Part shown: positions 1 through 64,000 of the stretch, in pieces
How positions within the stretch are numbered: the stretch's first letter is position 1
How the letters are laid out: every line of letters starts with the position of its first letter
IMG/VR virus record: IMGVR_UViG_3300005973_000002
Reading direction: 5' to 3' (one strand)
DNA length: 64,000 nt
Source of the DNA: a virus
Lineage: Duplodnaviria; Caudoviricetes
Notes under the pieces: generated by a model
What the model saw: the letters and a program-made list of their open reading frames with translations, nothing else
Told to the model about the DNA's origin: nothing
Database searches by the model: none
Program-made: the position numbers and the translations under genes

Positions 1-1412
1 AATAGTGTTGGAAATAGAACTACATCACGGAGAGTGGTTTGGTTAGTCATAATGGCAACAAATCTGTCCACTCCCATTCCCAAGCCTGAACAAGGTGGCA
101 TGCCATATTCCATGCACTCAAGAAAATCTTCCTCAAGCATCATGGCCTCGTCATCGCCGTCCTCACGGGCAGCCATCTGTTCCTCCAACAACTGTCGCTG
201 TAGAACAGCGTCAGTAAGCTCCGTGTAACACTTCACAAGCTCCCAGCCATTGACAATAAACTGCCACTGCTCGACCGTGCGGCCGTCTTCGCTTCGCTGT
301 GCGAGAGGACTCATGTGAGCCGGGTAATCCTTGAGGAAAATCGGCTGAACAAGGTTTGGCCGCACCTTCTCCTTAAACATTTCGTCGATTTCCTTTGCAG
401 AACTCAACGACCAGGGCGAAATTCCAGTATATTGCTCAAATACCGCAGCATAAGACCTTACCGGAGGATCGGTAAAATCAAGCTTGGTCCCCTGATATTC
501 GACAATCATCCTCTTAATAAGAGGAGAAGCGGGATCGTTTGAATATTCATGACCGGCCGCAAAGAAAAGGTAAGACAAAAGCATCTTAAACAACTCAAGG
601 TTGTCCATATAACTCATGTAAGCGCCATACCACTCAACCGAGGTAAACTCCTGCAAGTGGGAAGGATCGACCCCTTCATTGCGAAAGTTCTTTCCGATCT
701 CATACACTCGATCAAAAGAAGCTGCAACAGCACGCTTCAAGTAAGTCTCAGGTGCAATACGAAGATAAAGATCGGCATCCAGTGCATGATGATGCGTCTG
801 AAAAGGACGAGCCTGGGCTCCTGAAGCCCGAGTCTGTAAGATCGGGGTTTCCACTTCCATGAAACCGTAGCGCTCCAGAAACTTACGAAGCTCCGAAACA
901 ATCCGAGAACGGGTCACGAAAACCTGCTTCACATCAGGGTTCATGACAATATCAAGGTAACGCTTACGAAGACGTAGCTCCGGATCAACAATTCCATCAA
1001 CCTTATTTGGGAAGGGATGGATTGGATCACGGAGAACCTTGAAAGCACGGTTTACCAAAACCGTCTTCTCGCCAGTAGTGGAAGTCCACATTTCACCTTC
1101 AATGGTGATAATACTGCCCATCTTTACAGCCTTCATCCACCCCTTGAAGCTTTCGGGGGTTTCACGCTTGTTGAAACAAAACTGAATCTTTCCAGACTGA
1201 TCGACAAGCTTTCCGAAAGCAATGGAGCCAAGTCGTCGAAAATTAACAACCCGACCCGCAAGAGTAACAGCGTGGCCGTCCCTAAGCTCAAGAGCATTGC
1301 TGGCCATCCAAGTTTGGTAGACGCCCTTTTCCACAAACTCCGAAAACTTCGGCTTGCGGACGGTCTCGGCCAACTGTTCAAGAGTACCTTCTTCATTACT
1401 TAGAGTAGACAT
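1..1412 (-). CDS. lysS: Lysyl-tRNA synthetase (class II), running off the window edge near its C-terminus
   Basis: Missed by the ORF track because there is no stop in the window. Manual translation from ATG 1412: OB-fold (TLAGRVVNFRRLGSIAFGKL), RLRKRYLDIVMN, FMEVETPIL, ARPFQTHH, LYLRIAPETYLKR, YEIGKNFRNEG, QEFTSVEWY, MEYGMPPCSGLGMGVDR, RDVVLFP. Confidence 0.96.
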   Translation of the reverse strand, partial: MSTLSNEEGTLEQLAETVRKPKFSEFVEKGVYQTWMASNALELRDGHAVTLAGRVVNFRRLGSIAFGKLVDQSGKIQFCFNKRETPESFKGWMKAVKMGSIITIEGEMWTSTTGEKTVLVNRAFKVLRDPIHPFPNKVDGIVDPELRLRKRYLDIVMNPDVKQVFVTRSRIVSELRKFLERYGFMEVETPILQTRASGAQARPFQTHHHALDADLYLRIAPETYLKRAVAASFDRVYEIGKNFRNEGVDPSHLQEFTSVEWYGAYMSYMDNLELFKMLLSYLFFAAGHEYSNDPASPLIKRMIVEYQGTKLDFTDPPVRSYAAVFEQYTGISPWSLSSAKEIDEMFKEKVRPNLVQPIFLKDYPAHMSPLAQRSEDGRTVEQWQFIVNGWELVKCYTELTDAVLQRQLLEEQMAAREDGDDEAMMLEEDFLECMEYGMPPCSGLGMGVDRFVAIMTNQTTLRDVVLFPTL

Positions 1413-1931
1413 ATCTCTCCCTTTGCTTGGGTTACCTACTCAGCATACCATGGGGAAGTTCTAACCTAAACCGGTTATATAAAATTCAGTGGGGGATGAT
1501 TTTCATGCGATGATTTTCCATCATTGCATCTATTTTAGGCAACAAATCCATTGCTTTCCTGGTCATTTCTTCCAGCGAAAAGTTTTTAATCGGAGTATCC
1601 GTGCAATAAACAAGAAAACTTCTATATTGTTGCAATATTGGGATTGGATTGCCGTCATAAGTTGGTAGTTCAATTGGCTCAAGCTGAGCTTTAGTGGTCC
1701 ACCAATATTGGTTGTCTGGTGTTAAAATTTTAACATGGTTTCGCTTTTCATCTACTACCAAAACCGAGTCAGGAAGTTTGGATTCGTTTACAAAACTTTT
1801 CCTTCCTCTCACATCGTTTCCGTAGACTTGTTTGCCCATTATGGCGAATCTTGGATTGTTGCAAATGCGTTCAGTAAATTTAAAAAAATGCCCAACGTAG
1901 GGTTTAAATTTTAATTCTTTTGGCTTTGCCA

Positions 1932-2420
1932 CTATTTTCCTCCAATTAGGTCAAAAAACTGCTGTTCAGTAATGATATCAACTCCAAGTTTCATAGCCTT
2001 CTTTAACTTTGTTGATTTTTCAGAGTGGGTTGGGCTTCCTACAATCAAATAATCACAATATTTAGAAATGTGAGATTTAAATTTACCGCCCTTAAGCTTG
2101 ATTAGATTTTTGAAATAATCACGAGACACTGAAAGGTCTCCAGTGATTGCAAAAGATTTACCACCGAAATCATTATTAATTTTTATTAAACGGAGGGTGT
2201 CAGTAGTAACGAACGTTGTTTGCTCATCCCAAATTATTTTTACGAATTTATTATCCACCTGCTCTATTATTAGAGCAACAGTACCAGCAGGAATTGTTTC
2301 TCTTCCAGTCCAAAGATCGGGAGATTTGAGCGCATGGGTTTTTTGCGTGGTGATGGCTACCCTACCAACCAGATCAATTGAACCAACTAATCGTCTAAGG
2401 TTTTGATTTTCAATCGTCAT
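1932..2420 (-). CDS. BRCT-domain protein with an N-terminal beta-rich domain
   Basis: The C-terminal GKSFAITGDL...LIKLKGG...ISKYCDYLIVG...KLKKAMKLGVDIITEQQF resembles the BRCT domain of NAD-dependent DNA ligases. Confidence 0.85.
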   Translation of the reverse strand: MTIENQNLRRLVGSIDLVGRVAITTQKTHALKSPDLWTGRETIPAGTVALIIEQVDNKFVKIIWDEQTTFVTTDTLRLIKINNDFGGKSFAITGDLSVSRDYFKNLIKLKGGKFKSHISKYCDYLIVGSPTHSEKSTKLKKAMKLGVDIITEQQFFDLIGGK

Positions 2421-5400
2421 TATTTATTTTTCTTATTGGTAGGGCTTATTTCATCTGCATATTGCCTGAGCAAATAAGCGACTCGCTCTATTTCTTCAGC
2501 ATAATTTGAAAGAGCTTCAAAGTCTTCTTCTTTGCTTTTCATCTCTCCAGCAAGAAAAAGTAATTCCTGGATACACTCTGATATGTTATCCACTTCTTTA
2601 AAGAGGCCGTTCTTGACTTCTTTATGGAGGAAGAATTTTGGAATCCACACAAAGGAACCAGTTGCGAGTGTGACTTTTACTCTAGTGTTGCTTTCATCTG
2701 TAACAAGAACAGCTTCGCCAAAATCTGACAAATCAAGACAAATACGTGTTTTATTTTCATGGAAACAGGGAATATCTTTATGTTGCCGCAATGTAAAAAC
2801 ACGTCCTATGAATGGTTTAAGATAAGGTTCATCTCTCTTCTTAGCAGGCATCCTAAATCCCAAAAAAAGCAATCAACAACGTTTGTTGACCATTGCTTAA
2901 ATATCCTGTGTTTTTACTGACAAAGAGGAAAAATTCTAATGCATCCAAAACCAAAAACTTATTTTCGTCTTAAGTGACAACGATTTACACTTGTCAGCTT
3001 GAATATAGATTCTTCTACCTCCCCAATCCATAAGCCACAATTCAAAGTTGTGATAACAGTGTTTATCGAGCAATGTGAGATATCGACCAACCGGCACGAA
3101 TACGTGGTCATTTGACCCAGAATGCAAAAATCCCCAGGCCCAAGCACCATCATCTTTGACTTGGTGAGTTACAAGTCCCAACTTTACGTGGAACCATACC
3201 CAAATTTTAAATAACCACTGTCGCATTATATTAGTTTTCACGCATATCATATTCGGCATTGTCGCACATGGACACACGTGCCTCAACATCAAAATGTGGG
3301 CTATAAATACGACGTCCACGGTACGTGAATTTTTCACGGACTTCATGCTCCATTGCAACCTTGCAAGCCTTCCAAGCTGTTTCTACGATTTCTGTGATAG
3401 TTGAATATGGCGACAAATACCACTTGCGACAATGCTGTGGGATGGGACCAGCCTCAGGATTCTCAACATCGATGTCCATGAAAACCCATTGAAGAAGAAA
3501 CCCGTCCCCCTTTTCCATGAGACGAAGCTCCCAACCCATAAATTGGATATTCTTTAAGATTATCTGAACTTCGTCAATACTCTTTCGTCGTTGAACTATG
3601 CTTGCCTCAAAAAATTTCGCTATAATGGTTGATAATGCTAGCGCCACGCTTGGCAAAATATTGCCGAATTTTAATATAAACCTCAGCGAGGTTATCATTG
3701 GTTGAGTTTAGTCCACCTCTCGAATCCAACCCATCGCTGATTTCAACCCACTCAACCGTAGAATCGTCAGGGTTTGGGATGCATTCTTCAGTGGAATAAA
3801 ATCCAGAAACATAAAGCCTGTCTGAACAGCCCACAACATGAACAATAACCTCTGTCGTGTCATAATCACCACCGGGTTGGGTAGAAGCAACCTTTTTGAC
3901 CTTGCTGATCTTGCTAAGCTCGTCGATAACCTCACTTGTCTTCCAGTAATACACAGTATCTCCTAAGGTATTCTTTAGTTAAGATCCTATTCTTAACAAG
4001 AAAATGCTCAAAATTTAAAGCAGAAGTAAAATAAACACCGTCATTGTAAATGACTCGTACCCAATTTGTAGCACCTAATTCAGATGCGCCAAGGTACATT
4101 ACCCAAGGCTGTCCTTCTATGGTTATGACGTTCGTAAATTTGCTTCTGATCTCACCTAACTTGCCAGGCGATGGTTCTTTAACCAAGGTAAACAATCTAC
4201 CTTGACCCATGTCGCCGAAGTGGCCGGTCATCTGATACAACTTTCCAGGCTTTAGGACATTGGTAATTTCACCAATAACAAAATCATCAATTTTACCAGA
4301 TGAGTGACTCACAGTAATTTACTCACACCAACTTGATGTCATAGATAGACAACTTTCCACCAGCAATTGGGATATCAATCAATTCAGTCTTGTCGGTCTT
4401 AATTCCAAGTGGCAAACGTTCATCTTTATCGGTTGGGATGTGGATTTTATCCTCAAGTGGGTGTTTGGTAACAATCATGGTTTTGTCTCTAGAACCTTGC
4501 ATGTCGTATCCGGCAAACATGCCAAACACATAATAGAAAGGATTCGGCACTGTAACTTTGTATCGAGAATCGTTTTCCCGAGCTTCCTTCCATGAATCGG
4601 CCACGAGCGATTCAAAGAAGTATTTTGGCATATAACGATATAGTCTCTGCCCATTCCATCCGGGACCGACGGGACCACTTGTTACTGTGTGCGGAAACCC
4701 AGGATTGTAACTAGGATCCATTTTCTGGACTTCCTTGAGTTTACGAACCTGCAAAGGCCCCTCGTAGGACAGTTCAGGATCTTCATGTTCAAACTTTACC
4801 CAATACTTCTGACCATAACCATTACGACGCTTAATCATAGCAAGCGTTGCGGGTTCACTGTGATCTTCCTGAGCTTCCGCAGAAATTGAAGTATCGTTGA
4901 CCACAGTGAAGTTTGCATAGTTGAAATCAGCAAGCTTTACCCAGAAACGTCCATAATTGTTTCTGTTTCCTTTGGCTTTAACCAAAGCTTGATCTGTAGT
5001 TTCGATAATTTTGAGCGTTACACTCGAAAATTCCTTAAGGCCCTTTCGAACATAAATGCGATCGACTTCAAGTTTTGTTCCAGCTGGAAGTGTTCTCGAA
5101 TAGGAATCAAGCTCGTTTTGCCAGCTATAACTGGTATTTCGACCATCGGCAAGTGCGACATCACTGTTGCGATGTTCAAGATAAAGCTCGAACGTCCAGT
5201 CTTTTTCGACTTTAAGCTCAGAGCCAAGTTCGGGAATAAATGCCTTCATGTCAAGACTCCAGGTATTTCTCTAGTTCAACCAGAACCTTGTTGGCAATTT
5301 CTTCTGCTGAATCATCTTCAACTTCATCAGCCAACGTAAGCTCATAGAAAACATCATCCCCTCCATGATCAAGGGTGATGTTATACTTTTCCTCAAGAGA

Positions 5401-5588
5401 GGAAACCAGCTTGCCAAATTCTTCTGCGAAGAAGATGTTTTCAGGATGATATTGGTTGCTCACAAGCGACCTTTCCTCGATATCATTCTCATCTTCTTCA
5501 GCAAAAGGATTCCATTCGGTCCACAGGACTCGTAGTTTTAGGTTGTGGGTCTGCATCTTATTCTCCCAATACAATTTTGTCGAACGCT

Positions 5589-6326
5589 TTACTCTTTTTT
5601 GAGGTTGAAGTTGTAGACACAACAGTCAAGTCCAATGGCAACTTCGAGCACCAACAGATCTTTTTCTACAACTTTGTTTTTTGCCTGAAACTTTGCCCTG
5701 ATAGGAAAATCAGTTCGCAGAGAAATCGAACAGACCTCCATCCACTTGTCGCCATTATCAACCTCAACATCCATTGTTTTTTGGCTGTAAGATGGAAGAC
5801 GGTCAGAAACAACAATTCTAGTTGGCAAATGAACCATTTCTGCAATCATTTTTCGAACAGGTTCTAGCACTGCCGAATGATAGTCATTTAGTGTATCTGC
5901 TGTAAAAATGCACTGAAATTCCTGCTGATAAAACTCTTTCAGCCGCATGTTTTTGGTAACCTGGTCCTGTTCCCGTCGAAAACTTTTACCGGTCTGCCAA
6001 ACCACAAAAGGTGGGCGAGTTGGCTTTGAAAGTCCCCGGAGTAGATGGGCTGCGTATGCATACGAACCAGGCGTGGTTTCAGGTCGTAGAACGAGTCCAG
6101 GATTTTCCCCTTCTTGAAACCAAACATCCTCACGTGTATAGTTTGGGTTAATCAGAGTTTCAGGAGTAAGGATGGGAGTTTCAACCTGAAAAAAAGCCCA
6201 GGCCGGATTCATTTCGAGCAATGCCGTCTTTAGTTCAGCCAAAAAGTGTTGCTCAAACACTCTTCGTAGTCTGATTTCACGTTCAGACCAGAAAATAAGA
6301 CCGTTGCTGTTGTACAGGCTATCCAT
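5589..6326 (-). CDS. Stand-alone class II aaRS catalytic core, GlyRS(alpha2)-like, with no anticodon-binding domain
   Basis: Motif 1 region QVETPILTP, LRPETT, motif 2 GKSFRRE, RLKEFYQQEFQ, RLPSYS, WMEVCSISLRTDF. Motif 3 reads GLDC instead of GLDR. Only 245 aa. Confidence 0.8.
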   Translation of the reverse strand: MDSLYNSNGLIFWSEREIRLRRVFEQHFLAELKTALLEMNPAWAFFQVETPILTPETLINPNYTREDVWFQEGENPGLVLRPETTPGSYAYAAHLLRGLSKPTRPPFVVWQTGKSFRREQDQVTKNMRLKEFYQQEFQCIFTADTLNDYHSAVLEPVRKMIAEMVHLPTRIVVSDRLPSYSQKTMDVEVDNGDKWMEVCSISLRTDFPIRAKFQAKNKVVEKDLLVLEVAIGLDCCVYNFNLKKE

Positions 6327-6375
6327 TGACTAGAGAGTATCATCACTTCGTCGAAATGAGAACCACTTTACAATA

Positions 6376-6595
6376 TTAGAGGTTTCTTAAAGCTTCGGGC
6401 ACACACTGCATACCACGGGTGACCCATTGTTCGATTTCTGGACTTCCAAATTCAAAGCAGCCTTCCCAGCGGGTCTGAATCCAAGCTCTAAAAGAAGCAA
6501 TGCTTTCTTTAGCTGGGTCGCCTTTTCAGGTACCTTGCACACTCCGAACAGAACCCAAAACCAAACCATCGTCCGAACAATAGAAATTCGAACAT
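6376..6595 (-). CDS. Hypothetical 72-aa protein interrupted by a +1 homopolymer frameshift
   Basis: An SD (GAAGGA) precedes ATG 6595. Removing one base from the run at 6523-6526 gives a continuous ORF MFEFLLFGRW...YLKGDPAKES...EALRNL; the span is 220 nt = 3n+1. Confidence 0.5.
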
Positions 6596-6609
6596 TATTC
6601 CTTCTTCAC

Positions 6610-6637
6610 AAAAAAAGGACGCCGAAGCGTCCTTTTT
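6610..6637 (-). terminator. Rho-independent terminator after the RNA ligase
   Basis: GGACGC-TTCG-GCGTCC followed by a T-run on the minus strand, with an A/T run on both flanks. Confidence 0.9.
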
Positions 6638-7365
6638 CAGTTGTATTCTGTTCCGCCCTTACGGGTGAGGTAATCACCGCTAACAGACTTTAGCTGAACA
6701 CGGCCAATTTCTTCGCTCCAGCGTTCTACCGTAGGTCGAACAACAACACCCTCACGGATATGCATTTCCTTACCGGAAATAGTCTCGAAGCCGTCAGTGT
6801 ACTCGTACAAAACCTTCTTCGAGAAGGGCCCACGGTAAAGCACCGGAACACGCTGAAGACCAAGTCTCTTGCAAGCCGCATCAAGCTCAGAGTCGTTCAA
6901 ATAACTGCCAGACCCTGGACGTCCAACATAAATATCAAATACTCTAAAACCGATCTCGACGTCCTTGTCGGCAGAACTGCCATAAGAAAGGTCCTGAACA
7001 CCACGTCCAAAAATCTCTCCAAGAACGTAAACCGGCTGTGGATCGAAATCGTGTTTTAGCTGATGACCAAAAGCAAATGAAATACGGTTGTCCATGTTGT
7101 AGTGTCGAGCGACACGCACGTATAGATTCGTCTTGTTGGCTTCGGCATCATACTTCATCGCCAGTCCACGAGCCGAAAGACCCTTGGATGAGATAATGAG
7201 ACGGCCCTCCTCGGGATGGGCATCCCTCGGCGGCATAAGGCCAATCATACACCAGGTGTTATGAACAACAATGCCTTCAGCAATATAGTTGTTGTTGCCA
7301 CCATCAATCTCTAAATCATAGAGATCACTATCACTTTCAACATACTCAATCTTAACACAGCGCAT
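6637..7365 (-). CDS. RNA ligase C-terminal part preceded by a 36-aa C-intein
   Basis: MRCVKIEY...YDLEIDGGNNNYIAEGIVVHN, then T as extein +1 (intein part 7258-7365). Ligase motifs follow: VLGEIFG, FRVFDIY, REGVVVRP, QLKSVS. Confidence 0.88.
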   Translation of the reverse strand: MRCVKIEYVESDSDLYDLEIDGGNNNYIAEGIVVHNTWCMIGLMPPRDAHPEEGRLIISSKGLSARGLAMKYDAEANKTNLYVRVARHYNMDNRISFAFGHQLKHDFDPQPVYVLGEIFGRGVQDLSYGSSADKDVEIGFRVFDIYVGRPGSGSYLNDSELDAACKRLGLQRVPVLYRGPFSKKVLYEYTDGFETISGKEMHIREGVVVRPTVERWSEEIGRVQLKSVSGDYLTRKGGTEYN

Positions 7366-7651
7366 TTTTTACTCTTTCTATCGTTTTTTCTTTTTGATTG
7401 TTCCAATCACTTTCCCAAACAATTAGAACTTTGTACCCTCTTTTGAGCAAGGCGGCGGTGCGCCTTTTATCTCTTTTCCATTGTTGCCCAACAGTCCTGG
7501 AAATCCAAGAGCAATATTCGCTTGGGTCGTGAAATTTTGTTGGATTACAATGGAACATATCTCCATAGAATTCCAAGATAACTTTCTCACTTTTCAACAA
7601 GCCGTCTACGATAAACCCTGATATAATTTCTTCACGATTTGACGCCTGCAT
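7352..7651 (-). CDS. Vsr/DUF559-like (EDxHD-type) endonuclease ORF between the intein halves
   Basis: FIVDG...VILEFYGDMFH...RDKRRTAALLKRGYKVLIVWESDW. Confidence 0.8.
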   Translation of the reverse strand: MQASNREEIISGFIVDGLLKSEKVILEFYGDMFHCNPTKFHDPSEYCSWISRTVGQQWKRDKRRTAALLKRGYKVLIVWESDWNNQKEKTIERVKNALC

Positions 7652-7659
7652 GGGACTTG

Positions 7660-8454
7660 CTACATGATTGGACTTTCAATATCTTCATCAGGCAAAAGTT
7701 TGCCAGCTTCCACCCACATTTGTCGGTCACGTGAATAAACGGGGTGATCCTCGGTTAAGGTGAGAGTAGAACCGTTTTCTAAGGTAAGCTTTACCCATTT
7801 TTTATCTTCACTGTTTAGCCGACGCATGCGACCAGTAATAGGTCGCTCAATATATTCCTTGCTTTGTTCATTATAAGATAAAACCGACTGAATTGTTTTA
7901 TCAGCCACTACTTCTGCGATAGACCGCTCGCTTCCATCTACAAGTCGGACCATACTTGCTTCATGCAAGCATCCATGAAGTTTCTCAGTGAAAACAACCT
8001 CTTCACCTTCCTCAAGAATGTGAGGAAAACGCTTAAAATTTTCGATATCGTACTTCAAGGTACGGTCCTGACCAGCAGCGAACACCTCACCGGAAAGATG
8101 GGCCGGAATTGGAGGCTCCCACTTGGTAATTCCAAGAATATTAGCAACATCAGCACCCTCTTGCCACTCAGGACGTGCAGGATACACAAGTCCCTGTGAA
8201 AGGATGCCACGAAGACGAATGGCCTTTACACGATTCTTTGCCTTTCCGGCAAGCTTACCCTCAAGACCCATTTCACGGAGGAGAGCCTGAGGAACGACAG
8301 CCTGTTCTGGAATGTAGGCAACGAGATCACCGCTCTTAAACTGGTCCTTGCGGACAATTGCTTGGTAATCGCCCACCTGGGCGAGTTCTAAAGCATCAGC
8401 ATTGGGGTGTTCAAGAACAGTAATCCGTTCGACAGTTACAGAAAAAGTTGACAT
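7660..8454 (-). CDS. RNA ligase (DRB0094/Rnl5-like) N-terminal part fused to a 103-aa N-intein
   Basis: The N-terminal OB-like domain (HPNADALELAQVG, IRLRGILSQGL) and motif I TEKLHG are followed by intein blocks CLHEAS (C1 codon 7969-7971) and LTLTEDHPVY; it ends at TAG. Confidence 0.9.
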   Translation of the reverse strand: MSTFSVTVERITVLEHPNADALELAQVGDYQAIVRKDQFKSGDLVAYIPEQAVVPQALLREMGLEGKLAGKAKNRVKAIRLRGILSQGLVYPARPEWQEGADVANILGITKWEPPIPAHLSGEVFAAGQDRTLKYDIENFKRFPHILEEGEEVVFTEKLHGCLHEASMVRLVDGSERSIAEVVADKTIQSVLSYNEQSKEYIERPITGRMRRLNSEDKKWVKLTLENGSTLTLTEDHPVYSRDRQMWVEAGKLLPDEDIESPIM

Positions 8455-11400
8455 AAATTCCTCTAATGAGTTGGTTAAGAACCATTAATCACTAAGAAGT
8501 TATTGACTTAACTTTTCGATTACGAAAACGCCTAAAAATATGAACCCGATGTAACCCCCGACTGACAGAATTATCAGCGGGAACATCCGCAACACCAGGA
8601 GAAACAGAGCTATATAACATATAGCACATGCCACCAAGGATGTAAACACGAAAAGGGTACTTGGTGAATATTTCCTCACGTGTCCCGCCGGGACACATTT
8701 CTGCCCCTCATTTAATAACTAGTTTCTAAAAACTTTGCGTACAAAAAGTCTCTTTTGAATTTTCGGTCAAAAAATATTCATGCCAATAAGCTTCGCCATT
8801 TTCATTAACAAAAGGAGTTACATCAAGCAATTTACGACCAAGCGTGTCAACAAAATAAAGCTTCTCACCAAGCAGTATCAGCCATGGGTTGTGTAAATCA
8901 TAGTAATTTATTGCTCGAAAATCTTCACTAGAAGGCTTGAGGTTGATGACCATGAAAAGCGTGTTGGAAAGTACCTTTTTTCCAACTTCATCTCTGTTGC
9001 ACGCCACTGGATATACCGTAGCAGTATTGCAGAACCTGAACAATTTCCCAGGTTTCATGATTACCCCATCAAAACTTACAAAAGATCGTCGTCATCATCA
9101 TCTAATGACTCTTCCGATTCAACGTTGACAGTGAGCCCCATATCTTCCAAATCAGAAATGAGCTGCTCTAAGTTTTCTTCATACTCGCCATCATCCATTT
9201 CATCATAATTGATTTCAGTTTGAACCATAAGCGACACTAGCATCTTTTTCATGAGTTTCTCCAAAGTTAAACAAATCTAAGAAATTGGTTATCAAGACTT
9301 GATATTGTACATTTGTTCGTATTTTTGTTTTTGTTCTTTGGTCATATCCTGGTATCTACGAACTGTCTTACCCCTGATGAACTTTCCATGATTTTCATTC
9401 CATCGAATGGAAGGCTCGTCGAAGGACCCAACGTAATACAACTTCTCAGACTCATCAAACTTAAACATAGTCTGATCAGAATTAAAACGACCAAAAATTT
9501 TAACAATTTTTATTTTCTTGTTTCCTTTTTGATGCTTGGTCTTGAATTTGATGCCAGCTCGCTTGAGCATTTCAGTGAATTGTTTAAAATCAGTCATGCT
9601 TAAAAAACAAAGTTAAGTGCTATAAATTTGGCTTGATCACCGAACCAAATAACTGGATGTTTGCCGTCTTTGATTGGCCAAGGAGTATTGTTTAGGTGTG
9701 TTCTAATCAGATCAAGTTCGGAACCATTGGCAACAACCATAATCTGCTCTGCATTCAGAATAAATTGCCCAGGGCCCGGTTCTTCCTTTTGTTTTTCAGT
9801 CTTTTTTGATTTAAGGATGTCAGCTCTAAATGGATTTTCTTCTCCCGCTTCCCAGGAGAAGGTAACGGCCTGATTAATTTCGTCTGTGGACATCTTTCTA
9901 TGAAAGCGTTTAAGTCTAAGTGCCGAATTAGGCCAAATTTGAACGGTGATGGTCATTAGCCCTTACCTTTGTTAGATGGCGACAATGCCAACAAACGAAA
10001 TTTTCTCATGTCTTTTCTGATTTTTTTAATCAATTTTTGAGTTCTCTTAGAAGGAGACTTGGTAAGAAATCCTCTGCCCCGAAACTTATCATAGTCTGGC
10101 AATCTGGTAAACTGTGTTGCAGTAATGTCAACCACTTCACCAGTTTTACGATGTTTTAAAAGCCAATGTATATCACCCTCATGTCTAAGAGTTCCAGGCT
10201 TCCACTCTGAACTATTGTTACAAAGATGATAAAAAGCTTCAGAAGCAACATAGCAGTGACCTTTCAGTTGATTTGATTCGCCTCTGTATTTGGGCTTTCT
10301 CAAATCATCTGAAAGGTTCTTTTTAATAAGCCTGATTATTGTTTCGTTTTTCACTTCTTTTTTGGAAAGAATTTGCTAAGTCGTCGCATCGTGCTTGCAA
10401 GTTGGCGCATTCTTCGACGACTATCATCATACCATTCACGATCCAGTCGCTCACGTTGGCCCATCTGCTTTACAACCTCATTGAGGAAATCGATTGTGTT
10501 GTGTACGTCTGTAGAAATGTCAATCCACTCTTGAGTAAACTGAACCTCTTTAGCAGTTTTTCGTTCTTTACGTCTCCTTTTCTCTATATCTTTAACAGTG
10601 ACACCCAGCTCTTCGGCCAATTCTTTCTTGCACCTATTGGCCCGCCTTCGCTGAATTTTCAGCAAGTTTTTGCGGTACCATTCAAGACAAAGTTGAAATT
10701 CATTTATTTGTTCAATATTCTCAAAATTAGTATATATTTGCTCGACCCTCGGTATAGAACGGCCATAAACTTTGTTGAGAATGTCTTCAGGAATTTCAGG
10801 GGGAGAACGCAACTGACGAATTTTTCGATTTGCGGGAGTGTCTGCAAGGTCGTTGGTGATTTCCAAATCAGGAAAATCCTCTTTCATCACTGACAAAACA
10901 TGGCGCTTATTAAAACTCCAAAGATTCAACTTTTCGTCAAACCCCCATTTCTGGGAAAAAACCATCCATTCATCTGGCGGATCATCCACATGGCGAATTA
11001 ATCGCCACGGACGTTCTTTGAGCTTTTTTCCAAAGCCTTGCCTGTGAGTTTCAGTCGGATGAAGCTTTAAAACGAAATCACCAACCCGCCGTTCAATATG
11101 TTTTCGATCTGGCCAAGGCGACCAAGGAAGTTCACCAAATTCAGGTCTTGGATTGAGTCTGCAATCTAGGTCATCAAGATTATATGGAATGTGAAATGCA
11201 AAAGTTCTTCCCTCACGGAAGTGAGGCACTTCTACCAATTCTTCTTTGTAGTGTGACACATATCCCCCTAGAGGTTAGGGTTTATTGCTTAGGTTTCGGA
11301 CAAAGTATAGCATGAACCTGATCGCCTTCGAACCCATTGGGCAATTTATCAACATCGTTCTTATCTTCGAGATATATTTCCCAGCAAAATACACCATTTG

Positions 11401-13610
11401 ATGTTGTCCCGGAACCAACAGCCCATGCAGACTTTGCTCCGTTTTCTCTGCAATGTTCAAAAAGTCTCTGATGAGGTGCTTTTAGCATTTTCGGATTTAG
11501 TCTGCTCTTTTTCTTTAGCTTTTTCATACTTTAAAGCTCTCTCTGCCGCTCTTTTATGTTCAGAAATGGCATATGCCTCCTGACTAAGAACGGTGAACAC
11601 CAGGGGATATCCTGCCAATTTACCATTTGTCTCTTTCAAGACAACTTCTTTGAATTCACTATTTTCAAGGTAAATTCTCATACGCCTATTACGGCTACCA
11701 TCGCCTTCAATTGCAGCCCCCCAAGCATCATTACCAATTTTCTTATTGAGGGCGAAGAATGCCTTTTCCCAATCTTCTAAGTTTTCGAATTTGCGTCCAT
11801 CCATCAGCTGTCCATATTTTTTTCTTTTAAGCCAGCAAACACTGGATATCCGTCTACTTCCTTGGGAAGTGCTTCTACCAATTCACGGGAGTAGAGTTGC
11901 GCAGCAATCGCATATTTTCCGTTGGAAAGATTTATAGTGATATCAAAATCGGCTACTTTCTTCTTAAAGTGTGCCAAAAAAGCTTCTTCTAGTTTGCTCT
12001 TTGCCTCTTGTACGCCAACAATACTATTGTTCATAATCAGCTCAACTTGTCTGGGTCAAATGGCTCATACTCAATTTGAGCCCTTGCCACCTGGCATTTA
12101 CCTGCGCAATAATACTTTTTCCAAATATCTCCACTTTCTTCACCTTTACCGGACAAGGTAAAAAGAATCATTGGATACTTGGTTGAAAGTGCCCTCATAT
12201 CTTCATCGTGTCGATACCACTTTATGCTATCGCCGTAACCTTTCGCAACTTCCTTAATTATTTCCCACTTTTCATCCTTGGCAAGCTCCTCTTCAAAGAC
12301 CGATGAAAAACGATCCTCGTGAGCCAGAAAGCGGTATTCCAATTCGTAATTTGTATAATATCCCATTAATTCATATCTCCGTGGGCTGGGATTTCTCCAG
12401 TTGCCATTATATGTTCATAAATGGCGTTCTGTACGGCTTTTTGATAACGTTCAGTTATTTCTTTTTGGGCTGCTTCTTGTTTACGAGTTTCGGCCTCGAT
12501 GTTTGCCTTATACTCATCAAGAATTTTATTAAGTTTTTTTGTAAGGAATTTTGGCGAAGTATACACGCTAGTCAAATATCCCAAAATAAACGAGAAAAGT
12601 CCAACAACTACAGTTATTAGAATATAAATCATCAGTTGGCTTCCATGTGACCCTTTTCGATAAGTTGAAACCTTCTCATTTCTTCATGATGGCGATTGGA
12701 TTCTTTCATACAAGAATTCATTCCAAAAAACATCATTGAAACAAGTCCGATTAGAATTGTTCCTCTTGTCAGAGTTCCAATTATTTCTCCTGCGTCAATG
12801 TTCATTTTCCGACTCTTCCGTTTTATATTGTTTACTGCTCCAAACTGGTCTAAAACCTTCTTCCACAATCAAACACTCTGCCTTTAGCCATGCTTCCTCA
12901 AAGGAAAATCGGGTTCTCGAAAGAAAATCGTCAGTTCTTGATGAAGGCATGGGCTCATATTCAAACTGACCTTTTTTGTTCAGTACGTACATGTTATCCA
13001 TGACAATCACCCATTTATCCGGCCCACGCCATTCAATGCCAACTTGAGGCTGAATGCCCTTTTTAACCTGCTGTTCTCTTTCAGCAAGAACATTTGTTCT
13101 TGCGCATTCGAGCATCTTTTCTGACTGCGCTTTAGACATAAAATTCTCCTCGGTCATTGTTTCCACCGGTCGAAATAACCTCTAAACCACGCTTCTCACA
13201 ATAAGACTTTACTTGCGAGTCAAATTTCTTGGTAATCTTCATGACTCCATTTCGATCAATTCTTGAAGAAGCGTCAAAAACAAGTCGATCAGACCGAACG
13301 TCAATCGGTTCCATTTTTATCCCTCGCTTCAAAGTAAATGTCCATTAGGTACATCAGCTGTTCTCCATTGTCACCATCGCCACCTACCGCCCAACAAAAA
13401 TAGTCGTCATTGAAAATGAAATCTAAGGTGGCAATAGCTTCCATCAGAGCTATGGATTCTGGATGATGCTCTGCTCCAGTTTCCCAGCGTTTGTTAACAT
13501 CGGTTTCAATATTAACAAGGCTATATGGAACAGTTTCGGCAAGTTGCTTCTGCCAATATTCTTTTTTAAGAATATCTTCTGCTTTCATGACAAGTCTTCG
13601 TTGAGGTTAA

Positions 13611-13694
13611 TACCCAGGGTGGGACTCGAACCCACAAGGGCTTGCGCCCGGAAGATTTTGAATCTCCTACGTATGCCAATTCCGTCACCTGGGC
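13611..13694 (-). tRNA. tRNA-Leu(CAA)
   Basis: Acceptor GCCCAGG/CCTGGGT, loop TTCAAAA, long variable arm, T-loop GGTTCGAGTCC, A73; CCA not encoded. Confidence 0.93.
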
Positions 13695-15272
13695 ATGCTA
13701 CTTAGTTTTTTTTGTTGCCGAAGCCAGTACATCTTCGAAAATTTTCAGTAGAGTTTTTGAAGATAAACCTTCATCATTTTCCATATCATATGGTTCTTTT
13801 GAATCTGTTAAAGGAGACAACTTATCAGAAAGTTTTTTCTCGGCTGCTGCCCTTTCTTCAGCTCTGATTGCCATTTCACGGCAAGCTAATGCAAAAGCAT
13901 CTTCTATCTTGGTTTTGTCAAGAGACACGCCAGACAGAACAAAGCGTGTTGCCACATCCGGGTCCATTTTTTCCATGCATGCTTTGATAAAAGCAGCGTC
14001 AAGATCTTGAACATCATCTACAAACTTCATATTGATATGAATATACCCTCTCTTATATGTGTATTTATTACTCTGCCAAGATTTCGAACATATTCTCGAT
14101 CTCTTCTTTAATCTTGGCTTTTTGCTGAGACCTGATCATGTATCCCCATTTGCGCTGGGTGGTGCGCATAATATTGACCCATACAGCCTTTTCGTCAGTT
14201 AGGAGCTGCCCTCTAACGTAAACGTAACCATCATCCGCACGAAACTGTGCCGCTTCAACAAACATTACAGTCTTTTCCTTGTGAAGGAACTGATCTGACT
14301 GTGCAAAGGAATTACCCGCTCCAGCACCGCCCTGTAACATAAAGGCATTAAAATTATCTTCACCGCCAGTTTCTACGATATCCTCTTCAAGAGAGTAATA
14401 AAGATCCTGTTTCGTTTTTAGCAGGGTGCCCTTCTTGAAGGTCTTAATCTGCGGAATAATACGAAACATCTTTACTCGGGTTGGCTCGTACTCTTCTTCA
14501 TTCATATAGTACCCATCCTTACCTGTCGTTTTAGACTCCCGTTTATTCCTAGGAATGTCTATAACAATCAAGACTGAACACTTCTATACAGTGGTTTCGC
14601 TTTTATGCTCCTACAGCATAGCATAGCTTGGATTGGTTCTGAACCTGCTCAGGTTTCCTACCGACGTCCAGTAGTTCGAAGCCGTTTTGCCTCCTCAAGC
14701 ATTTCCTCCACAGTCCATCTTTTGGGCTTCGCAGGAGCCTCAGCCTTTTTATGTGTTACGTACGGCTTATTACTTGTAGCCATTTCTTCAAGCTTGCTTG
14801 CCATTTCACAACGATGGCACTGCTGCCCAAAGCCTTTGTGCCCACAAGAAAAACGTTTACGATTGCCACTTGCCATTTATTGTACCCCTACCTTATCTTA
14901 GAATATTAATCTAATTTTCTTTATCGAATTAAGCCCCTGAAATCATCTTTGCAAATGAAATAGCATAAATCCATCCTGTTTCGCTCGGTTCAAAACGAGC
15001 TACAGGCGAATTGCCAATCTTCAAAAAGTGAGGATCCAAACACTTAGACTTGACACCACGATCAAGAATTGATTTATCCTCGTACACAAGGATTTTGTTG
15101 CCACCATGATTGAAACAATCGGGATAGTTTGCTTCAACTACCGCAACCTTGCCAAAGTCAAGTCGTCTTTTTACTTTAAAACTGTATTTGTCAGGATACC
15201 CATCATTCACAGGTGTTCCACCCCAACTATAACTTGGTAAATCATCCGAAAACATTTTTTTGAATCCCACGA

Positions 15273-15605
15273 TTACTCCGCTTCGGCTTTGGGGTTATCA
15301 ACTGGTTCAGGATCGAGAGTCCATCTCATAAAAGATTGAATTCTAATCTCTTCTCCAAACTTTTTGTTCTGCTCATCCAAAACTTGGATAACCTGTTTTG
15401 AATCATCAAAAAGCCAGGATTGCTCTAGCAGAGCATCAACACTCTCAGGTGCATTACTAGCAATATGCATTAGCATATTATCAACAAAAGTTAAAAACTC
15501 ACTATTTCGTGCAACAAAATCAGTATTGCAAGAAACCTCAATAAGCACGGCAAGACGATTGTTATGGTATTGGTATGTTCGAATTACACCTTCACGCTTA
15601 GTCAT
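15273..15605 (-). CDS. Mini EF-Ts-like protein (core subdomain only, no N-terminal UBA-like domain)
   Basis: EGVIRTYQYHNNRLAVLIEVSCNTDFVARNSEF...MHIAS...LLEQSWLFDDSKQV...FGEEIRIQSFMRWTL matches the short bacterial EF-Ts (NCETDFVAR motif). Confidence 0.85.
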   Translation of the reverse strand: MTKREGVIRTYQYHNNRLAVLIEVSCNTDFVARNSEFLTFVDNMLMHIASNAPESVDALLEQSWLFDDSKQVIQVLDEQNKKFGEEIRIQSFMRWTLDPEPVDNPKAEAE

Positions 15606-15923
15606 TTAATACCTCCGATATGTACCACAAGCCGTTACTTTAGCCAAATTCATTTCTATTTTCCCACTCGATGTGTTTCATATGAAGCACCGGGGTTTTT
15701 TCGCTGACTACCAAGCAAATGGTCATTCTGTGCTTCAGCCAATAAAACAAAGACAACTCCTTGTTTTTGTGTCGGCCGTATGGCTGGAAACTCCTAAATA
15801 AGAGCTTTTCACCTTCTGGTACCGATACTTGATTGTATCTCTCATCAAAATTAGAGAAAGTATGTTCTTTTGTCGTAACATACATTTCACCATATTTGAG
15901 TTGGGTGTATTTTACATATTTTG

Positions 15924-16220
15924 TCATTTGACCACTGCCCAAATAGCATCTTGCGGAACTACAAGATAGTCTATGTCGTCAACCTTTACCTTTAAACCTG
16001 AATGTGGCCTGTACACAACGTTCATTCCAACACTTAGGCGGCCAAGAACATTCAGTTCTGTTGAAACCTTTGGACCGATGGCAACAATAGTTGCTATGTT
16101 CTCATCACGTTGAACAGTTTGAGGAACAATAATCTTATTTTCAATTTTGGATTTATCTTGCTCTTCTCTTTGCTCTATCCTAAGGACGATTTTATCGTCT
16201 GTTGGTCTGAGTTTTGTCAT
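15924..16220 (-). CDS. groES: Co-chaperonin GroES
   Basis: LRPTDDKIVL, IIVPQT mobile loop, ATIVAIGP, VGMNVVY, YLVVPQDAIWAVV. Confidence 0.92.
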   Translation of the reverse strand: MTKLRPTDDKIVLRIEQREEQDKSKIENKIIVPQTVQRDENIATIVAIGPKVSTELNVLGRLSVGMNVVYRPHSGLKVKVDDIDYLVVPQDAIWAVVK

Positions 16221-16525
16221 TTTTGCACCATTATTACTTCTTCGTGCACTTCAATGGGCGGGGCTGTCTTTTCCCATGGCCGACGCATTTCAAAACGAAG
16301 ACGCAACTCGCCTTCTCTCTTTGGCTTTAGAGTGTGTATTAGTTTTATACCACTTCCCACTGTCATGGTGTCTGGGTTGTATGGCTTTACTGCCCGAGCA
16401 TTAACATATTCGAAGTCACCAATCGACATGTGTTGCCAAACATATCCAGTTGAAGCATTTGACTCAAGTATTACCTCTACCATTTCTCCGGCAGAAACAA
16501 ATCTCACATTATCATTATTATTCAT
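16217..16525 (-). CDS. Chagasin-like (inhibitor I42) cysteine-protease inhibitor
   Basis: LESNASTGYVW (NPTTGYxW loop), VGSG, and MRRPWE (RPW loop); no signal peptide. Confidence 0.82.
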   Translation of the reverse strand: MNNNDNVRFVSAGEMVEVILESNASTGYVWQHMSIGDFEYVNARAVKPYNPDTMTVGSGIKLIHTLKPKREGELRLRFEMRRPWEKTAPPIEVHEEVIMVQK

Positions 16526-16724
16526 TCATTTCCTCATCTTGTTCTTTGGTAAAACCATAAGGACAATGTCGGCATAAGCTTTGACAGCAATATCCTCTTT
16601 CCCGGAGGAAGTATGCAGTTAACACTTTTTTACCAGTAAATGGGTCTCTATACCAAAAATTTTTGTTAGCTACTGCGGCTTCATGCAAATTAATTTGCTT
16701 TTGAGTAAGTTTCTTGTTTGCCAT
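16518..16724 (-). CDS. Small Cys/His protein (DUF5522-like)
   Basis: YRDPFTGKKVLTAYFLRERGYCCQSLCRHCPYG. Confidence 0.75.
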   Translation of the reverse strand: MANKKLTQKQINLHEAAVANKNFWYRDPFTGKKVLTAYFLRERGYCCQSLCRHCPYGFTKEQDEEMNE

Positions 16725-16753
16725 TTCAGAATTTACTCCATTGCAAACAAATT

Positions 16754-17434
16754 TTATTTATTGTTTTTGGCTCGTTTAATATAAGAAATAGAGATATCGC
16801 ATGTAACTTCTGCTTTTCCAGCATGGATTTCGATAGCATTGCTATTTTCTTCCAATGCGGCATTTGCTGTCATTGTACGAACAGCCCGACTACGATACTT
16901 TTCATCTTCGCTGTAACGAACAGTCCAACTCCCAACTGTATATGCCTTTGGATCTTTTCCTAAAACCTTGCACTCAGATTCAAAACGCTTTTGACATTTA
17001 TCGAATGCTTTCTTGAGTGCTTGTGTTGAAAGCTCAGATTTGTTTTTTACATCAAACGTTGGTTCGTCTACTGTTACACCTGTAATATTTGTCAACGAAT
17101 CATGAATTTTGCTAACTTTGTCCAACTCCGACGTGTGAAAAACCATCCCATAGTTAGCCGTGTATCCAACGAGCTTGTGCTCTCCTGAGCGGTGTTCCCA
17201 TTCTCGTTTTGGTGCGACGCTAACGTTGGTTCTAAGATTCTCAACAGCACCTTCTTCTTTGTAGGACTCATATAGTTCTGTCATTTTAGACACTACAGTC
17301 TTTGAAGCTTCCTTTGCTTCCTTACCAGTTTCGCCCGTGGCTGAGGCCGAAGCCACGAAGCGAGCCATGTCAAAATCAGCTACAGCTGCCCCTTGAGCAG
17401 AAACAGACGTAACAAACTTATCGTCATTTCTCAT
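16754..17434 (-). CDS. SIMPL (DUF541) domain protein
   Basis: VSAQGAAVADFDMA, VGYTANYGMVF, VDEPTFDV...ELSTQALKKAF, AEVTCDISISY. Confidence 0.75.
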   Translation of the reverse strand: MRNDDKFVTSVSAQGAAVADFDMARFVASASATGETGKEAKEASKTVVSKMTELYESYKEEGAVENLRTNVSVAPKREWEHRSGEHKLVGYTANYGMVFHTSELDKVSKIHDSLTNITGVTVDEPTFDVKNKSELSTQALKKAFDKCQKRFESECKVLGKDPKAYTVGSWTVRYSEDEKYRSRAVRTMTANAALEENSNAIEIHAGKAEVTCDISISYIKRAKNNK

Positions 17435-17481
17435 TTATAATCCTTTCGTATAGCTACACTATACCACTGATCAGTACGTGA

Positions 17482-18282
17482 CTAAACCACTGGGGCAATA
17501 ATCTTAATCGTCTTGTTAAGTCTTAAACGTTTCCATTTTTGTTGGCCAACTCCGTAAGGTTTTGTTGTCCAAGCCTTGTATCGGTGAAAACCATCAATTA
17601 CTCGAAATCCACCACCCTTTTTAGGAATTGCTACAATGGCAGGGTACCAACCTTTGGTGGAATTCCATAATCTATTTAGCAACTTATTGCTTCCAAGCCC
17701 ATGCCAAGGGCAAAACCAGACATATTCTTGATATATCGAATTTGAGCATCGCTTTAATATTTCTTTATCAGCATATACTTCTTCAACAGGTACTTCAATT
17801 AGCTTCCAGCTTTTATACTGTTCAACTTCGGGTAACAAGGAATCGTATTCCTGCTCAAGAACAAACCTAACTCGCTCGGAATTTGATCGTTTATTAAATT
17901 CCTCCACCCGTTCCAAAAGAACAACCTCGGCTCCTGGTTTAGCAAAGACACCTTCAATTTCGTCTCCGTAGTAACCACCACAAGTCTCAACTACGAACAA
18001 ATCATCAACGTTTTCAAAAAGTTTTTTCAAAAACCTCACAGCCAATGCAAAGCCCAATTTTCCTTCGTTACCTTGACCATCTTGAAAAAAAGTTTCGGCC
18101 AAGCCGACAGCGCCAAAGACTGTTATCGGCTTGATTCGAGTGCTTTCAATGGTGCCGCATCGACAAATCTCATCACAACCATATGCATTGCAATCGTGAT
18201 AATAATCAGCTTCAACATGGAGACGATCCCGCCAATCACCTGACAGATTGAGAACAATTTTTCCTTTGTTTTCCTTGTTCAT
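17482..18282 (-). CDS. Hypothetical protein with a C-terminal ParB/Srx-like motif
   Basis: PAIVAIPKKGGGFRVIDGFHRYKAW. The start is placed at ATG 18282 because the upstream ORF extension overlaps a terminator. Confidence 0.6.
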   Translation of the reverse strand: MNKENKGKIVLNLSGDWRDRLHVEADYYHDCNAYGCDEICRCGTIESTRIKPITVFGAVGLAETFFQDGQGNEGKLGFALAVRFLKKLFENVDDLFVVETCGGYYGDEIEGVFAKPGAEVVLLERVEEFNKRSNSERVRFVLEQEYDSLLPEVEQYKSWKLIEVPVEEVYADKEILKRCSNSIYQEYVWFCPWHGLGSNKLLNRLWNSTKGWYPAIVAIPKKGGGFRVIDGFHRYKAWTTKPYGVGQQKWKRLRLNKTIKIIAPVV

Positions 18283-18325
18283 TGATTCACCTATTTTAAA
18301 TAAAACTGGGGAATATGTACTAAAC

Positions 18326-18366
18326 AAAAGCACACCTGTGCAGGTGACACCTGTGCAGGTGTGCTT
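18326..18366 (-). terminator. Terminator containing an internal 15-bp tandem duplication
   Basis: AAGCACACCTG...CAGGTGTGCTT followed by T-rich sequence on the minus strand; ACACCTGTGCAGGTG occurs at 18332-18346 and 18347-18361. Confidence 0.75.
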
Positions 18367-18389
18367 GGGATTAATTCAATGCAAACTAA

Positions 18390-19367
18390 TCACTGACCCA
18401 TGTTCATGATTAGAGGAGTTTGCTGATCCCCGCCACCAAGAATCACAGTGCGAGTATTTTCATTGGTTGTAATATCTCTGGTAGCATCGATTGCACGAAG
18501 CCGTAGAAGTTCGGGCGTAATCGAGCGAGAAAGGATTTCATTGGCTTCGGCTTCTGCACGGGCACGAATCAAGCGTGATTCTGCGTCTCTGTTTGCTTGA
18601 ATGATAGCAACACGACGCTGTCCTTCTGCCTCGGCAGTTGCACGTTCTGCTTCCTGTTCGGCGGTACGAATTGCCTGCTCACGCTCGTTACCCTGTTGAC
18701 GCTGACGCTGAACCGAGGCGATAGACTCACGAATTTCAGGCGGGAGCGCAATATTACGTAGTTGCACGTCATCAATTTGAATAGAATATGATTCCAAATT
18801 CCGCTGTTCAAGTGCATTAGAAATGCGACGTCGAACAAGTCGCACCATTTCACGTCCAAGCTCATCACGACTCGTGGAAACCGCAGCTACGGCATCATAT
18901 TCTCGCACAGCTTCACGGACAGCAGTGCGAACTGAAGTTTCAACAACTGACTGTTGATAATTCGGCATATATCGTCGGACGCCCGGCGCCTGGCCTGAAT
19001 TAAGATGGTAAAGAACCGTAACATCGAGTGTCATTGACAACTGGTCAGAAGACATAGCGTGTAGCGCAGATACCCCAGCCATTGTTATATTTTGCGTCTG
19101 TATGGACATTTCATCAACTGTTGCGAAGGGATTTACAAAATGAAAACCCTCATCTAAAGTATAATTCTGCACAGAGCCAAAAACAATTGGTACACCTATA
19201 TGACCAGTCTGCACCTGAACTGCGGACGCTAATCCAAAAAACACTAACGATAGCACCAGACCACCAGCTGCACCAAGTCTGGTAAAATTAGCTGCATCCT
19301 CTAGAAAGAAACTGACAACAAATGCGCCAATAGCCAAGAAGGCTAATACAATTGCTACATAAATCAC
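18390..19367 (-). CDS. SPFH/Band 7/prohibitin family membrane protein
   Basis: Two N-terminal TM helices, then VQTGHIGV, EGFHFVNPF, SSDQLSMTLDVTVLY, IDDVQLRNIALP and an Ala/Glu coiled coil. Confidence 0.92.
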   Translation of the reverse strand: MIYVAIVLAFLAIGAFVVSFFLEDAANFTRLGAAGGLVLSLVFFGLASAVQVQTGHIGVPIVFGSVQNYTLDEGFHFVNPFATVDEMSIQTQNITMAGVSALHAMSSDQLSMTLDVTVLYHLNSGQAPGVRRYMPNYQQSVVETSVRTAVREAVREYDAVAAVSTSRDELGREMVRLVRRRISNALEQRNLESYSIQIDDVQLRNIALPPEIRESIASVQRQRQQGNEREQAIRTAEQEAERATAEAEGQRRVAIIQANRDAESRLIRARAEAEANEILSRSITPELLRLRAIDATRDITTNENTRTVILGGGDQQTPLIMNMGQ

Positions 19368-19600
19368 GATTATTATCCTCCGTCACCTATATGGTGATTC
19401 TTTGTTTGTTCCACGTTTTGCTAGTTCTTCATTCAGCATTTTAAGGTTATCCTTAAGAGAAGCAGTAGTTGACTGCTCCAAAATAGTCAGACGTTTTAGA
19501 CGTTCTGAACGCTTTTTTAACTCGGTCGAACAGACCCAGCCAAAAATAACTCCACAAACAAACGTGGCACTAATCAAAATTGTTACAAGCATATCAAGTC

Positions 19601-19844
19601 TCATTTATATCTTGAGATTATCTTCATGAATTCATTGCCAAGCTTGGTAGCAAGCACTAAGCCAACAGCAATCGCTATCAAAGCAACTGACCCAGCACCG
19701 ATTGTAATTCCAGTCCAAAATGTTAGTTCTGCTTCAAAAGCAGTTCCAAAAATCTTTGAGAAGACCAACTACTAGCCATATCGTTAAGCCAATAGTAACA
19801 ACTGCGCCAATCAAAACCCCAAATGCAAAAAAGTAACCGCTCAT
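19601..19844 (-). CDS. Two-TM membrane protein interrupted by a +1 frameshift
   Basis: MSGYFFAFGVL...VVGLL continues as KIFGTAFEAELTFWTG...SRYK if one base near 19748-19757 is removed; the span is 244 nt = 3n+1. Confidence 0.5.
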
Positions 19845-20224
19845 TATTCGTCCTCGTCTAAGTCATCGTAGAATGAAACTTCTCTCTTGACAAACCTGAT
19901 AATAGATTCGCCATATGACCCCCTGTTTCCAGCGAGGCCCAACTTAATTGTCTCCTCTTCGCTCTCTTCTACGAGAAGATTAATTTGAAATCCTTTACCT
20001 ATCACAATTTCTTCCCTTTGGTCGAAACACCATACGTTAGCCTTATAAGAGTACGCAATTGTCGGTTTATAACCCAACCAAAAATTCCGGCTACAACTGC
20101 GACAGTAGCCGCTCCAGATGCAAATCCAATCCAGAACATGTTCTACTTATCTTATCGGCCTGATAATATCTTTTAAAAGAATAACCTGAATTACCAAAAA
20201 GCTTTGAGTATGCATCTTTAAGAT

Positions 20225-20776
20225 TCATTGAATTTCTCCGAGTGCTAACTTGAGGATATAACGAGTAATCTCTCGGTCTTCTTCCCTGCGCTTTTGCTGT
20301 GCGTAATCCAATCCAAGTCTGTTGTAGTCCTCTTCATCCAATTTCGAAACCTTTTTGTGATATCTTTTTACCTTGTTTTCAAATGAAGTGTAATGTTCGG
20401 TTGGATTGACCAACGACAAAAATGCTTCATTTTCTCCTCGGCGCCAACGATTTGTTGTGGTGGATGCGGTACAAGATATAACCTTGCAATTAGGCCAGTT
20501 TCTAGCGCCCGCCATGCACAATAAATCTGCACCTCGGGCACTTACTGCCTTTTGCTTATATTCGCTTCCAAGCTCTTTACCTTTGGGAGACACATAAGCT
20601 CGATAAATAAAACTCTGGCTTTCCTCGTATGAATATGGCACATGAATAGCATGCAAGATCCTACTTGCACCAAGAGTCTGGGCGAGTTGATGAATACCAA
20701 TTCCACCACCAGTTACCACAAAAGCAAGTTTGGGACCTTGGTAACGATGTACGAAATCATCAAATACGTCTTGCAC
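20225..20776 (-). CDS. CinA/PncC-like domain protein
   Basis: LAFVVTGGG...LGASRIL...VPYS...AVSARGA...CTASTTTNRWRRGENEAF resembles the CinA-like domain that is usually fused to a cytidylyltransferase-fold domain. Confidence 0.6.
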   Translation of the reverse strand: MQDVFDDFVHRYQGPKLAFVVTGGGIGIHQLAQTLGASRILHAIHVPYSYEESQSFIYRAYVSPKGKELGSEYKQKAVSARGADLLCMAGARNWPNCKVISCTASTTTNRWRRGENEAFLSLVNPTEHYTSFENKVKRYHKKVSKLDEEDYNRLGLDYAQQKRREEDREITRYILKLALGEIQ

Positions 20777-21656
20777 ACTTTTCTCGCAATCTTTCCAGTT
20801 TTTCGTCTAGGCTTCGAAGGTAGTCTAATCCATACGGACCATTTTCTAAACCTTCATAAAGATGCTGTGGTAGGTCGTTTTCAATTTCTTTACAACAAGA
20901 ACCAATGCCCAGCGCCATGGCCGCAATTGAATCTACGTCGCCCGTATAATCAATACACTCTTTAAGGCATTCGCTCAAAGAATTATTTCTCAATACTGAT
21001 GAAATTGCTGCCTTGACACAGGGAATAGCATCACTAGTACAACGTTTTCCTACCGGCCAAAGATCTTTTTTATCGTTGAAAATTCTACTTGAACCACTAC
21101 CAAGTACAAGGAAATCAACCAAATTATTCTTTTTGCCATCATTGTAAAGAAAATAGTGTGTAGCCAAAGCAACTGCTTGCGAGGAAGCAATTGCATCAGG
21201 CGTATCGTGAGTCACTTGAGCTTGCATTCTAGAAAATGTTAAGACTTTATAAACGTTCGGTAGGTATCCGATCGAACACGATCTCATTGCTGCGCCGCAT
21301 TTATTTGACTTCTTCGACAGCTTGGCAAGCAACTCTTTACCAGACTCAACTTGATCTAAGATAGCTTGAAAACGACGTGAATATGCATTTCTTGCATCAC
21401 GTTTATACACCTCCACCCATTTGTTTGCGAGTTTGAGCGGAAGTGTATTTGGATCAAAATGGTCGTTTTCCAAAAGATACTCTGTTACACCAATTGACAT
21501 CTAGGTGTCATCTGTATATGAACCTGCTGGCAAATGTCCTGGAAGATTGTGCGGATAATATGTACTCAAATCATTTTTGATCTGGGTAAGTCGCTCAGGT
21601 TTTGCAAACTCAAAACCTCCTCCATAAGCATCCCCAATTCCGATTTTCACCAACAT
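20760..21656 (-). CDS. ADP-ribosylglycohydrolase (DraG/ARH family) with an in-frame TAG at 21501-21503
   Basis: An SD (AGGAG) precedes ATG 21656. Sequence reads MLVKIGIGDAYGGGFEF...GSYTDDT*MSIG..., then CGAAMR, VTHDTPDAI, GDVDSIAAM. The ORF track shows only the part after the stop. Confidence 0.9.
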
Positions 21657-22269
21657 GCCATTCTCCTACTTGTTACAAATGAGCAAAGTTCAACGAATCG
21701 GACTTTATCTATCTCAACTAGCATGCCTTACCCAATCTTTTTCAAATGCTGCCTTTAAATCTTCATAATCTTTTCGAGGCATAGAAGATTTTACCTTTTG
21801 AAGGATAGCTGCTGCGTGCCTTGATTTCCCAAGGACTTTCTCTTTTGCCGAGAAATAAAGATTTGTAGGAACGATAAATGGAAGCCAAAGTGGAAGCGTG
21901 GGCAATGAGAACAAAGCAACGCCTATGGCTCCCGAGCCCATATTTTCCTTATTAATAATAAGGCTCGAACAAGTGCTGTTTATCCCTTGGCTTTCAATGG
22001 CAATGACATATTGGTTGCCCTTTTTATCTGAAAGATAAAAAGAATCTAAACCAGTTGTCTTGTTTTTCTTGCGTTCAACAAATTTAAGTTTTGGAATCAT
22101 TGGAATGTCGGCCCATACAGCCCAGGCTCCAAAAAGTATAACACCTGATAGAATTGCCGCTTCTTCAAAATTCATACTAACCTACTTTCCTTCGTAGGAC
22201 GACGTCCTACAGCGCACTTTATATAATCTTTCAAGATTTCTTTGGCTTTCTCGGCCTCATAATTTTCTA

Positions 22270-22872
22270 CTATTTGGGAGCCACCTCACGGAAATTGGTT
22301 AGCATTGAATTTCGTACCGGTTTCCATTTTTCTTCGTAATGCTGCCAATCTTCACTCAAATCATCCATTATTTCTTTAAAAAGATGATTAACTTCGCTGT
22401 ATCTAAAAATAGATCGTGAAGTTGCAATCTGGATTCCGAAGCTAATGATTCTGATTGAGTGCCACAAAGACTTCTTGCCTCGCTCAAGTTCTTTTTCACG
22501 ATCATACGGCGAAACAAATTTTTTCTTAGCTTTGACCCAGGAATGACTAGACTTCTCTGAAAGAGAGTGCCTTAGTCTAGCTTTATCCAGTTTAAACTTC
22601 CAAGGAACATCAGGTTGAATAAGAACCTTGTCACTTGGAAGATGATAGCACTCCAAGGCCATAATGTGATGTTCATCTAACAAACGTTGGAAATGATTTG
22701 GAGTGAGATACCTGATATTAATCAAACCCTTGTTCATTTCGCCTAGACGAACCTGATCCTTTATTGCGACATAGTCCCAATCTGAATCAGAACGAGCAGT
22801 GCCATACACTCTGCTCCCAAAAGGATAAAGTGCATAGTAACTGTCCTTAGGCAATTGAGGTTGATGTTGCAC
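22270..22872 (-). CDS. Pol-beta superfamily nucleotidyltransferase (RlaP-like)
   Basis: YPFGSRVYGTARSDSDWDY (GS...DxD motif) plus a C-terminal helical domain (KKSLWHSIRIISFGIQI). Confidence 0.78.
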   Translation of the reverse strand: MQHQPQLPKDSYYALYPFGSRVYGTARSDSDWDYVAIKDQVRLGEMNKGLINIRYLTPNHFQRLLDEHHIMALECYHLPSDKVLIQPDVPWKFKLDKARLRHSLSEKSSHSWVKAKKKFVSPYDREKELERGKKSLWHSIRIISFGIQIATSRSIFRYSEVNHLFKEIMDDLSEDWQHYEEKWKPVRNSMLTNFREVAPK

Positions 22873-22873
22873 A

Positions 22874-24460
22874 CTAACCTCGATATCGATTAATCAGGGA
22901 CTCCACCTCAGTCTGGAGTAAATCACTTCTTCGACCCGCAGAAAATGGCATTTCATCGAATTCACGGATTACACGAGCCTCACAGGTCATGAAATCATCA
23001 GTGAAGCCAGGGCCGAAAGGTTCATCAGAAGTGCCATCGTAATAGGTAACCAATGCATCATCACCAAGTTCGCCAGGTGCCGCAAGAGTGACCCCAGAGG
23101 TAAGGGCAATATCATCACGGAGAACCATGCATTCTGGGAGAGTCTGCTTACCAGGAGAATTGCTCAACTTGATAACTGGACGATCGTCGTTGCCGACAGC
23201 ACAGAGAGCAAATTTGGTGCTCATGTGGTCCCTGTTGATATTGTTACGAAGATGCCCGCCAATACTGAAAATACCACATCGCCATGGAACAAAACCGGCC
23301 GCAAGAGCTGCGTCGGTAATTTGAAGAACACTATCAAACGATTCACCGTTACCAACAATAAATCGAAGCGTGGTAGAAACATGACGTGTGACACCATCAG
23401 CACACAAGTGCTCAGCCATAAGCCCAGCCTGATGTGCCTTTTGTAGAGTACCAATCACCATATCTGTCGAATCGCCTGAATCAGGACGGGCAACAACGGT
23501 TCTTCCAGAGCCATCCGCCTGAGCCCTAAGGGCAAGGGGGATAAGGTGTTTCTCAAGCGCAGCCCAATAATCATAACAATCACCAACCATGCTGAGTAAT
23601 TCGTGATTGTCAGCAGTATCGTACATGTTCTCATAACAGTCGCCTTCGACTGCATAACCCTGCACGATGCGATGCGCAAGAGCTTTCACCGAAGAGCCAA
23701 AAGCAGCTGGTGCGCCATTTTTCCAGTTCTGGAAAGCAGCACGGAACGTGTCCGTACCAAACCAGACATAGTTGTGAACCCGACCCACCAATTCCGATTC
23801 CATTGGAGATGCTGCTGCCCTGTCGCCGAAATCATGAATCATGAGTCGGGCAAAAAACATGCACTCCTCGTCGCTAACCGAGTCAGGCTCAAATTTCCTG
23901 ATGAGATTGTAGGCATACTTCAAAAAGTGTCGAGCGGCGGTCAAACGCTCCGTGGCAGCCCAAACATGCAGCAGGGTGGACTCGAACCAAGGAACCAGCG
24001 GTCCAAACCCAGGCTCTGTAGCCTCCACCCTGAGGAATGGCTCGTGCGGATAAATTACAGAGCCTTCGGGCATTCCAACGACCTTGAGTGGAAGGTAGCC
24101 TCCGTATTCCTTGACGACTCGTCGCCACATTTCCTCAGGAAATTCGAAATCGTCAAAAGATCCGTCGTACTTTGCCTTTCGGCCCTTCAAAAATTCGATA
24201 GTCTCATCGATTTCGGAATTGGTGATCGGATCGTAAAAAAGCAAGTCGCAAAGCTGTTGCAAACCAGCAAAGACAATACGCTGGTCTTCAGGCGAATAAA
24301 ACGGCTCATGTGCATGAGGAAACTTCCTGAAAGTACCGTAATACTTGGAATTTTCCGTAGCCTCTTGGCTCTCGAAGGTAAATCCGTTAATGGTGTAAGC
24401 GTCACTCCAGAGCATTCTGGGTGTTCTATGATATCTTCTTGCGGGTAGTTTCTTTGCCAT
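22874..24460 (-). CDS. nadV: Nicotinamide phosphoribosyltransferase (NAMPT/NadV family)
   Basis: SDAYT, VFAGLQ, GYLPLKVVGMPEGS, FESTLL, HDFGDR, GTDT, DCYD, VARPDSGD, IGGHL, RDHMSTKFA, PGKQTL. Confidence 0.88.
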   Translation of the reverse strand: MAKKLPARRYHRTPRMLWSDAYTINGFTFESQEATENSKYYGTFRKFPHAHEPFYSPEDQRIVFAGLQQLCDLLFYDPITNSEIDETIEFLKGRKAKYDGSFDDFEFPEEMWRRVVKEYGGYLPLKVVGMPEGSVIYPHEPFLRVEATEPGFGPLVPWFESTLLHVWAATERLTAARHFLKYAYNLIRKFEPDSVSDEECMFFARLMIHDFGDRAAASPMESELVGRVHNYVWFGTDTFRAAFQNWKNGAPAAFGSSVKALAHRIVQGYAVEGDCYENMYDTADNHELLSMVGDCYDYWAALEKHLIPLALRAQADGSGRTVVARPDSGDSTDMVIGTLQKAHQAGLMAEHLCADGVTRHVSTTLRFIVGNGESFDSVLQITDAALAAGFVPWRCGIFSIGGHLRNNINRDHMSTKFALCAVGNDDRPVIKLSNSPGKQTLPECMVLRDDIALTSGVTLAAPGELGDDALVTYYDGTSDEPFGPGFTDDFMTCEARVIREFDEMPFSAGRRSDLLQTEVESLINRYRG

Positions 24461-24571
24461 GCGGCCTCCTATGGAGCCAGACTAACACTAAGTGGTGGGC
24501 GTGTAAAGCCCAAAAGCTCTTAGCTTTATCACCACTTGAGTTAGTTTACCATAAGTTGGCTAGGATTTGAA
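24461..24571 (-). promoter_or_regulatory. Structured 5' leader occluding the NAMPT ribosome-binding site
   Basis: Nested helices TCCTA/TAGGA, AGCCA/TGGCT, ACTAAC/GTTAGT and AAGTGG/CCACTT close the hairpins AAAGC/GCTTT and TGGGC/GCCCA. Confidence 0.6.
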
Positions 24572-24898
24572 CTAGACTTTAAAGCTCGACCCGCAGCCGC
24601 AAGTCGACTTTGCTTTAGGGTTGATAAATTTGAAACCAGCACCCATTAGGCCATCTACATAATCAATGATTGAACCTTCTATGTAAGTCATCGACATCAT
24701 ATCAACAACAACTTTTATTTCGCCAAATTCAAAGACATGGTCAGTGTCATTAACATTTTCCTCTTCTTCAAAAAAGAGATCATGGGTATATCCAGAACAT
24801 CCACCACCCTTAATTCCTGTACGAATTATTGGCGTCAAATCTTCCTTTTGGGCGATTTCTTTAACCTTATCTACTGCTTTATCAGTTAGTTCTAACAT
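24572..24898 (-). CDS. iscA: A-type Fe-S cluster carrier (IscA/ErpA/HesB)
   Basis: GIKGGGCSGY, IEGSIIDYVDGLMGAGFKFINP, STCGCGSSF. Confidence 0.96.
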   Translation of the reverse strand: MLELTDKAVDKVKEIAQKEDLTPIIRTGIKGGGCSGYTHDLFFEEEENVNDTDHVFEFGEIKVVVDMMSMTYIEGSIIDYVDGLMGAGFKFINPKAKSTCGCGSSFKV

Positions 24899-25610
24899 GT
24901 GTCTTTTACTCGCTTTCTTGATTTAGACGGAGGCTTCATAATCGAAAGTGAAGACAAAAAATCGCTAATATCAATCCAAACATTACCACCACCAATAATG
25001 CAAAACTGATAATATTCTGGAAACTTATCGTGCCTTTCCAAAAACATCATCTTAGAGTTTTTTGGAACCGTGGTCAAGATCTGCTTAAAATAATGCCAGG
25101 TTTTATATGATCCACGCTTGCCAGGTTTTGTTGTCCGTGCAGCATTAATTTCGTCCAACGTTTTAACGAGCGTTCCTTGCTTCATGAGCATAAAACTATC
25201 TAGTTTTGGAAGTCGACCACCATTTTGGATGTACCGTAATGTGAAATCTTTGTTTTTATTAGCAAGTTTACGGCTATAGCCGGATTTTGAAAGGTTTATT
25301 GCCCTCGTGGTAATAGCTTTATTAAGCATTGTTTTTCTTTTTTTGTTAAACATATCAGCAAAGCGAGCAGTCACTCAAATGTTCTCTAAACATGTTTATA
25401 GCTTCGTCTACAGCTTTGTAAAGCTTATCATGAACACTTGTCTTAAATGAACAAGCAGGTTCATTACCAAGTTTTGACTTGGTCCAAATGGTAATAGAAA
25501 ACTTATCATTCGGCAATTTGTTCAATTGCCATCCAAAAGCCGAGTCTAATTCACCAAATTTATCAGAGAGATTCATTGAATTAATTATTCTTCCTATTTT
25601 ATCTTGATGT

Positions 25611-26186
25611 TTAATCAACATCAACAATCTTGCCTTGAATGAGTGCTTTATCCTGAAACACGTCATCGAAGAATGGAATAACAAACTTTCTTCCCTTGTA
25701 AAGGGTATAGAAATCTTCTACATCCTGTGCTAATGGCAAAATCACACGAGATTTTACAGTCATGTTGTCCCCATGTGTTTCTATCAATTCGGCCATACTC
25801 CCTTCGGGAGTCTTTTCTACAAAAATAACTGAATCCTGTTCAAAAGCCGAACCCAATCTCATTATGTCATCCTTGGTAATATTTGGAACGACAAATGGTC
25901 TTTCGACATTTCCATATCTACCACTAACCTGATAGAAACCATACCCAAGTTCTCTAAGCTCTTCTGCCAATTCACGATTTCTTTCTCGGTTTTGCTTTGG
26001 AGTTAGCTTTTGTGCCATTGGATTTTCAGCTGTAATGATTCCAATGGTGTCAATACTTGGCTCCATTCCAGCCAAACTACGCACTAGTCGAGCATAACCG
26101 CCTTCCTCAAGGTGTTCTTCATTGAGCATGCCGACAATTCGTCGGACTTCTTTTCGTATGATTTCTTTTAAAATTTTATCAATCAT
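25611..26186 (-). CDS. DUF3293-like protein
   Basis: GIITAENP...QNRERNRELAEEL...GRYGNVERPFVV...LGSAFEQDSVIF. Confidence 0.6.
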   Translation of the reverse strand: MIDKILKEIIRKEVRRIVGMLNEEHLEEGGYARLVRSLAGMEPSIDTIGIITAENPMAQKLTPKQNRERNRELAEELRELGYGFYQVSGRYGNVERPFVVPNITKDDIMRLGSAFEQDSVIFVEKTPEGSMAELIETHGDNMTVKSRVILPLAQDVEDFYTLYKGRKFVIPFFDDVFQDKALIQGKIVDVD

Positions 26187-26560
26187 GGTAATGCTAAATA
26201 TTACTTGGACTAGGCAGCTTAACTAAAATTTTACCATTTACCATTGCTTGCGAATTGAAGTCTGCGCCCATAAGCCAGCCCCTAACGATTCCGTTGGAAG
26301 AATGATGAACTTGCCTTAGGTATTCTTCCTTTATAGAAACAAGCACAAGATTCCAATCTTTCTTCCGGAAGCCGTTTGGAAAAAATATAGAATCAATCAT
26401 GTCTCTAAAAAGTAGGTTTATTTCATCCATTGACTGAAGTTGATCATTTTCACTGGCAAATGTCGGCTTTTCATCAGTTGCCCAAACAAAAATAATAGGA
26501 TCAGAATTACCAAGGGCACTAATGCAAAACTTTTCTAGTTCTTGTTGACCTACTACGAGT

Positions 26561-27139
26561 TCAGACCTCAGCCTGGTCTCCCCACACGTCCCAGCCTGTG
26601 ACTTTTCCTCTTGCGAAAACTTCGATTCTGGGTCTTTTGCCATAAGCTTGTTCGATAAGCTTACGAAATATAGCAGGTTTTGAACTGTGTGATTTTTTAC
26701 CACTAACCCTTGGAGCCAAAACAACATGTGGAAGTTTTTCGTCCAAAAGTTTAAAGGGCCGACCTTGCTTACTCGTAGTTGCTAACAATAAGTATTCAGT
26801 TGTTGGCTTACTGTAAGTAGCACGAATACCCTGGCCATTAATGATACCATTGTCGCTCTTGCGAGTTTTTACCCAGACATGAGCAACGCCCCTAAATTGC
26901 AAACCCCATGCTTCAATGGCTTCGATTGCAAAATGCAAACGTGGACTTGTTGCCCAGCAAAAAACAGCACCTGGTTTATTCAGGATATTGCGAATAGGAA
27001 GCTTTTTGATATCATCCACAGACATCAAATTGTAGTGCTTGCCGGCAGCAGCATTTTTATTTGGATCACCGTAGTATGGCCACGGTGGATCAATATAGAC
27101 TATGTCGTATTTCTTATTTGGCCACACAAGACTGGACAT
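26561..27139 (-). CDS. MT-A70 family N6-adenine methyltransferase
   Basis: YDIVYIDPPWPY, HYNLMSVDDIKKLPI, WGLQFRG...WVK, TEYLLLA, HSSKP, RIEVFAR...GWDVWGDQ. Confidence 0.93.
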   Translation of the reverse strand: MSSLVWPNKKYDIVYIDPPWPYYGDPNKNAAAGKHYNLMSVDDIKKLPIRNILNKPGAVFCWATSPRLHFAIEAIEAWGLQFRGVAHVWVKTRKSDNGIINGQGIRATYSKPTTEYLLLATTSKQGRPFKLLDEKLPHVVLAPRVSGKKSHSSKPAIFRKLIEQAYGKRPRIEVFARGKVTGWDVWGDQAEV

Positions 27140-27159
27140 TGTTACCTTACTTGTTTATT

Positions 27160-28407
27160 TCAGCCGGTCCTTTTAGTTAAATCAAAATGCGTTTCAATGA
27201 AGTTGATAACCATTTCAGGATCAGCCGTTGAGCGGAAAAGAACGTTAGGACCATGTTTGTCTAACATGACAGCCCCAATCTTATCCGACTCAAATAGTTT
27301 AATACCACTAGCAGTGTTTTGTCCACACTGATGCGAACCACACTCAAAGAACTTTTGAGAAACCTTAGGAATAACATTTTTAGTTTTCATTTCGCAATGA
27401 AAATGAACAACGCAATCAAATTGATCATATTGTCGAAGCAATTCAAATTGACTTCGTACACCCGCACTAGGCTTTCCACCAATCGATTCGACAATTTCAT
27501 TGTCAGAAAATGACACCATGGCAAGATCAAGCCCACCAGGTTCATTATAATTCTGTTTTCTTCTCGAAGAGAAGATACACTTTTCATTAACCAAGAATCC
27601 AAAATGACCAACGGTTTTGCCATCGAAAGCTTGGTAAGCCCCTCGTTTTACACAATGTTCAACTACGGTCTTCAGCGTAGAAGGAGCTGTATGCCATGCA
27701 ATGGGTACATCGGCCACAACTCTTGTTCTTGTAAATTCATTTGTTGAGCGAGCTAATGTAATATCGATTAATTCATTCAATGCTTCAAAACGATCAGTGG
27801 TTTTTCCGTAGGCAGCCATTTCTGGCGTAAGAATCATATTCATGCGAGTATGAACATCATTAGCGAGGACAAGATTGCAACTGTTTTGCTTTAACAGTTT
27901 CATACCTGCTTCAAACTGCTCCTCTTCGGTTGCGCCAGCTGTTGTTTTAAAGCCTACCAAAAAAATGTCCTTCCTCGTTTTGCGAATACGACCAATGATC
28001 TTATCCGCTGGTTTCATTGAAAGCATGTGTAAACCATTTGATGTCTTCAGCCTTGGTTGTTCTTTTCCAGACTCGGTTACTCCAACATTATATTCATTTC
28101 CAGCGAGCACATTACCCTCAAAATCACAGAGTGCAGCACTCATGAAGAGGATTTTTGGTGCTGGATCATCCAGCAAATTGTCAATAAGCTTGGAAATGTC
28201 ATCGTTTGTTTCAAGCGAATCCCCACCAGCCATTCTTGTTAGGTGGAGTTGAATTTTTCGATTTGAATCCTTAGATAGGATTAAATTCCTGAGGATTTTC
28301 GCTGTTTTGCCGTAGGCTGGAGCGCTTAGCGCTAAATGTGGCCTGATATGGAAAACAGTTCCTCCACCGATAATATGAATTTCTTTGGTAGCTTCTTTTG
28401 GCGACAT
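27160..28407 (-). CDS. CoaB (phosphopantothenate-cysteine ligase)-like domain fused to a class II aldolase/adducin-like domain
   Basis: IIGGGT..., MSAALCDF, FLVGFKT, NSCNLVLAND (CoaB-like). The C-terminal PSAG...VVHFHC...ECGS...HGP resembles the aldolase II metal site. Confidence 0.7.
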   Translation of the reverse strand: MSPKEATKEIHIIGGGTVFHIRPHLALSAPAYGKTAKILRNLILSKDSNRKIQLHLTRMAGGDSLETNDDISKLIDNLLDDPAPKILFMSAALCDFEGNVLAGNEYNVGVTESGKEQPRLKTSNGLHMLSMKPADKIIGRIRKTRKDIFLVGFKTTAGATEEEQFEAGMKLLKQNSCNLVLANDVHTRMNMILTPEMAAYGKTTDRFEALNELIDITLARSTNEFTRTRVVADVPIAWHTAPSTLKTVVEHCVKRGAYQAFDGKTVGHFGFLVNEKCIFSSRRKQNYNEPGGLDLAMVSFSDNEIVESIGGKPSAGVRSQFELLRQYDQFDCVVHFHCEMKTKNVIPKVSQKFFECGSHQCGQNTASGIKLFESDKIGAVMLDKHGPNVLFRSTADPEMVINFIETHFDLTKRTG

Positions 28408-28475
28408 GTTCCACCCCTCTAAGGGTTAGAGTGTTTACCACAAACCTACCAAGCCAGTGAAACTTTTTGAAGTGA

Positions 28476-29030
28476 TTATCTTGACCGGCGTCGTATTACT
28501 ACTTGTTGGTCAACAATTGTTGATAACAAATGGGGAGTTGGATCTAACAGCTGTGGAGGTTTTGGGAATTGATAACTCCAAGTAACTCGCTTTCGTGTTC
28601 CAATGGAATATAGTTCTAGATGTAGCATGCAGGTATCTTTTCGTCGCTTTTTCTTATTAATTCGGATTACGTTGCCTACAATCTCCCCAGCTTTTACCTC
28701 TTGGCCAATTTTTAGACCATTTCTCTCCTTCACGTTACAATAAGCAACAACACCAGTTTTGCCTTCAATTAAAATAACCCTGGTTCTATTGAGCCAGGGT
28801 TTGTTTTCTTTATGTTTGCTAAAATCTCTTATGCTTACAACAATTCCATCTTCTACTGCGGCGAGTGGTTGATTATGATCACAAAATAAATCAACGCCAG
28901 TATGACGATTATATGGACGCTTCGCTCCGAAACCTGCTGGATGATATTTGCCGTTGGGCAATGCCCAAGTGCATCCGGGGAGCGGTGATTTCCAATTTGA
29001 TTGGGTATCAGTATTAATTGTTTTATTCAT
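28476..29030 (-). CDS. M23 family metallopeptidase
   Basis: HTGVDL (HxxxD), AVEDGIVV, GQEVKAGEIVG, HLELY. Confidence 0.85.
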   Translation of the reverse strand: MNKTINTDTQSNWKSPLPGCTWALPNGKYHPAGFGAKRPYNRHTGVDLFCDHNQPLAAVEDGIVVSIRDFSKHKENKPWLNRTRVILIEGKTGVVAYCNVKERNGLKIGQEVKAGEIVGNVIRINKKKRRKDTCMLHLELYSIGTRKRVTWSYQFPKPPQLLDPTPHLLSTIVDQQVVIRRRSR

Positions 29031-29329
29031 GTCTAATCTCTTCTAAGTCCTGCTCAAAGAATATTAGTTTTCTTTTTCCTATTAGTAATTCAACAGCTGG
29101 TTCATGTTCTCTTGATAGAAATGCAACTTGAACCTTTCTTAACTCCAGACCTATTAAGTCGGTAAAAATGTACTCAACCGGCAAAAACTCTGTGTTGACC
29201 AAATATATTGTTTCATCTTCATCGAGTCCAAAAATGGACAATGTTTCAACTGGTTCTTTTCGCTGAGCGGCTAATATCGGATTGACAAAATCAGTTTTAC
29301 TTATAGCCTCAAAAACTATAAGCAATGGA

Positions 29330-30097
29330 TCACGGATGGAAAGTTTGCATCTGTAAAGTGCCATAGCCATCTAAACGCTTTTTCATAATTGCTACAGCAT
29401 CTGGGTTTTCATCAACCAATGTTACGTTTCGTCCATGCATAGCCCCCGCCTCGCCAAGAGTGCCTGAACCCGCAAAGAAATCCAAAAGGTGTTCTCCAGG
29501 ATTTGAGTGTACTTTTACTATGCGTTCGATTATAGCCATTGGTTTTTGAGTTGGGTAGCCTAGTCTTTCTTTACCGTTTGTTGGAACGATAGTGTTCCAC
29601 CAAACATCTGTCGGTGTTTTGCCTCGCTTAGCCTTCTCGGCACCAACAAGACCCGGAGCCATATATGGGATGCGATCTATCGCATCGTAGTTATAAGTAT
29701 ATTTTTTCAAGTCTTTTACATACCAAAGAATGTTATCATGTTTACAGGGCCACTTGGTTTTAGGTCTTCCGCCATAATCATACGCCCAAATTATTTCATT
29801 TTTGAACTTTTCTCTACCAAAAATTTTATCACAAAGCACTTTTACATAGTGAATTTCACGGTAATCCATATGAATAAAAAATGAACCATCATCTGTAAGC
29901 AATCTTTTTGCTTCTTCAATTCTTGGCTTTATCCAATCTATAAAATCATCGAATTTATCTTTGTATGAACCATGATGACTTGATTGAACCTTTTTTGTAT
30001 TAAACGGAGGATCTATTACAATTAGATTAAATTTTTTATCAGGCAACGATCGCAATATTGGCAAATTGTCCCCTTGATAAATTTTAATTGTTGGCAT
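29330..30097 (-). CDS. DNA methyltransferase (N6A/N4C, beta class)
   Basis: QGDNL, VIDPPFN, KNEIIWAY, HDNILWY, YPTQKP, LDFFAGSGT. The start at ATG 30097 overlaps the endonuclease stop. Confidence 0.93.
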   Translation of the reverse strand: MPTIKIYQGDNLPILRSLPDKKFNLIVIDPPFNTKKVQSSHHGSYKDKFDDFIDWIKPRIEEAKRLLTDDGSFFIHMDYREIHYVKVLCDKIFGREKFKNEIIWAYDYGGRPKTKWPCKHDNILWYVKDLKKYTYNYDAIDRIPYMAPGLVGAEKAKRGKTPTDVWWNTIVPTNGKERLGYPTQKPMAIIERIVKVHSNPGEHLLDFFAGSGTLGEAGAMHGRNVTLVDENPDAVAIMKKRLDGYGTLQMQTFHP

Positions 30098-30860
30098 ACA
30101 AAAAGTTTCCTTCTTTACTGTTTCTTTTGCCATTGATGATAGCTGAAATTACTGGCTGTGGAATTCCTAATACTTTTGCTGCTTCATATTGGCTTTCAAA
30201 AAATTCGGATGAACCATCGGAACGAATGTAAACTATTCGTCTTTTATTTCGTTTGGGGCTTTGTGCACGAGACATAGCTTTTTCAACATCTTCCATTTTA
30301 TGAACAAAGGTCCAACCTTTAGCATATGTGGCACGACCTTTTAGAACATTTCTAATTGCTTTTTCGTTACAACCAAGAGCTTTTGCTGCTTTTTTTTGTG
30401 CGGCAAATTTTTTTATTTCTTTTGTTTTAACATTTATAGCTATCACTGCTTTACTGCCTGGTCTATTTGCAGCGATTTTTTTACAAGTTTCTAGGGGTAA
30501 CTTCTTACCCAATTTCCTTTTACGCTGCTTTTCCTTTGTTTTTTTAGAAGTCTTTACTCCCTTTCGTCCACCTCGACCACCCTTATCAGAATTAATCATA
30601 TTTAAGTTCGGCCAGAATTGTTGAATGTATTCAAATTCAGCTATGTAAGCCTCGTCTTCAGTTGAGAACTCTTTTATTAATTCTATTGATATACTATCTT
30701 TATATTTTTTAAGCCAATTCAACTTTCTTTTACGTTTTTTATCATAAAAATGTTGTTTTAACCGTTTTTCTAAAGTTTGGCCTGTAACTCCGATATAAAA
30801 TTTAGGACTTTTCGATGAAATGATTTTATAAAGCTTGTGCATATTAATATGTACGCACAT
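30084..30860 (-). mobile_element. Free-standing GIY-YIG homing endonuclease with NUMOD3/NUMOD1-type DNA-binding repeats
   Basis: KLYKI...FYIGVT...RLKQH...EFEYI...MIN, followed by KTSKKTKEKQRKRKLG and two HTH repeats (AAKALG, AAKVLGI). Confidence 0.85.
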
Positions 30861-30868
30861 AACCTAAA

Positions 30869-30970
30869 GTTATAAGGAGGATCAATATAAATAAGAGAAA
30901 AAGTCTCTTTGGGTAACGTTTTAAGAAACAGGAGATTGTCTCCCTGAATAATGTTTATTTTTGTACTCAT
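30869..30970 (-). pseudogene. Orphaned 5' stub of the methyltransferase (34 codons, ending DPPYN)
   Basis: IQGDNLLFLKTLPKETFSLIYIDPPYN aligns with YQGDNLPILRSLPDKKFNLIVIDPPFN of the downstream gene (16/27 identical by hand count). Confidence 0.85.
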
Positions 30971-30971
30971 A

Positions 30972-31433
30972 TCACAACAATGCAAGTAATACAATAATCC
31001 AAAGAAAAGTTAGGTGTAAAATTTGATCTACAGCAATAAACAAAATTGCATGTACAGGCGACTCTTTGAACAACTTACCAAACATCTTTTTAGAAGACAA
31101 ATACCGGTCTTCTCCTGGGCCTGAGTTCTTTGATAGTTCTGGAACTTTTCTTACGAACTTTGCCCACAAAAAAACCGGTATATAGGTATCAATGATGAAA
31201 TGAGAGAGAAAGAGGGTTAACAACGAAATGGGTAAGCCCCATCCACCAATACCTAACAAGAGTATAAATGGAACAAATGCAGCTGTGTAAATTATACAGT
31301 GTCTTCCACGGACAGAGAAGTCATGGTGTTTGTTGGTTGCTTCATCATGCGTTTGGAACAACCAATCAGCAAAAAAGTGAACAAAAGCAAGTAATGAAAA
31401 AACACCACCAGCTAATGCAAAAGTCTCTAACAT
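30972..31433 (-). CDS. DUF3307-like membrane protein
   Basis: HFFADWLFQT, H..IY, SHFIIDT, DQILH. Confidence 0.78.
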   Translation of the reverse strand: MLETFALAGGVFSLLAFVHFFADWLFQTHDEATNKHHDFSVRGRHCIIYTAAFVPFILLLGIGGWGLPISLLTLFLSHFIIDTYIPVFLWAKFVRKVPELSKNSGPGEDRYLSSKKMFGKLFKESPVHAILFIAVDQILHLTFLWIIVLLALL

Positions 31434-31512
31434 ATTTTTATTCCTTTATTGGGAAAGCCACAAACTCATTTATACTTAAGAGGGAACTACCTTAGAGAGA
31501 GGGTTTAATAAA

Positions 31513-31917
31513 ATGGCTATTAAGACTACAATCGGACCAAAAGGCGTTGTTTCCGAAAGAATTGCAGGTACCAGCGACGTACTCGTTGTTGATGTTGAGT
31601 CTCCACGTGAAAATGTAAGAACCATTACATCAGGCTCAGGTGTTATATCCGTAACTGGTGGAACTAACTTATTCATTGCTCCAGTTACCCCTACCGCTTC
31701 TCTTCCTGGCGTTGGAAGTGAAGAGGTTGGAACTCGTGTTCTTCTTATGAAGGATGATAACACTGCTACAGTTCTTGTTTCAGGAACCAACCCAATGAAC
31801 GCTGCCGACACTTTAGTATTGAATGATGCATTTGCACACCTTGAACTACTTGCTGTTAAAGGTGACGACGATGGCTCATTTGTTTGGCATGTTCTTCACA
31901 CCTCAGGCGTACTCTGA
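31513..31917 (+). CDS. Beta-rich hypothetical protein, possibly virion-associated; one of two plus-strand genes
   Basis: 134 aa, G/T/V/S-rich, with a purine-rich SD upstream and its own terminator downstream. Confidence 0.7.
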   Translation: MAIKTTIGPKGVVSERIAGTSDVLVVDVESPRENVRTITSGSGVISVTGGTNLFIAPVTPTASLPGVGSEEVGTRVLLMKDDNTATVLVSGTNPMNAADTLVLNDAFAHLELLAVKGDDDGSFVWHVLHTSGVL

Positions 31918-31937
31918 TTTAATCATATACCTCTCTT

Positions 31938-31962
31938 AGCCGCTCTTTCGAGAGCGGCTTTT
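31938..31962 (+). terminator. Rho-independent terminator between convergent genes
   Basis: AGCCGCTCT-TTCG-AGAGCGGCT followed by T residues. Confidence 0.88.
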
Positions 31963-31967
31963 GGTGC

Positions 31968-32568
31968 TTAAGCTTTTTTGTTTTGATAATTCGCTTGAAA
32001 CTTATCTTTTGTCTCTATTGGGCAATTTGGTTTAATGCCAAGTGGGTTTGGGGTGGAATGTTTTGCAAACCACACACCAACACCATCTGAAACCAAACGA
32101 AAAAAATTGCCTAGGCCCTGTCGTTTCTGCGGGTAACAATTCATGAGGCGTTCTATCTGTCATCCAATAGAGATAATTCGGTTTCATTACTTCGTTTTTG
32201 GCATTGGGCTGGGAACAACTGCCCATATGATCTACATCATAGGTAATACAATCCCAAACACGGCAGCGACCGTCAGTTGACGCCATATAAATTCCCTCGC
32301 TCGTGCCCCAACCACCACCCCAACCAGCTCGATTGGTTCCGTCTGTGTGAATTCCTGGCCTGCGAAGAGTTTTGTCTTTTCTTACCATACCTTCATGAAC
32401 TGTTAGGTAAACAATCGAACCCTCTTTTAGAGGGCATTTATCAATCATTGATTGATAATGACTAAGGAAAGATGGAACGGAGTTGGGATCGCCAAAAATA
32501 ATTGGCATCATGTTTACATGAATGTTATTACTTTTAGGAAAAGTTACACTTTCAATTTCTCTATACAT
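31968..32568 (-). CDS. 2OG-Fe(II) dioxygenase-like protein with a +1 frameshift in a T7 run
   Basis: RRPGIHTDG (HxD), YWMTDRTPHE, RQFF. Removing one base of 32100-32106 restores RQFFRLVSDGVGVWFAKHSTPNPLG; the span is 601 nt = 3n+1. Confidence 0.7.
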
Positions 32569-32581
32569 GCTTACCCAAAAT

Positions 32582-32751
32582 TTTGGCGGTTAATGGGATT
32601 GATACCCACTTTGTGCCGGTCATCCTCCCCCGAGCGTATGTGGCACCATTCATCGGGATCTTAGGGACCTCCACGTCTGGAAAAAATCAGCCGTACAATG
32701 AGCTACTAAAGCACTCTGATATTTTTCACGAACCGTAGTGTAACCGCCAAA
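32582..32751 (-). ncRNA. Unidentified structured RNA closed by an 11-bp helix
   Basis: TTTGGCGGTTA/TAACCGCCAAA perfect inverted repeat, with internal GTGCC/GGCAC and GTGGG-TATCAAT-CCCAT. It fills a 200-nt intergenic gap. Confidence 0.5.
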
Positions 32752-32770
32752 GACTACTATATGCTAACAG

Positions 32771-33196
32771 CTAAGCAACATATACTAAACCATAATATTT
32801 GCCGACAGTTCTCTTGAACTTCCATTCGCCAAGCAAAACTCCATAAGTGCAGGCAGACTTTTGAAGAGCATGGAGAAAATCGGAATCACGAATATAAAAC
32901 AACTGTTTCGTTTCTGTATGTTCCAGAATTAACTGAGTGGTGGAATTGCAACTAATAAATCGTTCAACTTTGAAAGCGGCTTTGAATGGAGAATTATCTT
33001 TCCAGGTGACATTTAGATTATTATATCTTTTTCTGTTGACATAGTCAAAGTAACTAACGACGGAAACGTTCTTACCGCACGTCCACGGGACTCCCTTTTG
33101 GGTCCATGGGATTTGATAATCTTCACTTTTTTTATTCATTTGTTTCGAGCTGCCCCCTAACCATCCTATCTTTTCGACCTTTATATTTTCGGTCAT
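32771..33196 (-). CDS. Hypothetical protein, W-K-x-N-x-PFKA family (copy 1 of 3)
   Basis: WKDNSPFKAAF...GEWKF is shared with 36627-37019 and 37012-37422. Confidence 0.7.
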   Translation of the reverse strand: MTENIKVEKIGWLGGSSKQMNKKSEDYQIPWTQKGVPWTCGKNVSVVSYFDYVNRKRYNNLNVTWKDNSPFKAAFKVERFISCNSTTQLILEHTETKQLFYIRDSDFLHALQKSACTYGVLLGEWKFKRTVGKYYGLVYVA

Positions 33197-34022
33197 AGGA
33201 TTCTAACTGACGCAAATCCAAATTTGCATCCTTGCTTTTCATTGTTCCACCGCTCAGAAACAATTCAATCATTCTATCCTTTGTAAGAATTTTGGTTGTT
33301 TTGTCATCTTTCGAGGGACCCCATCCAAGCCTTGCCAAGAAATTAAGCATTGCATCAGGATCATATCCACTGTCAATATACAATTGAAATGTTGAAGCTT
33401 GTTCTCTTTTTGAGAGTTTTTTTCCCTGATGACGCAAAAGTCCAACGTGACTATATTTTGGCAAAACGCCGCCAAGGAGGTCATACAACAAAACCTGCTT
33501 TGCTGTATTTGTAATGTGGTCCACGCCTCGAATTATATGATTGATGTCCATTTCAATATCATCAACTACAGAAGCAAAATGATAAGTGGGACTACCGTCA
33601 GATTTGATCAATGTTAGATTATCAAACCCCCGAACATTGTCCGCCCGAATGGGAATGTTGCCAGCAATATCATCAACCCAATAACTTCTGGAAAGAAAAT
33701 CACCAACAAGATTTAAATGAACTCGCTTACCATCTCGAACGGCTTTGCCACTGTCTACCAGAAACGACACGGCAGCATCATAATGCTCCATTCTTTTACT
33801 CTGGTAGTCTAAACCATCCCAATCAAGCCCAAGCCACTCAAGGCTTTTCAAAAATTGGTCAGCCCATCTCTGCTCTGACCTTTCAAGATCGGTGTCATCA
33901 ATCCTAACAAAAAACTTACCACCAGAAGCTCTGGCGGCAAGCCAATTGAAATAAGCAGTTCTCATTGTACCCAAATGAGTAGGGCCTGTAGGTGAAGGTG
34001 CGATTCTAGTAAAAAACTTCAT
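33132..34022 (-). CDS. GluRS/GluQ-RS-like class I catalytic domain lacking the anticodon-binding domain
   Basis: TRIAPSPTGPTHLG (HIGH), RIDDTDLERS, PTYHFASVVDD, HIIRGVDH, KKLSKR (KMSKS), LNFLARLGW. It ends at about 296 aa, where the anticodon domain would begin. Confidence 0.9.
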   Translation of the reverse strand: MKFFTRIAPSPTGPTHLGTMRTAYFNWLAARASGGKFFVRIDDTDLERSEQRWADQFLKSLEWLGLDWDGLDYQSKRMEHYDAAVSFLVDSGKAVRDGKRVHLNLVGDFLSRSYWVDDIAGNIPIRADNVRGFDNLTLIKSDGSPTYHFASVVDDIEMDINHIIRGVDHITNTAKQVLLYDLLGGVLPKYSHVGLLRHQGKKLSKREQASTFQLYIDSGYDPDAMLNFLARLGWGPSKDDKTTKILTKDRMIELFLSGGTMKSKDANLDLRQLESYDRKYKGRKDRMVRGQLETNE

Positions 34023-35308
34023 ATTGCGCCACTTTGTCCAAAAAATGTCCAAGCTACATTTTCCCCGGAGAGTTTTGGTTCGCCTTCGTCGAAGGTATTT
34101 CTAATAGGCAACTCATGAACCTCTGCTACAACAGAGCAATGAATGGCTTGTGCATGATCAATAGCTACATCTAGACTATCACAAGGCCCTTGAAAATTTA
34201 AACCTTCGTAAGTATGCTCAAATACAAGGCAAAATAACATTATACCATCTTCAGATGGCAGAAATCTTCTTCTGTCATCCAGCATTCTCTGTCCTTAAAA
34301 AGGACCGTTGCTCCCAAATAATCATTTGGAAAATATATTTTTCCCCACTTGCCATACTTTTGGCCAACATACTTTGGAGAGTTGCAACTGTTTTTGATGG
34401 CCAAAACATACCATATCATTTTGAAAGATCAACAGGAATGCGAACCTTACGGAGATAGTCAGCAATTTGCTGAATGGCGTGTTCAACAACGCCTTCGGAC
34501 GGATTTGTGATCATATCCATCCTGAAGTGTTCTCCTGGGCCCTGAACACCCCAACTGCAAAGCATGAAAACATCATCGTCTTCCATAACGAATGAAATTC
34601 TACCGTGATTGGACTGCGGAAAATCAAATCCTTGATAGTAGACGATCATCTCTCCCTCGCCAATTTCAACATCACTATATTGCCTTGTTTCAGCAACACA
34701 TGAATATGTCCAAGAAAGACCTTGGCGGGCAAGATGTTTACATGCGATACCAATATATTCACATGTTTTATTATGATTCACGTTTTTCTCCAAACAACTG
34801 ATCATAATAAACAAACCCAATGAGTTCTTGTTTATCCTTTTCAAATTTGCCGCAATCCTGTTCCCATTTTTCCTTTAGCTCAATGTAATCTTCGTAAGCT
34901 TTATCTGATCGACCAGTAGGACCATAATGCAAATTTGGGACTTTTCCTTCATTATTATCTTTAAGTTTTTTATTTATAATACCTCTGCCGTTGAAGGGGA
35001 AATAATCTGTATGCAGCCCCATGTGCCCTTGCCATAAAGCATGTGTAGTAATTAAGCGAATTTTATCATCGTCTGTCAGTTTATAGACGTTGTATTTACG
35101 ATACCAGCCAAAATCATATTCTGTATCAATATCATCAGGGTCTTCGGCTACTGATACAAATTCTTCAAGCAAATCAAAATAGCATATTTCATTTTCATGT
35201 AACAAAACTCCACTAAGTGGTCCATCCCAATAATCCAAATGCCAGAGAATTTGCACGTTTTCAAGTTGTTTCATTTTTTTTGCTTTCCAATTTGTTTCAT
35301 CTTTTTAG

Positions 35309-35383
35309 CGAGACCTGTGGGATTTGAACCCACATCACTCCGGGTTAAAGCCGGCCGCATTACCAATTTTCTGCCAAGGTCCC
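35309..35383 (-). tRNA. tRNA with anticodon TTA (ochre-suppressor type; Gln/Glu-like loop)
   Basis: GGGACCT/AGGTCTC acceptor, G73, anticodon stem CCGG/CCGG, loop CT-TTA-AC (anticodon 35346-35348), T arm GTGGG-TTCAAAT-CCCAC. Confidence 0.85.
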
Positions 35384-35387
35384 ATTT

Positions 35388-35637
35388 GTGGCCGCCCCAG
35401 GAGTCGAACCTGGCTGTCCCACGACTGACGACCAAACTGTCCTATCTGCTTTGACGGGTCCTTCCCCCGTTTCTATGGCCACTTGAACTAACAACATTTC
35501 ATAATCTCATGGAAGCCACACACTTCCAGCAGGAATTGAACCTGCGCCGGGAACACTTGCCACTGTCGCCGAGCCAACTACTAGTTGTTATGTACGTCAT
35601 ATCGCCGTGCGGCAAAAACAGATAGGAACAGAACTTG
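35388..35637 (-). ncRNA. Unidentified structured RNA with two T-loop hairpins (YrlA/tRNA-like modules)
   Basis: A long-range helix of about 20 bp (35613-35637 with 35433-35453); GCAGG-TTCAATT-CCTGC stacked on TGGAAGT/GCTTCCA; CCAGG-TTCGACT-CCTGG; GTGGCC/GGCCAC. Confidence 0.6.
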
Positions 35638-35641
35638 TATG

Positions 35642-35998
35642 CTAACTTGTTATTTTTTTGTAACCCCTTCCTGCTACTTTCAAGTTTGCGCAAAGTTTAG
35701 CAGTTGCTTCACTTGGCTCGATTGTCAAGGCTGTGTACTGATTGATATCAGGCTCATAGAAAAGTGAATGCCTTAGTCCCTGGCTTTCGGTCAAGCAAAC
35801 AAATGCCTTCAATGCCGCTTCGTTTTTAACTCCCAAAACTACAATGGTGTTTGAATTAGTATACCACTTTCGCTCCTCTTCGGGGAAGTCGTGTGTAAAC
35901 TGATCCTTGGCATGAATGCTTTGTGCGATTTGATAGCCAGGCGAAATGTCCTGGCGAACCAATACATACATTTTCATTGTTGGTTGACTTTGCATCAT
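35642..35998 (-). CDS. Peptidyl-tRNA hydrolase 2 (PTH2)-like protein
   Basis: KMYVLVRQDISPGYQIAQSIHA, TIVVLGV, FYEPD, TALTIEP, LCANL. Confidence 0.75.
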   Translation of the reverse strand: MMQSQPTMKMYVLVRQDISPGYQIAQSIHAKDQFTHDFPEEERKWYTNSNTIVVLGVKNEAALKAFVCLTESQGLRHSLFYEPDINQYTALTIEPSEATAKLCANLKVAGRGYKKITS

Positions 35999-36456
35999 GC
36001 CACCTCACCGCTTTTATTGAGGATTTTAGTTACACGGCAAGAGACTTTAAATTTCTTAGGATTTTTCTCCCAACGAAAGATAACATTGTCGCCAGTCTTT
36101 AACCAATGAAGGATGTTGTCTTCATTGAACTCATTTTCAGACCAATAAACACGATAGCCGCCATAGATTATACAAATAGAAGCAATATTCCTAACAGCTT
36201 CATTGAGCTGCCAGTCATTAAAATAAAGTGACCTATTTGATTCAACGTCATCATACCGCTTACCCAACATTAGGGCATATGCTAGCTGGTGTAATCTCGA
36301 ATGCCAACCAAGAGATCGCTTTCTGTTCCACCCATAAGTTTTTCCTTCAAGGTGCTTAGAATTAATTTCTTTCTTTAGAATTCTACGAGACTCGTCGGTA
36401 AATCCATTAATAGCAGCTTTTAGCTTGTAAAGGTCTTTTTTCGTAAATGCCTTCAT
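35995..36456 (-). CDS. Conserved phage hypothetical protein heading the PTH2-like operon
   Basis: Strong SD (TTTAGGAGG) and the segment RSLGWHSRLHQLAYALMLGKRY; the stop overlaps the PTH2-like start. Confidence 0.7.
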   Translation of the reverse strand: MKAFTKKDLYKLKAAINGFTDESRRILKKEINSKHLEGKTYGWNRKRSLGWHSRLHQLAYALMLGKRYDDVESNRSLYFNDWQLNEAVRNIASICIIYGGYRVYWSENEFNEDNILHWLKTGDNVIFRWEKNPKKFKVSCRVTKILNKSGEVA

Positions 36457-36464
36457 TTTATCAT

Positions 36465-36564
36465 CCTCCTAAATTTGTTATAAAGTAACACACCAACTTT
36501 TTGGTAAAACAAAGTCGGTTTTAGGAGGTGGGCCTCGGTTATATATTTACCAGAAATGCAACAT
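36465..36564 (-). promoter_or_regulatory. Leader peptide / translational attenuator: MLHFW*IYNRGPPPK... overlapping an anti-SD three-way junction
   Basis: SD AGGA lies 7 nt before ATG 36564, with TAA at 36547-36549. Codons CCT CCT AAA (36520-36528) pair perfectly with TTTAGGAGG (36465-36473). P2 is ACCGACTTT/AAAGTTGGT and P3 is TGTTA/TAACA. Confidence 0.68.
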
Positions 36565-36626
36565 GATTATATCCTGTGCTTGTGAAAGGAAAATGTTTAA
36601 ATAAACACTTTCCAGCCAAGGTAGCG

Positions 36627-37019
36627 TTAGGCTAAGCAAACACTTAGGTATCGTCCTGATTTACGGAAAACCCATTCACCCACAAACACACCAGCAATAG
36701 CCGGCAGCGTTTTAAGTAGTTGAACAAAGTCTTCTTCCTTCATGACATATTCATAACCGTTTTCGGTATCATGAAGAACTGCTTGACAACTCGTACTCTG
36801 GTTTGAACTGTAAAGATGCGAAAGACTGAGCCCTGCCTTAAACGGCTTGTTTTCTTTCCATTCAATTGGTTCGGATTTGCGAATGTAGCCATACCCTCCA
36901 ATATTTGGATGCGCCATGTCGCAAGTTTCAGAATCTTTTTTGGGGCATTGACGTGGAACACATCCATGCTTTCCTACCACGTGAGGAACCAAAAAATTTT
37001 TATCGTCTTTTTCAGTCAT
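36627..37019 (-). CDS. Hypothetical protein, W-K-x-N-x-PFKA family (copy 2)
   Basis: EPIEWKENKPFKAGL...GEWVF; the start ATG overlaps the upstream TGA (ATGACTGA). Confidence 0.75.
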   Translation of the reverse strand: MTEKDDKNFLVPHVVGKHGCVPRQCPKKDSETCDMAHPNIGGYGYIRKSEPIEWKENKPFKAGLSLSHLYSSNQSTSCQAVLHDTENGYEYVMKEEDFVQLLKTLPAIAGVFVGEWVFRKSGRYLSVCLA

Positions 37020-37422
37020 TGTTAAATTCATTAGCCTTTTCGGCAGGAACTATTGAAAGAAAGCCACCATAACTATGAAAAACCCATTCGCCAAGACAAA
37101 CACCCATAATCCACGTTGTTTTATCCATCATTTCATTGAAAAGATCTTCGCCAACATAATAAGTGGCCTCTGTTTCCGTATTTCTCATCAAGAACTGAAC
37201 TGACGAACGTTTGTTTACAACCCTATCAAATCTCAGAGCGGCTTTGAACGGCTTATTTTTCCTCCACTCAATTGGCTCGCCATCGGCTCGTTTGTTGATG
37301 GTCCAATCGTATCTTCCAGGCCAATGTGTTTATTTTCGCTTGGGGCGTCGCCAAGGAACAGAACCATCTGGGTAAAATGGAATTTCATCCTCATAAGGAT
37401 TTTTGAGCTTTCTATTTGTCAT
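37012..37422 (-). CDS. Hypothetical protein, W-K-x-N-x-PFKA family (copy 3), with an in-frame TAA at 37330-37332
   Basis: MTNRK...RRPKRK*THWPG...EPIEWRKNKPFKAALRF...GEWVFH; 137 codons, matching the length of its paralogs. Not in the ORF track. Confidence 0.85.
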
Positions 37423-37810
37423 CACTATTCTTTTTCAGTATTAAGTTTAGCGATAAGTGGATCATTAGGGCCAAGATATTCAACCAATTTATCTGGCCTT
37501 GCAAGCAGCCATTGATCACTCGTGATTGGCTTTCCTTCACATTCTGGTGGAAAAATTTCTATTTGTGGACAGTTGCCCCAATCTACATCAGCTTCGGAAA
37601 TATATCCCCATCCATATTCCGTGCCCTCCCAACCAGGATCAAAAAATATTTTTGTGGAATCTTCTACGTTAACAACACCCCATTCATGTTGGCCAAAGTA
37701 TACTTGGACATGCAATTCATCTTCATGCTTGTGAATTGGACCATGTTCATGCCAGTTTGCTTTGGGGTGTGCCCTAAGCAAATCTTCTTATGATTTATAA
37801 ACCTTTACTT

Positions 37811-38383
37811 TCATTTTTTTCGCTTGTTGTTTTCTTTCAGCATGTTGATAAAGGTTAGCCCTTGTTCCCTCGCATCATCAATTGCCACATGAGTATGAGG
37901 CATATTTTTAGGAAACCACCGTTTTGGCCAAAAGCGTTTGCTTGTTTTCTTGTAACCTGTTTGTCTCATTGCCATCACATAAGTTCGTACGTCTACACAA
38001 GAATGACTAAAAAGAGAATGACCAGTAAAATGCTTCATATACCAGTACATAAAAAGAAAATCAAAGCCGGATGGCATACAAACCATCACAGGTTTATATG
38101 TGCTTCCACATAATCTTTTTACCCATTTATCAAATGCCTTAAAGGCATCTTTAGGTTTCTGAAGATTTCTCCTGTGAGCATTCCACGCATCTGGAAATTG
38201 CTTCCACCATTCCATGGTGGAAGCATCTGGCTGGGCACCGGGAAGCAACTCTAGGTTTGCTTCAAAAAAATCTAATTCTTCCCCATCTTCGGTAAAAGCA
38301 ACAACACCAAAGCTGAGCAATGAATTGATTGCAGGCAATGGACCATCGGTTTCAATGTCCGTGCTAAAATATAATTCTTTCAT
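37811..38383 (-). CDS. DEDDh 3'-5' exo(ribo)nuclease (Rv2179c-like)
   Basis: STDIETDG, SGFDFLF, VDVRTY, HTHVAIDDAREQ. Confidence 0.85.
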   Translation of the reverse strand: MKELYFSTDIETDGPLPAINSLLSFGVVAFTEDGEELDFFEANLELLPGAQPDASTMEWWKQFPDAWNAHRRNLQKPKDAFKAFDKWVKRLCGSTYKPVMVCMPSGFDFLFMYWYMKHFTGHSLFSHSCVDVRTYVMAMRQTGYKKTSKRFWPKRWFPKNMPHTHVAIDDAREQGLTFINMLKENNKRKK

Positions 38384-38671
38384 TTGATTATCTGTAACAG
38401 GATCTTTGTACGATAACGCAAACATCCGAACCTGGCACATTTACAAAACCAGTTCCTTCTGCGTCGACTACTGTAAAAAATCCATTTGCTTCTTGTGAAA
38501 CAGAATCAACCAGCCAAGAACCATAGTCAGCCACCACGACATCGCCCTTTCGAAGGGCGCTTATTGTGATATATTGCTTTCCAAGCTTTGCAACTAGTTG
38601 TTCTAATGTAAGTCCACTCATTTATTTCTCCTACAGTAGCAGAATAGCAATGCTAGATAAACCTGTTTAGG

Positions 38672-39701
38672 CTATTCTTGTAAAATCCAAGCTGCATCAT
38701 GACTTACTTTAGTGTCGTAAATCGACAATTCAACAATCTCTTTTTCGATTTGAAAATCAAACTGGTGAAGTTCAGCTTTGATTTCTTCAAGTTTCTTTTT
38801 AAAATCCTCGTAGTACATCTCGTAGTTACGATAAGTCACCATAATAGTGAAAGTCCCGTCATCATATCGCTTGAAAACATTTGAACTTCTACGAGCCCCA
38901 TGTTTACCAGCAATGGTTTTTAAGAATCTCTAATTTTTCTTCTGTGCAAAGACAGTTGAGATGACTCTCAAAGTAACAGTTGGGCGGCATTACCGGATTT
39001 TCATGCTTTTGCGAAGGCGCAGCCGGATGCCAGGGAATAGTTTCGATCTTTTCACGGACAACTTCCCAGCCGCCTTGTCGCAAAGAATGTGTGATGCGCT
39101 TCATTTCTTCATAAGCCTCACGGTTGTTACCCATGAAAGTGGAAGACGTCATTAAATCTTTCATAACCTTGCCACCGCTAAGGTGAAGATCAAGCAAAAT
39201 TGGTTTTACACCAGCATCCTTGCAATCTCTTTTAAATTCTTCAACTGTATGTTTTTGCAGTGTTTCGAGATTGTTTTTTTGTAGTTTGGAAATTTCTTCA
39301 TTTGAAATAAAAGCATTGCCATCAGAAGTGAAAACGGGCTTACTTTTTTCAATATCAACAGTGACATGAATTTCGTATGGAATTGGATATTTGAGTCTAT
39401 GTTCCCTTGCCTGTAGGTCTGCCCATATTTTCATTTTGTGGCTAACCATCGTTTCGAACTCTTCGTCCGAAAAATCAAGGTCATACACAATCGACTGCAA
39501 GCAAAGATACCCATCTGCACACTCTTCAAGAATTCGAGCCTTACTTACAAAACGATGATTGGTCGCAAATGCGTTATCGTATGGAAGAACTACCTTTGCA
39601 AGCTCGCCAACTTCTTCACAGGTCTTCAAAGCCTTTTGTGAAAGGTTCTTCTCATCAGATTTGGTAAGCGTCTTAATATAGTCAAGTATTTTCTTATCCA
39701 T
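38672..39701 (-). CDS. MazG-like NTP pyrophosphatase fused to a C-terminal duplicated alpha/beta domain; +1 frameshift at 38917-38921
   Basis: LKTCEEVGELAK...ILEECADGY, then YEIHVTV...VVREKIE...YFESH. Removing one base continues as KTIAGKHGARRSSNVFK...EKEIVELSIYDTKVSHDAAW; the span is 1030 nt = 3n+1. Confidence 0.75.
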
Positions 39702-39712
39702 AATTCCTCAAA

Positions 39713-40492
39713 TCAATCGTTTGGACCGACCCGAATAATACGATCAGATGCCTCGTAAATCAGCGCATTACGCTCTCTTGCACGCTCTGTAAAGCCTTCT
39801 ACAGTTTCAAAGCTGCGACGCACTACAACATAAACCTTGGGCGTCCCAGGCTCTTCTACACGACGCTGACCTGGGTCAAGGTTGTGGTCGTTCTCTTCAA
39901 CTGTATTGTATGACTCAAGAACTCGACGAAATACTCGTACAGTTACTTCTGGCACTGCCCTTGGAGCAGTGAAAACAACTCTTACAAATTCTTCAGCCTC
40001 CCGAGTTCCTTCGTGGGTGGATACCGTCATCGTAACAGGAAATGGATAGGGATTTTCAATTACCAAATCTTTCGAACCCCAATCAACTGTCGCATCCAAG
40101 CCAGGTCGAATATAGGTGCTAATTCTAGAATGGGGATGTTGTTCTATGATAGTCAAACCAGCATACATAGCAGCTGCGTAAATCGTACTAGCAGTTTGAC
40201 AGATTCCACCGCCATAATCACGTTCCATTCTACCGGAAATGATCACAGGTGCTTGACGAAAGCCTCTTGAACGTGTTCGTTCACCAACAATATTATTAAA
40301 TGAAAATTGTTCGCCAGGTTCAAGCCTGATTGTCGAGATAATTTCTGCCGTTCGCCTAATGTTGTGTGCTCGACCTCGGTAACGACCATAGTCCCCATAC
40401 CTAGTCTCGATGGACGAGAGTTCAACAGTTTGTGCCTGTACGTTCACAGGTAGTGAAAATACGACACCCAAGACAAAAATTAGCCTCTTCAT
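39713..40492 (-). CDS. VanW-domain secreted protein with a G5-like C-terminal segment
   Basis: Signal peptide, then RAHNIR, PGEQFSFNNIVGER, GGGICQTASTIYAAA, HPHS, GLDATV, DLVIEN. Confidence 0.9.
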   Translation of the reverse strand: MKRLIFVLGVVFSLPVNVQAQTVELSSIETRYGDYGRYRGRAHNIRRTAEIISTIRLEPGEQFSFNNIVGERTRSRGFRQAPVIISGRMERDYGGGICQTASTIYAAAMYAGLTIIEQHPHSRISTYIRPGLDATVDWGSKDLVIENPYPFPVTMTVSTHEGTREAEEFVRVVFTAPRAVPEVTVRVFRRVLESYNTVEENDHNLDPGQRRVEEPGTPKVYVVVRRSFETVEGFTERARERNALIYEASDRIIRVGPND

Positions 40493-40791
40493 TTATTTTC
40501 CTCTGGAAAAGCTGACAGCAATGCTCTGCTAATCAGACGCCAAACACTATACGACTTCCTTGGAAAGTTTTTTACTTCCCCAAGACGAGCAGCTTTTATC
40601 GCAGCCTTTCCATTGACCGGCATAGGGCATTTTGTTGAACCTTTACGGCAAACTGCTACCTTGTAATCGCCTTTTTTATCAGTTTTCAATCCACCGGTAT
40701 TTGCGATATATATTCTGCCAAGTTCTTTGGCTCTATTGGCATCGCCCTTGGGCCACAATTCAATTTTGACTACAATCATGCTTTATTCCAT

Positions 40792-40818
40792 AAAAAAGCC
40801 ACACCATATAGGTGTGGC
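40792..40818 (-). terminator. Terminator downstream of the tmRNA
   Basis: GCCACACC-TATAT-GGTGTGGC followed by six T residues on the minus strand. Confidence 0.88.
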
Positions 40819-40829
40819 CTATTATTTAT

Positions 40830-41181
40830 TGGACCCGATCGGAATTGAACCGATGTCCTCAAGATCGCCTAAAAAAACTTCTACGTTACCTAGTTTGATT
40901 TTCAGATTACCGGTCCGAGGTATCAGACAACCAACCGGGTTCTTTCATTTGAAATCTTGATCAGACAGCCAATAGAAATCTAACTCTAGTCTAATCCAGT
41001 CCTAATAACGACGCCTTATAGAATGCAAGGACACTCAAGCTATAAGACGGCTCTCATCAAGCAGCGAGAGCAAGAGGTGCATTGTCTGCATTTATAATCG
41101 TTTATTGGATTTAAGTGGTTCTAAACACCCACCGTAACGCCATTTTTTCTTCTTACCCCAAGTCGAAACCAGTACGGGCCC
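40830..41181 (-). ncRNA. ssrA: tmRNA (352 nt), tag peptide ADNAPLALAA
   Basis: 5' GGGCCCGTACTGGTTTCGAC; acceptor with G3.U70; ATAAAT then GCA GAC AAT GCA CCT CTT GCT CTC GCT GCT TGA (41057-41089); 3' GGAC-ATCGG-TTCAATT-CCGAT-CGGGTCC-A. Confidence 0.95.
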
Positions 41182-41204
41182 ATGTCAAAGAACAATACCT
41201 TGAG

Positions 41205-41233
41205 AGTATACCTAGTAAGTATTAGGTTGTAAA
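41205..41233 (-). promoter_or_regulatory. Sigma70-type promoter for the tmRNA
   Basis: TTTACA-17 nt-TATACT. Confidence 0.75.
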
Positions 41234-41286
41234 CTGCTTGACTTCTTTCTTTTTGGTGTCATTTACTTCAAAATCTTGCTAAAAAT

Positions 41287-42105
41287 TCATTTTAGCATCT
41301 TTGCCATATTAGAATAAAGCACGTGTGAATCATTGTCAGACAACCCTGATTGCTGACCATCATTGAGTTCGATAACGATCCACTCGCCGTTTTCAGTTTT
41401 TGCAATGTCGACCACAAAGAAACGAACCCTCGGGGCAATGATAGAAATAACTTTGTTTAAGAAGTCCCTTGGAACAAGATTTGCGTCTGGTTTATATCCC
41501 ACTTCTTCTTCAATGTATTCGGTGTGCGAAGACCAATAAAAAGCTCCTGAAATCACCTGCCCATCAAGCACAAAAAAGCGGTACTCTTCAGAAATAGGCA
41601 ATCCCTGAAGACCATCAGCAAGTTTCCTAAGTGGAACATACTGCCTTATATAAATTTGTTGTGCTCCCACGTGTCCATCAGCAGCAAGGCGGCCGTAGAC
41701 TTCTCCAGCCTCAAATTTGTCTTTAGCAAACATGTGTGTGCGCCAATTGAATTTCATTGAATTTGTTTGCCCTTTTAAGACAAACGGACCCTCGGTCGGA
41801 ATTTGGTCTAGATAAAACCAAGTACGTGGAGTGTATTCACCAAGGTCATAATACCAATTTCTCAAATCAGCAACATAACAATGTTGCCTATAAGTGTTGA
41901 GAAGCTTTCCACCCATACACTCAACGTCAGCTTCGAGTTCTTTATACCATGGAAGTGCCGAAAATCTTGGAATAACAAGGTTATCGTTTTTAACATGAGT
42001 TCGCTGGGTAATCACGGGAAAATACTCCTCGCAAACTTTCATTTCATGTTCTTCAGCTAAGGAAGCTCTGAATAGGACTACAGGTTTCAATTGAAATTTT
42101 CCCAA
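41287..42105 (-). CDS. ATP-grasp domain protein (R2K-like clade)
   Basis: PFVLKG...SMK, EEYRFFVLDGQVI, FFVVDIA, WIVIELNDGQQSGL. Confidence 0.78.
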   Translation of the reverse strand: MGKFQLKPVVLFRASLAEEHEMKVCEEYFPVITQRTHVKNDNLVIPRFSALPWYKELEADVECMGGKLLNTYRQHCYVADLRNWYYDLGEYTPRTWFYLDQIPTEGPFVLKGQTNSMKFNWRTHMFAKDKFEAGEVYGRLAADGHVGAQQIYIRQYVPLRKLADGLQGLPISEEYRFFVLDGQVISGAFYWSSHTEYIEEEVGYKPDANLVPRDFLNKVISIIAPRVRFFVVDIAKTENGEWIVIELNDGQQSGLSDNDSHVLYSNMAKMLK

Positions 42106-45100
42106 ACTCTAAAAAAATCTTGTTCGCACTTGAATGACTGCCAATACACTCTATCTGCAATAAGCAACATGTAATGCATGACATTGGCAAATGTATAATT
42201 CTGTTTTATAAAGTCACTTTCCACAAAATCAAATGTAATGCCTGGCTCCATGTAAACAACCATGCCGATAACTGGCTCTAGATCCCGTTCATACCATATT
42301 GACTTTGTTAAAGTCCAAGCCAAATCTATATCAGCTTTATTAGCTTGACACCCTGTAAGGATTTCTCGAAAATCATCTGGATGTGTTGTCCACACGGACA
42401 TCACATTGCGTGCTCGAAACACCTGTCCTATTTTTATTGAAGTCATTTGTCAATAATGCTGGAGAGGGGCTTCCAACAATAAAGAAACTCTATTTCGTCC
42501 AGGTATTCAAGCCAAACTACATGATGATTTAATAACGCTTGCACGCAAATATTAGCAGAATAATGAGGCAATTGACAATAATCTAAAACCAACATATTAG
42601 TTTTAGCAGGAAAATTGATAACAAACTTCCTATCGTCTGCTTCCATTACAACAAATTCATATGTTTTTTGTTTGTATTCATCGGGTCGGAAAACAATACC
42701 AGAGCCAGCTTTTACCGACTGATAAACTCCTCCTTGTTTTAACGAATCATTTTCCAACATTTATTGAAATCTTTCTTACTGAGAATTTGCCAAACTACTT
42801 TAGCACCTAGGAGCCAAATATAAACCCCTGCTCCACCAATATCAAGCAATTCTATCAACAGAACAATGGTTTCTGGTTCTATAAGAGCATGATCAACGTG
42901 TGTGATAGTTCTTTCATATCTTCCCCAGGGATCTGTCTTCATGGCTAAAGAACGACCTATTGCCTTGAAAAGCATCCCTGGTTTTAAACTTGTCACTCAT
43001 ATAAAGAGTAACAAAATATAAAATGTTCTATTTGTTGTCGTTGTCAATGCTTTGCCCTTAGTGTGTCACATTGCAAAATATACATAAAACATTGTTGCTT
43101 TATAACATATGTGAATATCAACCTTTCCACATAGTAGACCATGTAACCAATTTCATACAAATTTATTAGTTTATATTTTATACAGACTAAACTATACATA
43201 AAGCATGGCGAACTCACCTTTAAAAAAGTACGGCTACATCTGGCACAACGAAAATGGGTTTTGGACTACAAAAGTAGACGAAAAATATGAAGCTACAGCA
43301 TGGGAGTTTGGTGACAGATTTCAGTGCGTGGTTCAGGTAACCAATTTAAATGATCCAAAAAAAGAAAAAGTGAGCCTTGGATTGGAAATGAACGACAGCC
43401 TAGATAAGGCAATGAAACACTGTCTTGACTTCATTGAAACCCATCGAAACACTACACCGCCCAACGCCGAAGAAATGATTTTGAAAACACACAAAGACTG
43501 GCCTCACTTATACAAGTATAGACATCAATTATTAAATCAAATCTTTTTTGTTGGTGGAAATGATTATGATTGGTTGGATGGTAGAATTGTTAGCAATTCC
43601 CCTGAGGAAGACCATAAAACCTGGACTATGAAGCAGGAACCCATCTTTGAAGAAGAAACTAGTAAGGAACTTATTTCTTTAGTTGAAGATTTACTGAACT
43701 CCAATCCAGAAAATGAAGAAATAAAGGACTTGGCTAATAACATTTTATGTGCTGCGAAATCACAACAAGAACACATAAAAGAACAACAAACTCTAAAAAA
43801 GAAAGTTCCCTTTAAAGAAGGAAATTCATCAAGTCCAATTAATTTTTCTAACATCTCTGAATATTCGAAAATTTGGACTGTTCCAACTGATATAACAGAT
43901 GATTGGCTTGCAATTTGCGCCGAGGCTATCCTATTATTAAAGCAACGAAATTCAAACGAAAACAATGAAGGTCAAGCAGATTTACTGATCAAGCATTATG
44001 TCGCCCTGTTCGGTGAACGATTCATTCACCTTCTTAAATAATTTAAGTTTTGTGGGCAAGTAGTTTTCATAACTTTCCCATATTTCTTGTGCTATACTAG
44101 CAGACACATACCAATCTGCGCTGTCACATCGTGGAATGACATATTTTTGATGCTCCGGCATGTCTACGACTATACTACCTTTTATAAGGCGCTCTTCCCA
44201 TAAAAATTTAAACGTAATCTCAAAATACCATTGTTCGCCATGTAATGGTCTTGACAAAAATGAGTTTATGTTAGGAATTCTTCTCGAAAGTGTAGACATT
44301 CTAAAAGGCGAAACTTCCCAGTTTAAAAACAAGAGCACCGCATCCATTGAAGGAATGGTAAACAAATTCCATCTGACATGGTGCTCACTAACGGGATCGT
44401 AATTAATCCTGTATAACTTTCCAATCTCAAGCATTCATCAAACCTGTATTGACACCATCAGGATCAAGTTCAAATTCAAATCCAGTGTCAACCTTTTGGG
44501 CATAATAAACTTGCTCTCTCCAGAGAAAGGATATATTTTCTTCGTACGAAATGTTCATCTCGTAGTACAAAAGAAGAATAAATTCGCCACGTGGAATTTT
44601 TACTTTTGATGACAACCCATCAACATGAGCTTCAATTCTGGTTCTGGTTTTCCAGAGAGCCCCTCGTCTATAACATGGATTATCATCCGCCATCGCCTTC
44701 GTCCGAGAAATCATTTAATAATCTTGACTTCAACTTTTTAATAGTCTCGCCCTTTTTGAAAACAATGGCTACCATTTCTTCTTTGTGAAGGAACCGAAGA
44801 AGATGACTTCTCATATATGGATCATAAACAACATCTACAAATAGAGTAGGCTCACCCGCAGGAACGGTATAATGTTGAAAATAATGACCACGTGGCACAG
44901 CTACCACAACACCACGTTCATCCACACCAACATTATATTTGGCAAAATACATTGGCTCTTTAAACACGAACAAGGTGCCCGAACCAATGTTGTGGTCTTT
45001 TTCCATACACTGCATGATCATTTGGCAACGCTTGATATGTTTGTGCTTAATAGCCATCTATTCCTTCTCTTTAACTACACGAACATTACGCATAAAATCT

Positions 45101-46983
45101 CTAAGGAAAGAAGATTGGGTGACTGGAAAGAGCAACACTAACTCTCCATAAAGGAACTTGTGAACGAAGTGAAGGCCAGGTTGAAAAAGAATTCCCTCGT
45201 CGTCATTCATTTCCTCCATACCAAGATACAACAGAAGCTCTCCTAATTTAACTTCAATTTTTGTTACGCTTATTGAATTCAAATTATCTTCTCTGGTCCA
45301 AAAGGAATTTTTTATCGTATCTCCCATACTGTAAGGGAGGCGCTCAACTAGGACACCGGGCTCAGCATCAACTGAGCACATTCGTGCTCTTAATTCAGAA
45401 AGTAGGGATTTCTTGTTCTCCGACAACTTCAAAAATTTCCTCTAGTTTGGAGTTTGCCTCCCCATCCAAGCCATCTAATGACCAAAATAGAATTTTGTTA
45501 TGGAATAGCCACTTTAGAACTTGGTACTCCTGCTGAAGGAATTTGTGTTCAGCATCTTCAGCTGAAACTTCAACTTCGCTTGGCCCAAGAAACAATAGAA
45601 CTTCGCCAGGATTCACAGCTTCCCAACCATTTCTGCCAGAAACATATTCTTTAGTAACTGATTCATTTTCATCAGTTAGGTATTGAACAATGGCTGGCGA
45701 TGGTCCATCAACCCAGAAAATCTTCTTATTATTCGATTTCAGCTTGTGTAGCTGACCTTGCTTGAAGCCCAAGCTCTCAAGTTTTGAGTTTATTTTTTCT
45801 CTATTCATTTTACCTCGAACTCATTTTTGATTTTCCAATCACCAAAACGTGATGATGGTACAAAAAATATTTGCTCTTCTATTAGAAATTCATACCAAAA
45901 ATCCCAAAATTGGTCAACCTTTCGACGAATACCATGAGCATTTATGAACATTAAGATGGTTCCTTCAGCCAAAGGACCGTTCAACATTTCCATTGCCAAA
46001 GGCGTTGATATTTCCTCTATTTTCTCTTGAAGTTGTTCAATAGTAATACGAACATAGGGTAAAGTTGCACCATTTTTAGCAATTAAAAGACGACCTGGTG
46101 CTATACCCCTGTTGGCCAAACAATCAAGAAGGCTTTGCCTTATTTCTTCCTTAGACACCATCACAACAAGACTTTAAACCTGTCACGAAAATCCGTACTA
46201 AAGCCGTTGAAATTTGCGTTTTTATAAATGTAAAAAATTTTTTGGTCCCACAAAACCTTCAAAGTAATTGCATCATAATTTTGGTCATGCTCAACACCCA
46301 AAAACATCACAATAGAATTTTCAGGAATCTTGTGCCAATCTGGACGATATTCTTTCATGGAAATTTCAGTTCGAGCATTCATCTCAATTTCGGTTCGCAA
46401 TAACGAGCCCTCTTTGACTTTATAATGCTTTAACATTAGGGCACGGGCCCTTTTAAGTTCACGAGTAATTCGTTCTTGGTTCAGCAATTTATAACTCATA
46501 CCAATTGCTTTATTAAGCAAAATATTTTGAGGGTTGTTAGATAAAACAAAACCTTCAACAAAGTTGAAGGTTTTGCAGTATATAAAATTTATCGTTTCAC
46601 GAACAGTTTTTAGTCCTATCACTACCATAGTCCTTAGTCAAGCGGCGAGGAACTGCCTTGACAAGCTCATGGTTGTATTGTCTGTTTGTCAGGTACATAA
46701 AATAGAGCTTTTCCTCCAGGAGGAAGGACACCTTCCACATTTCTTTATCAGGGTAACGTTGAAGGTGCCGAGGAAGATTGCCAATCTTCTTCTTATCAAG
46801 AAACTCTGGATCTGCCGTCAGTAGAATCGGAACACCACGTTCTAGCTGACTTACGAAGTTACCGTATGACTTACGTTTATCATCATTAGCAGGATCGTAG
46901 AAGGGAATAGCGCCAGACCTGACGTTCTTCCGTGATAGCATAACCAGCTTTCCCTTCGTAAAGCGAGGCTTTGTATTAGACAT
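42087..46983 (-). repeat. Tandem array of about 11 divergent paralogous small beta-barrel (SH3/KOW-like) genes
   Basis: Three shared motifs: xxG-hydrophobic (KPGMLF, IGKLY, PGRLL), hP/xG-x-hhhh (IPRGEFILL, VPAGEPTLF, IPENSIVMF) and FLxxE/D-K/Q-hh (FLWEERL, FLHKEEM, FLIEEQI, FLLEEKL). One plus-strand gene interrupts the array. Confidence 0.6.
43205..44041 (+). CDS. Hypothetical protein (278 aa), plus-strand insertion
   Basis: A long open frame opposite to its neighbours, preceded by an AT-rich 200-nt intergenic region and converging on the array gene at 43982. Confidence 0.75.
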   Translation: MANSPLKKYGYIWHNENGFWTTKVDEKYEATAWEFGDRFQCVVQVTNLNDPKKEKVSLGLEMNDSLDKAMKHCLDFIETHRNTTPPNAEEMILKTHKDWPHLYKYRHQLLNQIFFVGGNDYDWLDGRIVSNSPEEDHKTWTMKQEPIFEEETSKELISLVEDLLNSNPENEEIKDLANNILCAAKSQQEHIKEQQTLKKKVPFKEGNSSSPINFSNISEYSKIWTVPTDITDDWLAICAEAILLLKQRNSNENNEGQADLLIKHYVALFGERFIHLLK

Positions 46984-47476
46984 TGCTATTCCTTGGTGGT
47001 TAGAAGATGAATCTAAACAAGCTTAGCACAGAGGCACTACGTTTTAAACCAAATAGGATTTTTCTACATTGAGAATTTACATCTATTTGTCAAAGTTGTC
47101 CCCTTTAGAATCTTTTTCAAGAAGGTTAACTTTGGACTTTTTTGCTGAACGTTTTGAGCGTTTTTTGGGTTTTGACACAGACTCCTCGTCGAGCTTGTCA
47201 GCGGTTTCAGACTTTTCTTTTGTTGACCCCTCCAGAGAATTTATCTCTTCAAGTTCCGGCTTTTTGTCAACTTTTTTTTGCTTTGTTTCCAACTCAACTT
47301 TAGCAAGATATTTCTCCGCTTCTTTGCGAAAAACATCTGTAACCAAGTGCTCTTTTTCAAGGAATTGAATAAGCTCATTGAGCTTTTTTCTTGTATTAAT
47401 ATCATGCTGTGCTAGGAAATCCGAAACTGTTCTACGTCTCTTTTTCAAAACAACATAATAATCAGGTTTTCCTACT

Positions 47477-47755
47477 TCAATTGCCATTTGGGTGATCTTT
47501 CTGGGCTAAATAAAGCACATCGGCAAGTGCTGTATGCACAGATTGGTCCTTGGCCAATGCCTTCATCTCCGCTTCAGGAATTTTTACTCCTACACGTTCA
47601 GCAGAGTAATTAAGTAGCTTTTTAATTGCAGAAATCAAAACATTACGAGCAGTAGCATGATTCATCTTATAACCATTATTGGTCATAATCTTGGCAATCG
47701 TTCGAAAATCGGTTCCTTCTTCAACGGTCACATACTTCTTTTGTTTATTTGCCAT
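47477..47755 (-). CDS. Small HTH protein resembling sigma region 4.2
   Basis: DFRTIAKIMTNNGYKMNHATARNVLISAIKKL parallels TLEEIG...SRERVRQIE..ALRKL. Confidence 0.55.
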   Translation of the reverse strand: MANKQKKYVTVEEGTDFRTIAKIMTNNGYKMNHATARNVLISAIKKLLNYSAERVGVKIPEAEMKALAKDQSVHTALADVLYLAQKDHPNGN

Positions 47756-48095
47756 ATTCCCTCAGTTTGTTTGCTTCTGTCTTTCTTTAGCTTTGGTAAG
47801 AATGCTTTCAATATTTGCTTTATAAAGCGCTGTAAACATTTTTACAGGCTTAGAAATATTAAGCTCAGGGACTGTTGACGCCCTATCATTTTCAAGTCCC
47901 CTAATTTGAAAAAGCTCAGGATAACTGCCTATTTTATGTTCACTTGTTAGGTGAAAATGTTCAGGAGCTATTGTTTCTAAATAATCTTCTATTGGAACGA
48001 TTAAACTTCCTGTTTTTATTGTTTCAGCCTTTGAATCCAATGAAGTAACATCTTTATCATTTTGGATGGTAGATAGTATTAAGTTAACGTAATTT

Positions 48096-48893
48096 TTATC
48101 CTGCTTTTTGCTCATATTTTTCACTCTCTACTAGAGAATCAACCTCTTCTTCGCCAACAACATCAAAACGTAGAAGTAAAATAAGCCTCTCTCTCTCCGA
48201 TAGAAGCTTAAGACCCTCAGAAACTATGTCAACAAGCTTTGCTTGATCGAAAAGCCTGTCAAGACTTGGCTTATTTTCTGGCAAAATATCCTTAAGCGTT
48301 CCCGAGTCTTGTTCATTCCCATTGGAAATGGGTTGTTCAATGGATGATATGTATTTTGAACGTATTGCACTTTGCACTGAGCGCATCATTTTTTCAGATA
48401 CGCTTTCGCCATTAACTTCAATGTTGTCATACCCACTCTCAATTAAACTTTGAAAGGTCTGGTTTTCTTCTTTGAGTTTTCGAATTATTTTATTATGTTG
48501 AGTTCTTACATGGCTTGGTACATGAATCATTGGCTCAATATTAATAAGATAGTTATTGACAGCTTGTCGAATCCACCAGGTCGCATAAGTTGAAAACTTG
48601 TAACCAAGCTCCACATTGAAACCATCAATAGCCGAAAGCAGTCCTATTGTTCCTTCTTGTAAGAGATCTTCACGATACTTCTTATGTTCTTTCTTTGAAG
48701 AATAATATTTGTTTACTATGTAAGTAACTAAAGCTTGATTATTGCGTGCAAGACTGTTTCTGACTTTGATAACCTTTGAATCTTTTTGATCCAAAATCTT
48801 CTTCTCTACGAGTCCTTTGAGCTTTGCGTACTCTACAAATAAATCTTTATCATTAATATGTGCTTTACTTTTACCGCTCATGGTTTCCTTCAT
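48096..48893 (-). CDS. Sigma70-family RNA polymerase sigma factor lacking the region 4.2 HTH
   Basis: [69 protein letters not shown], then an acidic tail and stop. Confidence 0.93.
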
Positions 48894-49318
48894 TGTTTAT
48901 TTTTAATCCAAGCTAAATAAGTGCCTATGCATTTTGTTTTTGTTATCTCAAACTTGCGTCTATCAACATTTATGCCAAGTCGATTAGCCAATTTAAGACC
49001 TTCACGCCATGCGTCAAGTTCTTCCTGAAGAATTGCTAATTTATATGTTGCACTAGATCTGCTAAATCCATCAAAAATCTCGTTGTATTCAACGTCATAT
49101 CTTTTCTTTTTTAAAGTGATATAGTGACCGATCTCGTGCAATAAACAGTAAAGTGAAACTTCATCAGAATGATGATCGCCAATAACAATTCTTTTTTCAA
49201 TGAAATTGATGGAATCATGTGGCACAGGCTGGTATAAAACTGCGTACCCTTTTTGGTTGCAATACCGTTCAAGTTTTCTTAATTCAAGGAGCCAATCAAT
49301 AGATTTAAATTCGCTCAT
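48890..49318 (-). CDS. HEXXH metallopeptidase-like protein (ImmA/IrrE-like)
   Basis: LLHEIGH...ELDAWREG. Confidence 0.65.
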
Positions 49319-49388
49319 GAATTCACTCTATCTTTTACTTTTTCTTCTATAAACTACATTGTTTATCGATTAATTAAACTAAGAATCT

Positions 49389-49763
49389 TTAATTGCACTC
49401 GGCATCATATTGTCTAATAAATTGTTCCATATAACGGCGTCGCCTCTCTTCCGCAGATGGAGTTGTATTCCAATCAAAATCTGGCTCAAGAAAGCGTCGA
49501 TATATCTCAACACTCTCTCGATTATCTTCACAAAAATTCTCCAAATCTCTTTGAATAACTTGCTGCGGTTCAACCTGTCGTGGTTGTTCGCTTCCAGCTG
49601 AAGACCAGCTTGGCCCAGCATTCCAGGGAAGGTATGGTTTATCACAACCAACGCAACCCAAAGCAATCAAGAATGCAGCAAGAATTATTCCAACTTCAAC
49701 CAATAAGACTAAAGGCATTGTTAAGATTTTTTTTCTAGCTCTTTTTCTGTCAAACAATATCAT
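49389..49763 (-). CDS. Predicted lipoprotein or membrane protein
   Basis: A hydrophobic stretch ending ALGCVGC. Confidence 0.55.
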   Translation of the reverse strand: MILFDRKRARKKILTMPLVLLVEVGIILAAFLIALGCVGCDKPYLPWNAGPSWSSAGSEQPRQVEPQQVIQRDLENFCEDNRESVEIYRRFLEPDFDWNTTPSAEERRRRYMEQFIRQYDAECN

Positions 49764-49821
49764 AAATTATCCACTCTTCCAAAGAAGATAAACCAAAACA
49801 TTAACCAAATAAACCAGACAT

Positions 49822-49851
49822 AAAAAAACTGTGCTCAATGCACAGTTTTTT
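49822..49851. terminator. Bidirectional terminator-like hairpin
   Basis: ACTGTGC-5 nt-GCACAGT flanked by A and T runs. Confidence 0.8.
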
Positions 49852-49869
49852 ATAAACATGTCGTCGACA

Positions 49870-50250
49870 TTATTCAGTTTGCTCTGCTGGTTGTTCTTGA
49901 GTTTGTTGCTGTCTCATGGCAGCATTGAACTCTTCAGCAGCTTGCCTGACAGCTTCACCAACACCAACAATTGGCGGCAAGAGTTCCACGCCATCTCCTT
50001 CACGTAGACAATGGTTTTCGTAAACAGAAACTACGTTACAATACGCACCCATGGTCCTGCAAAGCGCATTTGCTTGTTGGTAAACACCAAGATTCAAGCT
50101 GCAATCTAAGGAGGCGGTGTCTCCATCAGCCATTTCTTGTCTTAGTTCATCTTGACTTGCTCTCAACTCTCTTCGCATTTCATCTTGAGATACGTGACCA
50201 CACCCGAAAGCAAAAAGAGCAAAAAATAATGTTATTAACGCATTTTTCAT
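49870..50250 (-). CDS. Predicted lipoprotein
   Basis: MKNALITLFFALFAFGC lipobox-type signal. Confidence 0.65.
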   Translation of the reverse strand: MKNALITLFFALFAFGCGHVSQDEMRRELRASQDELRQEMADGDTASLDCSLNLGVYQQANALCRTMGAYCNVVSVYENHCLREGDGVELLPPIVGVGEAVRQAAEEFNAAMRQQQTQEQPAEQTE

Positions 50251-51325
50251 TTCATTTATCCTTTGATACTAAACAACTAATAGAGTTTACTCTATCAATC
50301 TTGGTTTTGGACAATGAAATATTTGGATAGGTCGGCCTCTGTAGGTTTGAGGAAGTCTCTTAAATTGTTTTTTGCTTGAACAATACAAATACCAAATTGG
50401 ATTATTTTTATTATTGTAACCTTGACCAACTGCCCATGTGGTTCCACTGGATGCCTTTTGAGCAATGTTTAAAAGTTCTTGACAAGGAGTTGGGGGTGGA
50501 GTTGTGACTACAATCATAACATTTCCTCTATAAAGAGGCTACCACTCATCCTTTCAATCTAAACAGATTTTCTATCGACATCGTACATTGGCCCATCCTT
50601 GGATAAACGAGTTGGTTGAATCAGTTTCGACTCGCAATTGCACACTTCGACCCGATAAAATTGTTGTTTGTCCCCAATTTTCTAATAAAATTCCAGTCTG
50701 GGTTCTTCCATAAACACGGCCTTCACAGAATATACTTCTATTTCTACTATTCGTTATGATTGCTGTAACTACTGTTTCACTAATTTCCACCTCTGCTTCC
50801 GCTTGCCACCAAGCTAAAGCAATAGAAGAACTCATAAATATGATAATTGCAAACAGTACAGAAGCACCGGTCTTTAAAAGATTATTGTTCATTTCTACTA
50901 TTTACTCTTTGTCGATTCCATTTTTTCTGTATGGAACAAAATTCTTCAAAAGTTACTGGATTTGAGGCGAAAATTTTGTCATGCGGCGTCCAATCTTCCT
51001 CAGAGATTTCAAGATCGGTCCCGTCACAAAACGGATATGCATCCGAAGCAAGCAAGGTGTTGCACTTAGGACAATACCAGGGTTTTGTATCGCCCCAACA
51101 TTCCCAATCAAACTTAAGATCTTCTTCGGTTGGTTCCATTATTTTTTACTTTTCAGATAAGACCAAAAAGGTTTTCTCTTGATAATAAGGTTGTACCATC
51201 TTTGAGGAGCTTCCCAACCAGCTCTAATGGTGTTCGAAACAGCAATGGCCGGCAGTCTTGTTAAAAACAAGACGTAACCGGCCATGCTTCCCTTTCTGCG
51301 CTTTCTTCGCCTCATATGAGGCAAT

Positions 51326-51757
51326 TTAGTCGTAGGTGCGCCCAATGGTTAAATGAGACTTCCAATTGCTTGGAATACCAAACTCATCACGGATTTTCCT
51401 TACCATCGGGCAATCAACTTCAACAATCCAAAAGTAAGGCTTTTTAGCCTGACGCACTTCATGACTATAGCTGAATTCTACCTTTTGTCCGTCATACTTC
51501 TTCCACAGGTGGACCAAGTGCTTTCTAGGCTTTTCACCACGAATAATAGAAATATGCGCATCCCATGCAGGTTGCTTGAGATCAATCATATAACGACGCC
51601 AAACCCACCAGCGGTAATACCTGGTAATTTCACGATCAACTATGATGATTGCCCACCAATCCGTACGCCTCTTCATCCCTGGTCGAGGCGGGTCATACTT
51701 AATAATTCCAGTGCTGGTGTGCCACATGATACCCTCCTCACTAAATGACATTGACAC
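51326..51757 (-). CDS. 2H phosphoesterase family protein
   Basis: Two HxS/T motifs: DAHISII and SHLTIG. Confidence 0.75.
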   Translation of the reverse strand: MSMSFSEEGIMWHTSTGIIKYDPPRPGMKRRTDWWAIIIVDREITRYYRWWVWRRYMIDLKQPAWDAHISIIRGEKPRKHLVHLWKKYDGQKVEFSYSHEVRQAKKPYFWIVEVDCPMVRKIRDEFGIPSNWKSHLTIGRTYD

Positions 51758-51760
51758 TTC

Positions 51761-51789
51761 ATCTTATCATCTAAGTAAGGAAAAGTCAA
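51761..51789 (-). promoter_or_regulatory. Sigma70-type promoter upstream of the 2H gene
   Basis: TTGACT-17 nt-TAAGAT, with an extended -10 TG. Confidence 0.72.
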
Positions 51790-52102
51790 GTGCATTATGA
51801 GAAATTGCATTAATCGTTGAAAAGTGGCAGCGGAATGCCATAAGGCTGTGTCACATCTTCATCATCGGCCCAATCAAAATTATCTTCTACGTCAGCTGCT
51901 GATGGAAATTTCTTTTTCAAGAACTCTTGAACTTCTGCGGCCTGTTTTTCAGTATAATTTTCACAAGTTTCAACGTATCCACATTCAATGGATGTTGCAC
52001 CAAGGTAAATGTTTGGGTAACCACATTTTGGACATCGTTGGATTTTATCAGTCATTATTAACTCCTTTGATTAGGAGTATTACACATCCGAGCAAATGTA
52101 TT

Positions 52103-52147
52103 TGGACCTTGTTGTCGGATTCGAACCTGTGACCCCCTGATCCCAAA
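52103..52147 (-). pseudogene. 3'-half remnant of a tRNA-Pro(TGG)-like gene
   Basis: TTTGGGA-TCAGG-GGGTC-ACAGG-TTCGAAT-CCGAC...; there is no 5' half and the T-stem strands do not match. Confidence 0.65.
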
Positions 52148-52152
52148 TTTAG

Positions 52153-52224
52153 TCGGAGTGGAGGGATTCGAACCCCCGACCGCCGGTTCCCAAAACCGGA
52201 GCGCTACCACTGCGCTACACTCCG
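52153..52224 (-). tRNA. tRNA-Pro(TGG)
   Basis: CGGAGTG/CACTCCG, GCGC D-stem, CCGGT-TTTGGGA-ACCGG, T-loop TTCGAAT, A73. Confidence 0.95.
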
Positions 52225-52288
52225 AATATCGGTCTAACTCACCACAATGATAAACTGTATGACAATTTTACCTGTAAGTATTACTACT

Positions 52289-54196
52289 CTACACCGGATA
52301 CTCTCGTATTTGAATAGATTTTGGCCACTCGACAGGATCATCACCTTTTTTACTGTTCAACTTCGACATGGTCAAGCCTGTCAATATCGGCTTAGAACCG
52401 AGCTGTTTTACAAATACTTTAGTTGATGTACCATTGACGCATTTCACCACGTTGTCTGCCCAAATCCAATCAAAAGCTCGGGCTCCTGAACCGCTTTCCC
52501 CGCCCACAACAATCCAATCAAGGTCATTGACCCAAGGAGAAAAGTCAACGGGTGCTAAGGCTGGTTCGTAACTTGCCCAGCGTACTTTTGAAGTAGTTCT
52601 CAACAGAATTGGGATTCTTTTATCTGCTGTTGACTGGTCTTCACAAGACACTCCGAGCCAAACATTGTTCAGCGGCCACGTTTTGTCAACTTTATCAGTT
52701 TCTTTTCGACCGGTAAGCTTTCTAGCCTCATTGGCACAATATTCAGCTGGTGATGGGACTTGCAAGGCAACCCAATCAAACCAATCCTTTGCTCTTTCTG
52801 GTCTTTTTGTTAATACCTGAAAGGTATGCTTTTGTGCAGCTGCCATTACGCCAAAGACAGCAGCAATGTATTCATTAGCGACGCCATGATGAAAGAGATC
52901 ACTCATTGAATTAACGAACACCATTCTTGGCTTAGTCCAACGAATGGGGTCTGCAAGCTTGTCTGGTACAAGCATAATATTGCCATTCCACCTTGGACCC
53001 TTTTTGCCGACGGCAATTAACCCATGGTAAGGCTCTCCAGGCCCAGAAAACCTATGTGCGACCGTTTCCGCATAGCAATTATGCACAGCCATTCCTAATG
53101 CTATGAATGTACCAGAGGTGGTTTGTATATCTACCAAATTGCGTTTACCAATTCGTCTAATCCCATCAAATTTTATTGATTGTTTTGATGGAAATCTTCG
53201 TCCATGAAAGTCAACCGTCTTTCTTTGTAATGCAGGTTGAATTGTAGATAAAAATTGAATTTTATCAGAAATGGTTCCCAGGAGTATTTCACTTTTGTTT
53301 ACTTGCGTAGAATATTGTTCATATTTGGATTTAAATCCCAAATCAGCAATTGCACGATGAGCAATGTTCAATAAATTGTTTTCTTTGGTCTGATTAAATC
53401 TTAGATTTTTGCCACTATAACATCCATCCATATCCAAAAAACCAGCAAGAAACCCAGCTTTCCAATTAAAGTCACTTTCTTCCCGTATTATAATATTCCT
53501 AATTTTTAGGAGATTGTCCATAATCCGAGTTTCAATTTTCAACATGGGAAGGTTGGCTTCCCTGTAAAGAAATGCATCACCTCCATTAAAGGAGCGAATA
53601 TTAATATTTTTACAGCCAAATTCGATCAATGCTTTTTTTAAGCGTTCAAGAATTGGTTTATCTGTTGCCAAAACTGCCACACGACAATAAGATTGAAGAG
53701 TGCCATTTTTCCCAGAACCTTCAATTCTAATTGTGTCGTCGCCACCAACAACTCCAGCAATATATCCTGCCAAATAGGGTTTAGAATTTATATCTGGCAA
53801 CCACTTTGGAAACCCAATACTAGATATTTTTGTGTTTAAATTAATCTTTTCAGCTTTTCTCCAATATGGTCTATGTGGAGATAAAAACAAATGGTCAACA
53901 CTTGATACTATCGTATTAGAACCAAAATATAATTCTACCGCTTCTTTCCTGGTTTTCCAAGTTTTAACAACCGTAGCCTCTTCAAAAACTCTATTTTGTC
54001 CAACTTTAGGATTGTCAGTAAAAGCAATAACTTTATCACCCTCTTTAATCTCGCCAATAGGCACCCAACTCATATCGGACATTAAAACAGGCGTATCTGG
54101 GCCCAGGCAATTTTCGCAACCCTTGGAAACTCTAGAACAGCCTCTCAAAGGATTCCATGTGGCATCAGTCCACTGTATTCCGGTCTTGTTTCCCAT
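52289..54196 (-). CDS. Gp37/Gp68 (DUF5131, radical-SAM-like) protein containing an intein
   Basis: Exteins IQWTDATWNPLRGCSRVSKGCEN and CYAE..., FVNSMSDLFH, HTFQVLTKRPER, NVWLGVS, SYEPAL, WIVVGGESG, FVKQLG; the mature protein is 291 aa. Confidence 0.92.
   Translation of the reverse strand: MGNKTGIQWTDATWNPLRGCSRVSKGCENCLGPDTPVLMSDMSWVPIGEIKEGDKVIAFTDNPKVGQNRVFEEATVVKTWKTRKEAVELYFGSNTIVSSVDHLFLSPHRPYWRKAEKINLNTKISSIGFPKWLPDINSKPYLAGYIAGVVGGDDTIRIEGSGKNGTLQSYCRVAVLATDKPILERLKKALIEFGCKNINIRSFNGGDAFLYREANLPMLKIETRIMDNLLKIRNIIIREESDFNWKAGFLAGFLDMDGCYSGKNLRFNQTKENNLLNIAHRAIADLGFKSKYEQYSTQVNKSEILLGTISDKIQFLSTIQPALQRKTVDFHGRRFPSKQSIKFDGIRRIGKRNLVDIQTTSGTFIALGMAVHNCYAETVAHRFSGPGEPYHGLIAVGKKGPRWNGNIMLVPDKLADPIRWTKPRMVFVNSMSDLFHHGVANEYIAAVFGVMAAAQKHTFQVLTKRPERAKDWFDWVALQVPSPAEYCANEARKLTGRKETDKVDKTWPLNNVWLGVSCEDQSTADKRIPILLRTTSKVRWASYEPALAPVDFSPWVNDLDWIVVGGESGSGARAFDWIWADNVVKCVNGTSTKVFVKQLGSKPILTGLTMSKLNSKKGDDPVEWPKSIQIREYPV
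53078..54109 (-). mobile_element. Intein (344 aa) with a LAGLIDADG homing endonuclease domain
   Basis: Starts CLGPDTPVLM, has VSSVDHLFL and ends LVDIQTTSGTFIALGMAVHN, with Cys at +1. Endonuclease motifs are YIAGVVGGDD and FLAGFLDMDG. Confidence 0.92.
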
Positions 54197-54980
54197 TTAC
54201 TAATTCGTTCGACCAATTTGTCTATTGACCATAGACATCAACTGATTGTACACGCCTGGATCTGGCGGAAGAACCCAGTTTCCTTCTTCATCTACTCTCA
54301 TACAGTTTTCTTCAAAAACTGACCAAACGTCACAGTAATAAACGTCGCCCATTTCGGTGCACATGTCTTCAGCAGTTTGAGCAAAATCATTCACCAAAAA
54401 AACAAGCATGTGTTGCTTGAACATAGCGCATTAAATGTGATGTTTGATGGTCTAATAAACTTAATCTGAAACCACGTTCAAGTTCTGTTGAATGCATTTG
54501 TTCCAGTCTCAACTGCTGAACGTCATTGAACTCTTCAGTTATTCTAATAATTTCTCTATTGTTTTCTTGAATCAATCTCACGGTCTCAATTTGACCTTCA
54601 GCCATTCTAAGTCGCATCGACAATTGATCAACTTGTTCAATGACATATAAACAAAAAAGACATAAAACCATCACTGCTGCTGCTACTAACGCAGTTCGCA
54701 ACCCATCTTTACTGTTATTATAAAGCGATTTTAGGAAACTCATTATGCAAGTGTCTCAACTCTCTCATTAATGCTCAAAACTGCAACTTCACAAGTTCCT
54801 TCACCAAAAACCTTTTCCCAGGATTTTTTTAGATCACGGGCTCTCTTTTTCACTTCCTTGCTGTCAGGGTCATCTGAATATAATACAAAGACACGCTTGG
54901 GGTCAAATACATATTCTACAGCAGGCGAGTAATTGTCAACAGATTCTCCGTTAACAGTAATCATTGATTCTGTGGTCATG

Positions 54981-55733
54981 CTAGGCACTTGTGCTGAATT
55001 GTTTGAGTTCATTTCTTCTCTCCATTTTGTTTAAAATATAAGGTGTCCAACCTCTATATGTGTTACGTTTATTATTTGCCACTTGATTCATCTTTGAAAG
55101 ATGTAAGTTATTTTCTCTGCAAAATTTCGATAAATTTGTAATTGAAACTATTTCTCCATCAGGAGAAACAATCTTATAAGATTTTTGATTTGATTTGATT
55201 GCTGCCAAGTTGGTAACTTTAGATGGTCTTTTGCCCCTATTTGCATTTTTTATTTTTTTTACATGTTCTTTTGATAGACTTCTTCCGGATAGTGCTTTAG
55301 ATATATTGTTTTTATGTTGTTCTGATAGTAATCGACCTTTGAGTGAAGAAGAAATTTTTCTTTTAGTTTCCTCTGATACAACAGTTTTTCTTGAATTAAA
55401 ACTTCCTTCACGTGAAATGGCTTTTTGTCGTAAATTATAGCATTTTTTTCCGGAATCAAAAAATTTATCTAAATATCGCTGTTCTATTTCCAATCTCTTG
55501 TTCAAATCATTCACTTCTTGAAGAACTTCGAAAATAAAAAATTCTGATCCACATTTAGAAAAATCAGATTGAAGAAATCGATTGCCATGCTTCCCCAAAA
55601 GAAGAGCATGTTTATGTTTATAGGCTCTTGTTTTAAAAGATTTACAAGAACCATAATAAACTCTATGGTTCTTACGGTTAAAAATTCTATAAACCCCACC
55701 TTTATTGGAACAACCGTTATATATTAACTTCAT
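54981..55733 (-). mobile_element. Free-standing GIY-YIG homing endonuclease with NUMOD3 repeats
   Basis: GVYRI...VYYGS...R...H...EQRYLD...YN, followed by SEETKRKIS, SEQHKNNIS and SKEHVKKI. Confidence 0.87.
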
Positions 55734-55769
55734 ATAAAAATTGTGGGTACTGCTGGTTATTTTGTCTAA

Positions 55770-56210
55770 CTATTCAATATTTATCCGCTTTAATTCAGCT
55801 CTGCGCTCCATGAGTAAAATTCCTAACCAATTCTTACCCTGACCTGTCTTATTGTCTACTCCCCAAAATTGATCATGCCACGTATTTCCCTCAATCAAAA
55901 TGGCTGGTTCGGTAGCAATTAGCATTTCGGCAAAAATCGATCCTTCGGCAAACTTAAGTCTAAGTCCCTCTCTCATCACATGTATTTTTACAGATTCCCA
56001 ATCCTTGCGCAAATCTAGAGATTTTCCAGCTCGCTTTGCAGCTCCTGGGGATTTAAGAGAGGCAATGCGCTTTCTTTCGCTGTGTGAGTTTGTCTTCATT
56101 GCTTGATAAAAGTGCTCATTTGTTGCATAGACAATTCCATCATGAATGAAGGGGCTTTCATAGAAATTTGAAAGAAAGCTAAAGTCATCAGTAAAACTGT
56201 CGATTTTCAT
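55770..56210 (-). CDS. NADAR (YbiA-like) family hydrolase
   Basis: FLSNFY, EHFYQAMK, AKRAG, DWESVK, IEGNTWHDQFWG, GKNWLGILLM. Confidence 0.93.
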   Translation of the reverse strand: MKIDSFTDDFSFLSNFYESPFIHDGIVYATNEHFYQAMKTNSHSERKRIASLKSPGAAKRAGKSLDLRKDWESVKIHVMREGLRLKFAEGSIFAEMLIATEPAILIEGNTWHDQFWGVDNKTGQGKNWLGILLMERRAELKRINIE

Positions 56211-56530
56211 CTGACATTTGCCCTTCGTGTCTTATTCCGACGCCTTTTTTGTTTTGAAACCCAGGTTGTAAAGTTTACAACTTTTGGATGTGTCATTAAA
56301 AGCTCTAGCGTATTGTATTCTTTGCCAAGATCCTTTTCGGTAATAAAGTCGTGAAGTGCTTCGTGGCAATCTTCACATATGTCTACACCACGATTCAACT
56401 CTTCCTTTGAGTACCTTTTCTGATACCATTTCTTAGAATGAAGAGTTCGTGGAATCAGGTGATGAAAAGTAAGACATGTCTCTTCACGAGAACACATCGG
56501 ACAAGTTCCAATTTTATTGATTGTTACCAT
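56207..56530 (-). CDS. HNH-family nuclease-like protein
   Basis: CPMC...TFHHLIP...ICEDCHEALH. Confidence 0.75.
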   Translation of the reverse strand: MVTINKIGTCPMCSREETCLTFHHLIPRTLHSKKWYQKRYSKEELNRGVDICEDCHEALHDFITEKDLGKEYNTLELLMTHPKVVNFTTWVSKQKRRRNKTRRANVR

Positions 56531-56806
56531 TGTTTTGATATAGAGATTCTATTCTATAAGAGGCAATTTTCATCCCAGAATGTTCAACCAACCTCATAAA
56601 GATATGCAATGCATGGTTTTCATTTTCAGCATCGATTACAGCTTCGTGTGATTCTTCAGCACCTTTTGTATGTTGATCCTGTTTTACTGCCCACCGATTT
56701 GAAATGTCAGTAAGTGGCCTAAAAATAATTTTATACTTCATCTTATCCCAAAGCGCCAAACGGCATTTTTAATAACTACATTCGAACCTGTCTTTAGCTA
56801 TTTTAG

Positions 56807-56926
56807 CTCCAGAGGAGGGATTCGAACCCCCGACTAATCAGCTATCTTTGAAACCATCGGATTCGCATTGCAACAAGCTTTATCCGATTCCCACAACCGA
56901 TCGCTCTACCATTGAGCTACTCTAGA
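56807..56926 (-). tRNA. tRNA-Asn-type body with a 48-nt insertion in the anticodon loop
   Basis: TCTAGAG/CTCTGGA, G73, GCTC/GAGC D arm, ATCGG/CTGAT stem, GGGGG-TTCGAAT-CCCTC. The loop is 55 nt instead of 7. Confidence 0.82.
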
Positions 56927-57045
56927 ACGACCAGAATCAGCAGACCTGTGGAGTCTCCAATGACCTGGCCTAGTCGCATTCCTCAGTCCACAATAAAGGT
57001 CTGCGAGTAGATTTTTACTTTAGAAAGAACAGACGCAAATGTTTG

Positions 57046-58452
57046 CTATAAACATGGATTAACAATAATATCTTCAAGTCTTTCAACCATAACCGCTGGG
57101 TCTGTAGAAATTAGATGAAAGGTAGCACAATCATCAAAATCTGTGTTGTTAACTGATGCCCCAAAGACTGTCAATGATTCTCCGTGCGTAAACGAATTAC
57201 ACATTTCCATTTCACGTACTTCTGACAAACCTCTTGTAGAACTTCTATATGTTTGCCCTCTTTCATCAGTAAACATTATCATAATGCGAATTGAACCTTC
57301 CCGCCAAGATAAACCTCTTCTGGTGGGTGAGAGCATATCAGCTATACCATCACCATTTGAATCAATACCGTGTTCAATTTCACCAGTTGCGCTTTCATAA
57401 ACTGCATCCCAAGTTGGCTCCTGTGCACCACCATCAGCATCCAAACTAGATAGCCTACTATTAAAGCTAGTGAAATCAGAAAAATCAAGTTCTACAAATG
57501 CTCTTCTGTCTAATGCGCCTCGGCCAGAAATAAGAACCAATGCAAACCTAAATTCGGGATTTCCTGCATACAGTGCTGAAAAAGTTGTTGTTGCTTCACG
57601 AACAGCTGCAATTGTAGAAGACATTGAACCAGAAATATCGATCAAATAAAGAATGTCAAAACCATTTGGTTCTATTGTTATACACACCCCATCTTCATAA
57701 GCACCATCAATGCATCCATCACAATCATCGTCGACCCTATTACAGGCAAGCAAACCAACTTCTGGCACCGGCGGAATTTCACCATCGCATTCAGACCAAG
57801 TTCCTCCGGTTTCACAAACTTGACGTCCTTTTCGACAAGGTGAGATAATCGAATCTATATTAGGCCCAGAATAGCACCATTGTGATAAAGGCCCTGTGGA
57901 ATCACTATTTTCATCTACCTCACCATCACAATCATTGTCAATGTCATCACAATCTTCTGGAACGCAATTTAAAAAAGTACAAGAGCCTTCAATGCATGCA
58001 AATCCTCTTGGACACATATCATCAAATTCACAAATATCTACACAATAGCCATTGCCTGTAATGGAATCAGTGATACATTCTTGCTCACCAGAACTTTCTT
58101 CATTGTTGCAGTCTTGAGTATTTTCGCATTCAGTAAAACGATCTGATCTGACGCAAGAACCCATACGGCAGTCTGCACCTTCACCACATGGTGGCCCGTT
58201 ACCACATCTGCAAGAGCCATCTATGCATTGGTCAGAATCCATAATCGGACAAAAATTTCCACAACCCCCGCAATTTCTGAAATCAGTTCTTAGTCTAGCA
58301 AGATCATCACTTTCACACGGGGGTCCAGCATCCGTGTCTGTTATAGACATCAATCCAGAATCAGAGAGTGGCGGTATTAGTGGTATTCCTTCTTGGTTGG
58401 AACACGCAAACAAACCAATGCAAAACACACTTAAAACCGCTACTTTTTTCAT
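57046..58452 (-). CDS. Lipoprotein with myxobacterial-type Cys-rich repeats and a C-terminal vWA domain
   Basis: Lipobox GLFAC; NCGGCGNFC; EDCDDIDNDCDGEVDE and CNRVDDDCDGCID repeats; MIDAS LIDISGSMS; FTDERG. Confidence 0.85.
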   Translation of the reverse strand: MKKVAVLSVFCIGLFACSNQEGIPLIPPLSDSGLMSITDTDAGPPCESDDLARLRTDFRNCGGCGNFCPIMDSDQCIDGSCRCGNGPPCGEGADCRMGSCVRSDRFTECENTQDCNNEESSGEQECITDSITGNGYCVDICEFDDMCPRGFACIEGSCTFLNCVPEDCDDIDNDCDGEVDENSDSTGPLSQWCYSGPNIDSIISPCRKGRQVCETGGTWSECDGEIPPVPEVGLLACNRVDDDCDGCIDGAYEDGVCITIEPNGFDILYLIDISGSMSSTIAAVREATTTFSALYAGNPEFRFALVLISGRGALDRRAFVELDFSDFTSFNSRLSSLDADGGAQEPTWDAVYESATGEIEHGIDSNGDGIADMLSPTRRGLSWREGSIRIMIMFTDERGQTYRSSTRGLSEVREMEMCNSFTHGESLTVFGASVNNTDFDDCATFHLISTDPAVMVERLEDIIVNPCL

Positions 58453-58523
58453 GTAAGCTCCTGTTTATTACACCTTACCAGATAATCAATTCTAATTCAA
58501 CAGAAAAAATTATTAAATAATCC

Positions 58524-59321
58524 TTACTCAAGATCCTCTGAGTTTCTCAGAGTTTGATTACGTTGTGTTAACACCTCACAACCTTCATCTGTAACAAGAA
58601 TGGTATGCTCAAATTGAGCTGAAAGACTGCCATCTAAAGTTAAAACCGTCCATCCATCTGATGCAATGAAGCATCCATCATTGCCCATGTTTACAATGGG
58701 TTCAATTGTGAAAATCATGCCCGGCTTAAGAACTTCTCCGAGGCCAGGTGTCCCAAAATGAAAAATAGACGGTTTACTGTGAAATTCTCGACCCACTCCG
58801 TGCCCAACAAATTCTTTTACAACTTTAAAACCTTTAGAAGTAACATGCGTTTCAATCGCATGACCAATATGCCCAACAGTAATTCCAGGTTTTACAATCT
58901 CGATAGCCTTCTTGAGGCTTTCACGGGTCGTTTCAACAAGTAGCCTTGCCTCTTGAGAAGGCGTGCCAACATAAAACATAGCACTGCTATCACCATGAAA
59001 TCCTCCATTTTTTGGAAAAAAAACGGAGACATCTACATTAATAATGTCACCATTTTCTAGTTTTTCTTTAGTGCTTGGTATTCCATGACAAGCAACTTCG
59101 TTACGACTGGTACATACGCTCTTAGGGAAGCCCTTATAATTCAAGGGAGATGGATAAGCGCCATTACTTGTAATAAACTCATGCACCAAAACATTTATAT
59201 CTTCTGTAGTGATCCCTGGTTGGATGTGTTCGCCAACCAAAACGAGAGTTTCTGCTGTTAATCGGCAAGACTCTCTCATTAATACCATTTCTTCTTTGTT
59301 TAAAGGTAGCACATTACCCAC
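58524..59321 (-). CDS. map: Methionine aminopeptidase (type I)
   Basis: YKGFPKSVCTS, CHGIP, GDIINVD, HGDSS, GHGVG, FH, FTIEP, AQFEHT. Confidence 0.97.
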   Translation of the reverse strand: MGNVLPLNKEEMVLMRESCRLTAETLVLVGEHIQPGITTEDINVLVHEFITSNGAYPSPLNYKGFPKSVCTSRNEVACHGIPSTKEKLENGDIINVDVSVFFPKNGGFHGDSSAMFYVGTPSQEARLLVETTRESLKKAIEIVKPGITVGHIGHAIETHVTSKGFKVVKEFVGHGVGREFHSKPSIFHFGTPGLGEVLKPGMIFTIEPIVNMGNDGCFIASDGWTVLTLDGSLSAQFEHTILVTDEGCEVLTQRNQTLRNSEDLE

Positions 59322-59471
59322 CGTGTGTTATTAACAATTTTAGACCAACTTTTCAGTGTCAAGGAAACACCTATAAGGTTACTTTACTTTTAAGGTGTTG
59401 GTCAATATCACTCAAGTATCAACACTAGAGCAAATTATGTAAAGCCACCTAGGTGGCTTCATTGTTGCTTC

Positions 59472-59552
59472 ACAAAGAACTCGGATTCGAACCGAGAATA
59501 CCTTTACAGGCGGCGCAAGTTGCGAAGTGTATACCATTTCCACCATTCTTTG
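59472..59552 (-). tRNA. Type II tRNA-like RNA with a collapsed anticodon arm
   Basis: Perfect CAAAGAA/TTCTTTG acceptor, GGTGGAAATGGTATACAC D region, GCCT-GTAA-AGGT variable arm, CTCGG-TTCGAAT-CCGAG. The anticodon arm is only CGCA-ACT-TGCG. Confidence 0.7.
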
Positions 59553-60609
59553 GAGAGGCAAACAAAGTCTAGGTCCAGACCAACTTACCTTTCTTTCCAT
59601 TGTGAAAAAGAGTCAAGCCTCCTTGGTCTCTAAAGCACCCATAGGACTGTCCACGAGAAGTCATAACAGCTTCGAAATGGATAAGGTACAATCCATCTAG
59701 TACAAAAACCTCCCGCCCTTCTAGGGCGGCATCAAGCAATTGTTCAGCGAGACTTATGTCATACATTGCTTTTGTCGTTACCATATTCATTTTTTCGAGC
59801 TTTCATCATTGTTTCGGTTTTAATTTGGGCAATAACCGTATCCAACTCATCTGCAAGTTTGCGTAGCTTTTCTGGTGTTATTTCCACTCCACCCAGGTGG
59901 AACTTGGCTGCGTTGTGGTATGAATTCAATTCCAACTGCTGGGTGGTATTTAATCCCCTAAAAACACCATCGCCATTATCCCAAAAGTCAGTAACCAACG
60001 AAAAAGCTTCGCCGCCATTGTCTTTTTCATTAAAGGTAAATACATGACGAGCAAGATGTTTTTTATCAGAACTCATTTATTCATCCTTATCCTTGTAAAT
60101 TCGATTTTTTATTGCAAATTGCGGGGTTAGCCAAAATCTTGAGTCTGGCTTTGTTGCTATTTTACTTTCATTTGGATGGTAAGCTCGGCCATGCAATGGT
60201 TGAAAGCAGGGTTTTTCACAATACACACAAGTTGTATTTCCGAAACTTTTTCCAATAGCCTTAGAACATAACTTTGTCACAAATTTTCCTTTGCATGGGT
60301 TTCAAAGTATTCAATTACATGCCCGGTAACAACATTTCCATTTTCAGGGTTGATAGCCAAAGAAACGAGGTCTTCCATGTATTGCTCCGGAATGTAAAAT
60401 TGAAAAATCGTATATGATTTCTTATTTTCTAGTTGATATGACCGAATTTCTTCTAGAAGATCATTGATATTTTTTCTAGGAACAGCAAACCAAATTTTGG
60501 TTTGATCAAATTCAACTATCAATTGGTCAGATGGATCAATCGCATAAGGAAATTCAAAATCTTCACTAAATGTTGCAGACCAAAACTTTTGCATAATATT
60601 TCTCCCGAG

Positions 60610-60681
60610 TGGGTTGCCTGGGATTCAAACCCAGAACCAACATTTTAAGAGACTGTTGCACTACCATTGTAGTGACCACCC
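60610..60681 (-). pseudogene. Degenerate tRNA-Lys(CTT)
   Basis: Loop CT-CTT-AA; T-loop TTTGAAT (C56 lost); C at position 8; mismatches in the acceptor and anticodon stems. Confidence 0.65.
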
Positions 60682-60712
60682 AAAAAGCAACGGTCCTATT
60701 ATAGGACCGTTG
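60682..60712 (-). terminator. Terminator-like hairpin
   Basis: CAACGGTCCTA-3 nt-TAGGACCGTTG (11 bp) followed by a T-run on the minus strand. Confidence 0.75.
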
Positions 60713-60920
60713 GGTTAAAATAATAACTTTAAAAATAAACTAAGTGCGGATTCAATAATATAATAATAAACTTGGGATTTCTCGTCTTGCCGGCCATAAC
60801 GCCCCGCACGGCGAATTTTCGGGTTAGCAACGATACTATCCTGCGTCTACAAAACAAAGTTTGCAGATATTTCTACGTTACCATATGTGTTCGGGTTTAT
60901 AAACTCGGTTTGGTTTTGGT

Positions 60921-60991
60921 TTGACCCTGGGATTCGAACCCTCAGTCTCCCGATGTTATGTCGGGCGTTCTACCGTTGAACTAAACGGGTC
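60921..60991 (-). pseudogene. Degenerate tRNA with a non-canonical anticodon loop and a deletion in the T/acceptor 3' strand
   Basis: GTTC/GAAC D arm, CCCGA-CATAACA-TCGGG, GAGGG-TTCGAAT-CCC then AGGGTC (about 5 nt missing). Confidence 0.65.
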
Positions 60992-61008
60992 AAAACTTGA
61001 GCTAAGTT

Positions 61009-61083
61009 TGGAGCGGGTAGGGGGAATCGAACCCCTCGTCATCTGGTTGGAAGCCAGAAGCTCTACCATTGAGCTATACCCGC
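61009..61083 (-). tRNA. tRNA-Gly(TCC) with encoded CCA
   Basis: GCGGGTA/TACCCGC, U73, TCTGG-CTTCCAA-CCAGA. Confidence 0.95.
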
Positions 61084-61084
61084 A

Positions 61085-61425
61085 TTAAATCAGTATCGTT
61101 AAATACTTTGCGTTGTCTTTGTCTATTTGACTTTTGTGAAAAAGTATTAGCTTTTCTTCATACAGAAAAGAATATGACTCAATAACTTTTTTAAGTGATT
61201 TTGACACTACTGTCTCATAGTAATGAATTCCAACATACACTAACAATGACTCATCTGGAATGGAAATCATCCCGAATCATAACCTTCACTGCTGACTTCA
61301 TCATTATTATTTCTGGGGATTTGAACGGAAGTATCACGAGCCAGAAATGGCGACAAACTGTCATTAGATTTTCTAGAGGTTTTTCGTTCTAGATGATATA
61401 CCTTGCCGGGAATTAGTTTTACCAC
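61085..61425 (-). CDS. Small beta-barrel family member interrupted by a -1 frameshift
   Basis: GTG start KLIPGKVYHL joins MISIPDESLLVYVG...FLYEEKL if one base is added near the run at 61271-61273; the span is 341 nt = 3n-1. Confidence 0.5.
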
Positions 61426-62328
61426 GTATTCCATCCGCAAGTTCCCATCTCTTTTTCAAAATCATCCCAGCGATTTTGTTTTAACAAGTCTCTTTCTTTT
61501 GCACGCCGACGGCGACGGTCAAACTTTTTCCAAGATTTACTTTCTTTTGAATACTGAGATTTACGAAATTTTTTTACGTAACGTTTTTCTACTGCAACCT
61601 TGGTATTACTAAACATTTCCATTTTCCACCGTTCAAAAATGGAAGGTTTGATAATAGTAAAACCCCAATAAGGATTGAAAACCACAGGACGTCGATAAAC
61701 TATATCAATATGCGTGCGAGTATCAAAGTAATATTGTCTTCCTTCAGAATCGAATGCGGCCCAACCAATACCATCACGAACTTTTAAACCTTTTGGAACA
61801 GCGTGACGATTTCTCCATGTTTTAGACATATATTCTCCTCAAAACCTAACGGTTATAAGAAGAGATAAAAATTGTGTTTGCTTCATTTTCTGTTTTATAG
61901 AAACAAATATTGCTAAGCTGAAACCTAGAAATGTAAACAATCTTTTCTTTATGGGAAAATCTTAAATAAATTCCATTGCCTGCTCTATTCGTATATCCCG
62001 CAGCATCGCCGCAATACAATACAATGTCCTTGTTTGGGATGCTCACGATATTACTTTTGAGTTGATCAACTGCTTCTTGTAAAGAACCTTTATGCACATT
62101 CCATAGAGGTGCAAATGAATCGCTATTCCAAGCTAAGACACAATCATTCAGTAAGGATTCTACCCTGTAAAGGGTACCCAATGTAAGTTTATTTTGATAA
62201 CTTTTACTATTTACTGTAAACTTGTTCAACAATCTATCATGCTCCAAACCATCATTGTCTTATAAGATTAGAGTGGTAGCACCAAGGCATTAAATCAAGC
62301 CCTGAAAGCTCAATGAGCGAGTTAAAAC

Positions 62329-62634
62329 TCATTGACCTCGGTTTGAAACAAGTTTACCAAATATAGCATTTTTTGAAATCCAACCATTAATGAACCCACG
62401 ATTATTGGATATTTGAAACCTTTCGCCTTGGATTGCACTTATAAGATGCAGATACTGCTTTCCTTTAACTTTGCAAAGAACGATATCGCCCTTGTCGAAT
62501 TCAGTTTTTTCTGAAATAGGTTCAACGACTACAAGGTCACCAGACTCAATCAACGGCTTCATCGAGCTGCCCCTAGGTCGGAATTCTACTGTTTCACCGC
62601 TTTTGAGCTTCTTTATGTATTCTGTGGCCCACAT
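62329..62634 (-). CDS. S24/S26 peptidase-like small protein
   Basis: RGSSMKPLIESGDLVVVEP...GDIVLC...YLHLI. Confidence 0.7.
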   Translation of the reverse strand: MWATEYIKKLKSGETVEFRPRGSSMKPLIESGDLVVVEPISEKTEFDKGDIVLCKVKGKQYLHLISAIQGERFQISNNRGFINGWISKNAIFGKLVSNRGQ

Positions 62635-63884
62635 TGTTCTTCAACCTTATTAACAAACTCTTCCCATTCTTCATCGGTAAATTTATCACCAATTGACTCA
62701 AGTGTTTTTCTAAGCCGTGCTTTGACTTCTTTCTCCCAAAGCTCTTCAAATGGTTCACGTTCGCCTAACAAAAAATCATCAACCTCATAAAGTTTAACCT
62801 TGTATACAGATGAAGCATTGTCATAATATTCTTGTGCTTCTTCTAGAGAAGAAAAGGTACGCTGTCGATAACATTCTTCATAACTTGTTCCATCATCCCC
62901 ATAATGGCTTAGCCATTTTTCTACTCGATAATATGTTCTATTTTTGCTCATATTGTTTTCTCGGGTCGGCTTCTGTAAATGACCCTCGCCATGTTCTTGG
63001 CCACTCTAATTTTAGAGTTACCATGTAAGTCTCAACAAGTACCTTATAATACCAAGTCTTGTTTTGTTTATCTATCCAATGTTGAACCAAGAAAACAGGC
63101 TTGCCGAAAGCAATATGATCTAGAAAATTTCTGGACGCCTTTAACCCAGGTGGTTCGATCTTGTTAGTTGACACTACAGGAGCTTGACCACAAGTTTTAT
63201 CTTGGTGCCTGTAAACATACAACTTACCAACGACTGCGGTTTCATCTCTTTCAAATTCGGAATCGTTTCCAAGAATCTTTTCTTCAATGTATTTCCTTAC
63301 GTTCCCTGGAAGGATAATTTGTCTAGAATCAGGAATATCATGCCAATCAAATGGAGCTTTATCCCAACCTAAAATCCTATATTTTGGCACAGAGTATTTT
63401 TGTCGTTCTGGAGACCAGATCAATACCTCCGAACCGTATAATCCACCAACCAACCAATGCCAAGTCTGGTCATTGAAAGTCAGCTTTCTGGCTTTAGATG
63501 GAATTCGTGCTTTATTCACCTGTTTCCCCAACTTCTAATGGTTCAAGAACACCAACCGCCAATTTGACTTCACCAATTCTCTCAACAATGGCCACTTCAT
63601 AATAACAAGACCTACCCCCTGGGTAATTCGGGTCAACCATTTCATCTATGCTGTGACCAAGAAAAATGCAAAAATCTTCAGGGTAAAGGTGGGCAAACTT
63701 TCTTGTTTTACAAGAAACGGCTGTGTATTTCAGTCTGTTGCCAATGTTGCATGACTGACCAATCACAACCATACTTCCAGCTTGATCATAAAACTTGTAT
63801 TCCATTTATACCTCTGACAGAGGGTACTTCCAAGAAGTATTTTCTCAAAAGTTTTCCCGTTTTACATTTTGCGTGGTTTCGAAA

Positions 63885-64000
63885 TTAGAAATGGACAGGA
63901 AACGGAATAGCATCGTGCACTTTTTCAAGCTTTGCCGCAAACATTACAAGTCGTTCAATGCCAAGTCCAAATCCAGCATGGGGCACAGTACCCCATCGAC
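63885..64000 (-). CDS. asnS: Asparaginyl-tRNA synthetase, C-terminal 37 residues (gene starts beyond the window)
   Basis: [37 protein letters not shown] is the AsnRS-type motif 3. Confidence 0.85.

Follow-up and report, generated by a model that had tools for sequence, protein, structure and literature searches.

The 64,000-nucleotide stretch of viral DNA analysed here (the window; IMG/VR record IMGVR_UViG_3300005973_000002) encodes on its minus strand a tRNA with the anticodon UUA (35309..35383), which is complementary to the stop codon UAA and makes this tRNA one of the ochre-suppressor type. The anticodon looks selected when diverged homologues are compared, and we see about an even chance that this genuine phage gene, kept by selection, yields a weak suppressor of UAA and UAG during infection. 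Within the 110 kb that were read, the genome is not recoded. The source is a giant phage of about 460 kb from hypersaline lakes, which is rich in translation genes and uses the standard code.

The tRNA gene is supported by ARAGORN, Rfam, the minimum-free-energy fold and a homologue. ARAGORN, proposed as a check in an earlier reading of the letters alone (the sequence-only reading), called a tRNA-Stop with anticodon (tta) at 35308-35383 on the minus strand, giving a length of 75-76 nt. A whole-window search with the full RF00005 model matched 35309-35383(-) with 54.4 bits against a gathering threshold of 29 (model positions 1-71, E = 6e-9), and the cloverleaf is the minimum-free-energy fold of the 75-nt molecule. 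As read from the sequence, the acceptor stem has 7 bp, one G-U included, the D stem has 3 bp and a G-A mismatch with a D loop of 11 nt, and the anticodon stem consists of four Watson-Crick pairs and a further G-A mismatch. The variable loop has 5 nt, and the T loop, UUCAAAU, is of the UUCxAxU type. The anticodon loop (C32-U33-U34-U35-A36-A37-C38) has the usual seven nucleotides, U33 and a purine at position 37; like the T loop and the acceptor stem, it is that of a class I cloverleaf. The anticodon reads TAA on the plus strand at 35346-35348, and the discriminator, G73, lies at 35309 and is not followed by an encoded CCA. The complete cloverleaf with the loop CU-UUA-AC and G73, described in the sequence-only reading, is thus upheld by the ARAGORN call, the Rfam match and the fold; its coordinates and loop were correct, and only the minus strand had been omitted. 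A scan for promoters and terminators around the gene gave nothing above shuffled sequences, which fits the processing of the tRNA from a long transcript.

An exact-sequence look-up of a neighbouring protein found it on 19 contigs, among them contigs of 461, 381 and 181 kb from different samples. The contig was walked by five exact-protein look-ups to about 45 kb past the window's end, which gave a seamless stretch of 109.5 kb with zero mismatches in the overlaps; about 110 of 461 kb were read in this way. In the window, the G+C content is 40%, all substantial genes lie on one strand, and ARAGORN predicts six RNA genes, all of them on the minus strand. When the locus and the tRNA were compared by blastn with 50,697 phage records, no relative was found, and the tRNA gave only partial matches of mixed isotype, none covering 80% of its length.

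Besides the genes discussed below, the window encodes a lysyl-tRNA synthetase (LysRS; 3..1412, minus strand, cut by the window edge; NF001756, 451 bits; TIGR00499, 413 bits), nicotinamide/NAD salvage genes and homing endonucleases. A tRNA array beyond the window brings the total of the phage to more than 55 tRNAs, and its own tRNAs include those for Gln (ttg, ctg), Glu (ttc, ctc), Lys (ttt, ctt) and Tyr (gta). AsnRS is also encoded beyond the window, as is a CCA-adding enzyme, the gene of which is in two pieces split by a GIY-YIG gene (PolyA_pol matches in L060). Several tRNAs of the array (L058/L059, about +17 to +36 kb), namely Asn(att), His(atg) and Leu(aag), have A34 anticodons of a kind not usual in bacteria. 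Another tRNA of this kind, Ser(act), is located in the window at 59472-59552; these might be variants escaping anticodon nucleases. The array also contains a 94-nt tRNA-Ile(tat), and a tRNA that has 51 extra nucleotides inserted into its anticodon loop (56807-56926, minus strand) was detected by Rfam (50.5 bits) and missed by ARAGORN. In run X6, a microbial-mat metagenome with a relative about 96-98% identical to the phage, the contig skips 870 bp at 30005-30876, which removes a GIY-YIG homing-endonuclease gene (30084-30860) and represents a presence/absence polymorphism of a mobile gene.

The comparison that bears on selection came from five related viral contigs, obtained with the core of a glutamyl-tRNA synthetase encoded near the tRNA (GluRS core, see below) as a query. 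One of them, the 5-kb contig L011, has about 70% protein identity to the window and the same gene order, and carries two tta tRNAs, both of which recur in L112, a contig of a variant strain from another sample. The first is homologous to the tRNA of the window, with 61 of 71 aligned bases identical in L011. Stem differences in the homologues of L011 and L112 comprise double compensatory changes at three pairs and, at two others, changes on one side by which pairing is retained; no pair is lost, and 97.5% of the cells of the alignment are paired. In L011, G-U takes the place of the G-A mismatch that tops the anticodon stem, and the discriminator is U there instead of G, while the loop C-U-UUA-A is unchanged. 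Thus, UUA is kept while the stems co-vary, as expected of a suppressor, in the two lineages known. The second tta tRNA of L011 has an unrelated body, the nearest to which are tRNA-Arg genes of a relative, and in L112 its changes improve the acceptor stem and leave the anticodon as it is. The presence of a second, unrelated UUA tRNA in these contigs points to selection for the decoding of UAA.

Other relatives carry tRNAs of the amber-suppressor type, with the anticodon CUA: two in G001, a 359-kb IMG/VR record (at 221822 and 28369), and one in G002 (at 40883). ARAGORN labels them as Pyl, and the code looks standard in their sampled 20-kb regions; among the tRNAs fetched from G001 there is neither tRNA-Gln nor tRNA-Glu. 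Together with the UUA tRNAs, they mark suppressor-type tRNAs as a feature shared within this group of phages. Pattern scans of viral, metagenomic and cellular sequences revealed no further homologue with a possible sense anticodon. In viral contigs, neither the exact anticodon/T-arm pattern nor the first D-arm pattern had a match. The D-arm pattern matched four times by chance in cellular genomes, never in a tRNA, and when the search was loosened, 47 matches in metagenomes and 4 in viruses resulted, with a tRNA only in the already known L011 contig. In another relative, the 101-kb G003, scattered short ORFs each correspond to a different part of the major capsid protein of T4 type (Pfam Gp23); these ORFs (56897-57100, 90217-90378 and 29529-29981) are free-standing.

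The isotype of the UUA tRNA was sought by nearest-neighbour comparisons among 58, 48 and then 173 giant-phage tRNAs, which gave no consistent answer. Its nearest neighbours among the 173 are mixed (Lys, Asp, Ala, Met), and Gln and Glu are not near the top. It did not arise by recent copying of the tRNA-Gln, tRNA-Glu, tRNA-Lys or tRNA-Tyr of this phage, and a recent anticodon mutant of its tRNA-Gln or tRNA-Glu is ruled out, since the body is not close to either. An origin from Gln or Glu had been suggested in the sequence-only reading from the anticodon; it finds no counterpart in the body, which is close to neither of these isotypes nor to any other. As the body matches no isotype, the charging of the tRNA is not assured. 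LysRS, GlnRS or GluRS are candidate charging enzymes; judged by the identity rules of E. coli, the tRNA lacks the D-arm features used by GluRS, which speaks against a dedicated link to the GluRS core. For the inserted amino acid, glutamine is our first, still tentative, guess; lysine and glutamate come next and rank equally, and another amino acid, or none, seems only slightly less likely.

Directly upstream of the tRNA lies a conserved non-coding stretch of about 250 nt (35388..35637, minus strand), with counterparts at L011:3612-3877 and L112:711-976. Its 3' part is a tRNA-like minihelix composed of a 7-bp acceptor-like stem and a T arm, and its last 95 nt or so are nearly identical between the window and L011 and L112, though the proteins of these phages share only about 70% identity. 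At its end, L011 and L112 have ACCA and the window has ACA, and one stem pair changes from G-U to A-U. Rfam returned weak tRNA-like matches for it and no fitting family. It is probably co-transcribed with the UUA tRNA. On its other side, a PTH2-like peptidyl-tRNA hydrolase is encoded (35642..35998, minus strand; PF01981, E = 1.3e-8), a homologue of which, 74% identical, occupies the same position in L011. Searches of the flanking small genes against PHROGs and Pfam gave nothing useful.

The position beside a conserved tRNA-like RNA, about 40-50 kb from the main tRNA array, would suit a molecule that does not decode at all. It could be a relic that has lost its activity, or an RNA that has the shape of a tRNA and a different task, for example to divert defences aimed at tRNAs, to serve as a signal for processing or to work together with the RNA next to it. 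UUA would then be irrelevant to translation. The body, which is like no isotype, and the lack of an encoded CCA, which many tRNAs of the main array have, fit this explanation as well. The loop C-U-UUA-A, invariant while the stems co-vary, speaks against it, and, were the anticodon of no importance, one would hardly expect a relative to carry another, independent UUA tRNA. We consider a non-decoding role unlikely, though it is the strongest of the alternatives.

The 110 kb were searched for pairs of coding-like open frames with only one stop between them. Three cases were found beyond adjacent genes: TAA at 37330-37332, TAG at 21501-21503 and TGA at about 76024. The other same-frame gene pairs in the window were rejected as ordinary adjacent genes, each with its own start. 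The first two cases are the only ones with UAA or UAG in the 110 kb that have a strong coding signal on both sides. The TAA is codon 31 of a gene of 137 codons (37012..37422, minus strand), supported by its translation, a paralogue and the coding score. The frame is 34% identical to the adjacent paralogue, with the similarity running across the TAA, and the coding score is positive on both sides; the 46 codons that follow the TAA are start-less and contain conserved residues. The homologous codon in L011 encodes Glu, and the L011 copy ends after 42 codons. The TAG lies in an ADP-ribosylglycohydrolase gene (20760..21656, minus strand), immediately after the TDDT motif. The PF03747 match covers residues 7-251, across the TAG, and Gln is found at this position in every one of the 13 homologues aligned, one of them 87% identical.

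Each of these two stops is one first-base change away from a sense codon, and the two genes are, as judged from sequence, candidate targets of read-through or young pseudogenes. A UUA anticodon reads UAA and, via wobble at U34, also UAG, as established by classical ochre-suppressor genetics; thus, both stops could be clients of the tRNA. The third case, at window-equivalent ~76024 (L057/L058, about 12 kb past the window's end), is inside an intein-bearing peptidase and joins a 276-aa ORF to a LAGLIDADG-bearing ORF in the same frame (322 aa called, 363 codons open). This TGA is not readable by the UUA tRNA, and no opal suppressor for it was found in the 110 kb. An in-frame TGA without a matching suppressor in the same DNA indicates that the interrupted genes may equally be ordinary young pseudogenes, the result of recent nonsense mutations in a near-clonal population.

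The phage also encodes proteins and RNAs that deal with termination and its failures. A tmRNA (40827..41181, minus strand) was identified by ARAGORN and Rfam (127 bits); its tag, ADNAPLALAA, is terminated by UGA UGA, the one stop that is not readable by the UUA tRNA. Bacterial tmRNA tags commonly end in UAA. About 36 kb past the window's end, an RF1-like release factor of 226 aa is encoded (L060:8793-9473, window-equivalent ~100036-100716, minus strand), which scores 192 bits with prfA against 128 with prfB and has both the RF1-type P-x-T motif (PPT) and GGQ. Its match starts at model position 105, and domain 1 is missing; it has these motifs and falls short of the four domains of a class-I RF1. 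Searches for release factors and for the terminase C-domain in the relatives found none.

If the tRNA acts as a suppressor, it would be cut from a polycistronic transcript, receive its CCA from the CCA-adding enzyme of the phage or of the host, and then be charged with an amino acid. During infection it would compete with release factors at UAA and, via U34 wobble, at UAG. Eggertsson and Soll are said to have described in 1988 that ochre suppressors with the UUA anticodon also read UAG and are weak. The outcome here would be low-level read-through, not codon reassignment, with normal TAA terminators only mildly affected. Such leakiness could buffer or permit nonsense codons in phage genes, with the TAA at 37330 and the TAG at 21501 as candidate clients, and the RF1-like factor, the tmRNA with its UGA-UGA tag end and PTH2 could set the level of read-through or clean up after it. 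Conditional, partial suppression, as proposed in the sequence-only reading, is consistent with a UUA anticodon conserved under structural selection and with two in-frame UAR codons in genes that are otherwise intact. The end of the tmRNA tag is also in its favour, as is the share of TAA among terminators, which is 36% versus 62% in the relative L010, of the same G+C content.

Several observations stand against read-through. One is the in-frame TGA in the same 110 kb; another is the truncation of the L011 homologue of the TAA-containing gene. TAA is not depleted as a terminator, ending 82 of the 203 genes called in the 110 kb (40%), and the excess of tandem stops after TAA or TAG is not significant (p = 0.15 in the window; p = 0.07 in the 110 kb). 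The RF1-like factor would counteract suppression at exactly UAA and UAG, the tRNA body matches no isotype, and the DNA did not turn up in any RNA run. A weak suppressor active during infection nevertheless remains, in our judgement, the explanation to which about half of the probability belongs.

The same toolkit could be viewed as protection. The tRNA might be directed at the host, making its ribosomes read through UAA, usually the commonest bacterial stop, so that host proteins would be corrupted and the rescue systems loaded, while the phage would be shielded by its own tmRNA, PTH2 and RF1-like factor. That these termination and rescue genes occur in one phage, that the tmRNA tag ends in UGA UGA and that TGA is the commonest terminator of the phage in the window (42-44%) would all agree with such a weapon. 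The frequency of TAA at the ends of the phage's own genes argues against it, and a comparable mechanism is not known from any phage; we consider it rather improbable.

A GluRS catalytic core of 296 aa is encoded 1.3 kb downstream of the tRNA (33132..34022, minus strand) and might be of importance for its charging. It matches TIGR00464 (gltX) with 263 bits and GluQRS with 171 bits, and in the PDB it matches GluRS chains (E = 7e-55) better than YadB (E = 7e-26); a HIGH-like motif and KLSKR are present. Since the match ends at model position 315 of 470, the anticodon-binding domain is missing, and a GluRS-like protein with catalytic motifs and without this domain is neither a full GluRS nor a GluQRS. 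Its location near the UUA tRNA is a lead on charging. In L007, the gene for the core comes immediately after three tRNA-Glu genes, and in three relatives with the core there is no tRNA within 10 kb of it. The ordinary tRNA-Glu genes of the phage, which the enzyme could serve, are an argument against a dedicated link. Homologues of the GluRS core and of an equally short RF1-like protein occur in uncultured megaphages of 480-640 kb (LR745206.1 and others). LR745206.1 (634 kb) has both genes; of its 61 tRNAs, 58 were typed and none of these is a suppressor, which indicates that the two proteins are not a module dedicated to such a tRNA. A dedicated module of tRNA, GluRS and RF1 is thus weakened by this megaphage and by the three relatives without a nearby tRNA. 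More far-reaching, and in our opinion a long shot, is a tunable system of UAA/UAG read-through, in which the GluRS core would charge the UUA tRNA, an orthogonal tRNA with a body like that of no sense tRNA, independently of its anticodon, the RF1-like factor would oppose it at the same two codons, and tmRNA and PTH2, which the UUA tRNA could not perturb, would serve as a backup. If true, the ratio of the tRNA to RF1 would switch or grade termination at UAA and UAG during infection, and the phage would represent an intermediate towards TAA/TAG reassignment not yet seen in any phage.

The genetic code of the DNA read is standard by every measure applied. In the window, code 11 yields 132 gene calls over 88% of the DNA, with TGA as the stop of 56, TAA of 49 and TAG of 27; the 110 kb have 203 calls over 85% of the DNA, with TGA as the stop of 84, TAA of 82 and TAG of 37. 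When any single stop was treated as sense, only trivial extensions were obtained, equal to those on the non-coding strand. In code 11, the large terminase (544 aa) is intact, and so is every larger gene in the 110 kb. Low code-11 density, many in-frame stops and a depleted terminator, the signs of an alternative code, are all absent from the 110 kb. The view that genes here end normally at TAA, TAG or TGA and that there is no genome-wide recoding, already held in the sequence-only reading, agrees with these counts. It is conceivable that TAA, with or without TAG, is a sense codon in a late or structural block within the other 350 kb or so, given that about 110 of the 461 kb were read and that alternative-code phages keep their early genes standard and carry the cognate suppressor (bioRxiv 10.1101/2021.08.26.457843). 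Still, the terminase and the larger genes are intact, TAA is a frequent terminator, and a search among 10,754 jumbo phages found none that is TAA-recoded (PMC13037316), which makes a recoded block very improbable.

An assembly or sequencing artefact in the anticodon, which the sequence-only reading had named as one condition that would undo its interpretation, is excluded for practical purposes by its identity in the assemblies of at least five samples and in the contigs of three further runs and by the same anticodon in a diverged homologue from two other samples. The tta tRNA is present in all five assemblies that cover the site (L001-L005, from different samples and at least 99.995% identical), identity to the window is 99.995-100% for the six stretches that were fetched, and Logan contigs of three further hypersaline-lake runs have zero differences over 17.8 kb. 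The pieces listed for the diverged relative X6 cover none of the three sites checked. The sole difference between the assemblies is a 1-base T insertion at 32575 in the 181-kb Logan contig and in L001/L002. The lake samples hold one near-clonal phage; they therefore exclude an error and carry no information on selection.

Among known suppressors, the classical ochre suppressors of E. coli, reportedly listed by Eggertsson and Soll in 1988 as supB (glnU), supC (tyrT) and supG/supL (lysT), resemble the tRNA described here in that UUA reads UAA and, by wobble, UAG; theirs are weak and are tolerated while UAA still terminates. They are single-base mutants of identifiable sense tRNAs, whereas here the gene is stable and conserved and has no recognisable parent isotype.

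In phages, a tRNA Sup:UUA is reported for the cultivated 499-kb megaphage G (PMC12484599), and the Klebsiella jumbo phage phiKp24 has a tRNA-Sup-TTA (PMC8386662). As in these two, the UUA tRNA belongs to a very large, standard-code phage with many tRNAs and has neither a known target nor an assigned amino acid. In contrast to them, it lies outside the main array, its compensatory conservation is shown and candidate UAA/UAG sites are named; no sequence relationship to either was detectable by blastn among the 50,697 phage records. The Xanthomonas jumbo phage XacN1, likewise of standard code and with a near-complete tRNA set, has two suppressor tRNAs with the anticodon CUA, for which its authors found no target genes (PMC5852040). 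Those are amber and the present one is ochre, and, while read-through of terminal stops revealed nothing in XacN1, two internal stops interrupt recognisable genes here. The Zeta crAss-like phages have suppressors that are seemingly unused (PMC12386605).

In alternative-code phages, suppressor tRNAs accompany the reassignment of TAG to Gln or of TGA to Trp, and a model has been proposed in which standard-code relatives gain a suppressor before recoding (bioRxiv 10.1101/2021.08.26.457843; PMC9523058). The phage studied here shares with them a suppressor tRNA together with aminoacyl-tRNA synthetase and release-factor genes. It differs in the absence of recoding and in the codon concerned, since TAA is not known to be recoded in any phage (PMC13037316). 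The release factor of recoded phages spares the recoded codon (bioRxiv 10.1101/2021.08.26.457843), whereas the RF1-like protein recognises the very codons of the tRNA, which is the opposite pairing.

Suppressor tRNAs in standard-code jumbo phages, such as phage G, phiKp24 and XacN1, are thus a recurring and unexplained phenomenon. To the earlier reports, the present analysis adds evidence of selection on the anticodon, two candidate sites and a co-encoded RF1-like factor. The TAA at 37330 and the TAG at 21501 offer defined targets for mass-spectrometry and reporter experiments. Should read-through be absent, the tRNA would be another unused tRNA of the suppressor type; should it be true, it would support the proposed route from the standard to an alternative code for TAA, the stop for which no recoded phage is known.

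What the first reader, a model, noticed from the sequence alone, without database searches (positions are those of the whole stretch)
35388..35637. Unidentified 250-nt RNA with two T-loop modules between the PTH2-like gene and the suppressor tRNA
Seen: an approximately 20-bp long-range helix. One T-arm is directly followed by a 7-bp loop-closed stem, the permuted geometry of bacterial YrlA Y RNAs. A second T-arm sits in a tRNA-like 3' domain whose anticodon-equivalent segment is the strand captured by the long-range helix, so two folds are mutually exclusive. It is not the tmRNA, which is encoded separately.
Basis: partly seen in the sequence, partly recalled or inferred. Interest (0 to 1): 0.7.

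Follow-up and report, generated by a model that had tools for sequence, protein, structure and literature searches.

The report
New tRNA-mimicking RNA in giant phages
Right after a peptidyl-tRNA hydrolase gene, this giant phage and nine relatives carry a conserved, intricately folded RNA of about 195 bases with tRNA-like parts; it belongs to no catalogued RNA family and its job is unknown.

Summary

(1) A roughly 195-nt core (35437-35631), found in 10 distinct uncultivated phage lineages. It always starts 6-10 nt after the stop codon of a PTH2-type peptidyl-tRNA hydrolase gene. Its fold is well supported:
- 97% of 468 pair cells are canonical, and 37 of 51 pair positions show compensatory changes.
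- 0 of 500 shuffles reach the observed values.

The fold is a 16-17-bp closing helix with a conserved internal loop, leading into a four-way junction wired like a tRNA cloverleaf. The arm in the anticodon-arm position carries a variable inner domain. In that domain a 5-bp/7-nt hairpin (a true T-loop in 7 of 10) stacks on a loop-closed stem.

(2) A 44-nt tRNA mimic without an anticodon arm (35390-35433). It occurs with the core in three lineages and alone in one.

The suppressor tRNA(UUA) follows. No Rfam family matches, including YrlA, tmRNA and tRNA. No Ro60 gene lies in the window.

Mycobacterium cluster C phages show the same gene order: PTH2, then unannotated tRNA-like RNAs, then an amber suppressor tRNA.

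Function is inferred: a processed tRNA mimic serving the phage's translation and rescue module. A sequence look-up in this scan's notes found no look-alike on other DNA.

The parts
35437..35631 (-). Core structured RNA, from the first to the last base pair of closing helix P1 (about 195 nt)
   Evidence: Model R1 finds one copy in each of 10 loci at 148-176 bits.
35613..35631 (-). P1 5' strand: CUG, internal-loop UU, then 14 nt
   Evidence: Pairs with 35437-35453. In the model-fitted alignment, 11 of 16 pairs show changes on both sides. The base of the helix, CUG-UU-CC / GG-A-CAG, is conserved in sequence.
35592..35610 (-). P2 hairpin: 5-bp stem and conserved 9-nt loop GYnAnAUGA; sits in the D-arm position, 2 nt after P1
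   Evidence: 3 of 5 pairs are compensatory and the loop's AUGA is invariant.
35584..35590 (-). P3 5' strand (pairs with 35489-35495); sits in the anticodon-arm position
   Evidence: The helix is 5-9 bp in every member with different sequences; all 7 common positions are compensatory.
35546..35583 (-). Variable part of the inner domain (lineage-specific hairpins)
   Evidence: Three different layouts, types A, B and C.
35529..35545 (-). Inner T-arm: 5-bp stem and loop UUCAAUU
   Evidence: The loop is UUCRANN in 7 of 10 members and GGCRGUG in 3. The stem is 100% paired with 3 compensatory pairs.
35510..35528 (-). Loop-closed, acceptor-like stem stacked directly on the T-arm
   Evidence: 5-8 bp in all members with unrelated sequences; 0 nt separates it from the T-arm.
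35489..35509 (-). 14-nt linker with a conserved GAG...GAA, then the P3 3' strand
35472..35486 (-). S hairpin: 2 covarying base pairs closing an 11-nt conserved loop; the loop holds a 6-nt palindrome at 35476-35481
   Evidence: The closing pairs are CC/GG, becoming UC/GA or CU/AG. The palindrome is UGAUCA in 8 members, UGGUCA in L008 and UGGCCA in the window.
35454..35470 (-). P6 hairpin: 5-bp stem and 7-nt loop GGMAGRR; sits in the T-arm position, 0 nt from the P1 3' strand
   Evidence: 100% paired, 3 compensatory pairs.
35437..35453 (-). P1 3' strand
   Evidence: See the P1 5' strand.
35390..35433 (-). tRNA-like minihelix without an anticodon arm: 7-bp acceptor stem, 3-bp hairpin with GUGG loop, T-arm; discriminator A at 35389
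   Evidence: All 15 pairs are kept in 4 lineages, and 2 acceptor pairs are compensatory. It folds on its own at -21.5 kcal/mol. A sub-threshold mascRNA-like hit scores 23.5 bits.
35309..35383 (-). Suppressor tRNA, anticodon UUA
   Evidence: ARAGORN and Rfam tRNA, 54.4 bits.
35642..35998 (-). PTH2-type peptidyl-tRNA hydrolase gene; its UAG stop lies 10 nt before P1
   Evidence: Pfam PF01981, E = 1.3e-8. The gap to P1 is 6-10 nt in all 10 lineages.

Best explanation
Shown:
- 35437-35631 (minus strand) encodes a member of an undescribed family of about 190-210-nt structured RNAs. The family is found in a clade of uncultivated giant phages.
- The RNA is fixed to the 3' end of a PTH2 peptidyl-tRNA hydrolase gene.
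- Its conserved outer part is a long closing helix with a conserved internal loop, leading into a four-way junction with the linker pattern of a tRNA cloverleaf: 2 nt, a D-position hairpin, 1-2 nt, a long arm, a 'variable-arm' hairpin, then a 5-bp/7-nt hairpin joined without a gap to the closing helix.
- The long arm carries a variable inner domain. Its constant feature is a T-arm-type hairpin stacked on a loop-closed acceptor-like stem.
- A separate 44-nt tRNA mimic lacking an anticodon arm follows in some lineages, and then the suppressor tRNA(UUA).

Inferred:
- The RNA has no promoter of its own and is transcribed with the PTH2 operon.
- It is released as a stable RNA. RNase P, cutting at the 5' end of the following minihelix or tRNA, would leave a 3' tail of two to four U. 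RNase III may cut in the closing helix where no tRNA follows.
- It then acts in trans as a non-decoding tRNA mimic or scaffold. The invariant outer loops would hold a partner, either a phage protein or a second copy of the RNA through the palindromic loop. The tRNA-like inner module would engage a tRNA-recognising factor of the translation and rescue machinery that the phage manipulates with PTH2, tmRNA and the suppressor tRNA.

My confidence that the RNA and its fold are real is about 0.95. The confidence figure given for this explanation refers to the functional reading.
For: Family and fold:
- Ten distinct members were found downstream of PTH2 homologues of 59-100% identity.
- Hand-built structural alignment: 456 of 468 cells are canonical and 37 of 51 pair positions are compensatory. 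Slid registers give only 36-45% pairing.
- Model-fitted alignment: 93% paired, 31 of 43 pairs changed on both sides, and 0 of 500 shuffles reach any of the five measures.
- Single-sequence MFE folds of L014, L012 and L007 recover the same helices.
- Member lengths run from 191 to 211 nt and do not differ in steps of three, so this is not a coding region.

Co-transcription and processing:
- P1 starts 6-10 nt after the PTH2 stop in all ten members.
- P1 is followed by UU(U), then directly by a tRNA (L014, L018), by the minihelix (window, L004, L040), or by the next gene's ribosome-binding site.
- There is no convincing promoter or terminator.

tRNA mimicry:
- The inner hairpin has a UUCRANN loop on a stem closed by G-C, and it abuts the closed stem with 0 nt between.
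- The junction linkers are 2, 1-2 and 0 nt.

Link to PTH2 and suppressor tRNAs:
- More than 200 Mycobacterium cluster C phages place 180-300 nt of unannotated, tandem tRNA-like units with encoded CCA between their PTH2 gene and an amber suppressor tRNA. These units lack an anticodon arm or have an altered one, and they show compensatory changes between sequence variants.
- L001 also has PTH2 and a tRNA(CUA) within 3.3 kb.
Against: - No transcript data exist for the core, so its ends, stability and action in trans are all unproven.
- No partner protein is identified. The neighbouring ORFs have no informative family or fold match.
- Three lineages lack the T-loop, so classical recognition of the tRNA elbow cannot be the universal function.
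- The core's closing helix ends in a U tail rather than NCCA, and at 16-17 bp it is far longer than an acceptor stem. It therefore cannot be a substrate for CCA-end enzymes.
- Its constant position in the PTH2 3' UTR fits a purely cis role equally well.
- L011 and the more distant PTH2 loci L015 and L016 do without it.
Confidence: 0.42

Rival explanations
1. It is a cis-acting element of the PTH2 operon mRNA. It could be a 3'-end or intercistronic structure that blocks 3' exonucleases, provides RNase III and RNase P processing sites between PTH2 and the downstream tRNA or gene, or binds PTH2 for feedback control.
For: - It always lies 6-10 nt after the PTH2 stop codon.
- It has no promoter or terminator of its own.
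- The downstream neighbour varies (tRNA, minihelix or different ORFs), so the constant partner is PTH2.
- A 3'-5' exoribonuclease gene (Rv2179c-like) is conserved 2-3 kb upstream.
Against: - A stabiliser or processing stalk needs only a stable helix. Here four loops and a junction strand are invariant across lineages whose stems have diverged completely, which points to specific recognition.
- L011 keeps PTH2 and the minihelix but lacks the core.
Confidence: 0.25
2. It is a true Y RNA of the YrlA type, bound by a Ro60/Rsr orthologue encoded in the part of the roughly 460-kb genome that lies outside this window.
For: - It has a long terminal stem with a conserved bulged region plus an internal tRNA-like module in which a T-arm is followed by a closed acceptor-like stem. 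The order V-T-AS-D can be drawn in L014, L012 and L040 (PMC4201824).
- Some jumbo phages do encode TROVE proteins (PMC7824862).
- A GGUCCGAG or GGCCCGAG string like the vertebrate Ro-binding GGUCCGA occurs in 4 of 10 members.
Against: - There is no YrlA (RF02553) hit at E<=10 in the window or at E<=1 in eight relatives.
- There is no GNCGAA motif near the 5' end.
- The GGUCCGA-like string is not conserved (GUUCAAG in the window), and it lies in a 3' junction strand rather than in the terminal stem.
- No TROVE domain is found among the ten ORFs tested, which include every ORF of at least 300 aa in the 64 kb. The only VWA protein is of the MopE/VWA type.
- None of the called genes within 3 kb in nine relatives is a TROVE protein.
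- In Mycobacterium phage IkeLoa, Ro60 and its YrlA-like RNA lie 36 kb away from the PTH2-linked RNAs.
Confidence: 0.1
3. It is an anti-defence decoy. The core and the minihelix would soak up host toxins or nucleases that attack tRNAs, such as enzymes that modify the acceptor end or cleave tRNA, while PTH2 clears the damaged or peptidyl-tRNAs.
For: - tRNA-shaped parts that cannot decode are present: the minihelix has a complete acceptor, D-like hairpin and T-arm, and L040 encodes ACCA.
- Tandem CCA-ending tRNA mimics sit next to PTH2 in mycobacteriophages. From my own knowledge, their hosts are rich in tRNA-targeting toxins.
- The variable inner domain suggests fast evolution, as in conflict systems.
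Against: - There is no direct evidence.
- The core has no free acceptor end.
- The most conserved parts of the core are the ones that do not look like tRNA.
- No defence or counter-defence gene is recognised next to it.
Confidence: 0.12
4. It is an RNA-only homo-oligomer of the kind formed by the phage-associated ROOL and GOLLD RNAs, assembled through a kissing interaction of the palindromic S loop.
For: - The 11-nt loop closed by two covarying pairs carries a 6-nt palindrome.
- Its two central bases change together: UGAUCA, then UGGUCA in L008 (still self-complementary through G-U), then UGGCCA in the window.
- Two adjacent bases cannot pair with each other within one molecule, so this pattern fits pairing between two copies.
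Against: - Only two variant sequences exist. The chance of keeping the palindrome by accident is roughly 1 in 9 by my estimate.
- The loop could instead pair with the invariant AUGA of the P2 loop or bind a dimeric protein.
- There is no Rfam relation to ROOL or GOLLD.
Confidence: 0.08
5. It is decayed tRNA genes, or a switch between two exclusive folds.
For: - There are two T-arm sequences.
- In the window only, GUGGCC in the S loop can pair with GGCCAC at the 3' end of the minihelix.
Against: - Compensatory changes occur in every helix across 10 lineages. Pseudogenes would not keep them.
- The alternative pairing is absent in L004 and L040, costs about 15 kcal/mol, and is impossible in the seven lineages that lack the minihelix.
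Confidence: 0.03

Closest known systems
Bacterial and phage YrlA Y RNAs (Rfam RF02553; Chen et al. 2014, PMC4201824)
   Same: - Modular design: a terminal stem formed by the 5' and 3' ends, plus an internal domain in which a T-arm is followed by a loop-closed acceptor-like stem.
- A V hairpin before the T-arm and a D-like hairpin after the closed stem can be drawn in three members.
- Both are encoded among phage tRNA and translation genes.
   Different: - No covariance-model match, no GNCGAA Ro-binding motif and no Ro60 gene nearby.
- Here the most conserved part is an extra four-way junction (P2, S and P6 with invariant loops) that YrlA lacks.
- The tRNA-like part is the least conserved region and loses its T-loop in three lineages.
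- The RNA is fixed to the 3' end of a PTH2 gene.
mascRNA / MALAT1-type tRNA-like 3'-end processing elements (Rfam RF01684)
   Same: The 44-nt minihelix is a cloverleaf without an anticodon arm, placed directly after a longer structured RNA. RNase P cleavage at its 5' end would therefore make the 3' end of the upstream RNA.
   Different: - The hit is sub-threshold (23.5 against 42.5 bits) and the systems share no ancestry (eukaryotic nucleus against phage).
- Here the element is optional, and a real tRNA can take its place (L014, L018).
Phage T4 stable RNAs C and D (species 1 and 2) of the tRNA gene cluster (from my own knowledge)
   Same: Stable non-tRNA RNAs of unknown function, co-transcribed and co-processed with phage tRNAs.
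   Different: There is no sequence or structural relation. The T4 RNAs are shorter, and no link to a PTH gene is known.
PTH2-linked tRNA-like units of Mycobacterium cluster C phages
   Same: - The same gene order: PTH2, then non-decoding tRNA-like RNA(s), then a suppressor tRNA.
- One unit type has a closing helix, a variable hairpin and a 5-bp/7-nt non-T hairpin stacked on the 3' strand, as P6 stacks on P1 here.
- Another unit type is a tRNA mimic without an anticodon arm, like the minihelix.
   Different: - Model R1 does not match them.
- They are short (56-77 nt) tandem units, each with a 7-bp acceptor stem and an encoded CCA. They are not one 200-nt RNA with a 16-17-bp closing helix.
- The suppressor is amber (CUA), not UUA.

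Membership tests
YrlA / bacterial Y RNA (RF02553) | Match to the family covariance model at or above 69 bits | tested here: not met
   No YrlA hit at E<=10 on window 35200-35800. None on the cores of eight relatives at E<=1.
YrlA / bacterial Y RNA (RF02553) | GNCGAAN0-1G (Ro/Rsr-binding) motif near the 5' end (PMC4201824) | tested here: not met
   The conserved 5' strand is CUCUG-UU-CC... with no such motif. A GGUCCGA-like string occurs in 4 of 10 members, in a 3' junction strand.
YrlA / bacterial Y RNA (RF02553) | tRNA-like domain in the order V, T, AS (closed acceptor-like stem), D, with conserved T and D loops | tested here: inconclusive
   T plus AS are present in 7 of 10 members. A D-like hairpin after AS occurs only in L014, L012 and L040, and its loop has no GG. 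Three members have GGCRGUG in place of the T-loop.
YrlA / bacterial Y RNA (RF02553) | Encoded within about 4 kb of a Ro60/TROVE gene on the same strand | tested here: not met
   No TROVE domain among the ten ORFs tested, which include every ORF of at least 300 aa in the window. The VWA protein at 57046-58452 is MopE/VWA-like. No TROVE protein is among the called genes within 3 kb in nine relatives. The rest of the genome is not available.
tRNA (RF00005) | Cloverleaf with a 7-bp acceptor stem, D, anticodon and T arms, and a 7-nt anticodon loop | tested here: not met
   Neither ARAGORN nor the Rfam tRNA model calls anything in 35388-35637. The core has cloverleaf-like junction linkers, but its closing helix is 16-17 bp and it has no anticodon loop. 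The minihelix lacks the anticodon arm.
tmRNA (RF00023, RF04321) | tRNA-like domain with alanine identity, a tag reading frame and pseudoknots | tested here: not met
   Only 12 and 7 bits against a 47-bit threshold. The real tmRNA scores 127 bits at 40827-41181.
mascRNA-menRNA (RF01684), for the minihelix | Match at or above 42.5 bits | tested here: not met
   23.5 bits, E = 0.023. The resemblance is architectural only.
Other catalogued phage-associated large RNAs (ROOL, GOLLD, HEARO and the rest of Rfam 15) | Any covariance-model match | tested here: not met
   Searches give no hit on any core.

The most novel reading that the evidence does not exclude
The core RNA is a dimer-forming, tRNA-shaped regulator of stop-codon decoding or ribosome rescue. 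It would be made from the same transcript as PTH2 and the suppressor tRNA, and it would bind or sequester a termination or rescue component (release factor, PTH2 or the suppressor tRNA itself) to set how much read-through the phage imposes. On this reading, 'PTH2, then tRNA mimic, then suppressor tRNA' is a widespread and unrecognised phage module, also present in mycobacteriophages.
Probability: 0.12. Interest if true: 0.85.

Novelty: new variant of a known kind. Interest (0 to 1): 0.62.

Why it matters
- Giant phages carry their own translation parts (tRNAs, tmRNA, synthetases, PTH), yet almost nothing is known about non-coding RNAs that work with them.
- This RNA is as elaborate as a riboswitch or a small ribozyme, has strong comparative support, and is tied physically to a peptidyl-tRNA hydrolase and a stop-codon suppressor tRNA.
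- The same gene order, with different tRNA mimics, occurs in more than 200 cultivated Mycobacterium smegmatis phages. The general question of what non-decoding tRNA mimics next to PTH2 and suppressor tRNAs do can therefore be tested directly at the bench.
- If the palindromic loop does drive dimerisation, this RNA would join the small set of natural RNAs that assemble with themselves.

Tried and rejected
Searches for more members:
- blastn of the locus against 50,697 phage records gave no match.
- Exact-pattern scans with T-arm strings returned only ordinary tRNAs.
- A strict pattern for the S-P6 region found nothing in IMG/VR or the JGI metagenomes. A looser pattern gave 59 stretches, of which only L040 (the same contig as L053) is a true member.
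- A scan with the minihelix pattern added nothing new.
- The 167-aa downstream protein found no relatives in viral contigs.
- Model R1 found no second copy in the window. This includes the other intergenic RNA noted at 32582-32751. It also found nothing in L001's 98-kb record or in the mycobacteriophage loci.

Ro60 lead: the 468-aa VWA protein was examined and rejected.

Neighbouring proteins: the 153-aa and 167-aa proteins have no informative Pfam, PHROG or Atlas match.

Expression:
- No RNA holder is listed for the window stretch.
- For L040, one soil metatranscriptome contig covers only the suppressor tRNA and what follows it. A contig of unknown library type covers part of the core, with two changes that remain compatible with P3 pairing as wobbles.
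- None of this bears on whether the core is expressed.

Resemblances considered and dropped:
- Short sequence similarities to 4.5S/SRP RNA, 5S rRNA, and the hammerhead and hairpin ribozyme cores. All were recalled from memory, none has a structural correspondence, and none has an Rfam hit.
- A pairing between the AUGA of the P2 loop and the UCAU of the S loop. Both sides are invariant, and the window's U-to-C change would break it.

Full report
**Setting.** The window is part of a giant phage. All genes are on the minus strand and the GC content is about 40%. According to the protein index, the same PTH2 protein sits on a contig of up to 461 kb. The DNA comes from hypersaline-lake metagenomes. 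The finding lies between a PTH2-type peptidyl-tRNA hydrolase gene (35642-35998; Pfam PF01981, E = 1.3e-8) and a tRNA with anticodon UUA (35309-35383). A normal tmRNA is encoded at 40827-41181. No Rfam family reaches its threshold in 35388-35637. At E<=10 only noise appears: a 23.5-bit mascRNA-like hit and 12- and 7-bit tmRNA fragments.

**Check of the observation.** Read on the minus strand, the stretch folds to -93.7 kcal/mol, with z = -3.1 and none of 200 shuffles folding as well. The long-range helix, the T-arm directly followed by a loop-closed stem, and a second T-arm near the 3' end are all present.

**Relatives.**
- A search with the PTH2 protein found 22 homologues in metagenome assemblies.
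- Fetching their contigs showed that homologues of 59-78% identity carry a related sequence immediately downstream.
- A pattern scan added one more member, L040.
- This gives ten distinct members: the window, L004, L009, L040, L014, L012, L018, L013, L007 and L008.
- The more distant PTH2 loci (L001, L015, L016) have no such sequence.
- L011 has only the small 3' element.

**Two separable RNAs.**
- In L007, L008, L009 and L013 the conserved sequence ends with the 3' strand of the long helix, and the next gene's ribosome-binding site follows.
- In L014 and L018 a suppressor tRNA follows after 3-4 nt. In L012 what follows looks like a decayed tRNA.
- Only in the window, L004 and L040 does the second T-arm element intervene. 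In L011 that element stands alone after PTH2.

**Structure of the core.** I segmented all ten sequences by hand. The elements, in 5'-to-3' order, are:
- P1, the closing helix: 3 bp, a conserved internal loop (UU against A in the window), then 13-14 bp.
- A 2-nt linker.
- P2: a 5-bp stem with a conserved 9-nt loop ending in AUGA.
- A 1-2-nt linker.
- P3: 5-9 bp.
- Inside P3, a variable domain that always ends in a 5-bp/7-nt hairpin abutting a loop-closed stem of 5-8 bp.
- A conserved junction strand containing a tiny hairpin, S: two covarying pairs closing an 11-nt loop.
- P6: a 5-bp stem with the 7-nt loop GGMAGRR.
- The P1 3' strand, with no nucleotide between it and P6.

Support for this fold:
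- Of 468 pair cells, 456 (97%) are canonical.
- 37 of 51 pair positions show changes on both sides that keep the pair.
- Sliding the partner by 1-3 nt drops pairing to 36-45%.
- A covariance model built from the alignment finds exactly one copy per locus, at 148-176 bits, and nothing elsewhere in the window.
- On the model-fitted alignment, 93% of cells pair and 31 of 43 pairs change on both sides. No shuffle out of 500 reaches any of the five measures, and the slid controls are far lower.
- Single-sequence MFE folds of L014, L012 and L007 recover the same helices without any comparative input.
- Member lengths (191-211 nt) do not differ in multiples of three, and the substitutions are compensatory. 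This is RNA, not a short gene.

**What the architecture resembles.**
- The outer junction has the connectivity and linker lengths of a tRNA cloverleaf: closing helix, 2 nt, 'D' hairpin, 1-2 nt, long arm, 'variable-arm' hairpin, then a 5-bp/7-nt hairpin joined without a gap to the closing helix. However, the closing helix is more than twice as long as an acceptor stem, and the P6 loop is not a T-loop.
A hairpin with a UUCRANN loop on a G-C-closed stem is stacked on a loop-closed stem.
- In L014, L012 and L040 a hairpin precedes the T-arm and a GCUC/GAGU hairpin follows the closed stem. This is the V-T-AS-D order described for YrlA (PMC4201824).
- In L013, L007 and L008 the T-loop is replaced by GGCRGUG, which resembles the P6 loop.
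- The tRNA-like part is thus the variable part. The invariant nucleotides are the base of P1, the P2 loop, the S loop and the P6 loop.

**A possible dimerisation site.** The S loop carries a six-base palindrome. It reads UGAUCA in eight members, UGGUCA in L008 and UGGCCA in the window. The two central bases change together and go through a G-U intermediate. Because they are adjacent they cannot pair with each other within one molecule, so the pattern fits a loop-loop contact between two copies. With only two variant sequences this is suggestive and no more.

**The minihelix.** The four lineages that have it share these parts:
- a 7-bp acceptor stem with two compensatory pairs;
- an invariant 3-bp hairpin stem with a four-base loop (GUGG in the window);
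- an invariant T-arm;
- a discriminator A.

All 60 pair cells are canonical. It is a tRNA without an anticodon arm. L040 encodes ACCA after the stem.

**The 'two exclusive folds' idea.** The alternative acceptor pairing (GUGGCC with GGCCAC) uses the window's own variant of the palindrome. Forcing it costs about 15 kcal/mol. L004 and L040 do not form it, and seven lineages have no minihelix at all. It is not supported.

**Is it a Y RNA?**
- YrlA is defined by its covariance model, a GNCGAA motif near the 5' end, conserved T and D stem-loops around a closed stem, and a position within about 4 kb of a Ro60 gene (PMC4201824).
- There is no model hit here or in eight relatives, and no such motif.
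- No TROVE domain is found among the ten ORFs tested, which include every ORF of at least 300 aa in the window. The one VWA protein is of the MopE/VWA type.
- None of the genes called within 3 kb in the relatives is a TROVE protein.
- The remaining roughly 400 kb of the genome could not be searched.
- It is not a member of the family, although a Y-RNA-like mode of action remains possible.

**A recurrent gene order.**
- tblastn with the PTH2 protein hit 221 phage records, 206 of them Mycobacterium cluster C phages, at 41-42% identity for the listed hits.
- In these phages PTH2 is followed by 180-300 nt with no annotation and then by an amber suppressor tRNA(CUA).
- That gap is conserved in 203 records and has a second sequence variant at 83-85% identity.
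- It folds strongly (z = -3.6).
- It resolves into two to four tandem tRNA-like units with 7-bp acceptor stems, T-arms or 5-bp/7-nt non-T hairpins, no normal anticodon arm, and an encoded CCA. Compensatory changes separate the two variants.
- In phage IkeLoa the Ro60 gene and its YrlA-like RNA lie 36 kb away, so these PTH2-linked RNAs are something else.
- Model R1 does not match them, so they are analogous rather than demonstrably homologous.
- L001 also pairs PTH2 with a tRNA(CUA) 3.3 kb away.
- The order 'PTH2, non-decoding tRNA mimic(s), suppressor tRNA' therefore recurs in unrelated phages.

**How it most likely works.**
- Shown: the family, its fold, its fixed position 6-10 nt after the PTH2 stop, and the U-rich tail followed by a tRNA-type RNase P site in five lineages.
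- Shown: no convincing promoter or terminator.
- Inferred: co-transcription with PTH2.
- Inferred: release by RNase P at the 3' side, and possibly by RNase III within P1.
- Inferred: action in trans as a tRNA-mimicking scaffold, whose invariant outer loops hold a partner and whose inner module engages a tRNA-recognising factor.
- The main rival is a purely cis role in the PTH2 mRNA.
- Decoy, Y-RNA and self-assembly readings cannot be excluded.
- No expression data could be obtained for the core.

**Verdict.** This is a real, well-supported and previously uncatalogued structured RNA with tRNA-like modules. It is accompanied by an optional tRNA mimic that lacks an anticodon arm. A sequence look-up in this scan's notes found no look-alike on other DNA.

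Noticed in passing
L078:5364-5613 (Mycobacterium phage IkeLoa); also L091-L095: More than 200 cluster C mycobacteriophages have unannotated tandem tRNA-like units between their PTH2 gene and an amber suppressor tRNA(CUA). The units have 7-bp acceptor stems, T-arms or non-T 7-nt loops, and an encoded CCA, but no normal anticodon arm. The two sequence variants (about 84% identical) differ by compensatory changes.
   Followed up: partly
window 56807-56926 (-): A tRNA gene (Rfam, 50.5 bits) with an insert of about 48-51 nt in the anticodon loop. ARAGORN does not call it. It is probably a tRNA with an intron.
   Followed up: partly
window 59472-59552 (-) and 60610-60681 (-): ARAGORN calls a tRNA-Ser with the unusual anticodon ACU at the first site. 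Rfam gives a borderline tRNA (30 bits against a 29-bit threshold) at the second, which ARAGORN misses.
   Followed up: no
L004 3614-3688 and 4097-4170; L018 1798-1873 and 2296-2367; L040 3878-3953 and 4375-4448: Relatives carry two different suppressor tRNA(UUA) genes about 500 nt apart. L011 has a tmRNA, PTH2, the minihelix and one tRNA(UUA), but no core RNA.
   Followed up: no
L012 3571-3660: After the core of L012 lies a sequence that looks like a decayed suppressor tRNA. ARAGORN calls no tRNA there.
   Followed up: no
window 52289-54196 (-): A 635-aa DUF5131 protein matched in two stretches, with a LAGLIDADG-like segment between them. It may hold an intein or a homing-endonuclease insertion.
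   Followed up: no
window 3-1412 (-), 33132-34052 (-), 37811-38440 (-): Further translation and RNA genes: a class II aminoacyl-tRNA synthetase of the Asp/Lys/Asn type, a GluRS catalytic-domain-only protein, and an Rv2179c-like 3'-5' exoribonuclease. The exoribonuclease is conserved 2-3 kb upstream of PTH2 in most of the relatives.
   Followed up: no
L040 3883-3960: A soil metatranscriptome contig (run X25) matches the L040 suppressor tRNA and the sequence after it exactly. It starts, after adapter sequence, 5 nt inside the tRNA.
   Followed up: partly
window 32582-32751: Another structured intergenic RNA, noted by the first-stage reader, is not related to this family. Model R1 gives no hit at E<=1.
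   Followed up: partly

What the first reader, a model, noticed from the sequence alone, without database searches (positions are those of the whole stretch)
36456..36564. UAA-gated RGPP arrest-peptide leader overlapping an anti-Shine-Dalgarno three-way junction
Seen: SD-ATG TTG CAT TTC TGG TAA ATA TAT AAC CGA GGC CCA CCT CCT AAA reads MLHFW*IYNRGPPPK. The Pro-Pro-Lys codons are the perfect 9-nt complement of the downstream RBS TTTAGGAGG, and two more helices complete a three-way junction. Established: RAGP/RAPP/RGPP motifs (SecM, ApdA and ApdP class) and PPP stall ribosomes. Inference: a ribosome that reads through UAA and stalls at RGPP would free the RBS, so the leader would sense termination failure or suppressor activity.
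Basis: partly seen in the sequence, partly recalled or inferred. Interest (0 to 1): 0.88.

Follow-up and report, generated by a model that had tools for sequence, protein, structure and literature searches.

The report
Stop-gated RGPP leader in a jumbo phage
A short leader in front of a phage peptidyl-tRNA hydrolase operon carries a conserved in-frame UAA stop followed by a ribosome-arresting RGPP motif that lies on the sequence masking the next gene's ribosome-binding site. The same phages all carry a UAA-reading suppressor tRNA, so the leader looks like a natural sensor of stop-codon read-through.

Summary

On the minus strand at 36575-36454 lie:
- an AGGA Shine-Dalgarno (SD) sequence
- the mini-ORF MLHFW followed by UAA
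- in-frame IYN-RGPPP
- a 9-nt anti-SD (CCUCCUAAA) that pairs perfectly with the SD of gene X
- two hairpins

Eleven distinct homologous leaders come from related uncultured phages whose X proteins are only 25-65% identical. All eleven keep:
- ATG, then 4-9 codons, then TAA followed by A
- 3, 4 or 7 in-frame codons
- R(G)PP, with an anti-SD within reach of a ribosome stalled there

Every nucleotide change in the RGPP codons is synonymous. The anti-SD shifts relative to RGPP, so RGPP is conserved as peptide rather than as RNA.

Every locus with enough flank has tRNA(UUA) just downstream of X-PTH2. A neighbouring gene has an in-frame TAA where orthologues have GAA. The genome is not TAA-recoded.

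Most likely mechanism (about 0.6): read-through by the ochre suppressor leads to an RGP/P arrest, which frees the SD so that X and PTH2 are translated.

The scan holds no similar finding on other DNA.

The parts
36572..36575 (-). AGGA Shine-Dalgarno-like element 7 nt before the leader ATG
   Evidence: AGGA or GAGG lies 5-8 nt upstream of the leader ATG in 7 of 11 distinct leaders. It is weak or absent in L014, L036 and L040, and L039 is cut by the contig end.
36547..36564 (-). Mini-ORF ATG-TTG-CAT-TTC-TGG (MLHFW) ending in the gating stop TAA (36549-36547), which is followed by A
   Evidence: All 11 leaders have TAA followed by A. The peptide is M-x-[HP]-F-[WL] in 10 leaders and MLTYS in L036. 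TTC/TTT and CAT/CAC changes are synonymous.
36538..36546 (-). Three in-frame spacer codons (IYN) between the stop and the arrest motif
   Evidence: The spacer is 3, 4 or 7 codons, always in frame and never containing a stop. Replacements are conservative: I/K/N, Y/F, N/S/I.
36523..36537 (-). RGPPP codons. The RGPP arrest core is 36537-36526. Predicted stall: Pro1 (36531-36529) in the P site and Pro2 (36528-36526) in the A site.
   Evidence: RGPP is present in 10 of 11 leaders (RPPP in L042). Arg uses CGA/CGT/AGA, Gly uses all four codons, Pro1 uses all four codons. This is the only RGPP in six frames of the window. Arrest geometry comes from PMC10951233 and motif strength from PMC12992588.
36520..36528 (-). 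Anti-SD strand CCUCCUAAA
   Evidence: It forms 9 perfect pairs with 36473-36465. The extension covaries among relatives: AAA:UUU, GUU:AAU, CAU:AUG, AUC:GAU.
36492..36519 (-). Hairpin P2 of the three-way junction
   Evidence: A hairpin sits at this position in all leaders folded. It is replaced by a UUCG-type hairpin in L007 and L014.
36476..36490 (-). Hairpin P3 of the three-way junction
   Evidence: A short hairpin is predicted here in each of six leaders folded independently.
36465..36473 (-). SD strand UUUAGGAGG of gene X (start ATG at 36456-36454)
   Evidence: once the anti-SD is removed, as under a stalled ribosome, the rest folds at only -8.9 kcal/mol (z = +0.3) and the centroid structure leaves the SD unpaired.
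35995..36456 (-). Gene X, 153 aa, the first regulated gene. All-helical, function unknown.
   Evidence: no family match; 123 representative homologues. AF2 model with pLDDT 92; no specific fold match.
35642..35998 (-). PTH2-type peptidyl-tRNA hydrolase. Its start overlaps the stop of X (ATGA).
   Evidence: PF01981, E = 1.3e-8. X and PTH2 are adjacent in every related locus.
35308..35383 (-). Ochre suppressor tRNA, anticodon UUA, the proposed input of the leader
   Evidence: ARAGORN. Rfam tRNA, 54 bits; the tRNA bodies diverge but the C-U-UUA-A loop is invariant. It is present downstream of PTH2 in L009, L002-4 (two copies), L007, L035, L036-38 and L040.
37012..37425 (-). Supporting evidence only: a 137-codon gene interrupted by one in-frame TAA (37332-37330), followed by A
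   Evidence: Orthologues have GAA (L011, L003), CAA (L035) or AGT (L007) at that codon. The same TAA is in L009. It is the only such split gene on the coding strand, and none is split by TAG or TGA.

Best explanation
The 170-nt region in front of gene X is a translated regulatory leader. Steps (2), (3) and (4) below are inferred; the anatomy and its conservation are shown.

(1) By default the SD of X is locked in an 8-15 bp helix with an anti-SD. Ribosomes that translate the 5-codon mini-ORF terminate at UAA about 20 nt short of that helix, so X and PTH2 stay off.

(2) When UAA is decoded, most plausibly by the phage's own tRNA(UUA) encoded just downstream of PTH2, the ribosome runs 3-7 codons further into RGPP.

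[quoted passage not shown] The nascent chain is only 13-17 residues and has nothing outside the tunnel to pull it free, so the arrest should be long-lived.

(4) The arrested ribosome physically covers the anti-SD. The SD, 55-70 nt downstream, becomes free, and X and the coupled PTH2 are translated.

The leader therefore reports UAA read-through and licenses a peptidyl-tRNA hydrolase module when suppression is active.
For: Architecture:
- It is conserved in 11 distinct leaders whose X proteins are 25-65% identical.
- All have TAA followed by A.
- The distance from TAA to the Arg codon is 9, 12 or 21 nt, always in frame.
- The distance from the leader ATG to the main ATG is 105-124 nt.

RGPP is conserved as peptide:
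- At least 9 substitutions in the four codons are all synonymous.
- The anti-SD coincides with Pro2-Pro3 in the window, with Pro1-Pro2 in L035, and starts 0-6 nt after the second Pro codon in L040 and L039. RGPP is therefore not a by-product of pairing.

No in-frame start codon lies between the TAA and RGPP in any leader, so only read-through can deliver ribosomes.

The SD:anti-SD helix is supported by:
- covariation
- control windows
- folding with and without the anti-SD

Suppressor tRNA and read-through:
- tRNA(UUA) is present in every sufficiently long relative with an invariant anticodon loop.
- An in-frame TAA is tolerated in a neighbouring gene at a Glu codon of its orthologues.

Literature:
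- RGPP gives the most robust arrest of the RAPP-like cores and is refractory to EF-P (PMC12992588).
- The stall geometry is known (PMC10951233).
Against: - There is no experimental or expression evidence. The phage is uncultured (hypersaline lake metagenomes) and no RNA run holds the sequence.
- The mini-ORF SD is weak or missing in 3-4 leaders, and in the window it overlaps a TATAAT-like hexamer.
- L042 has RPPP rather than RGPP.
- TAA is also an ordinary stop for about 37% of the window's genes, so suppression must be partial.
- It is not known how the arrest is resolved or why PTH2 should depend on read-through.
- The leaders are homologous, so the counts are not independent trials.
Confidence: 0.6

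Rival explanations
1. Same stop-gated arrest leader, but the signal is general failure of termination at UAA rather than the phage suppressor tRNA. Examples are release-factor depletion or inhibition during infection, or near-cognate read-through.
For: The anatomy reports only that UAA was read through, not by what. The phage also carries tmRNA and PTH2, which is a ribosome-rescue theme.
Against: tRNA(UUA) co-occurs with the leader in every locus long enough to tell. The stop is always TAA, matching that anticodon. Near-cognate read-through of UAA is normally very rare (general knowledge).
Confidence: 0.13
2. An RNA-only SD-sequestering element, such as a thermometer or a target of a protein or small ligand. 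The mini-ORF, the stop and RGPP would be conserved for RNA-level reasons and not translated as one peptide.
For: The anti-SD:SD helix and the junction are the best-supported features. CCUCC must be conserved for pairing anyway.
Against: - The substitutions are synonymous, including CGA/AGA/CGT and all four Gly codons.
- Indels are in frame.
- RGPP stays when the anti-SD moves.
- A candidate GAGG/CCUC hairpin is lost in L035 and L040.
- No conserved pairing partner exists for the invariant mini-ORF block.
- No Rfam family matches.
Confidence: 0.1
3. The mini-ORF itself is the regulator, through a termination pause or peptidyl-tRNA drop-off at FW-UAA, as with minigenes in Pth-limited cells. RGPP would be only a backstop that halts stray read-through ribosomes.
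For: A 5-codon ORF with its own SD directly upstream of a pth gene recalls the lambda bar minigenes, whose toxicity depends on Pth (general knowledge). The F-W before the stop is conserved.
Against: A ribosome at UAA reaches only about 15 nt downstream, short of the anti-SD at +24 (coordinates), so it cannot open the helix. This model also gives no reason for the strict in-frame conservation of RGPP.
Confidence: 0.1
4. Chance or non-functional intergenic conservation.
For: The overall folding z-scores of whole leaders are modest (-0.4 to -2.3).
Against: Conservation of the leader exceeds that of the flanking protein, and the architecture is kept across leaders with little nucleotide identity.
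Confidence: 0.03

Closest known systems
RAPP/RGPP-type arrest peptides (ApdA, ApdP, ApcA, SecM class; Streptomyces RGPP uORFs) - PMC7897499, PMC10951233, PMC12992588
   Same: An R-[A/G]-P-P core near the end of a small upstream ORF. [quoted passage not shown]
   Different: - The ORF is interrupted by a conserved in-frame UAA.
- The nascent chain is only 13-17 residues and has no signal or membrane segment, so no pulling-force release is possible.
- The regulated genes are a PTH2 module of a phage, not Sec/YidC or metal-homeostasis genes.
- The input would be stop-codon decoding.
PepNL of E. coli (PMC11890864)
   Same: A very short leader peptide in which stop-codon read-through by a tRNA decides whether the ribosome is arrested.
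   Different: The logic is inverted. [quoted passage not shown] Here termination is the default and read-through leads to the arrest. PepNL uses a cellular tRNA as a metabolite proxy; here a dedicated suppressor tRNA is encoded next to the operon.
prfB (RF2) autoregulatory in-frame UGA with +1 frameshift (general knowledge; reviewed in PMC5009743)
   Same: A conserved early in-frame stop codon acts as a sensor of how efficiently that stop is decoded. It controls a translation-termination-related gene.
   Different: prfB needs a frameshift and senses RF2. Here the downstream signal is in the same frame, works through arrest and SD unmasking, and the regulated gene lies in a separate downstream cistron.
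Phage suppressor tRNAs and stop-codon recoding in phages (for example TAG-recoded gut phages, PMC10607447)
   Same: A phage-encoded tRNA that reads a stop codon, with accompanying translation genes.
   Different: This genome is not recoded. TAA ends about 37% of its genes, and treating TAA as sense does not lengthen ORFs more than TAG or TGA does. UAA-reading suppressors have not, to my knowledge, been tied to a regulatory leader.

Membership tests
RAPP-like (RAPP/RGPP) ribosome arrest peptides | C-terminal R-[A/G]-P-P core | tested here: met
   RGPP is present in 10 of 11 distinct leaders and RPPP in L042. It is conserved through synonymous codons.
RAPP-like (RAPP/RGPP) ribosome arrest peptides | Motif lies in a small uORF immediately upstream of the regulated gene, and the stall site can open an RBS-masking structure | tested here: met
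   The anti-SD starts 0 to 6 nt beyond the A-site Pro codon (it overlaps the P site in L035). SD:anti-SD duplexes are -8.8 to -22 kcal/mol.
RAPP-like (RAPP/RGPP) ribosome arrest peptides | Continuous ORF from start codon to arrest motif | tested here: not met
   An invariant in-frame TAA lies between the only start codon and RGPP in all 11 leaders.
RAPP-like (RAPP/RGPP) ribosome arrest peptides | N-terminal signal or TM segment that allows force-dependent release (monitoring substrate) | tested here: not met
   The nascent chain at the stall is 13-17 residues and lies entirely inside the exit tunnel.
RAPP-like (RAPP/RGPP) ribosome arrest peptides | Demonstrated elongation arrest (toeprint or peptidyl-tRNA) | not testable with these tools
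   This needs in vitro translation.
Programmed stop-codon read-through element | Conserved in-frame stop with selection on the downstream peptide in the same frame | tested here: met
   TAA is invariant. Indels are multiples of three, and changes downstream are synonymous or conservative.
Programmed stop-codon read-through element | A decoding agent for that stop is available | tested here: met
   tRNA(UUA) with a canonical U33/A37 loop lies in the same gene string in all loci with enough flank.
Programmed stop-codon read-through element | Read-through product observed | not testable with these tools
   No proteomic or ribosome-profiling data exist, and no RNA run holds the locus.
Riboswitch or other known cis-regulatory RNA family | Match to a curated covariance model | tested here: not met
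   No Rfam hit falls in 36457-36626 at E up to 5.
PTH2 peptidyl-tRNA hydrolase (regulated gene) | Pfam PF01981 above the gathering score | tested here: met
   35.5 bits against a cut-off of 23. The score is below the NCBIfam equivalog cut-offs, so this is a divergent member.

The most novel reading that the evidence does not exclude
A self-contained phage read-through circuit. The phage's ochre suppressor tRNA may be charged with Glu by the adjacent GluRS catalytic core, which lacks an anticodon-binding domain. The tRNA is sensed by a stop-gated RGPP arrest leader that switches on an unknown helical protein and a peptidyl-tRNA hydrolase. This would be the first natural regulatory element whose input is suppressor-tRNA activity.
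Probability: 0.5. Interest if true: 0.92.

Novelty: new variant of a known kind. Interest (0 to 1): 0.85.

Why it matters
Arrest peptides are known as sensors of secretion, metabolites or antibiotics. None is known to be gated by a stop codon so that it reports decoding of that stop.

If this reading is true, the leader explains what standard-code phages do with suppressor tRNAs. It links suppression to peptidyl-tRNA recycling and tmRNA, and defines a minimal RGPP arrest peptide of about 14 residues. It would also supply a compact natural part for reporting nonsense suppression.

The eleven natural variants already form a mutational series, with different spacers, different anti-SD registers and one RPPP version. 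They can be tested directly in cell-free translation.

Tried and rejected
- **Genome-wide TAA recoding: rejected.** Stops of 110 likely genes are TGA 46, TAA 41, TAG 23. Reading TAA as sense lengthens ORFs no more than TAG or TGA does.
- **Rfam:** nothing in the leader.
- **Nucleotide search of cultured phages:** no match.
- **X protein against cultured phages:** no match.
- **Pattern scans of IMG/VR and JGI metagenomes** for the leader core returned one true relative (L001 = L031). All other hits were chance matches inside coding sequence, for example the GGPPPG motif of dehydrogenases.
- **More distant X homologues** were not found in IMG/VR.
- **GAGG/CCUC 'anti-anti-SD' hairpin** as an RNA-level reason for RGPP: not conserved in L035 and L040.
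- **UGGUAAA pairing with the P2 loop** occurs in the window only and is not conserved.
- **Initiation at AUA/AUU after the stop:** four leaders have AAG, AAA or AAC there.
- **X function:** no Pfam, PHROG or NCBIfam match, no Atlas match, and only generic helical-hairpin fold matches with Z up to 6.4.
- **X-PTH2 complex prediction:** no verdict.
- **Mycobacteriophage PTH2 loci (Alice, Myrna):** no homologous leader, and gp149 is not an X homologue.
- **Relaxed ARAGORN call of an intron-containing tRNA-Gln at 35384-35641:** not credible.

Full report
**Context**

The window is part of a jumbo phage genome. Almost all genes are on the minus strand, and earlier notes place further windows more than 150 kb away. 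The DNA is held in hypersaline-lake metagenomes. No whole genome is available.

The finding sits in a translation-gene string. In transcription order this string holds:
- tmRNA at 40830-41181
- two paralogous small genes, one of them with an in-frame TAA
- the 170-nt leader
- gene X (35995-36456)
- a PTH2 peptidyl-tRNA hydrolase (35642-35998), whose start overlaps the stop of X
- about 260 nt of unidentified structured RNA
- a tRNA with anticodon UUA (35308-35383)
- further on, a GluRS catalytic core (33132-34052)

**The observation**

- AGGA, then 7 nt, then ATG TTG CAT TTC TGG TAA
- ATA TAT AAC
- CGA GGC CCA CCT CCT AAA

CCUCCUAAA (36528-36520) is the perfect complement of UUUAGGAGG (36473-36465), which is the SD of X. 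Folding gives that helix closing a three-way junction with two hairpins. The junction segment alone folds at -24.8 kcal/mol with z = -3.2. Without the anti-SD the remainder is no more stable than shuffled sequence, and the SD is open in the centroid structure.

**Relatives**

X has few close homologues and 123 representative homologues by profile search. Fetching their contigs gave 11 distinct leaders. Their X proteins are 25-65% identical to the window's. X and PTH2 are adjacent in every locus.

The closer leaders align at the nucleotide level and are better conserved than the protein. The distant ones (L035, L036, L039, L040, L042) share little sequence but have the same plan:
- a start codon
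- 4 to 9 codons
- TAA followed by A
- 3, 4 or 7 in-frame codons
- R(G)PP
- an anti-SD
- two hairpins
- the SD and the X start

The leader ATG lies 105-124 nt before the X ATG.

**Is RGPP read as protein?**

Across the 11 leaders:
- Arg is CGA, CGT or AGA.
- Gly is GGC, GGT, GGG or GGA.
- The first Pro is CCA, CCC, CCG or CCT.
- The second Pro is CCT or CCG.

All first and second codon positions are otherwise invariant. That is at least nine substitutions, all synonymous.

The anti-SD is not fixed relative to the motif:
- It is Pro2-Pro3 in the window.
- It is Pro1-Pro2 in L035.
- It starts right after the second Pro in L040.
- It starts 4 nt after the second Pro in L039.

RGPP therefore cannot be a by-product of pairing. 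A possible GAGG/CCUC hairpin is lost in L035 and L040.

The residues around the stop also change like codons:
- TTC/TTT and CAT/CAC are synonymous.
- ATA/ATT is synonymous.
- Y/F and N/S are conservative replacements.

All length changes between the start, the stop and RGPP are multiples of three. RGPP occurs nowhere else in any frame of the 64-kb window. This fits the reported depletion of the motif from proteomes (PMC12992588).

**How can ribosomes reach RGPP?**

In no leader is there an in-frame start between the TAA and RGPP. The codon after the stop is ATA or ATT in seven leaders but AAG, AAA or AAC in four. The motif is in frame with the upstream ATG, so no frameshift is needed. Read-through of UAA is the only simple route.

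**Is there something that reads UAA?**

Yes. ARAGORN and Rfam call a tRNA with anticodon UUA 1 kb downstream. One or two such tRNAs lie just downstream of PTH2 in every relative whose contig reaches that far: L009, L002/3/4, L007, L035, L036/37/38 and L040. Their bodies have diverged, but the C-U-UUA-A loop is invariant.

The genome is not recoded. TAA ends 41 of 110 likely genes, and reading it as sense gains nothing special.

There is one further sign that suppression is real. The same allele is in a second metagenome (L009). It is the only gene on the coding strand split in this way, and none is split by TAG or TGA.

**Mechanism**

[quoted passage not shown] RGPP gives the most robust arrest in several contexts and is not relieved by EF-P (PMC12992588).

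Applied to this leader:
- The A-site codon is the first triplet of the anti-SD.
- In every variant the anti-SD core lies within about 15 nt of the P site, so a stalled ribosome would hold it.
- A ribosome terminating at UAA ends about 9 nt short of the anti-SD.

The default state is therefore off, and read-through followed by arrest turns it on. The strength of the arrest could turn rare read-through events into sustained opening of the SD.

All of this is inference from anatomy plus published properties of the motif. I put it at about 0.6. A further 0.13 goes to the same device responding to termination failure in general.

**What is regulated**

PTH2 is a divergent but significant member of PF01981. 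X gives a confident all-helical model (pLDDT 92) with no informative fold match and no family. A complex prediction for X with PTH2 gave no verdict.

Why a hydrolase should be tied to suppression is not shown. A reasonable guess is that ochre suppression, and the arrest itself, raise the load of peptidyl-tRNA and non-stop complexes. The phage meets that load with its own PTH2 and tmRNA.

**Comparison with known systems**

The element works like a RAPP/RGPP arrest leader, but it fails two features of that class: an uninterrupted ORF and a force-sensing N-terminal segment.

PepNL is the nearest case in which read-through interacts with arrest, and there the logic is inverted (PMC11890864). The prfB gene uses an early in-frame stop as a sensor but works through frameshifting.

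Literature searches for suppressor tRNA together with leader or arrest peptides in phages found nothing comparable. The scan's own notes hold nothing similar on other DNA.

I class it as a new variant of a known kind, with a new type of input.

Noticed in passing
window 33132-34052 (-): A 306-aa protein matches only the catalytic core of bacterial glutamate-tRNA ligase (263 bits, model positions up to 315 of 470) and lacks an anticodon-binding domain. It lies in the same string as tRNA(UUA). The one in-frame TAA found sits at a Glu (GAA) codon of orthologues, so it may charge the suppressor with Glu.
   Followed up: partly
window 35384-35641 (-): About 260 nt between PTH2 and tRNA(UUA) carry two T-arm-like motifs (GGTTCAATTCC, GGTTCGACTCC) and a weak mascRNA/tRNA-like Rfam hit, but no credible tRNA call. 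L007 has a 98-nt odd 'tRNA-Thr' at the same place.
   Followed up: partly
window 37012-37425 (-): A gene with one in-frame TAA (37332-37330), a paralogue of the next gene at 36627-37031. Orthologues are uninterrupted, and the same TAA is in L009.
   Followed up: yes
window 40830-41181 (-); L036 2411-2768: A phage-encoded tmRNA (tag ADNAPLALAA). In the L036 group the tmRNA gene lies only about 230 nt upstream of the leader.
   Followed up: no
L002 2999-3859, L004 1398-2237, L005 372-1211: A GIY-YIG homing-endonuclease gene is inserted immediately 5' of the leader's AGGA in some otherwise near-identical relatives and is absent in L003. These copies also carry a 1-nt deletion just before the SD of X.
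   Followed up: no
L044 (Mycobacterium phage Alice) 2489-3185; L045 (Myrna) 2492-3049: In cluster C mycobacteriophages the PTH2 gene is followed closely by a tRNA with anticodon CUA (amber suppressor). Its GTG start is directly preceded by an in-frame ATG/GTG-TAG. This is a second, unrelated pairing of PTH2 with a suppressor tRNA and its matching stop codon. It may be coincidence within a large tRNA array.
   Followed up: partly
window 35995-36456 (-): X gives a high-confidence helical model (pLDDT 92) with no fold or family match. It has over 100 representative homologues, mostly 110-170 aa.
   Followed up: yes
window, whole: TAA ends only about 37% of likely genes (TGA 42%) in a 40% G+C genome. 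X ends in TGA and PTH2 in TAG. This may be avoidance of the suppressed stop.
   Followed up: no
L003 5072-5146 and 5569-5643: Two clearly different tRNA(UUA) genes occur in one phage, flanking a 127-aa ORF.
   Followed up: no

Follow-up and report, generated by a model that had tools for sequence, protein, structure and literature searches.

A tRNA-Asn gene of a megaphage apparently split in its anticodon by a divergent relative of a recurring tRNA-shaped insert family

Background

Short inserts that are not ribozymes, located in the anticodon loops of tRNA genes, were described as 'enigmatic' in the text on the Lak megaphages (Devoto et al. 2019, PMC6784885). That text reports them in the Thr, Phe, Gly, and Tyr tRNAs, the junctions having been predicted by tRNAscan in its eukaryotic settings; one of the introns 'itself may encode a tRNA' (PMC6784885, Fig. 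4), and the mechanism was not known there. In the full-text literature, the Lak introns (PMC6784885) were the only short phage tRNA introns that we found, and no description of the architecture or mechanism of such inserts was found.

In the present study, we analyzed a 64,000-nt stretch of DNA (hereafter, the window) from a megaphage of hypersaline-lake metagenomes, whose contigs reach up to 461 kb. The host is bacterial, judging from the tmRNA, sigma-70, and the G-1 encoded on tRNA-His. One tRNA gene of the window carries a 48-nt insert in the anticodon loop. An earlier note on this locus, whose central observation was confirmed here, together with an Asn-type body, GUU as one of its three possible anticodons, and an RNA ligase, had also ascribed to the phage an AsnRS, whose gene in fact runs off the end of the window, and a 2H phosphoesterase, which reaches a sub-threshold score only. 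It had missed that the insert seems to belong to a recurring family of inserts resembling a tRNA top half, and that the copy in the window is apparently degenerate.

The Lak introns and this family have in common that they are short, non-ribozyme inserts that interrupt the anticodon loop in tRNA genes carried by huge phages. The passages of the Lak report used here, a comparison made by the paper's text alone, give no acceptor/T-arm architecture, tail rule, or link to a ligase. In a review of 2014, only group I and group II introns were recorded in bacterial tRNA genes, and a group I intron depends for catalysis on a core of at least about 100 nt with some ten helices (PMC4033280). The group I introns in tRNA-Leu(UAA), fMet, Ile, and Arg genes of bacteria, plastids, and phages (PMC4033280) also split a bacterial-type anticodon loop, and they resemble the insert of the window in having a 5' exon that ends in U; they can be mobile. 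Unlike them, the insert of the window is 48 nt long, has no Rfam match, and takes the shape of a tRNA minihelix.

Archaeal and eukaryal tRNA introns (EndA or Sen with RtcB or Trl1) would be alike in being short and in that proteins excise them and a ligase reseals the exon halves, which stay paired. The insert of the window, however, is without a bulge-helix-bulge and is located at 35/36, not at 37/38, and the ends expected from its removal would be 3'-OH and 5'-phosphate, in contrast to the cyclic phosphate and 5'-OH of archaeal and eukaryal splicing. A further parallel is offered by tRNA-like punctuation and mascRNA, in which RNase P and RNase Z free a tRNA-like element from a longer RNA. 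There, as in the present family, an embedded tRNA-shaped element would set its own cut sites by means of tRNA-end enzymes; the flanks are not rejoined there, whereas the family would need both rejoining and a 3' cut after a 4-nt tail.

Methods

In the first search pattern for relatives, the D and T arms were fixed and an oversized middle was required. The second pattern was GGTAGAGC-N6-YTGT-N40-70-TAR-N13-GGTTCRA. A group I intron was defined by a P3-P9 core detectable by Rfam and a length of roughly 200 nt or more, and a bulge-helix-bulge by two 3-nt bulges on opposite strands, with a 4-bp helix between them and a splice site in each. The controls for the ligase comparison were 14 records retrieved for tRNA arrays with an intact tRNA-Asn.

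Results

The interrupted tRNA gene is 120 nt long and lies at 56807..56926 on the minus strand (Rfam RF00005, ARAGORN -i, and comparison of trailers). The RF00005 match spans 56926..56807 (-) and scores 50.5 bits, well above the gathering score of 29 (E 7e-8 in the whole window); it covers model positions 1-71, with 51 residues inserted in the anticodon loop. By direct reading of 56926..56807, all four arms are intact: the acceptor stem UCUAGAG/CUCUGGA with the discriminator G, the D arm GCUC-AAUGGUA-GAGC, the anticodon stem AUCGG/CUGAU, and, after the variable loop UAGUC, the T arm GGGGG-UUCGAAU-CCCUC. The anticodon loop has 55 nt (7 + 48). The 5' exon (56893..56926, -) comprises tRNA positions 1-35 and ends in U32 U33 G34 U35, by direct reading with the junction fixed by the relatives and the alignment to the covariance model (CM). 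The 3' exon (56807..56844, -) starts with U36 A37 G38, followed by the 3' strand of the anticodon stem, the variable loop, the T arm, the acceptor 3' strand, and G73 (Rfam alignment and direct reading). Behind it stands the trailer CTAA, the same as behind many tRNAs of the phage.

The last 28 nt, from part of the variable loop through G73, are identical to those of canonical phage tRNA-Asn(GTT) genes (L001 and L002, IMG/VR), and the D and T arms are near-identical to those of the phage's own Asn gene (L013:1169-1242). The body is of the Asn type, as the earlier note had read it. The tRNA region is identical in seven independent contigs of the phage population from different assemblies; the interrupted sequence is therefore real and not an assembly error, and for the same reason the population offers no variation to read. 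No match was obtained by blastn of the locus against GenBank phages.

Around the gene, neither a promoter nor a terminator was found on its strand. The vWA gene is separated from the tRNA by a 119-nt leader (56927-57045, -) that contains two long hairpins (-32.5 kcal/mol, z -1.6), and no sigma-70-like promoter was found on that strand. The relatives of the vWA protein were limited to one remote locus.

The insert (i1-i48; 56845..56892, -) is placed between anticodon nucleotides 35 and 36 by direct reading, the relatives, and the CM alignment, so that the gene reads UUGU|G...A|UAG across it. Junctions yielding GUU, GAU, or GUG are all arithmetically possible, as had been pointed out; comparison with the relatives supports the one after U35 (TTGT+TAG = GUU). 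Only the exact loss of 56892-56845 would produce the outcome seen in all relatives, a 7-nt loop with GUU, which here would read UU-GUU-AG; the gene is therefore most probably Asn and not His. The predicted spliced loop has U32 and G38, in contrast to C32 and A38 in all relatives and in the intact copies of the phage. In the fold of the precursor, U32 and G38 extend the exon helix, and the pairs U33-A37, G34-U36, and U35-A(i48) extend the anticodon stem. Default ARAGORN made no call at the gene.

The hairpin AUCGGAU/AUCCGAU with GGGA/UUUC below forms the minimum-free-energy fold (z -2.3), which agrees with the structure first noticed in the 55-nt loop. An Rfam scan of 56700-57050 at E values up to 1 gave no ribozyme or intron family (group I, hammerhead, twister, or the rest); the assertion that 48 nt is too short for a ribozyme intron thus held.

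The first search pattern gave 120 matches, among which were two metagenomic tRNA-Asn genes (L127:1768-1896 and L081:4084-4210). In both, the loop has the form CUGU|insert|UAA, the insert at 35/36 being 54 nt long in L127 and 52 nt long in L081, and ARAGORN calls both genes Asn(gtt) with an intron at 35. Both inserts start with GGGA and end in RAAGG; that of the window reads GGGA...AAAGA, so that RAAGR is shared. Each gene is part of a phage-like tRNA array and has an intact tRNA-Asn as its neighbour. Between these two genes and the window gene, the differences in the acceptor and anticodon stems are compensatory, and the outer tRNAs are therefore under selection. The two relatives from microbial mats are present on short contigs only, which end at the tRNA. 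Patterns with exact termini (TGTGGGA...RAAGRTAR) gave zero or only chance matches in IMG/VR and the species genomes, and a search for endonuclease-bearing inserts of ~460 nt in tRNA-Asn returned only neighbouring intact tRNAs.

With the second pattern, 57 loci with a good anticodon stem were obtained in IMG/VR, 34 of which passed strict criteria and represented 13 distinct inserts; three phage-like MAG contigs also qualify as members. In the two metagenomic arrays and the 34 IMG/VR phage loci, inserts of 43-68 nt are located between nucleotides 35 and 36 of tRNA-Asn(GUU), a position that was fixed by the search pattern itself for the retrieved members. The first base of the insert is G in 33 of the 34 strict members, the base before it is always U35, and removal of the insert always leaves a perfect 7-nt anticodon loop. 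As a negative control, the archaeal matches of this pattern were ordinary tRNA-Tyr genes with bulge-helix-bulge introns.

A register search gave one layout for all well-formed inserts. At position 1, an unpaired G stands opposite an A, and a 6-bp acceptor-like helix comes next. The connector behind it varies, frequently contains AAAGG or GUAGG, and leads to a T-arm-like hairpin with a 5-bp, G-C-closed stem and a 7-nt loop (UUCGAUU, UGCAAAU, or UGCAACU), which abuts the 3' strand of the first helix without a gap. A 4-nt tail then follows in all well-formed members. In L285 and L317, the first helix is 7/7 paired and the tail is UCCA. This layout is that of the acceptor/T-arm half of a tRNA. In a 17-sequence alignment (A4), 77.9% of the cells were paired, as compared with 50% in shuffles, and the covariation score was 0.746 versus 0.203 in shuffles (0 of 500 reached it); when the partners were slid by 1-3 columns, the covariation fell to 0.09-0.28. 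Both helices are thus supported by covariation. The invariant columns correspond to the tRNA T-arm positions G53, U54, C56, A58, and C61, and the closing G-C pair of the T stem is invariant in 17/17 members.

The same insert design follows directly after U35 in a tRNA-Lys (L265) and in a tRNA-Gln and a tRNA-Glu (L285). ARAGORN labels genes with this design variously as His, Ile, Thr, Glu, and Pro. On L285, a phage-like MAG contig, the Gln, Glu, and Asn tRNAs (1629-1755, 5084-5221, and 5512-5635) are all split after U35, and the three mini-tRNA inserts all end in UCCA. ARAGORN takes the Gln gene of this contig for Glu, the Glu gene for Gln, and the Asn gene for His. Two of the inserts, those in Asn and Gln, have a common acceptor sequence (GAUGAUA/UAUCAUC), which suggests spread of the insert between tRNA genes. 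Two complete intron-bearing phage records gave no match to a simple pattern for intact tRNA-Asn, a weak hint that the interrupted gene may be their only tRNA-Asn copy.

Anticodon-loop inserts of 27-60 nt with unrelated sequences were also observed in IMG/VR (L015, L016, L019, and L022) and in metagenomes (L085, L111, and L119), some of them at 37/38 in Thr(UGU/CGU)-like genes; oversized anticodon loops are therefore common in tRNA genes of uncultured phages and metagenomes.

The insert of the window shares with the family the 35/36 position, the first G, the 6-bp helix in register, and an A followed by a 4-nt tail. The unpaired i1 is G (56892, -). The acceptor-like helix consists of i2-i7, GGAAUC (56886..56891, -), and i38-i43, GGUUUC (56850..56855, -); it is 6/6 paired in the fixed register of the family, which 68 of 20000 shuffles (0.34%) reach, and its 3' strand is also placed by the CM alignment. 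At the 3' end (56845..56849, -), the A opposite i1 is followed by the tail AAGA, which occupies the place of N73 and CCA in a tRNA. The heptamer UGCGAAU (i26-i32; 56861..56867, -), placed by the CM alignment, fits the family T-loop U-[U/G]-C-R-A-N-N and recurs unchanged as the T loop of the tRNA-Lys intron (L265:3315-3363). When the inserts alone were aligned, the window copy gave z of 3.4-3.9 versus shuffles with L127, L081, and the Lys insert of L265.

The T stem expected around this heptamer does not form. In the CM alignment, three of its five pairs are non-standard; four of five can be paired only if the stem is shifted by one base, and the loop is then not T-loop-like. The would-be 3' strand of the T stem instead pairs perfectly with i5-i11, giving the 7-bp rod AUCGGAU (i5-i11)/AUCCGAU (i31-i37) with a 19-nt loop (56856..56888, -) in both the minimum-free-energy and centroid folds. 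The rod overlaps and competes with the acceptor-like helix.

A covariance model across relatives, which had been proposed as a check, was built from the family (R1). While the helices of the family covary and the insert is the top match of R1 in the 64-kb window, where the model aligns over its full length in the family's register, its score is 15.1 bits (E 0.37 in the window and 0.0011 in the 181-nt gene region) versus 38-61 bits for good members; the shortfall lies in the T stem. Because ordinary tRNA 3' halves score 16-19 bits with R1, this score alone is weak. The insert is therefore classed here as a divergent, partly degenerate relative of the family and not as a typical member.

The RNA ligase that the earlier note ascribed to the phage is present in the window at 6637..8454 (-), an ATP-dependent enzyme of the Naegleria/Rnl5 type and a candidate for sealing the tRNA (PF09414, PHA02142 OB fold, Hint, and Intein_splicing). 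Its N-terminal half matches the RNA ligase of Naegleria gruberi (PDB 5COT, E 3e-15). Right after motif I (KLHG), the gene is interrupted by an intein, the central part of which contains several stops, so that the gene reads as two ORFs. The first comprises the N-extein and N-intein, and the second, with its own Met, the C-intein and C-extein, and the two ligase fragments span 8454-7660 and about 7276-6637; either the intein is naturally split or the gene may be broken.

A PF09414 RNA ligase is encoded in 10/10 intron-bearing IMG/VR records (97-490 kb), as compared with 4/14 controls (one-sided Fisher p about 5e-4), in a small sample in which genome size confounds and the records are possibly related to each other. 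Among the complete controls above 100 kb, 0/4 have PF09414.

The neighbourhood of the interrupted gene is rich in translation genes and in GIY-YIG, HNH, and LAGLIDADG genes. The window contains a tmRNA and five or six further tRNAs besides the interrupted gene, and a tRNA array of about 30 genes follows beyond its end; among these are two intact copies of tRNA-Asn(GUU) and two tRNA-His genes that encode G-1. The tmRNA (40827-41181, -; Rfam 127 bits) encodes the tag peptide ADNAPLALAA. A tRNA with the anticodon UUA at 35308-35383 (-), which ARAGORN calls 'tRNA-Stop' (Rfam 54.4 bits), would read the UAA stop; the ORFs of this genome look normal under code 11. The in-window class II synthetase (3-1412, -) is LysRS-like, at 450 bits to the lysine--tRNA ligase model and just under the cut-off. 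A true AsnRS, the enzyme that the earlier note had ascribed to the phage, is encoded at 63885-65135 (L004:3318-4568; NCBIfam asparagine--tRNA ligase, 421.6 bits, cut-off 414), so that only its 3' end (63885..64000, -) falls within the window. An AsnB-type asparagine synthase lies a few kilobases past it, just beyond the window (L010:5323-6906). The 2H phosphoesterase is a sub-threshold match; the region concerned (51326-51757) reaches only 22 bits against a cut-off of 27.

A 635-aa DUF5131 protein (52289-54196, -) has a central LAGLIDADG-like segment, probably another intein. With this gene, two GIY-YIG genes (54981-55733 and 30084-30860), and an HNH gene (56207-56530), the stretch is dense in selfish elements. 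Small HNH-like ORFs lie downstream of the interrupted tRNA in both the window and L081; a conserved HNH gene next to the tRNA was rejected, as the two show 25% similarity over 61 residues with sub-threshold Pfam scores. Three weak or odd tRNA-like genes are present at 59472-59552, 60610-60681, and 60923-60990 (-), two of which are Rfam tRNA matches at 30 and 27 bits; one, of 81 nt, is Ser(act) by ARAGORN or Gly(tcc) with a 3-nt insert. A 138-nt tRNA-like gene beyond the window (L010:4500-4637, about window 73681-73818, -) has a structured expansion of ~67 nt between its D and T arms (fold z -3.4). This gene and the one at 59472-59552 were considered as carriers of the same insert type and rejected, since their architecture differs from that of the Asn insert.

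Discussion

The best reading of the insert is that of a protein- or RNP-dependent intron. Taken together, the comparisons make it somewhat probable that a tRNA-Asn(GUU) is split between U35 and U36 by a divergent insert resembling the top half of a tRNA, which is cut out by tRNA-end enzymes, and that the tRNA is then religated. The insert would be excised by enzymes that recognize the ends of tRNAs. Bacterial RNase P favours an acceptor/T-arm stack that has U at -1 and G at +1. It would therefore be the natural candidate enzyme for cutting between U35 and the G of the insert, which would leave a 3'-OH on U35. The second cut would fall after the 4-nt tail, at the equivalent of position 76. This is the weakest step of the proposal; we know of no enzyme that cuts exactly past a 4-nt tail and leaves the downstream RNA intact. 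The halves of the tRNA, held together by the acceptor and anticodon stems, could then be joined by the phage 3'-OH/5'-phosphate RNA ligase, and with RNase P-type cuts no end-healing enzyme would be needed.

As a wider and more tentative proposal, which we consider possible but doubtful, phages may use a third route of tRNA splicing, in which the tRNA-end enzymes of the cell, with RNase P acting at the 5' junction, cut the intron at its own +1 and 3' ends and a phage 3'-OH/5'-phosphate RNA ligase rejoins the exons; the window copy, without its T stem, would then indicate that the first G, the helix, and the tail are the minimal splice signals. To our knowledge, the excision of such inserts would be a kind of tRNA splicing that has never been shown in bacteria or their viruses.

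The strongest rival, although we think it unlikely, is that the insert once worked, lost its T stem, and is no longer spliced, so that the gene is a decaying pseudogene, transcribed or silent. As the phage has two intact tRNA-Asn(GUU) genes in the same genome, the interrupted copy is dispensable. The degenerate T stem, the score of 15 bits against 38-61 for the members, the unusual U32 and G38 in place of the C32 and A38 found elsewhere, and the presence of other odd tRNA-like genes in the tRNA array of the same phage are all in keeping with decay. However, the outer tRNA has no stem defect at 50.5 bits, the acceptor-like helix keeps all six pairs in register, the termini G...AAAGA are retained, and the trailer is the one used for the other tRNAs of the phage. 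What stands in for the lost T stem is, moreover, a perfect 7-bp helix and not random sequence.

It is rather improbable that the gene product works unspliced as a tRNA-like RNA, be it a decoy, a nuclease-resistant store against host anticodon nucleases, or a ligand of the phage AsnRS. The long anticodon arm would bury G34-U35 in a helix through the three pairs found in the precursor fold, and all interrupted tRNA species of the family (Asn, Gln, Glu, and Lys) have U35. Known anticodon nucleases (colicin E5, PrrC, and zymocin-type toxins) target these classes. The family inserts, however, run exactly from a tRNA-like +1 to a tail like that at position 76, UCCA in L285 and L317, and the loop left by their removal is always a perfect 7-nt anticodon loop, both of which argue for excision.

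It is very improbable that the gene is a tRNA-His(GUG) whose intron occupies the canonical 37/38 site, even though ARAGORN -i called tRNA-His(gtg) i(38,48) and the protein-spliced introns of archaea and eukaryotes usually lie at 37/38 (PMC4033280). The gene has U1-A72, G73, and U at -1; it thus lacks G-1 and has the discriminator G, unlike the two real tRNA-His genes of the phage, and its body matches tRNA-Asn. The closest relatives read CUGU|...|UAA and are called Asn i(35) by the same program. The bulge-helix-bulge seen in archaeal tRNA-Tyr introns from the same scan (CAGCCG/CGGCUG) is also missing; a bulge-helix-bulge intron was rejected because, in the folds, both junctions face each other across one helix end and the bulges are on the 3' strand only.

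A small self-cleaving or self-splicing ribozyme, for which nothing speaks beyond the conserved structure, can be practically dismissed, as the scan gave no Rfam family in 56700-57050 at E up to 1, 48 nt is far below any self-splicing core, and what is conserved in the family corresponds to a tRNA T arm (G53, U54, C56, A58, and C61). A group I intron in particular was rejected by the lack of an Rfam core at E up to 1 and the 48-nt length.

Conclusions

As tRNA finders mislabel or miss such genes, analyses of phage tRNA repertoires and codon usage are biased. The copy in the window, a natural variant that is either 'minimal' or broken, may help to establish which features are needed. With a covarying, tRNA-like family and the association with a ligase in all ten intron-bearing records, the 'enigmatic' phage introns (PMC6784885) may now be given a testable mechanism.
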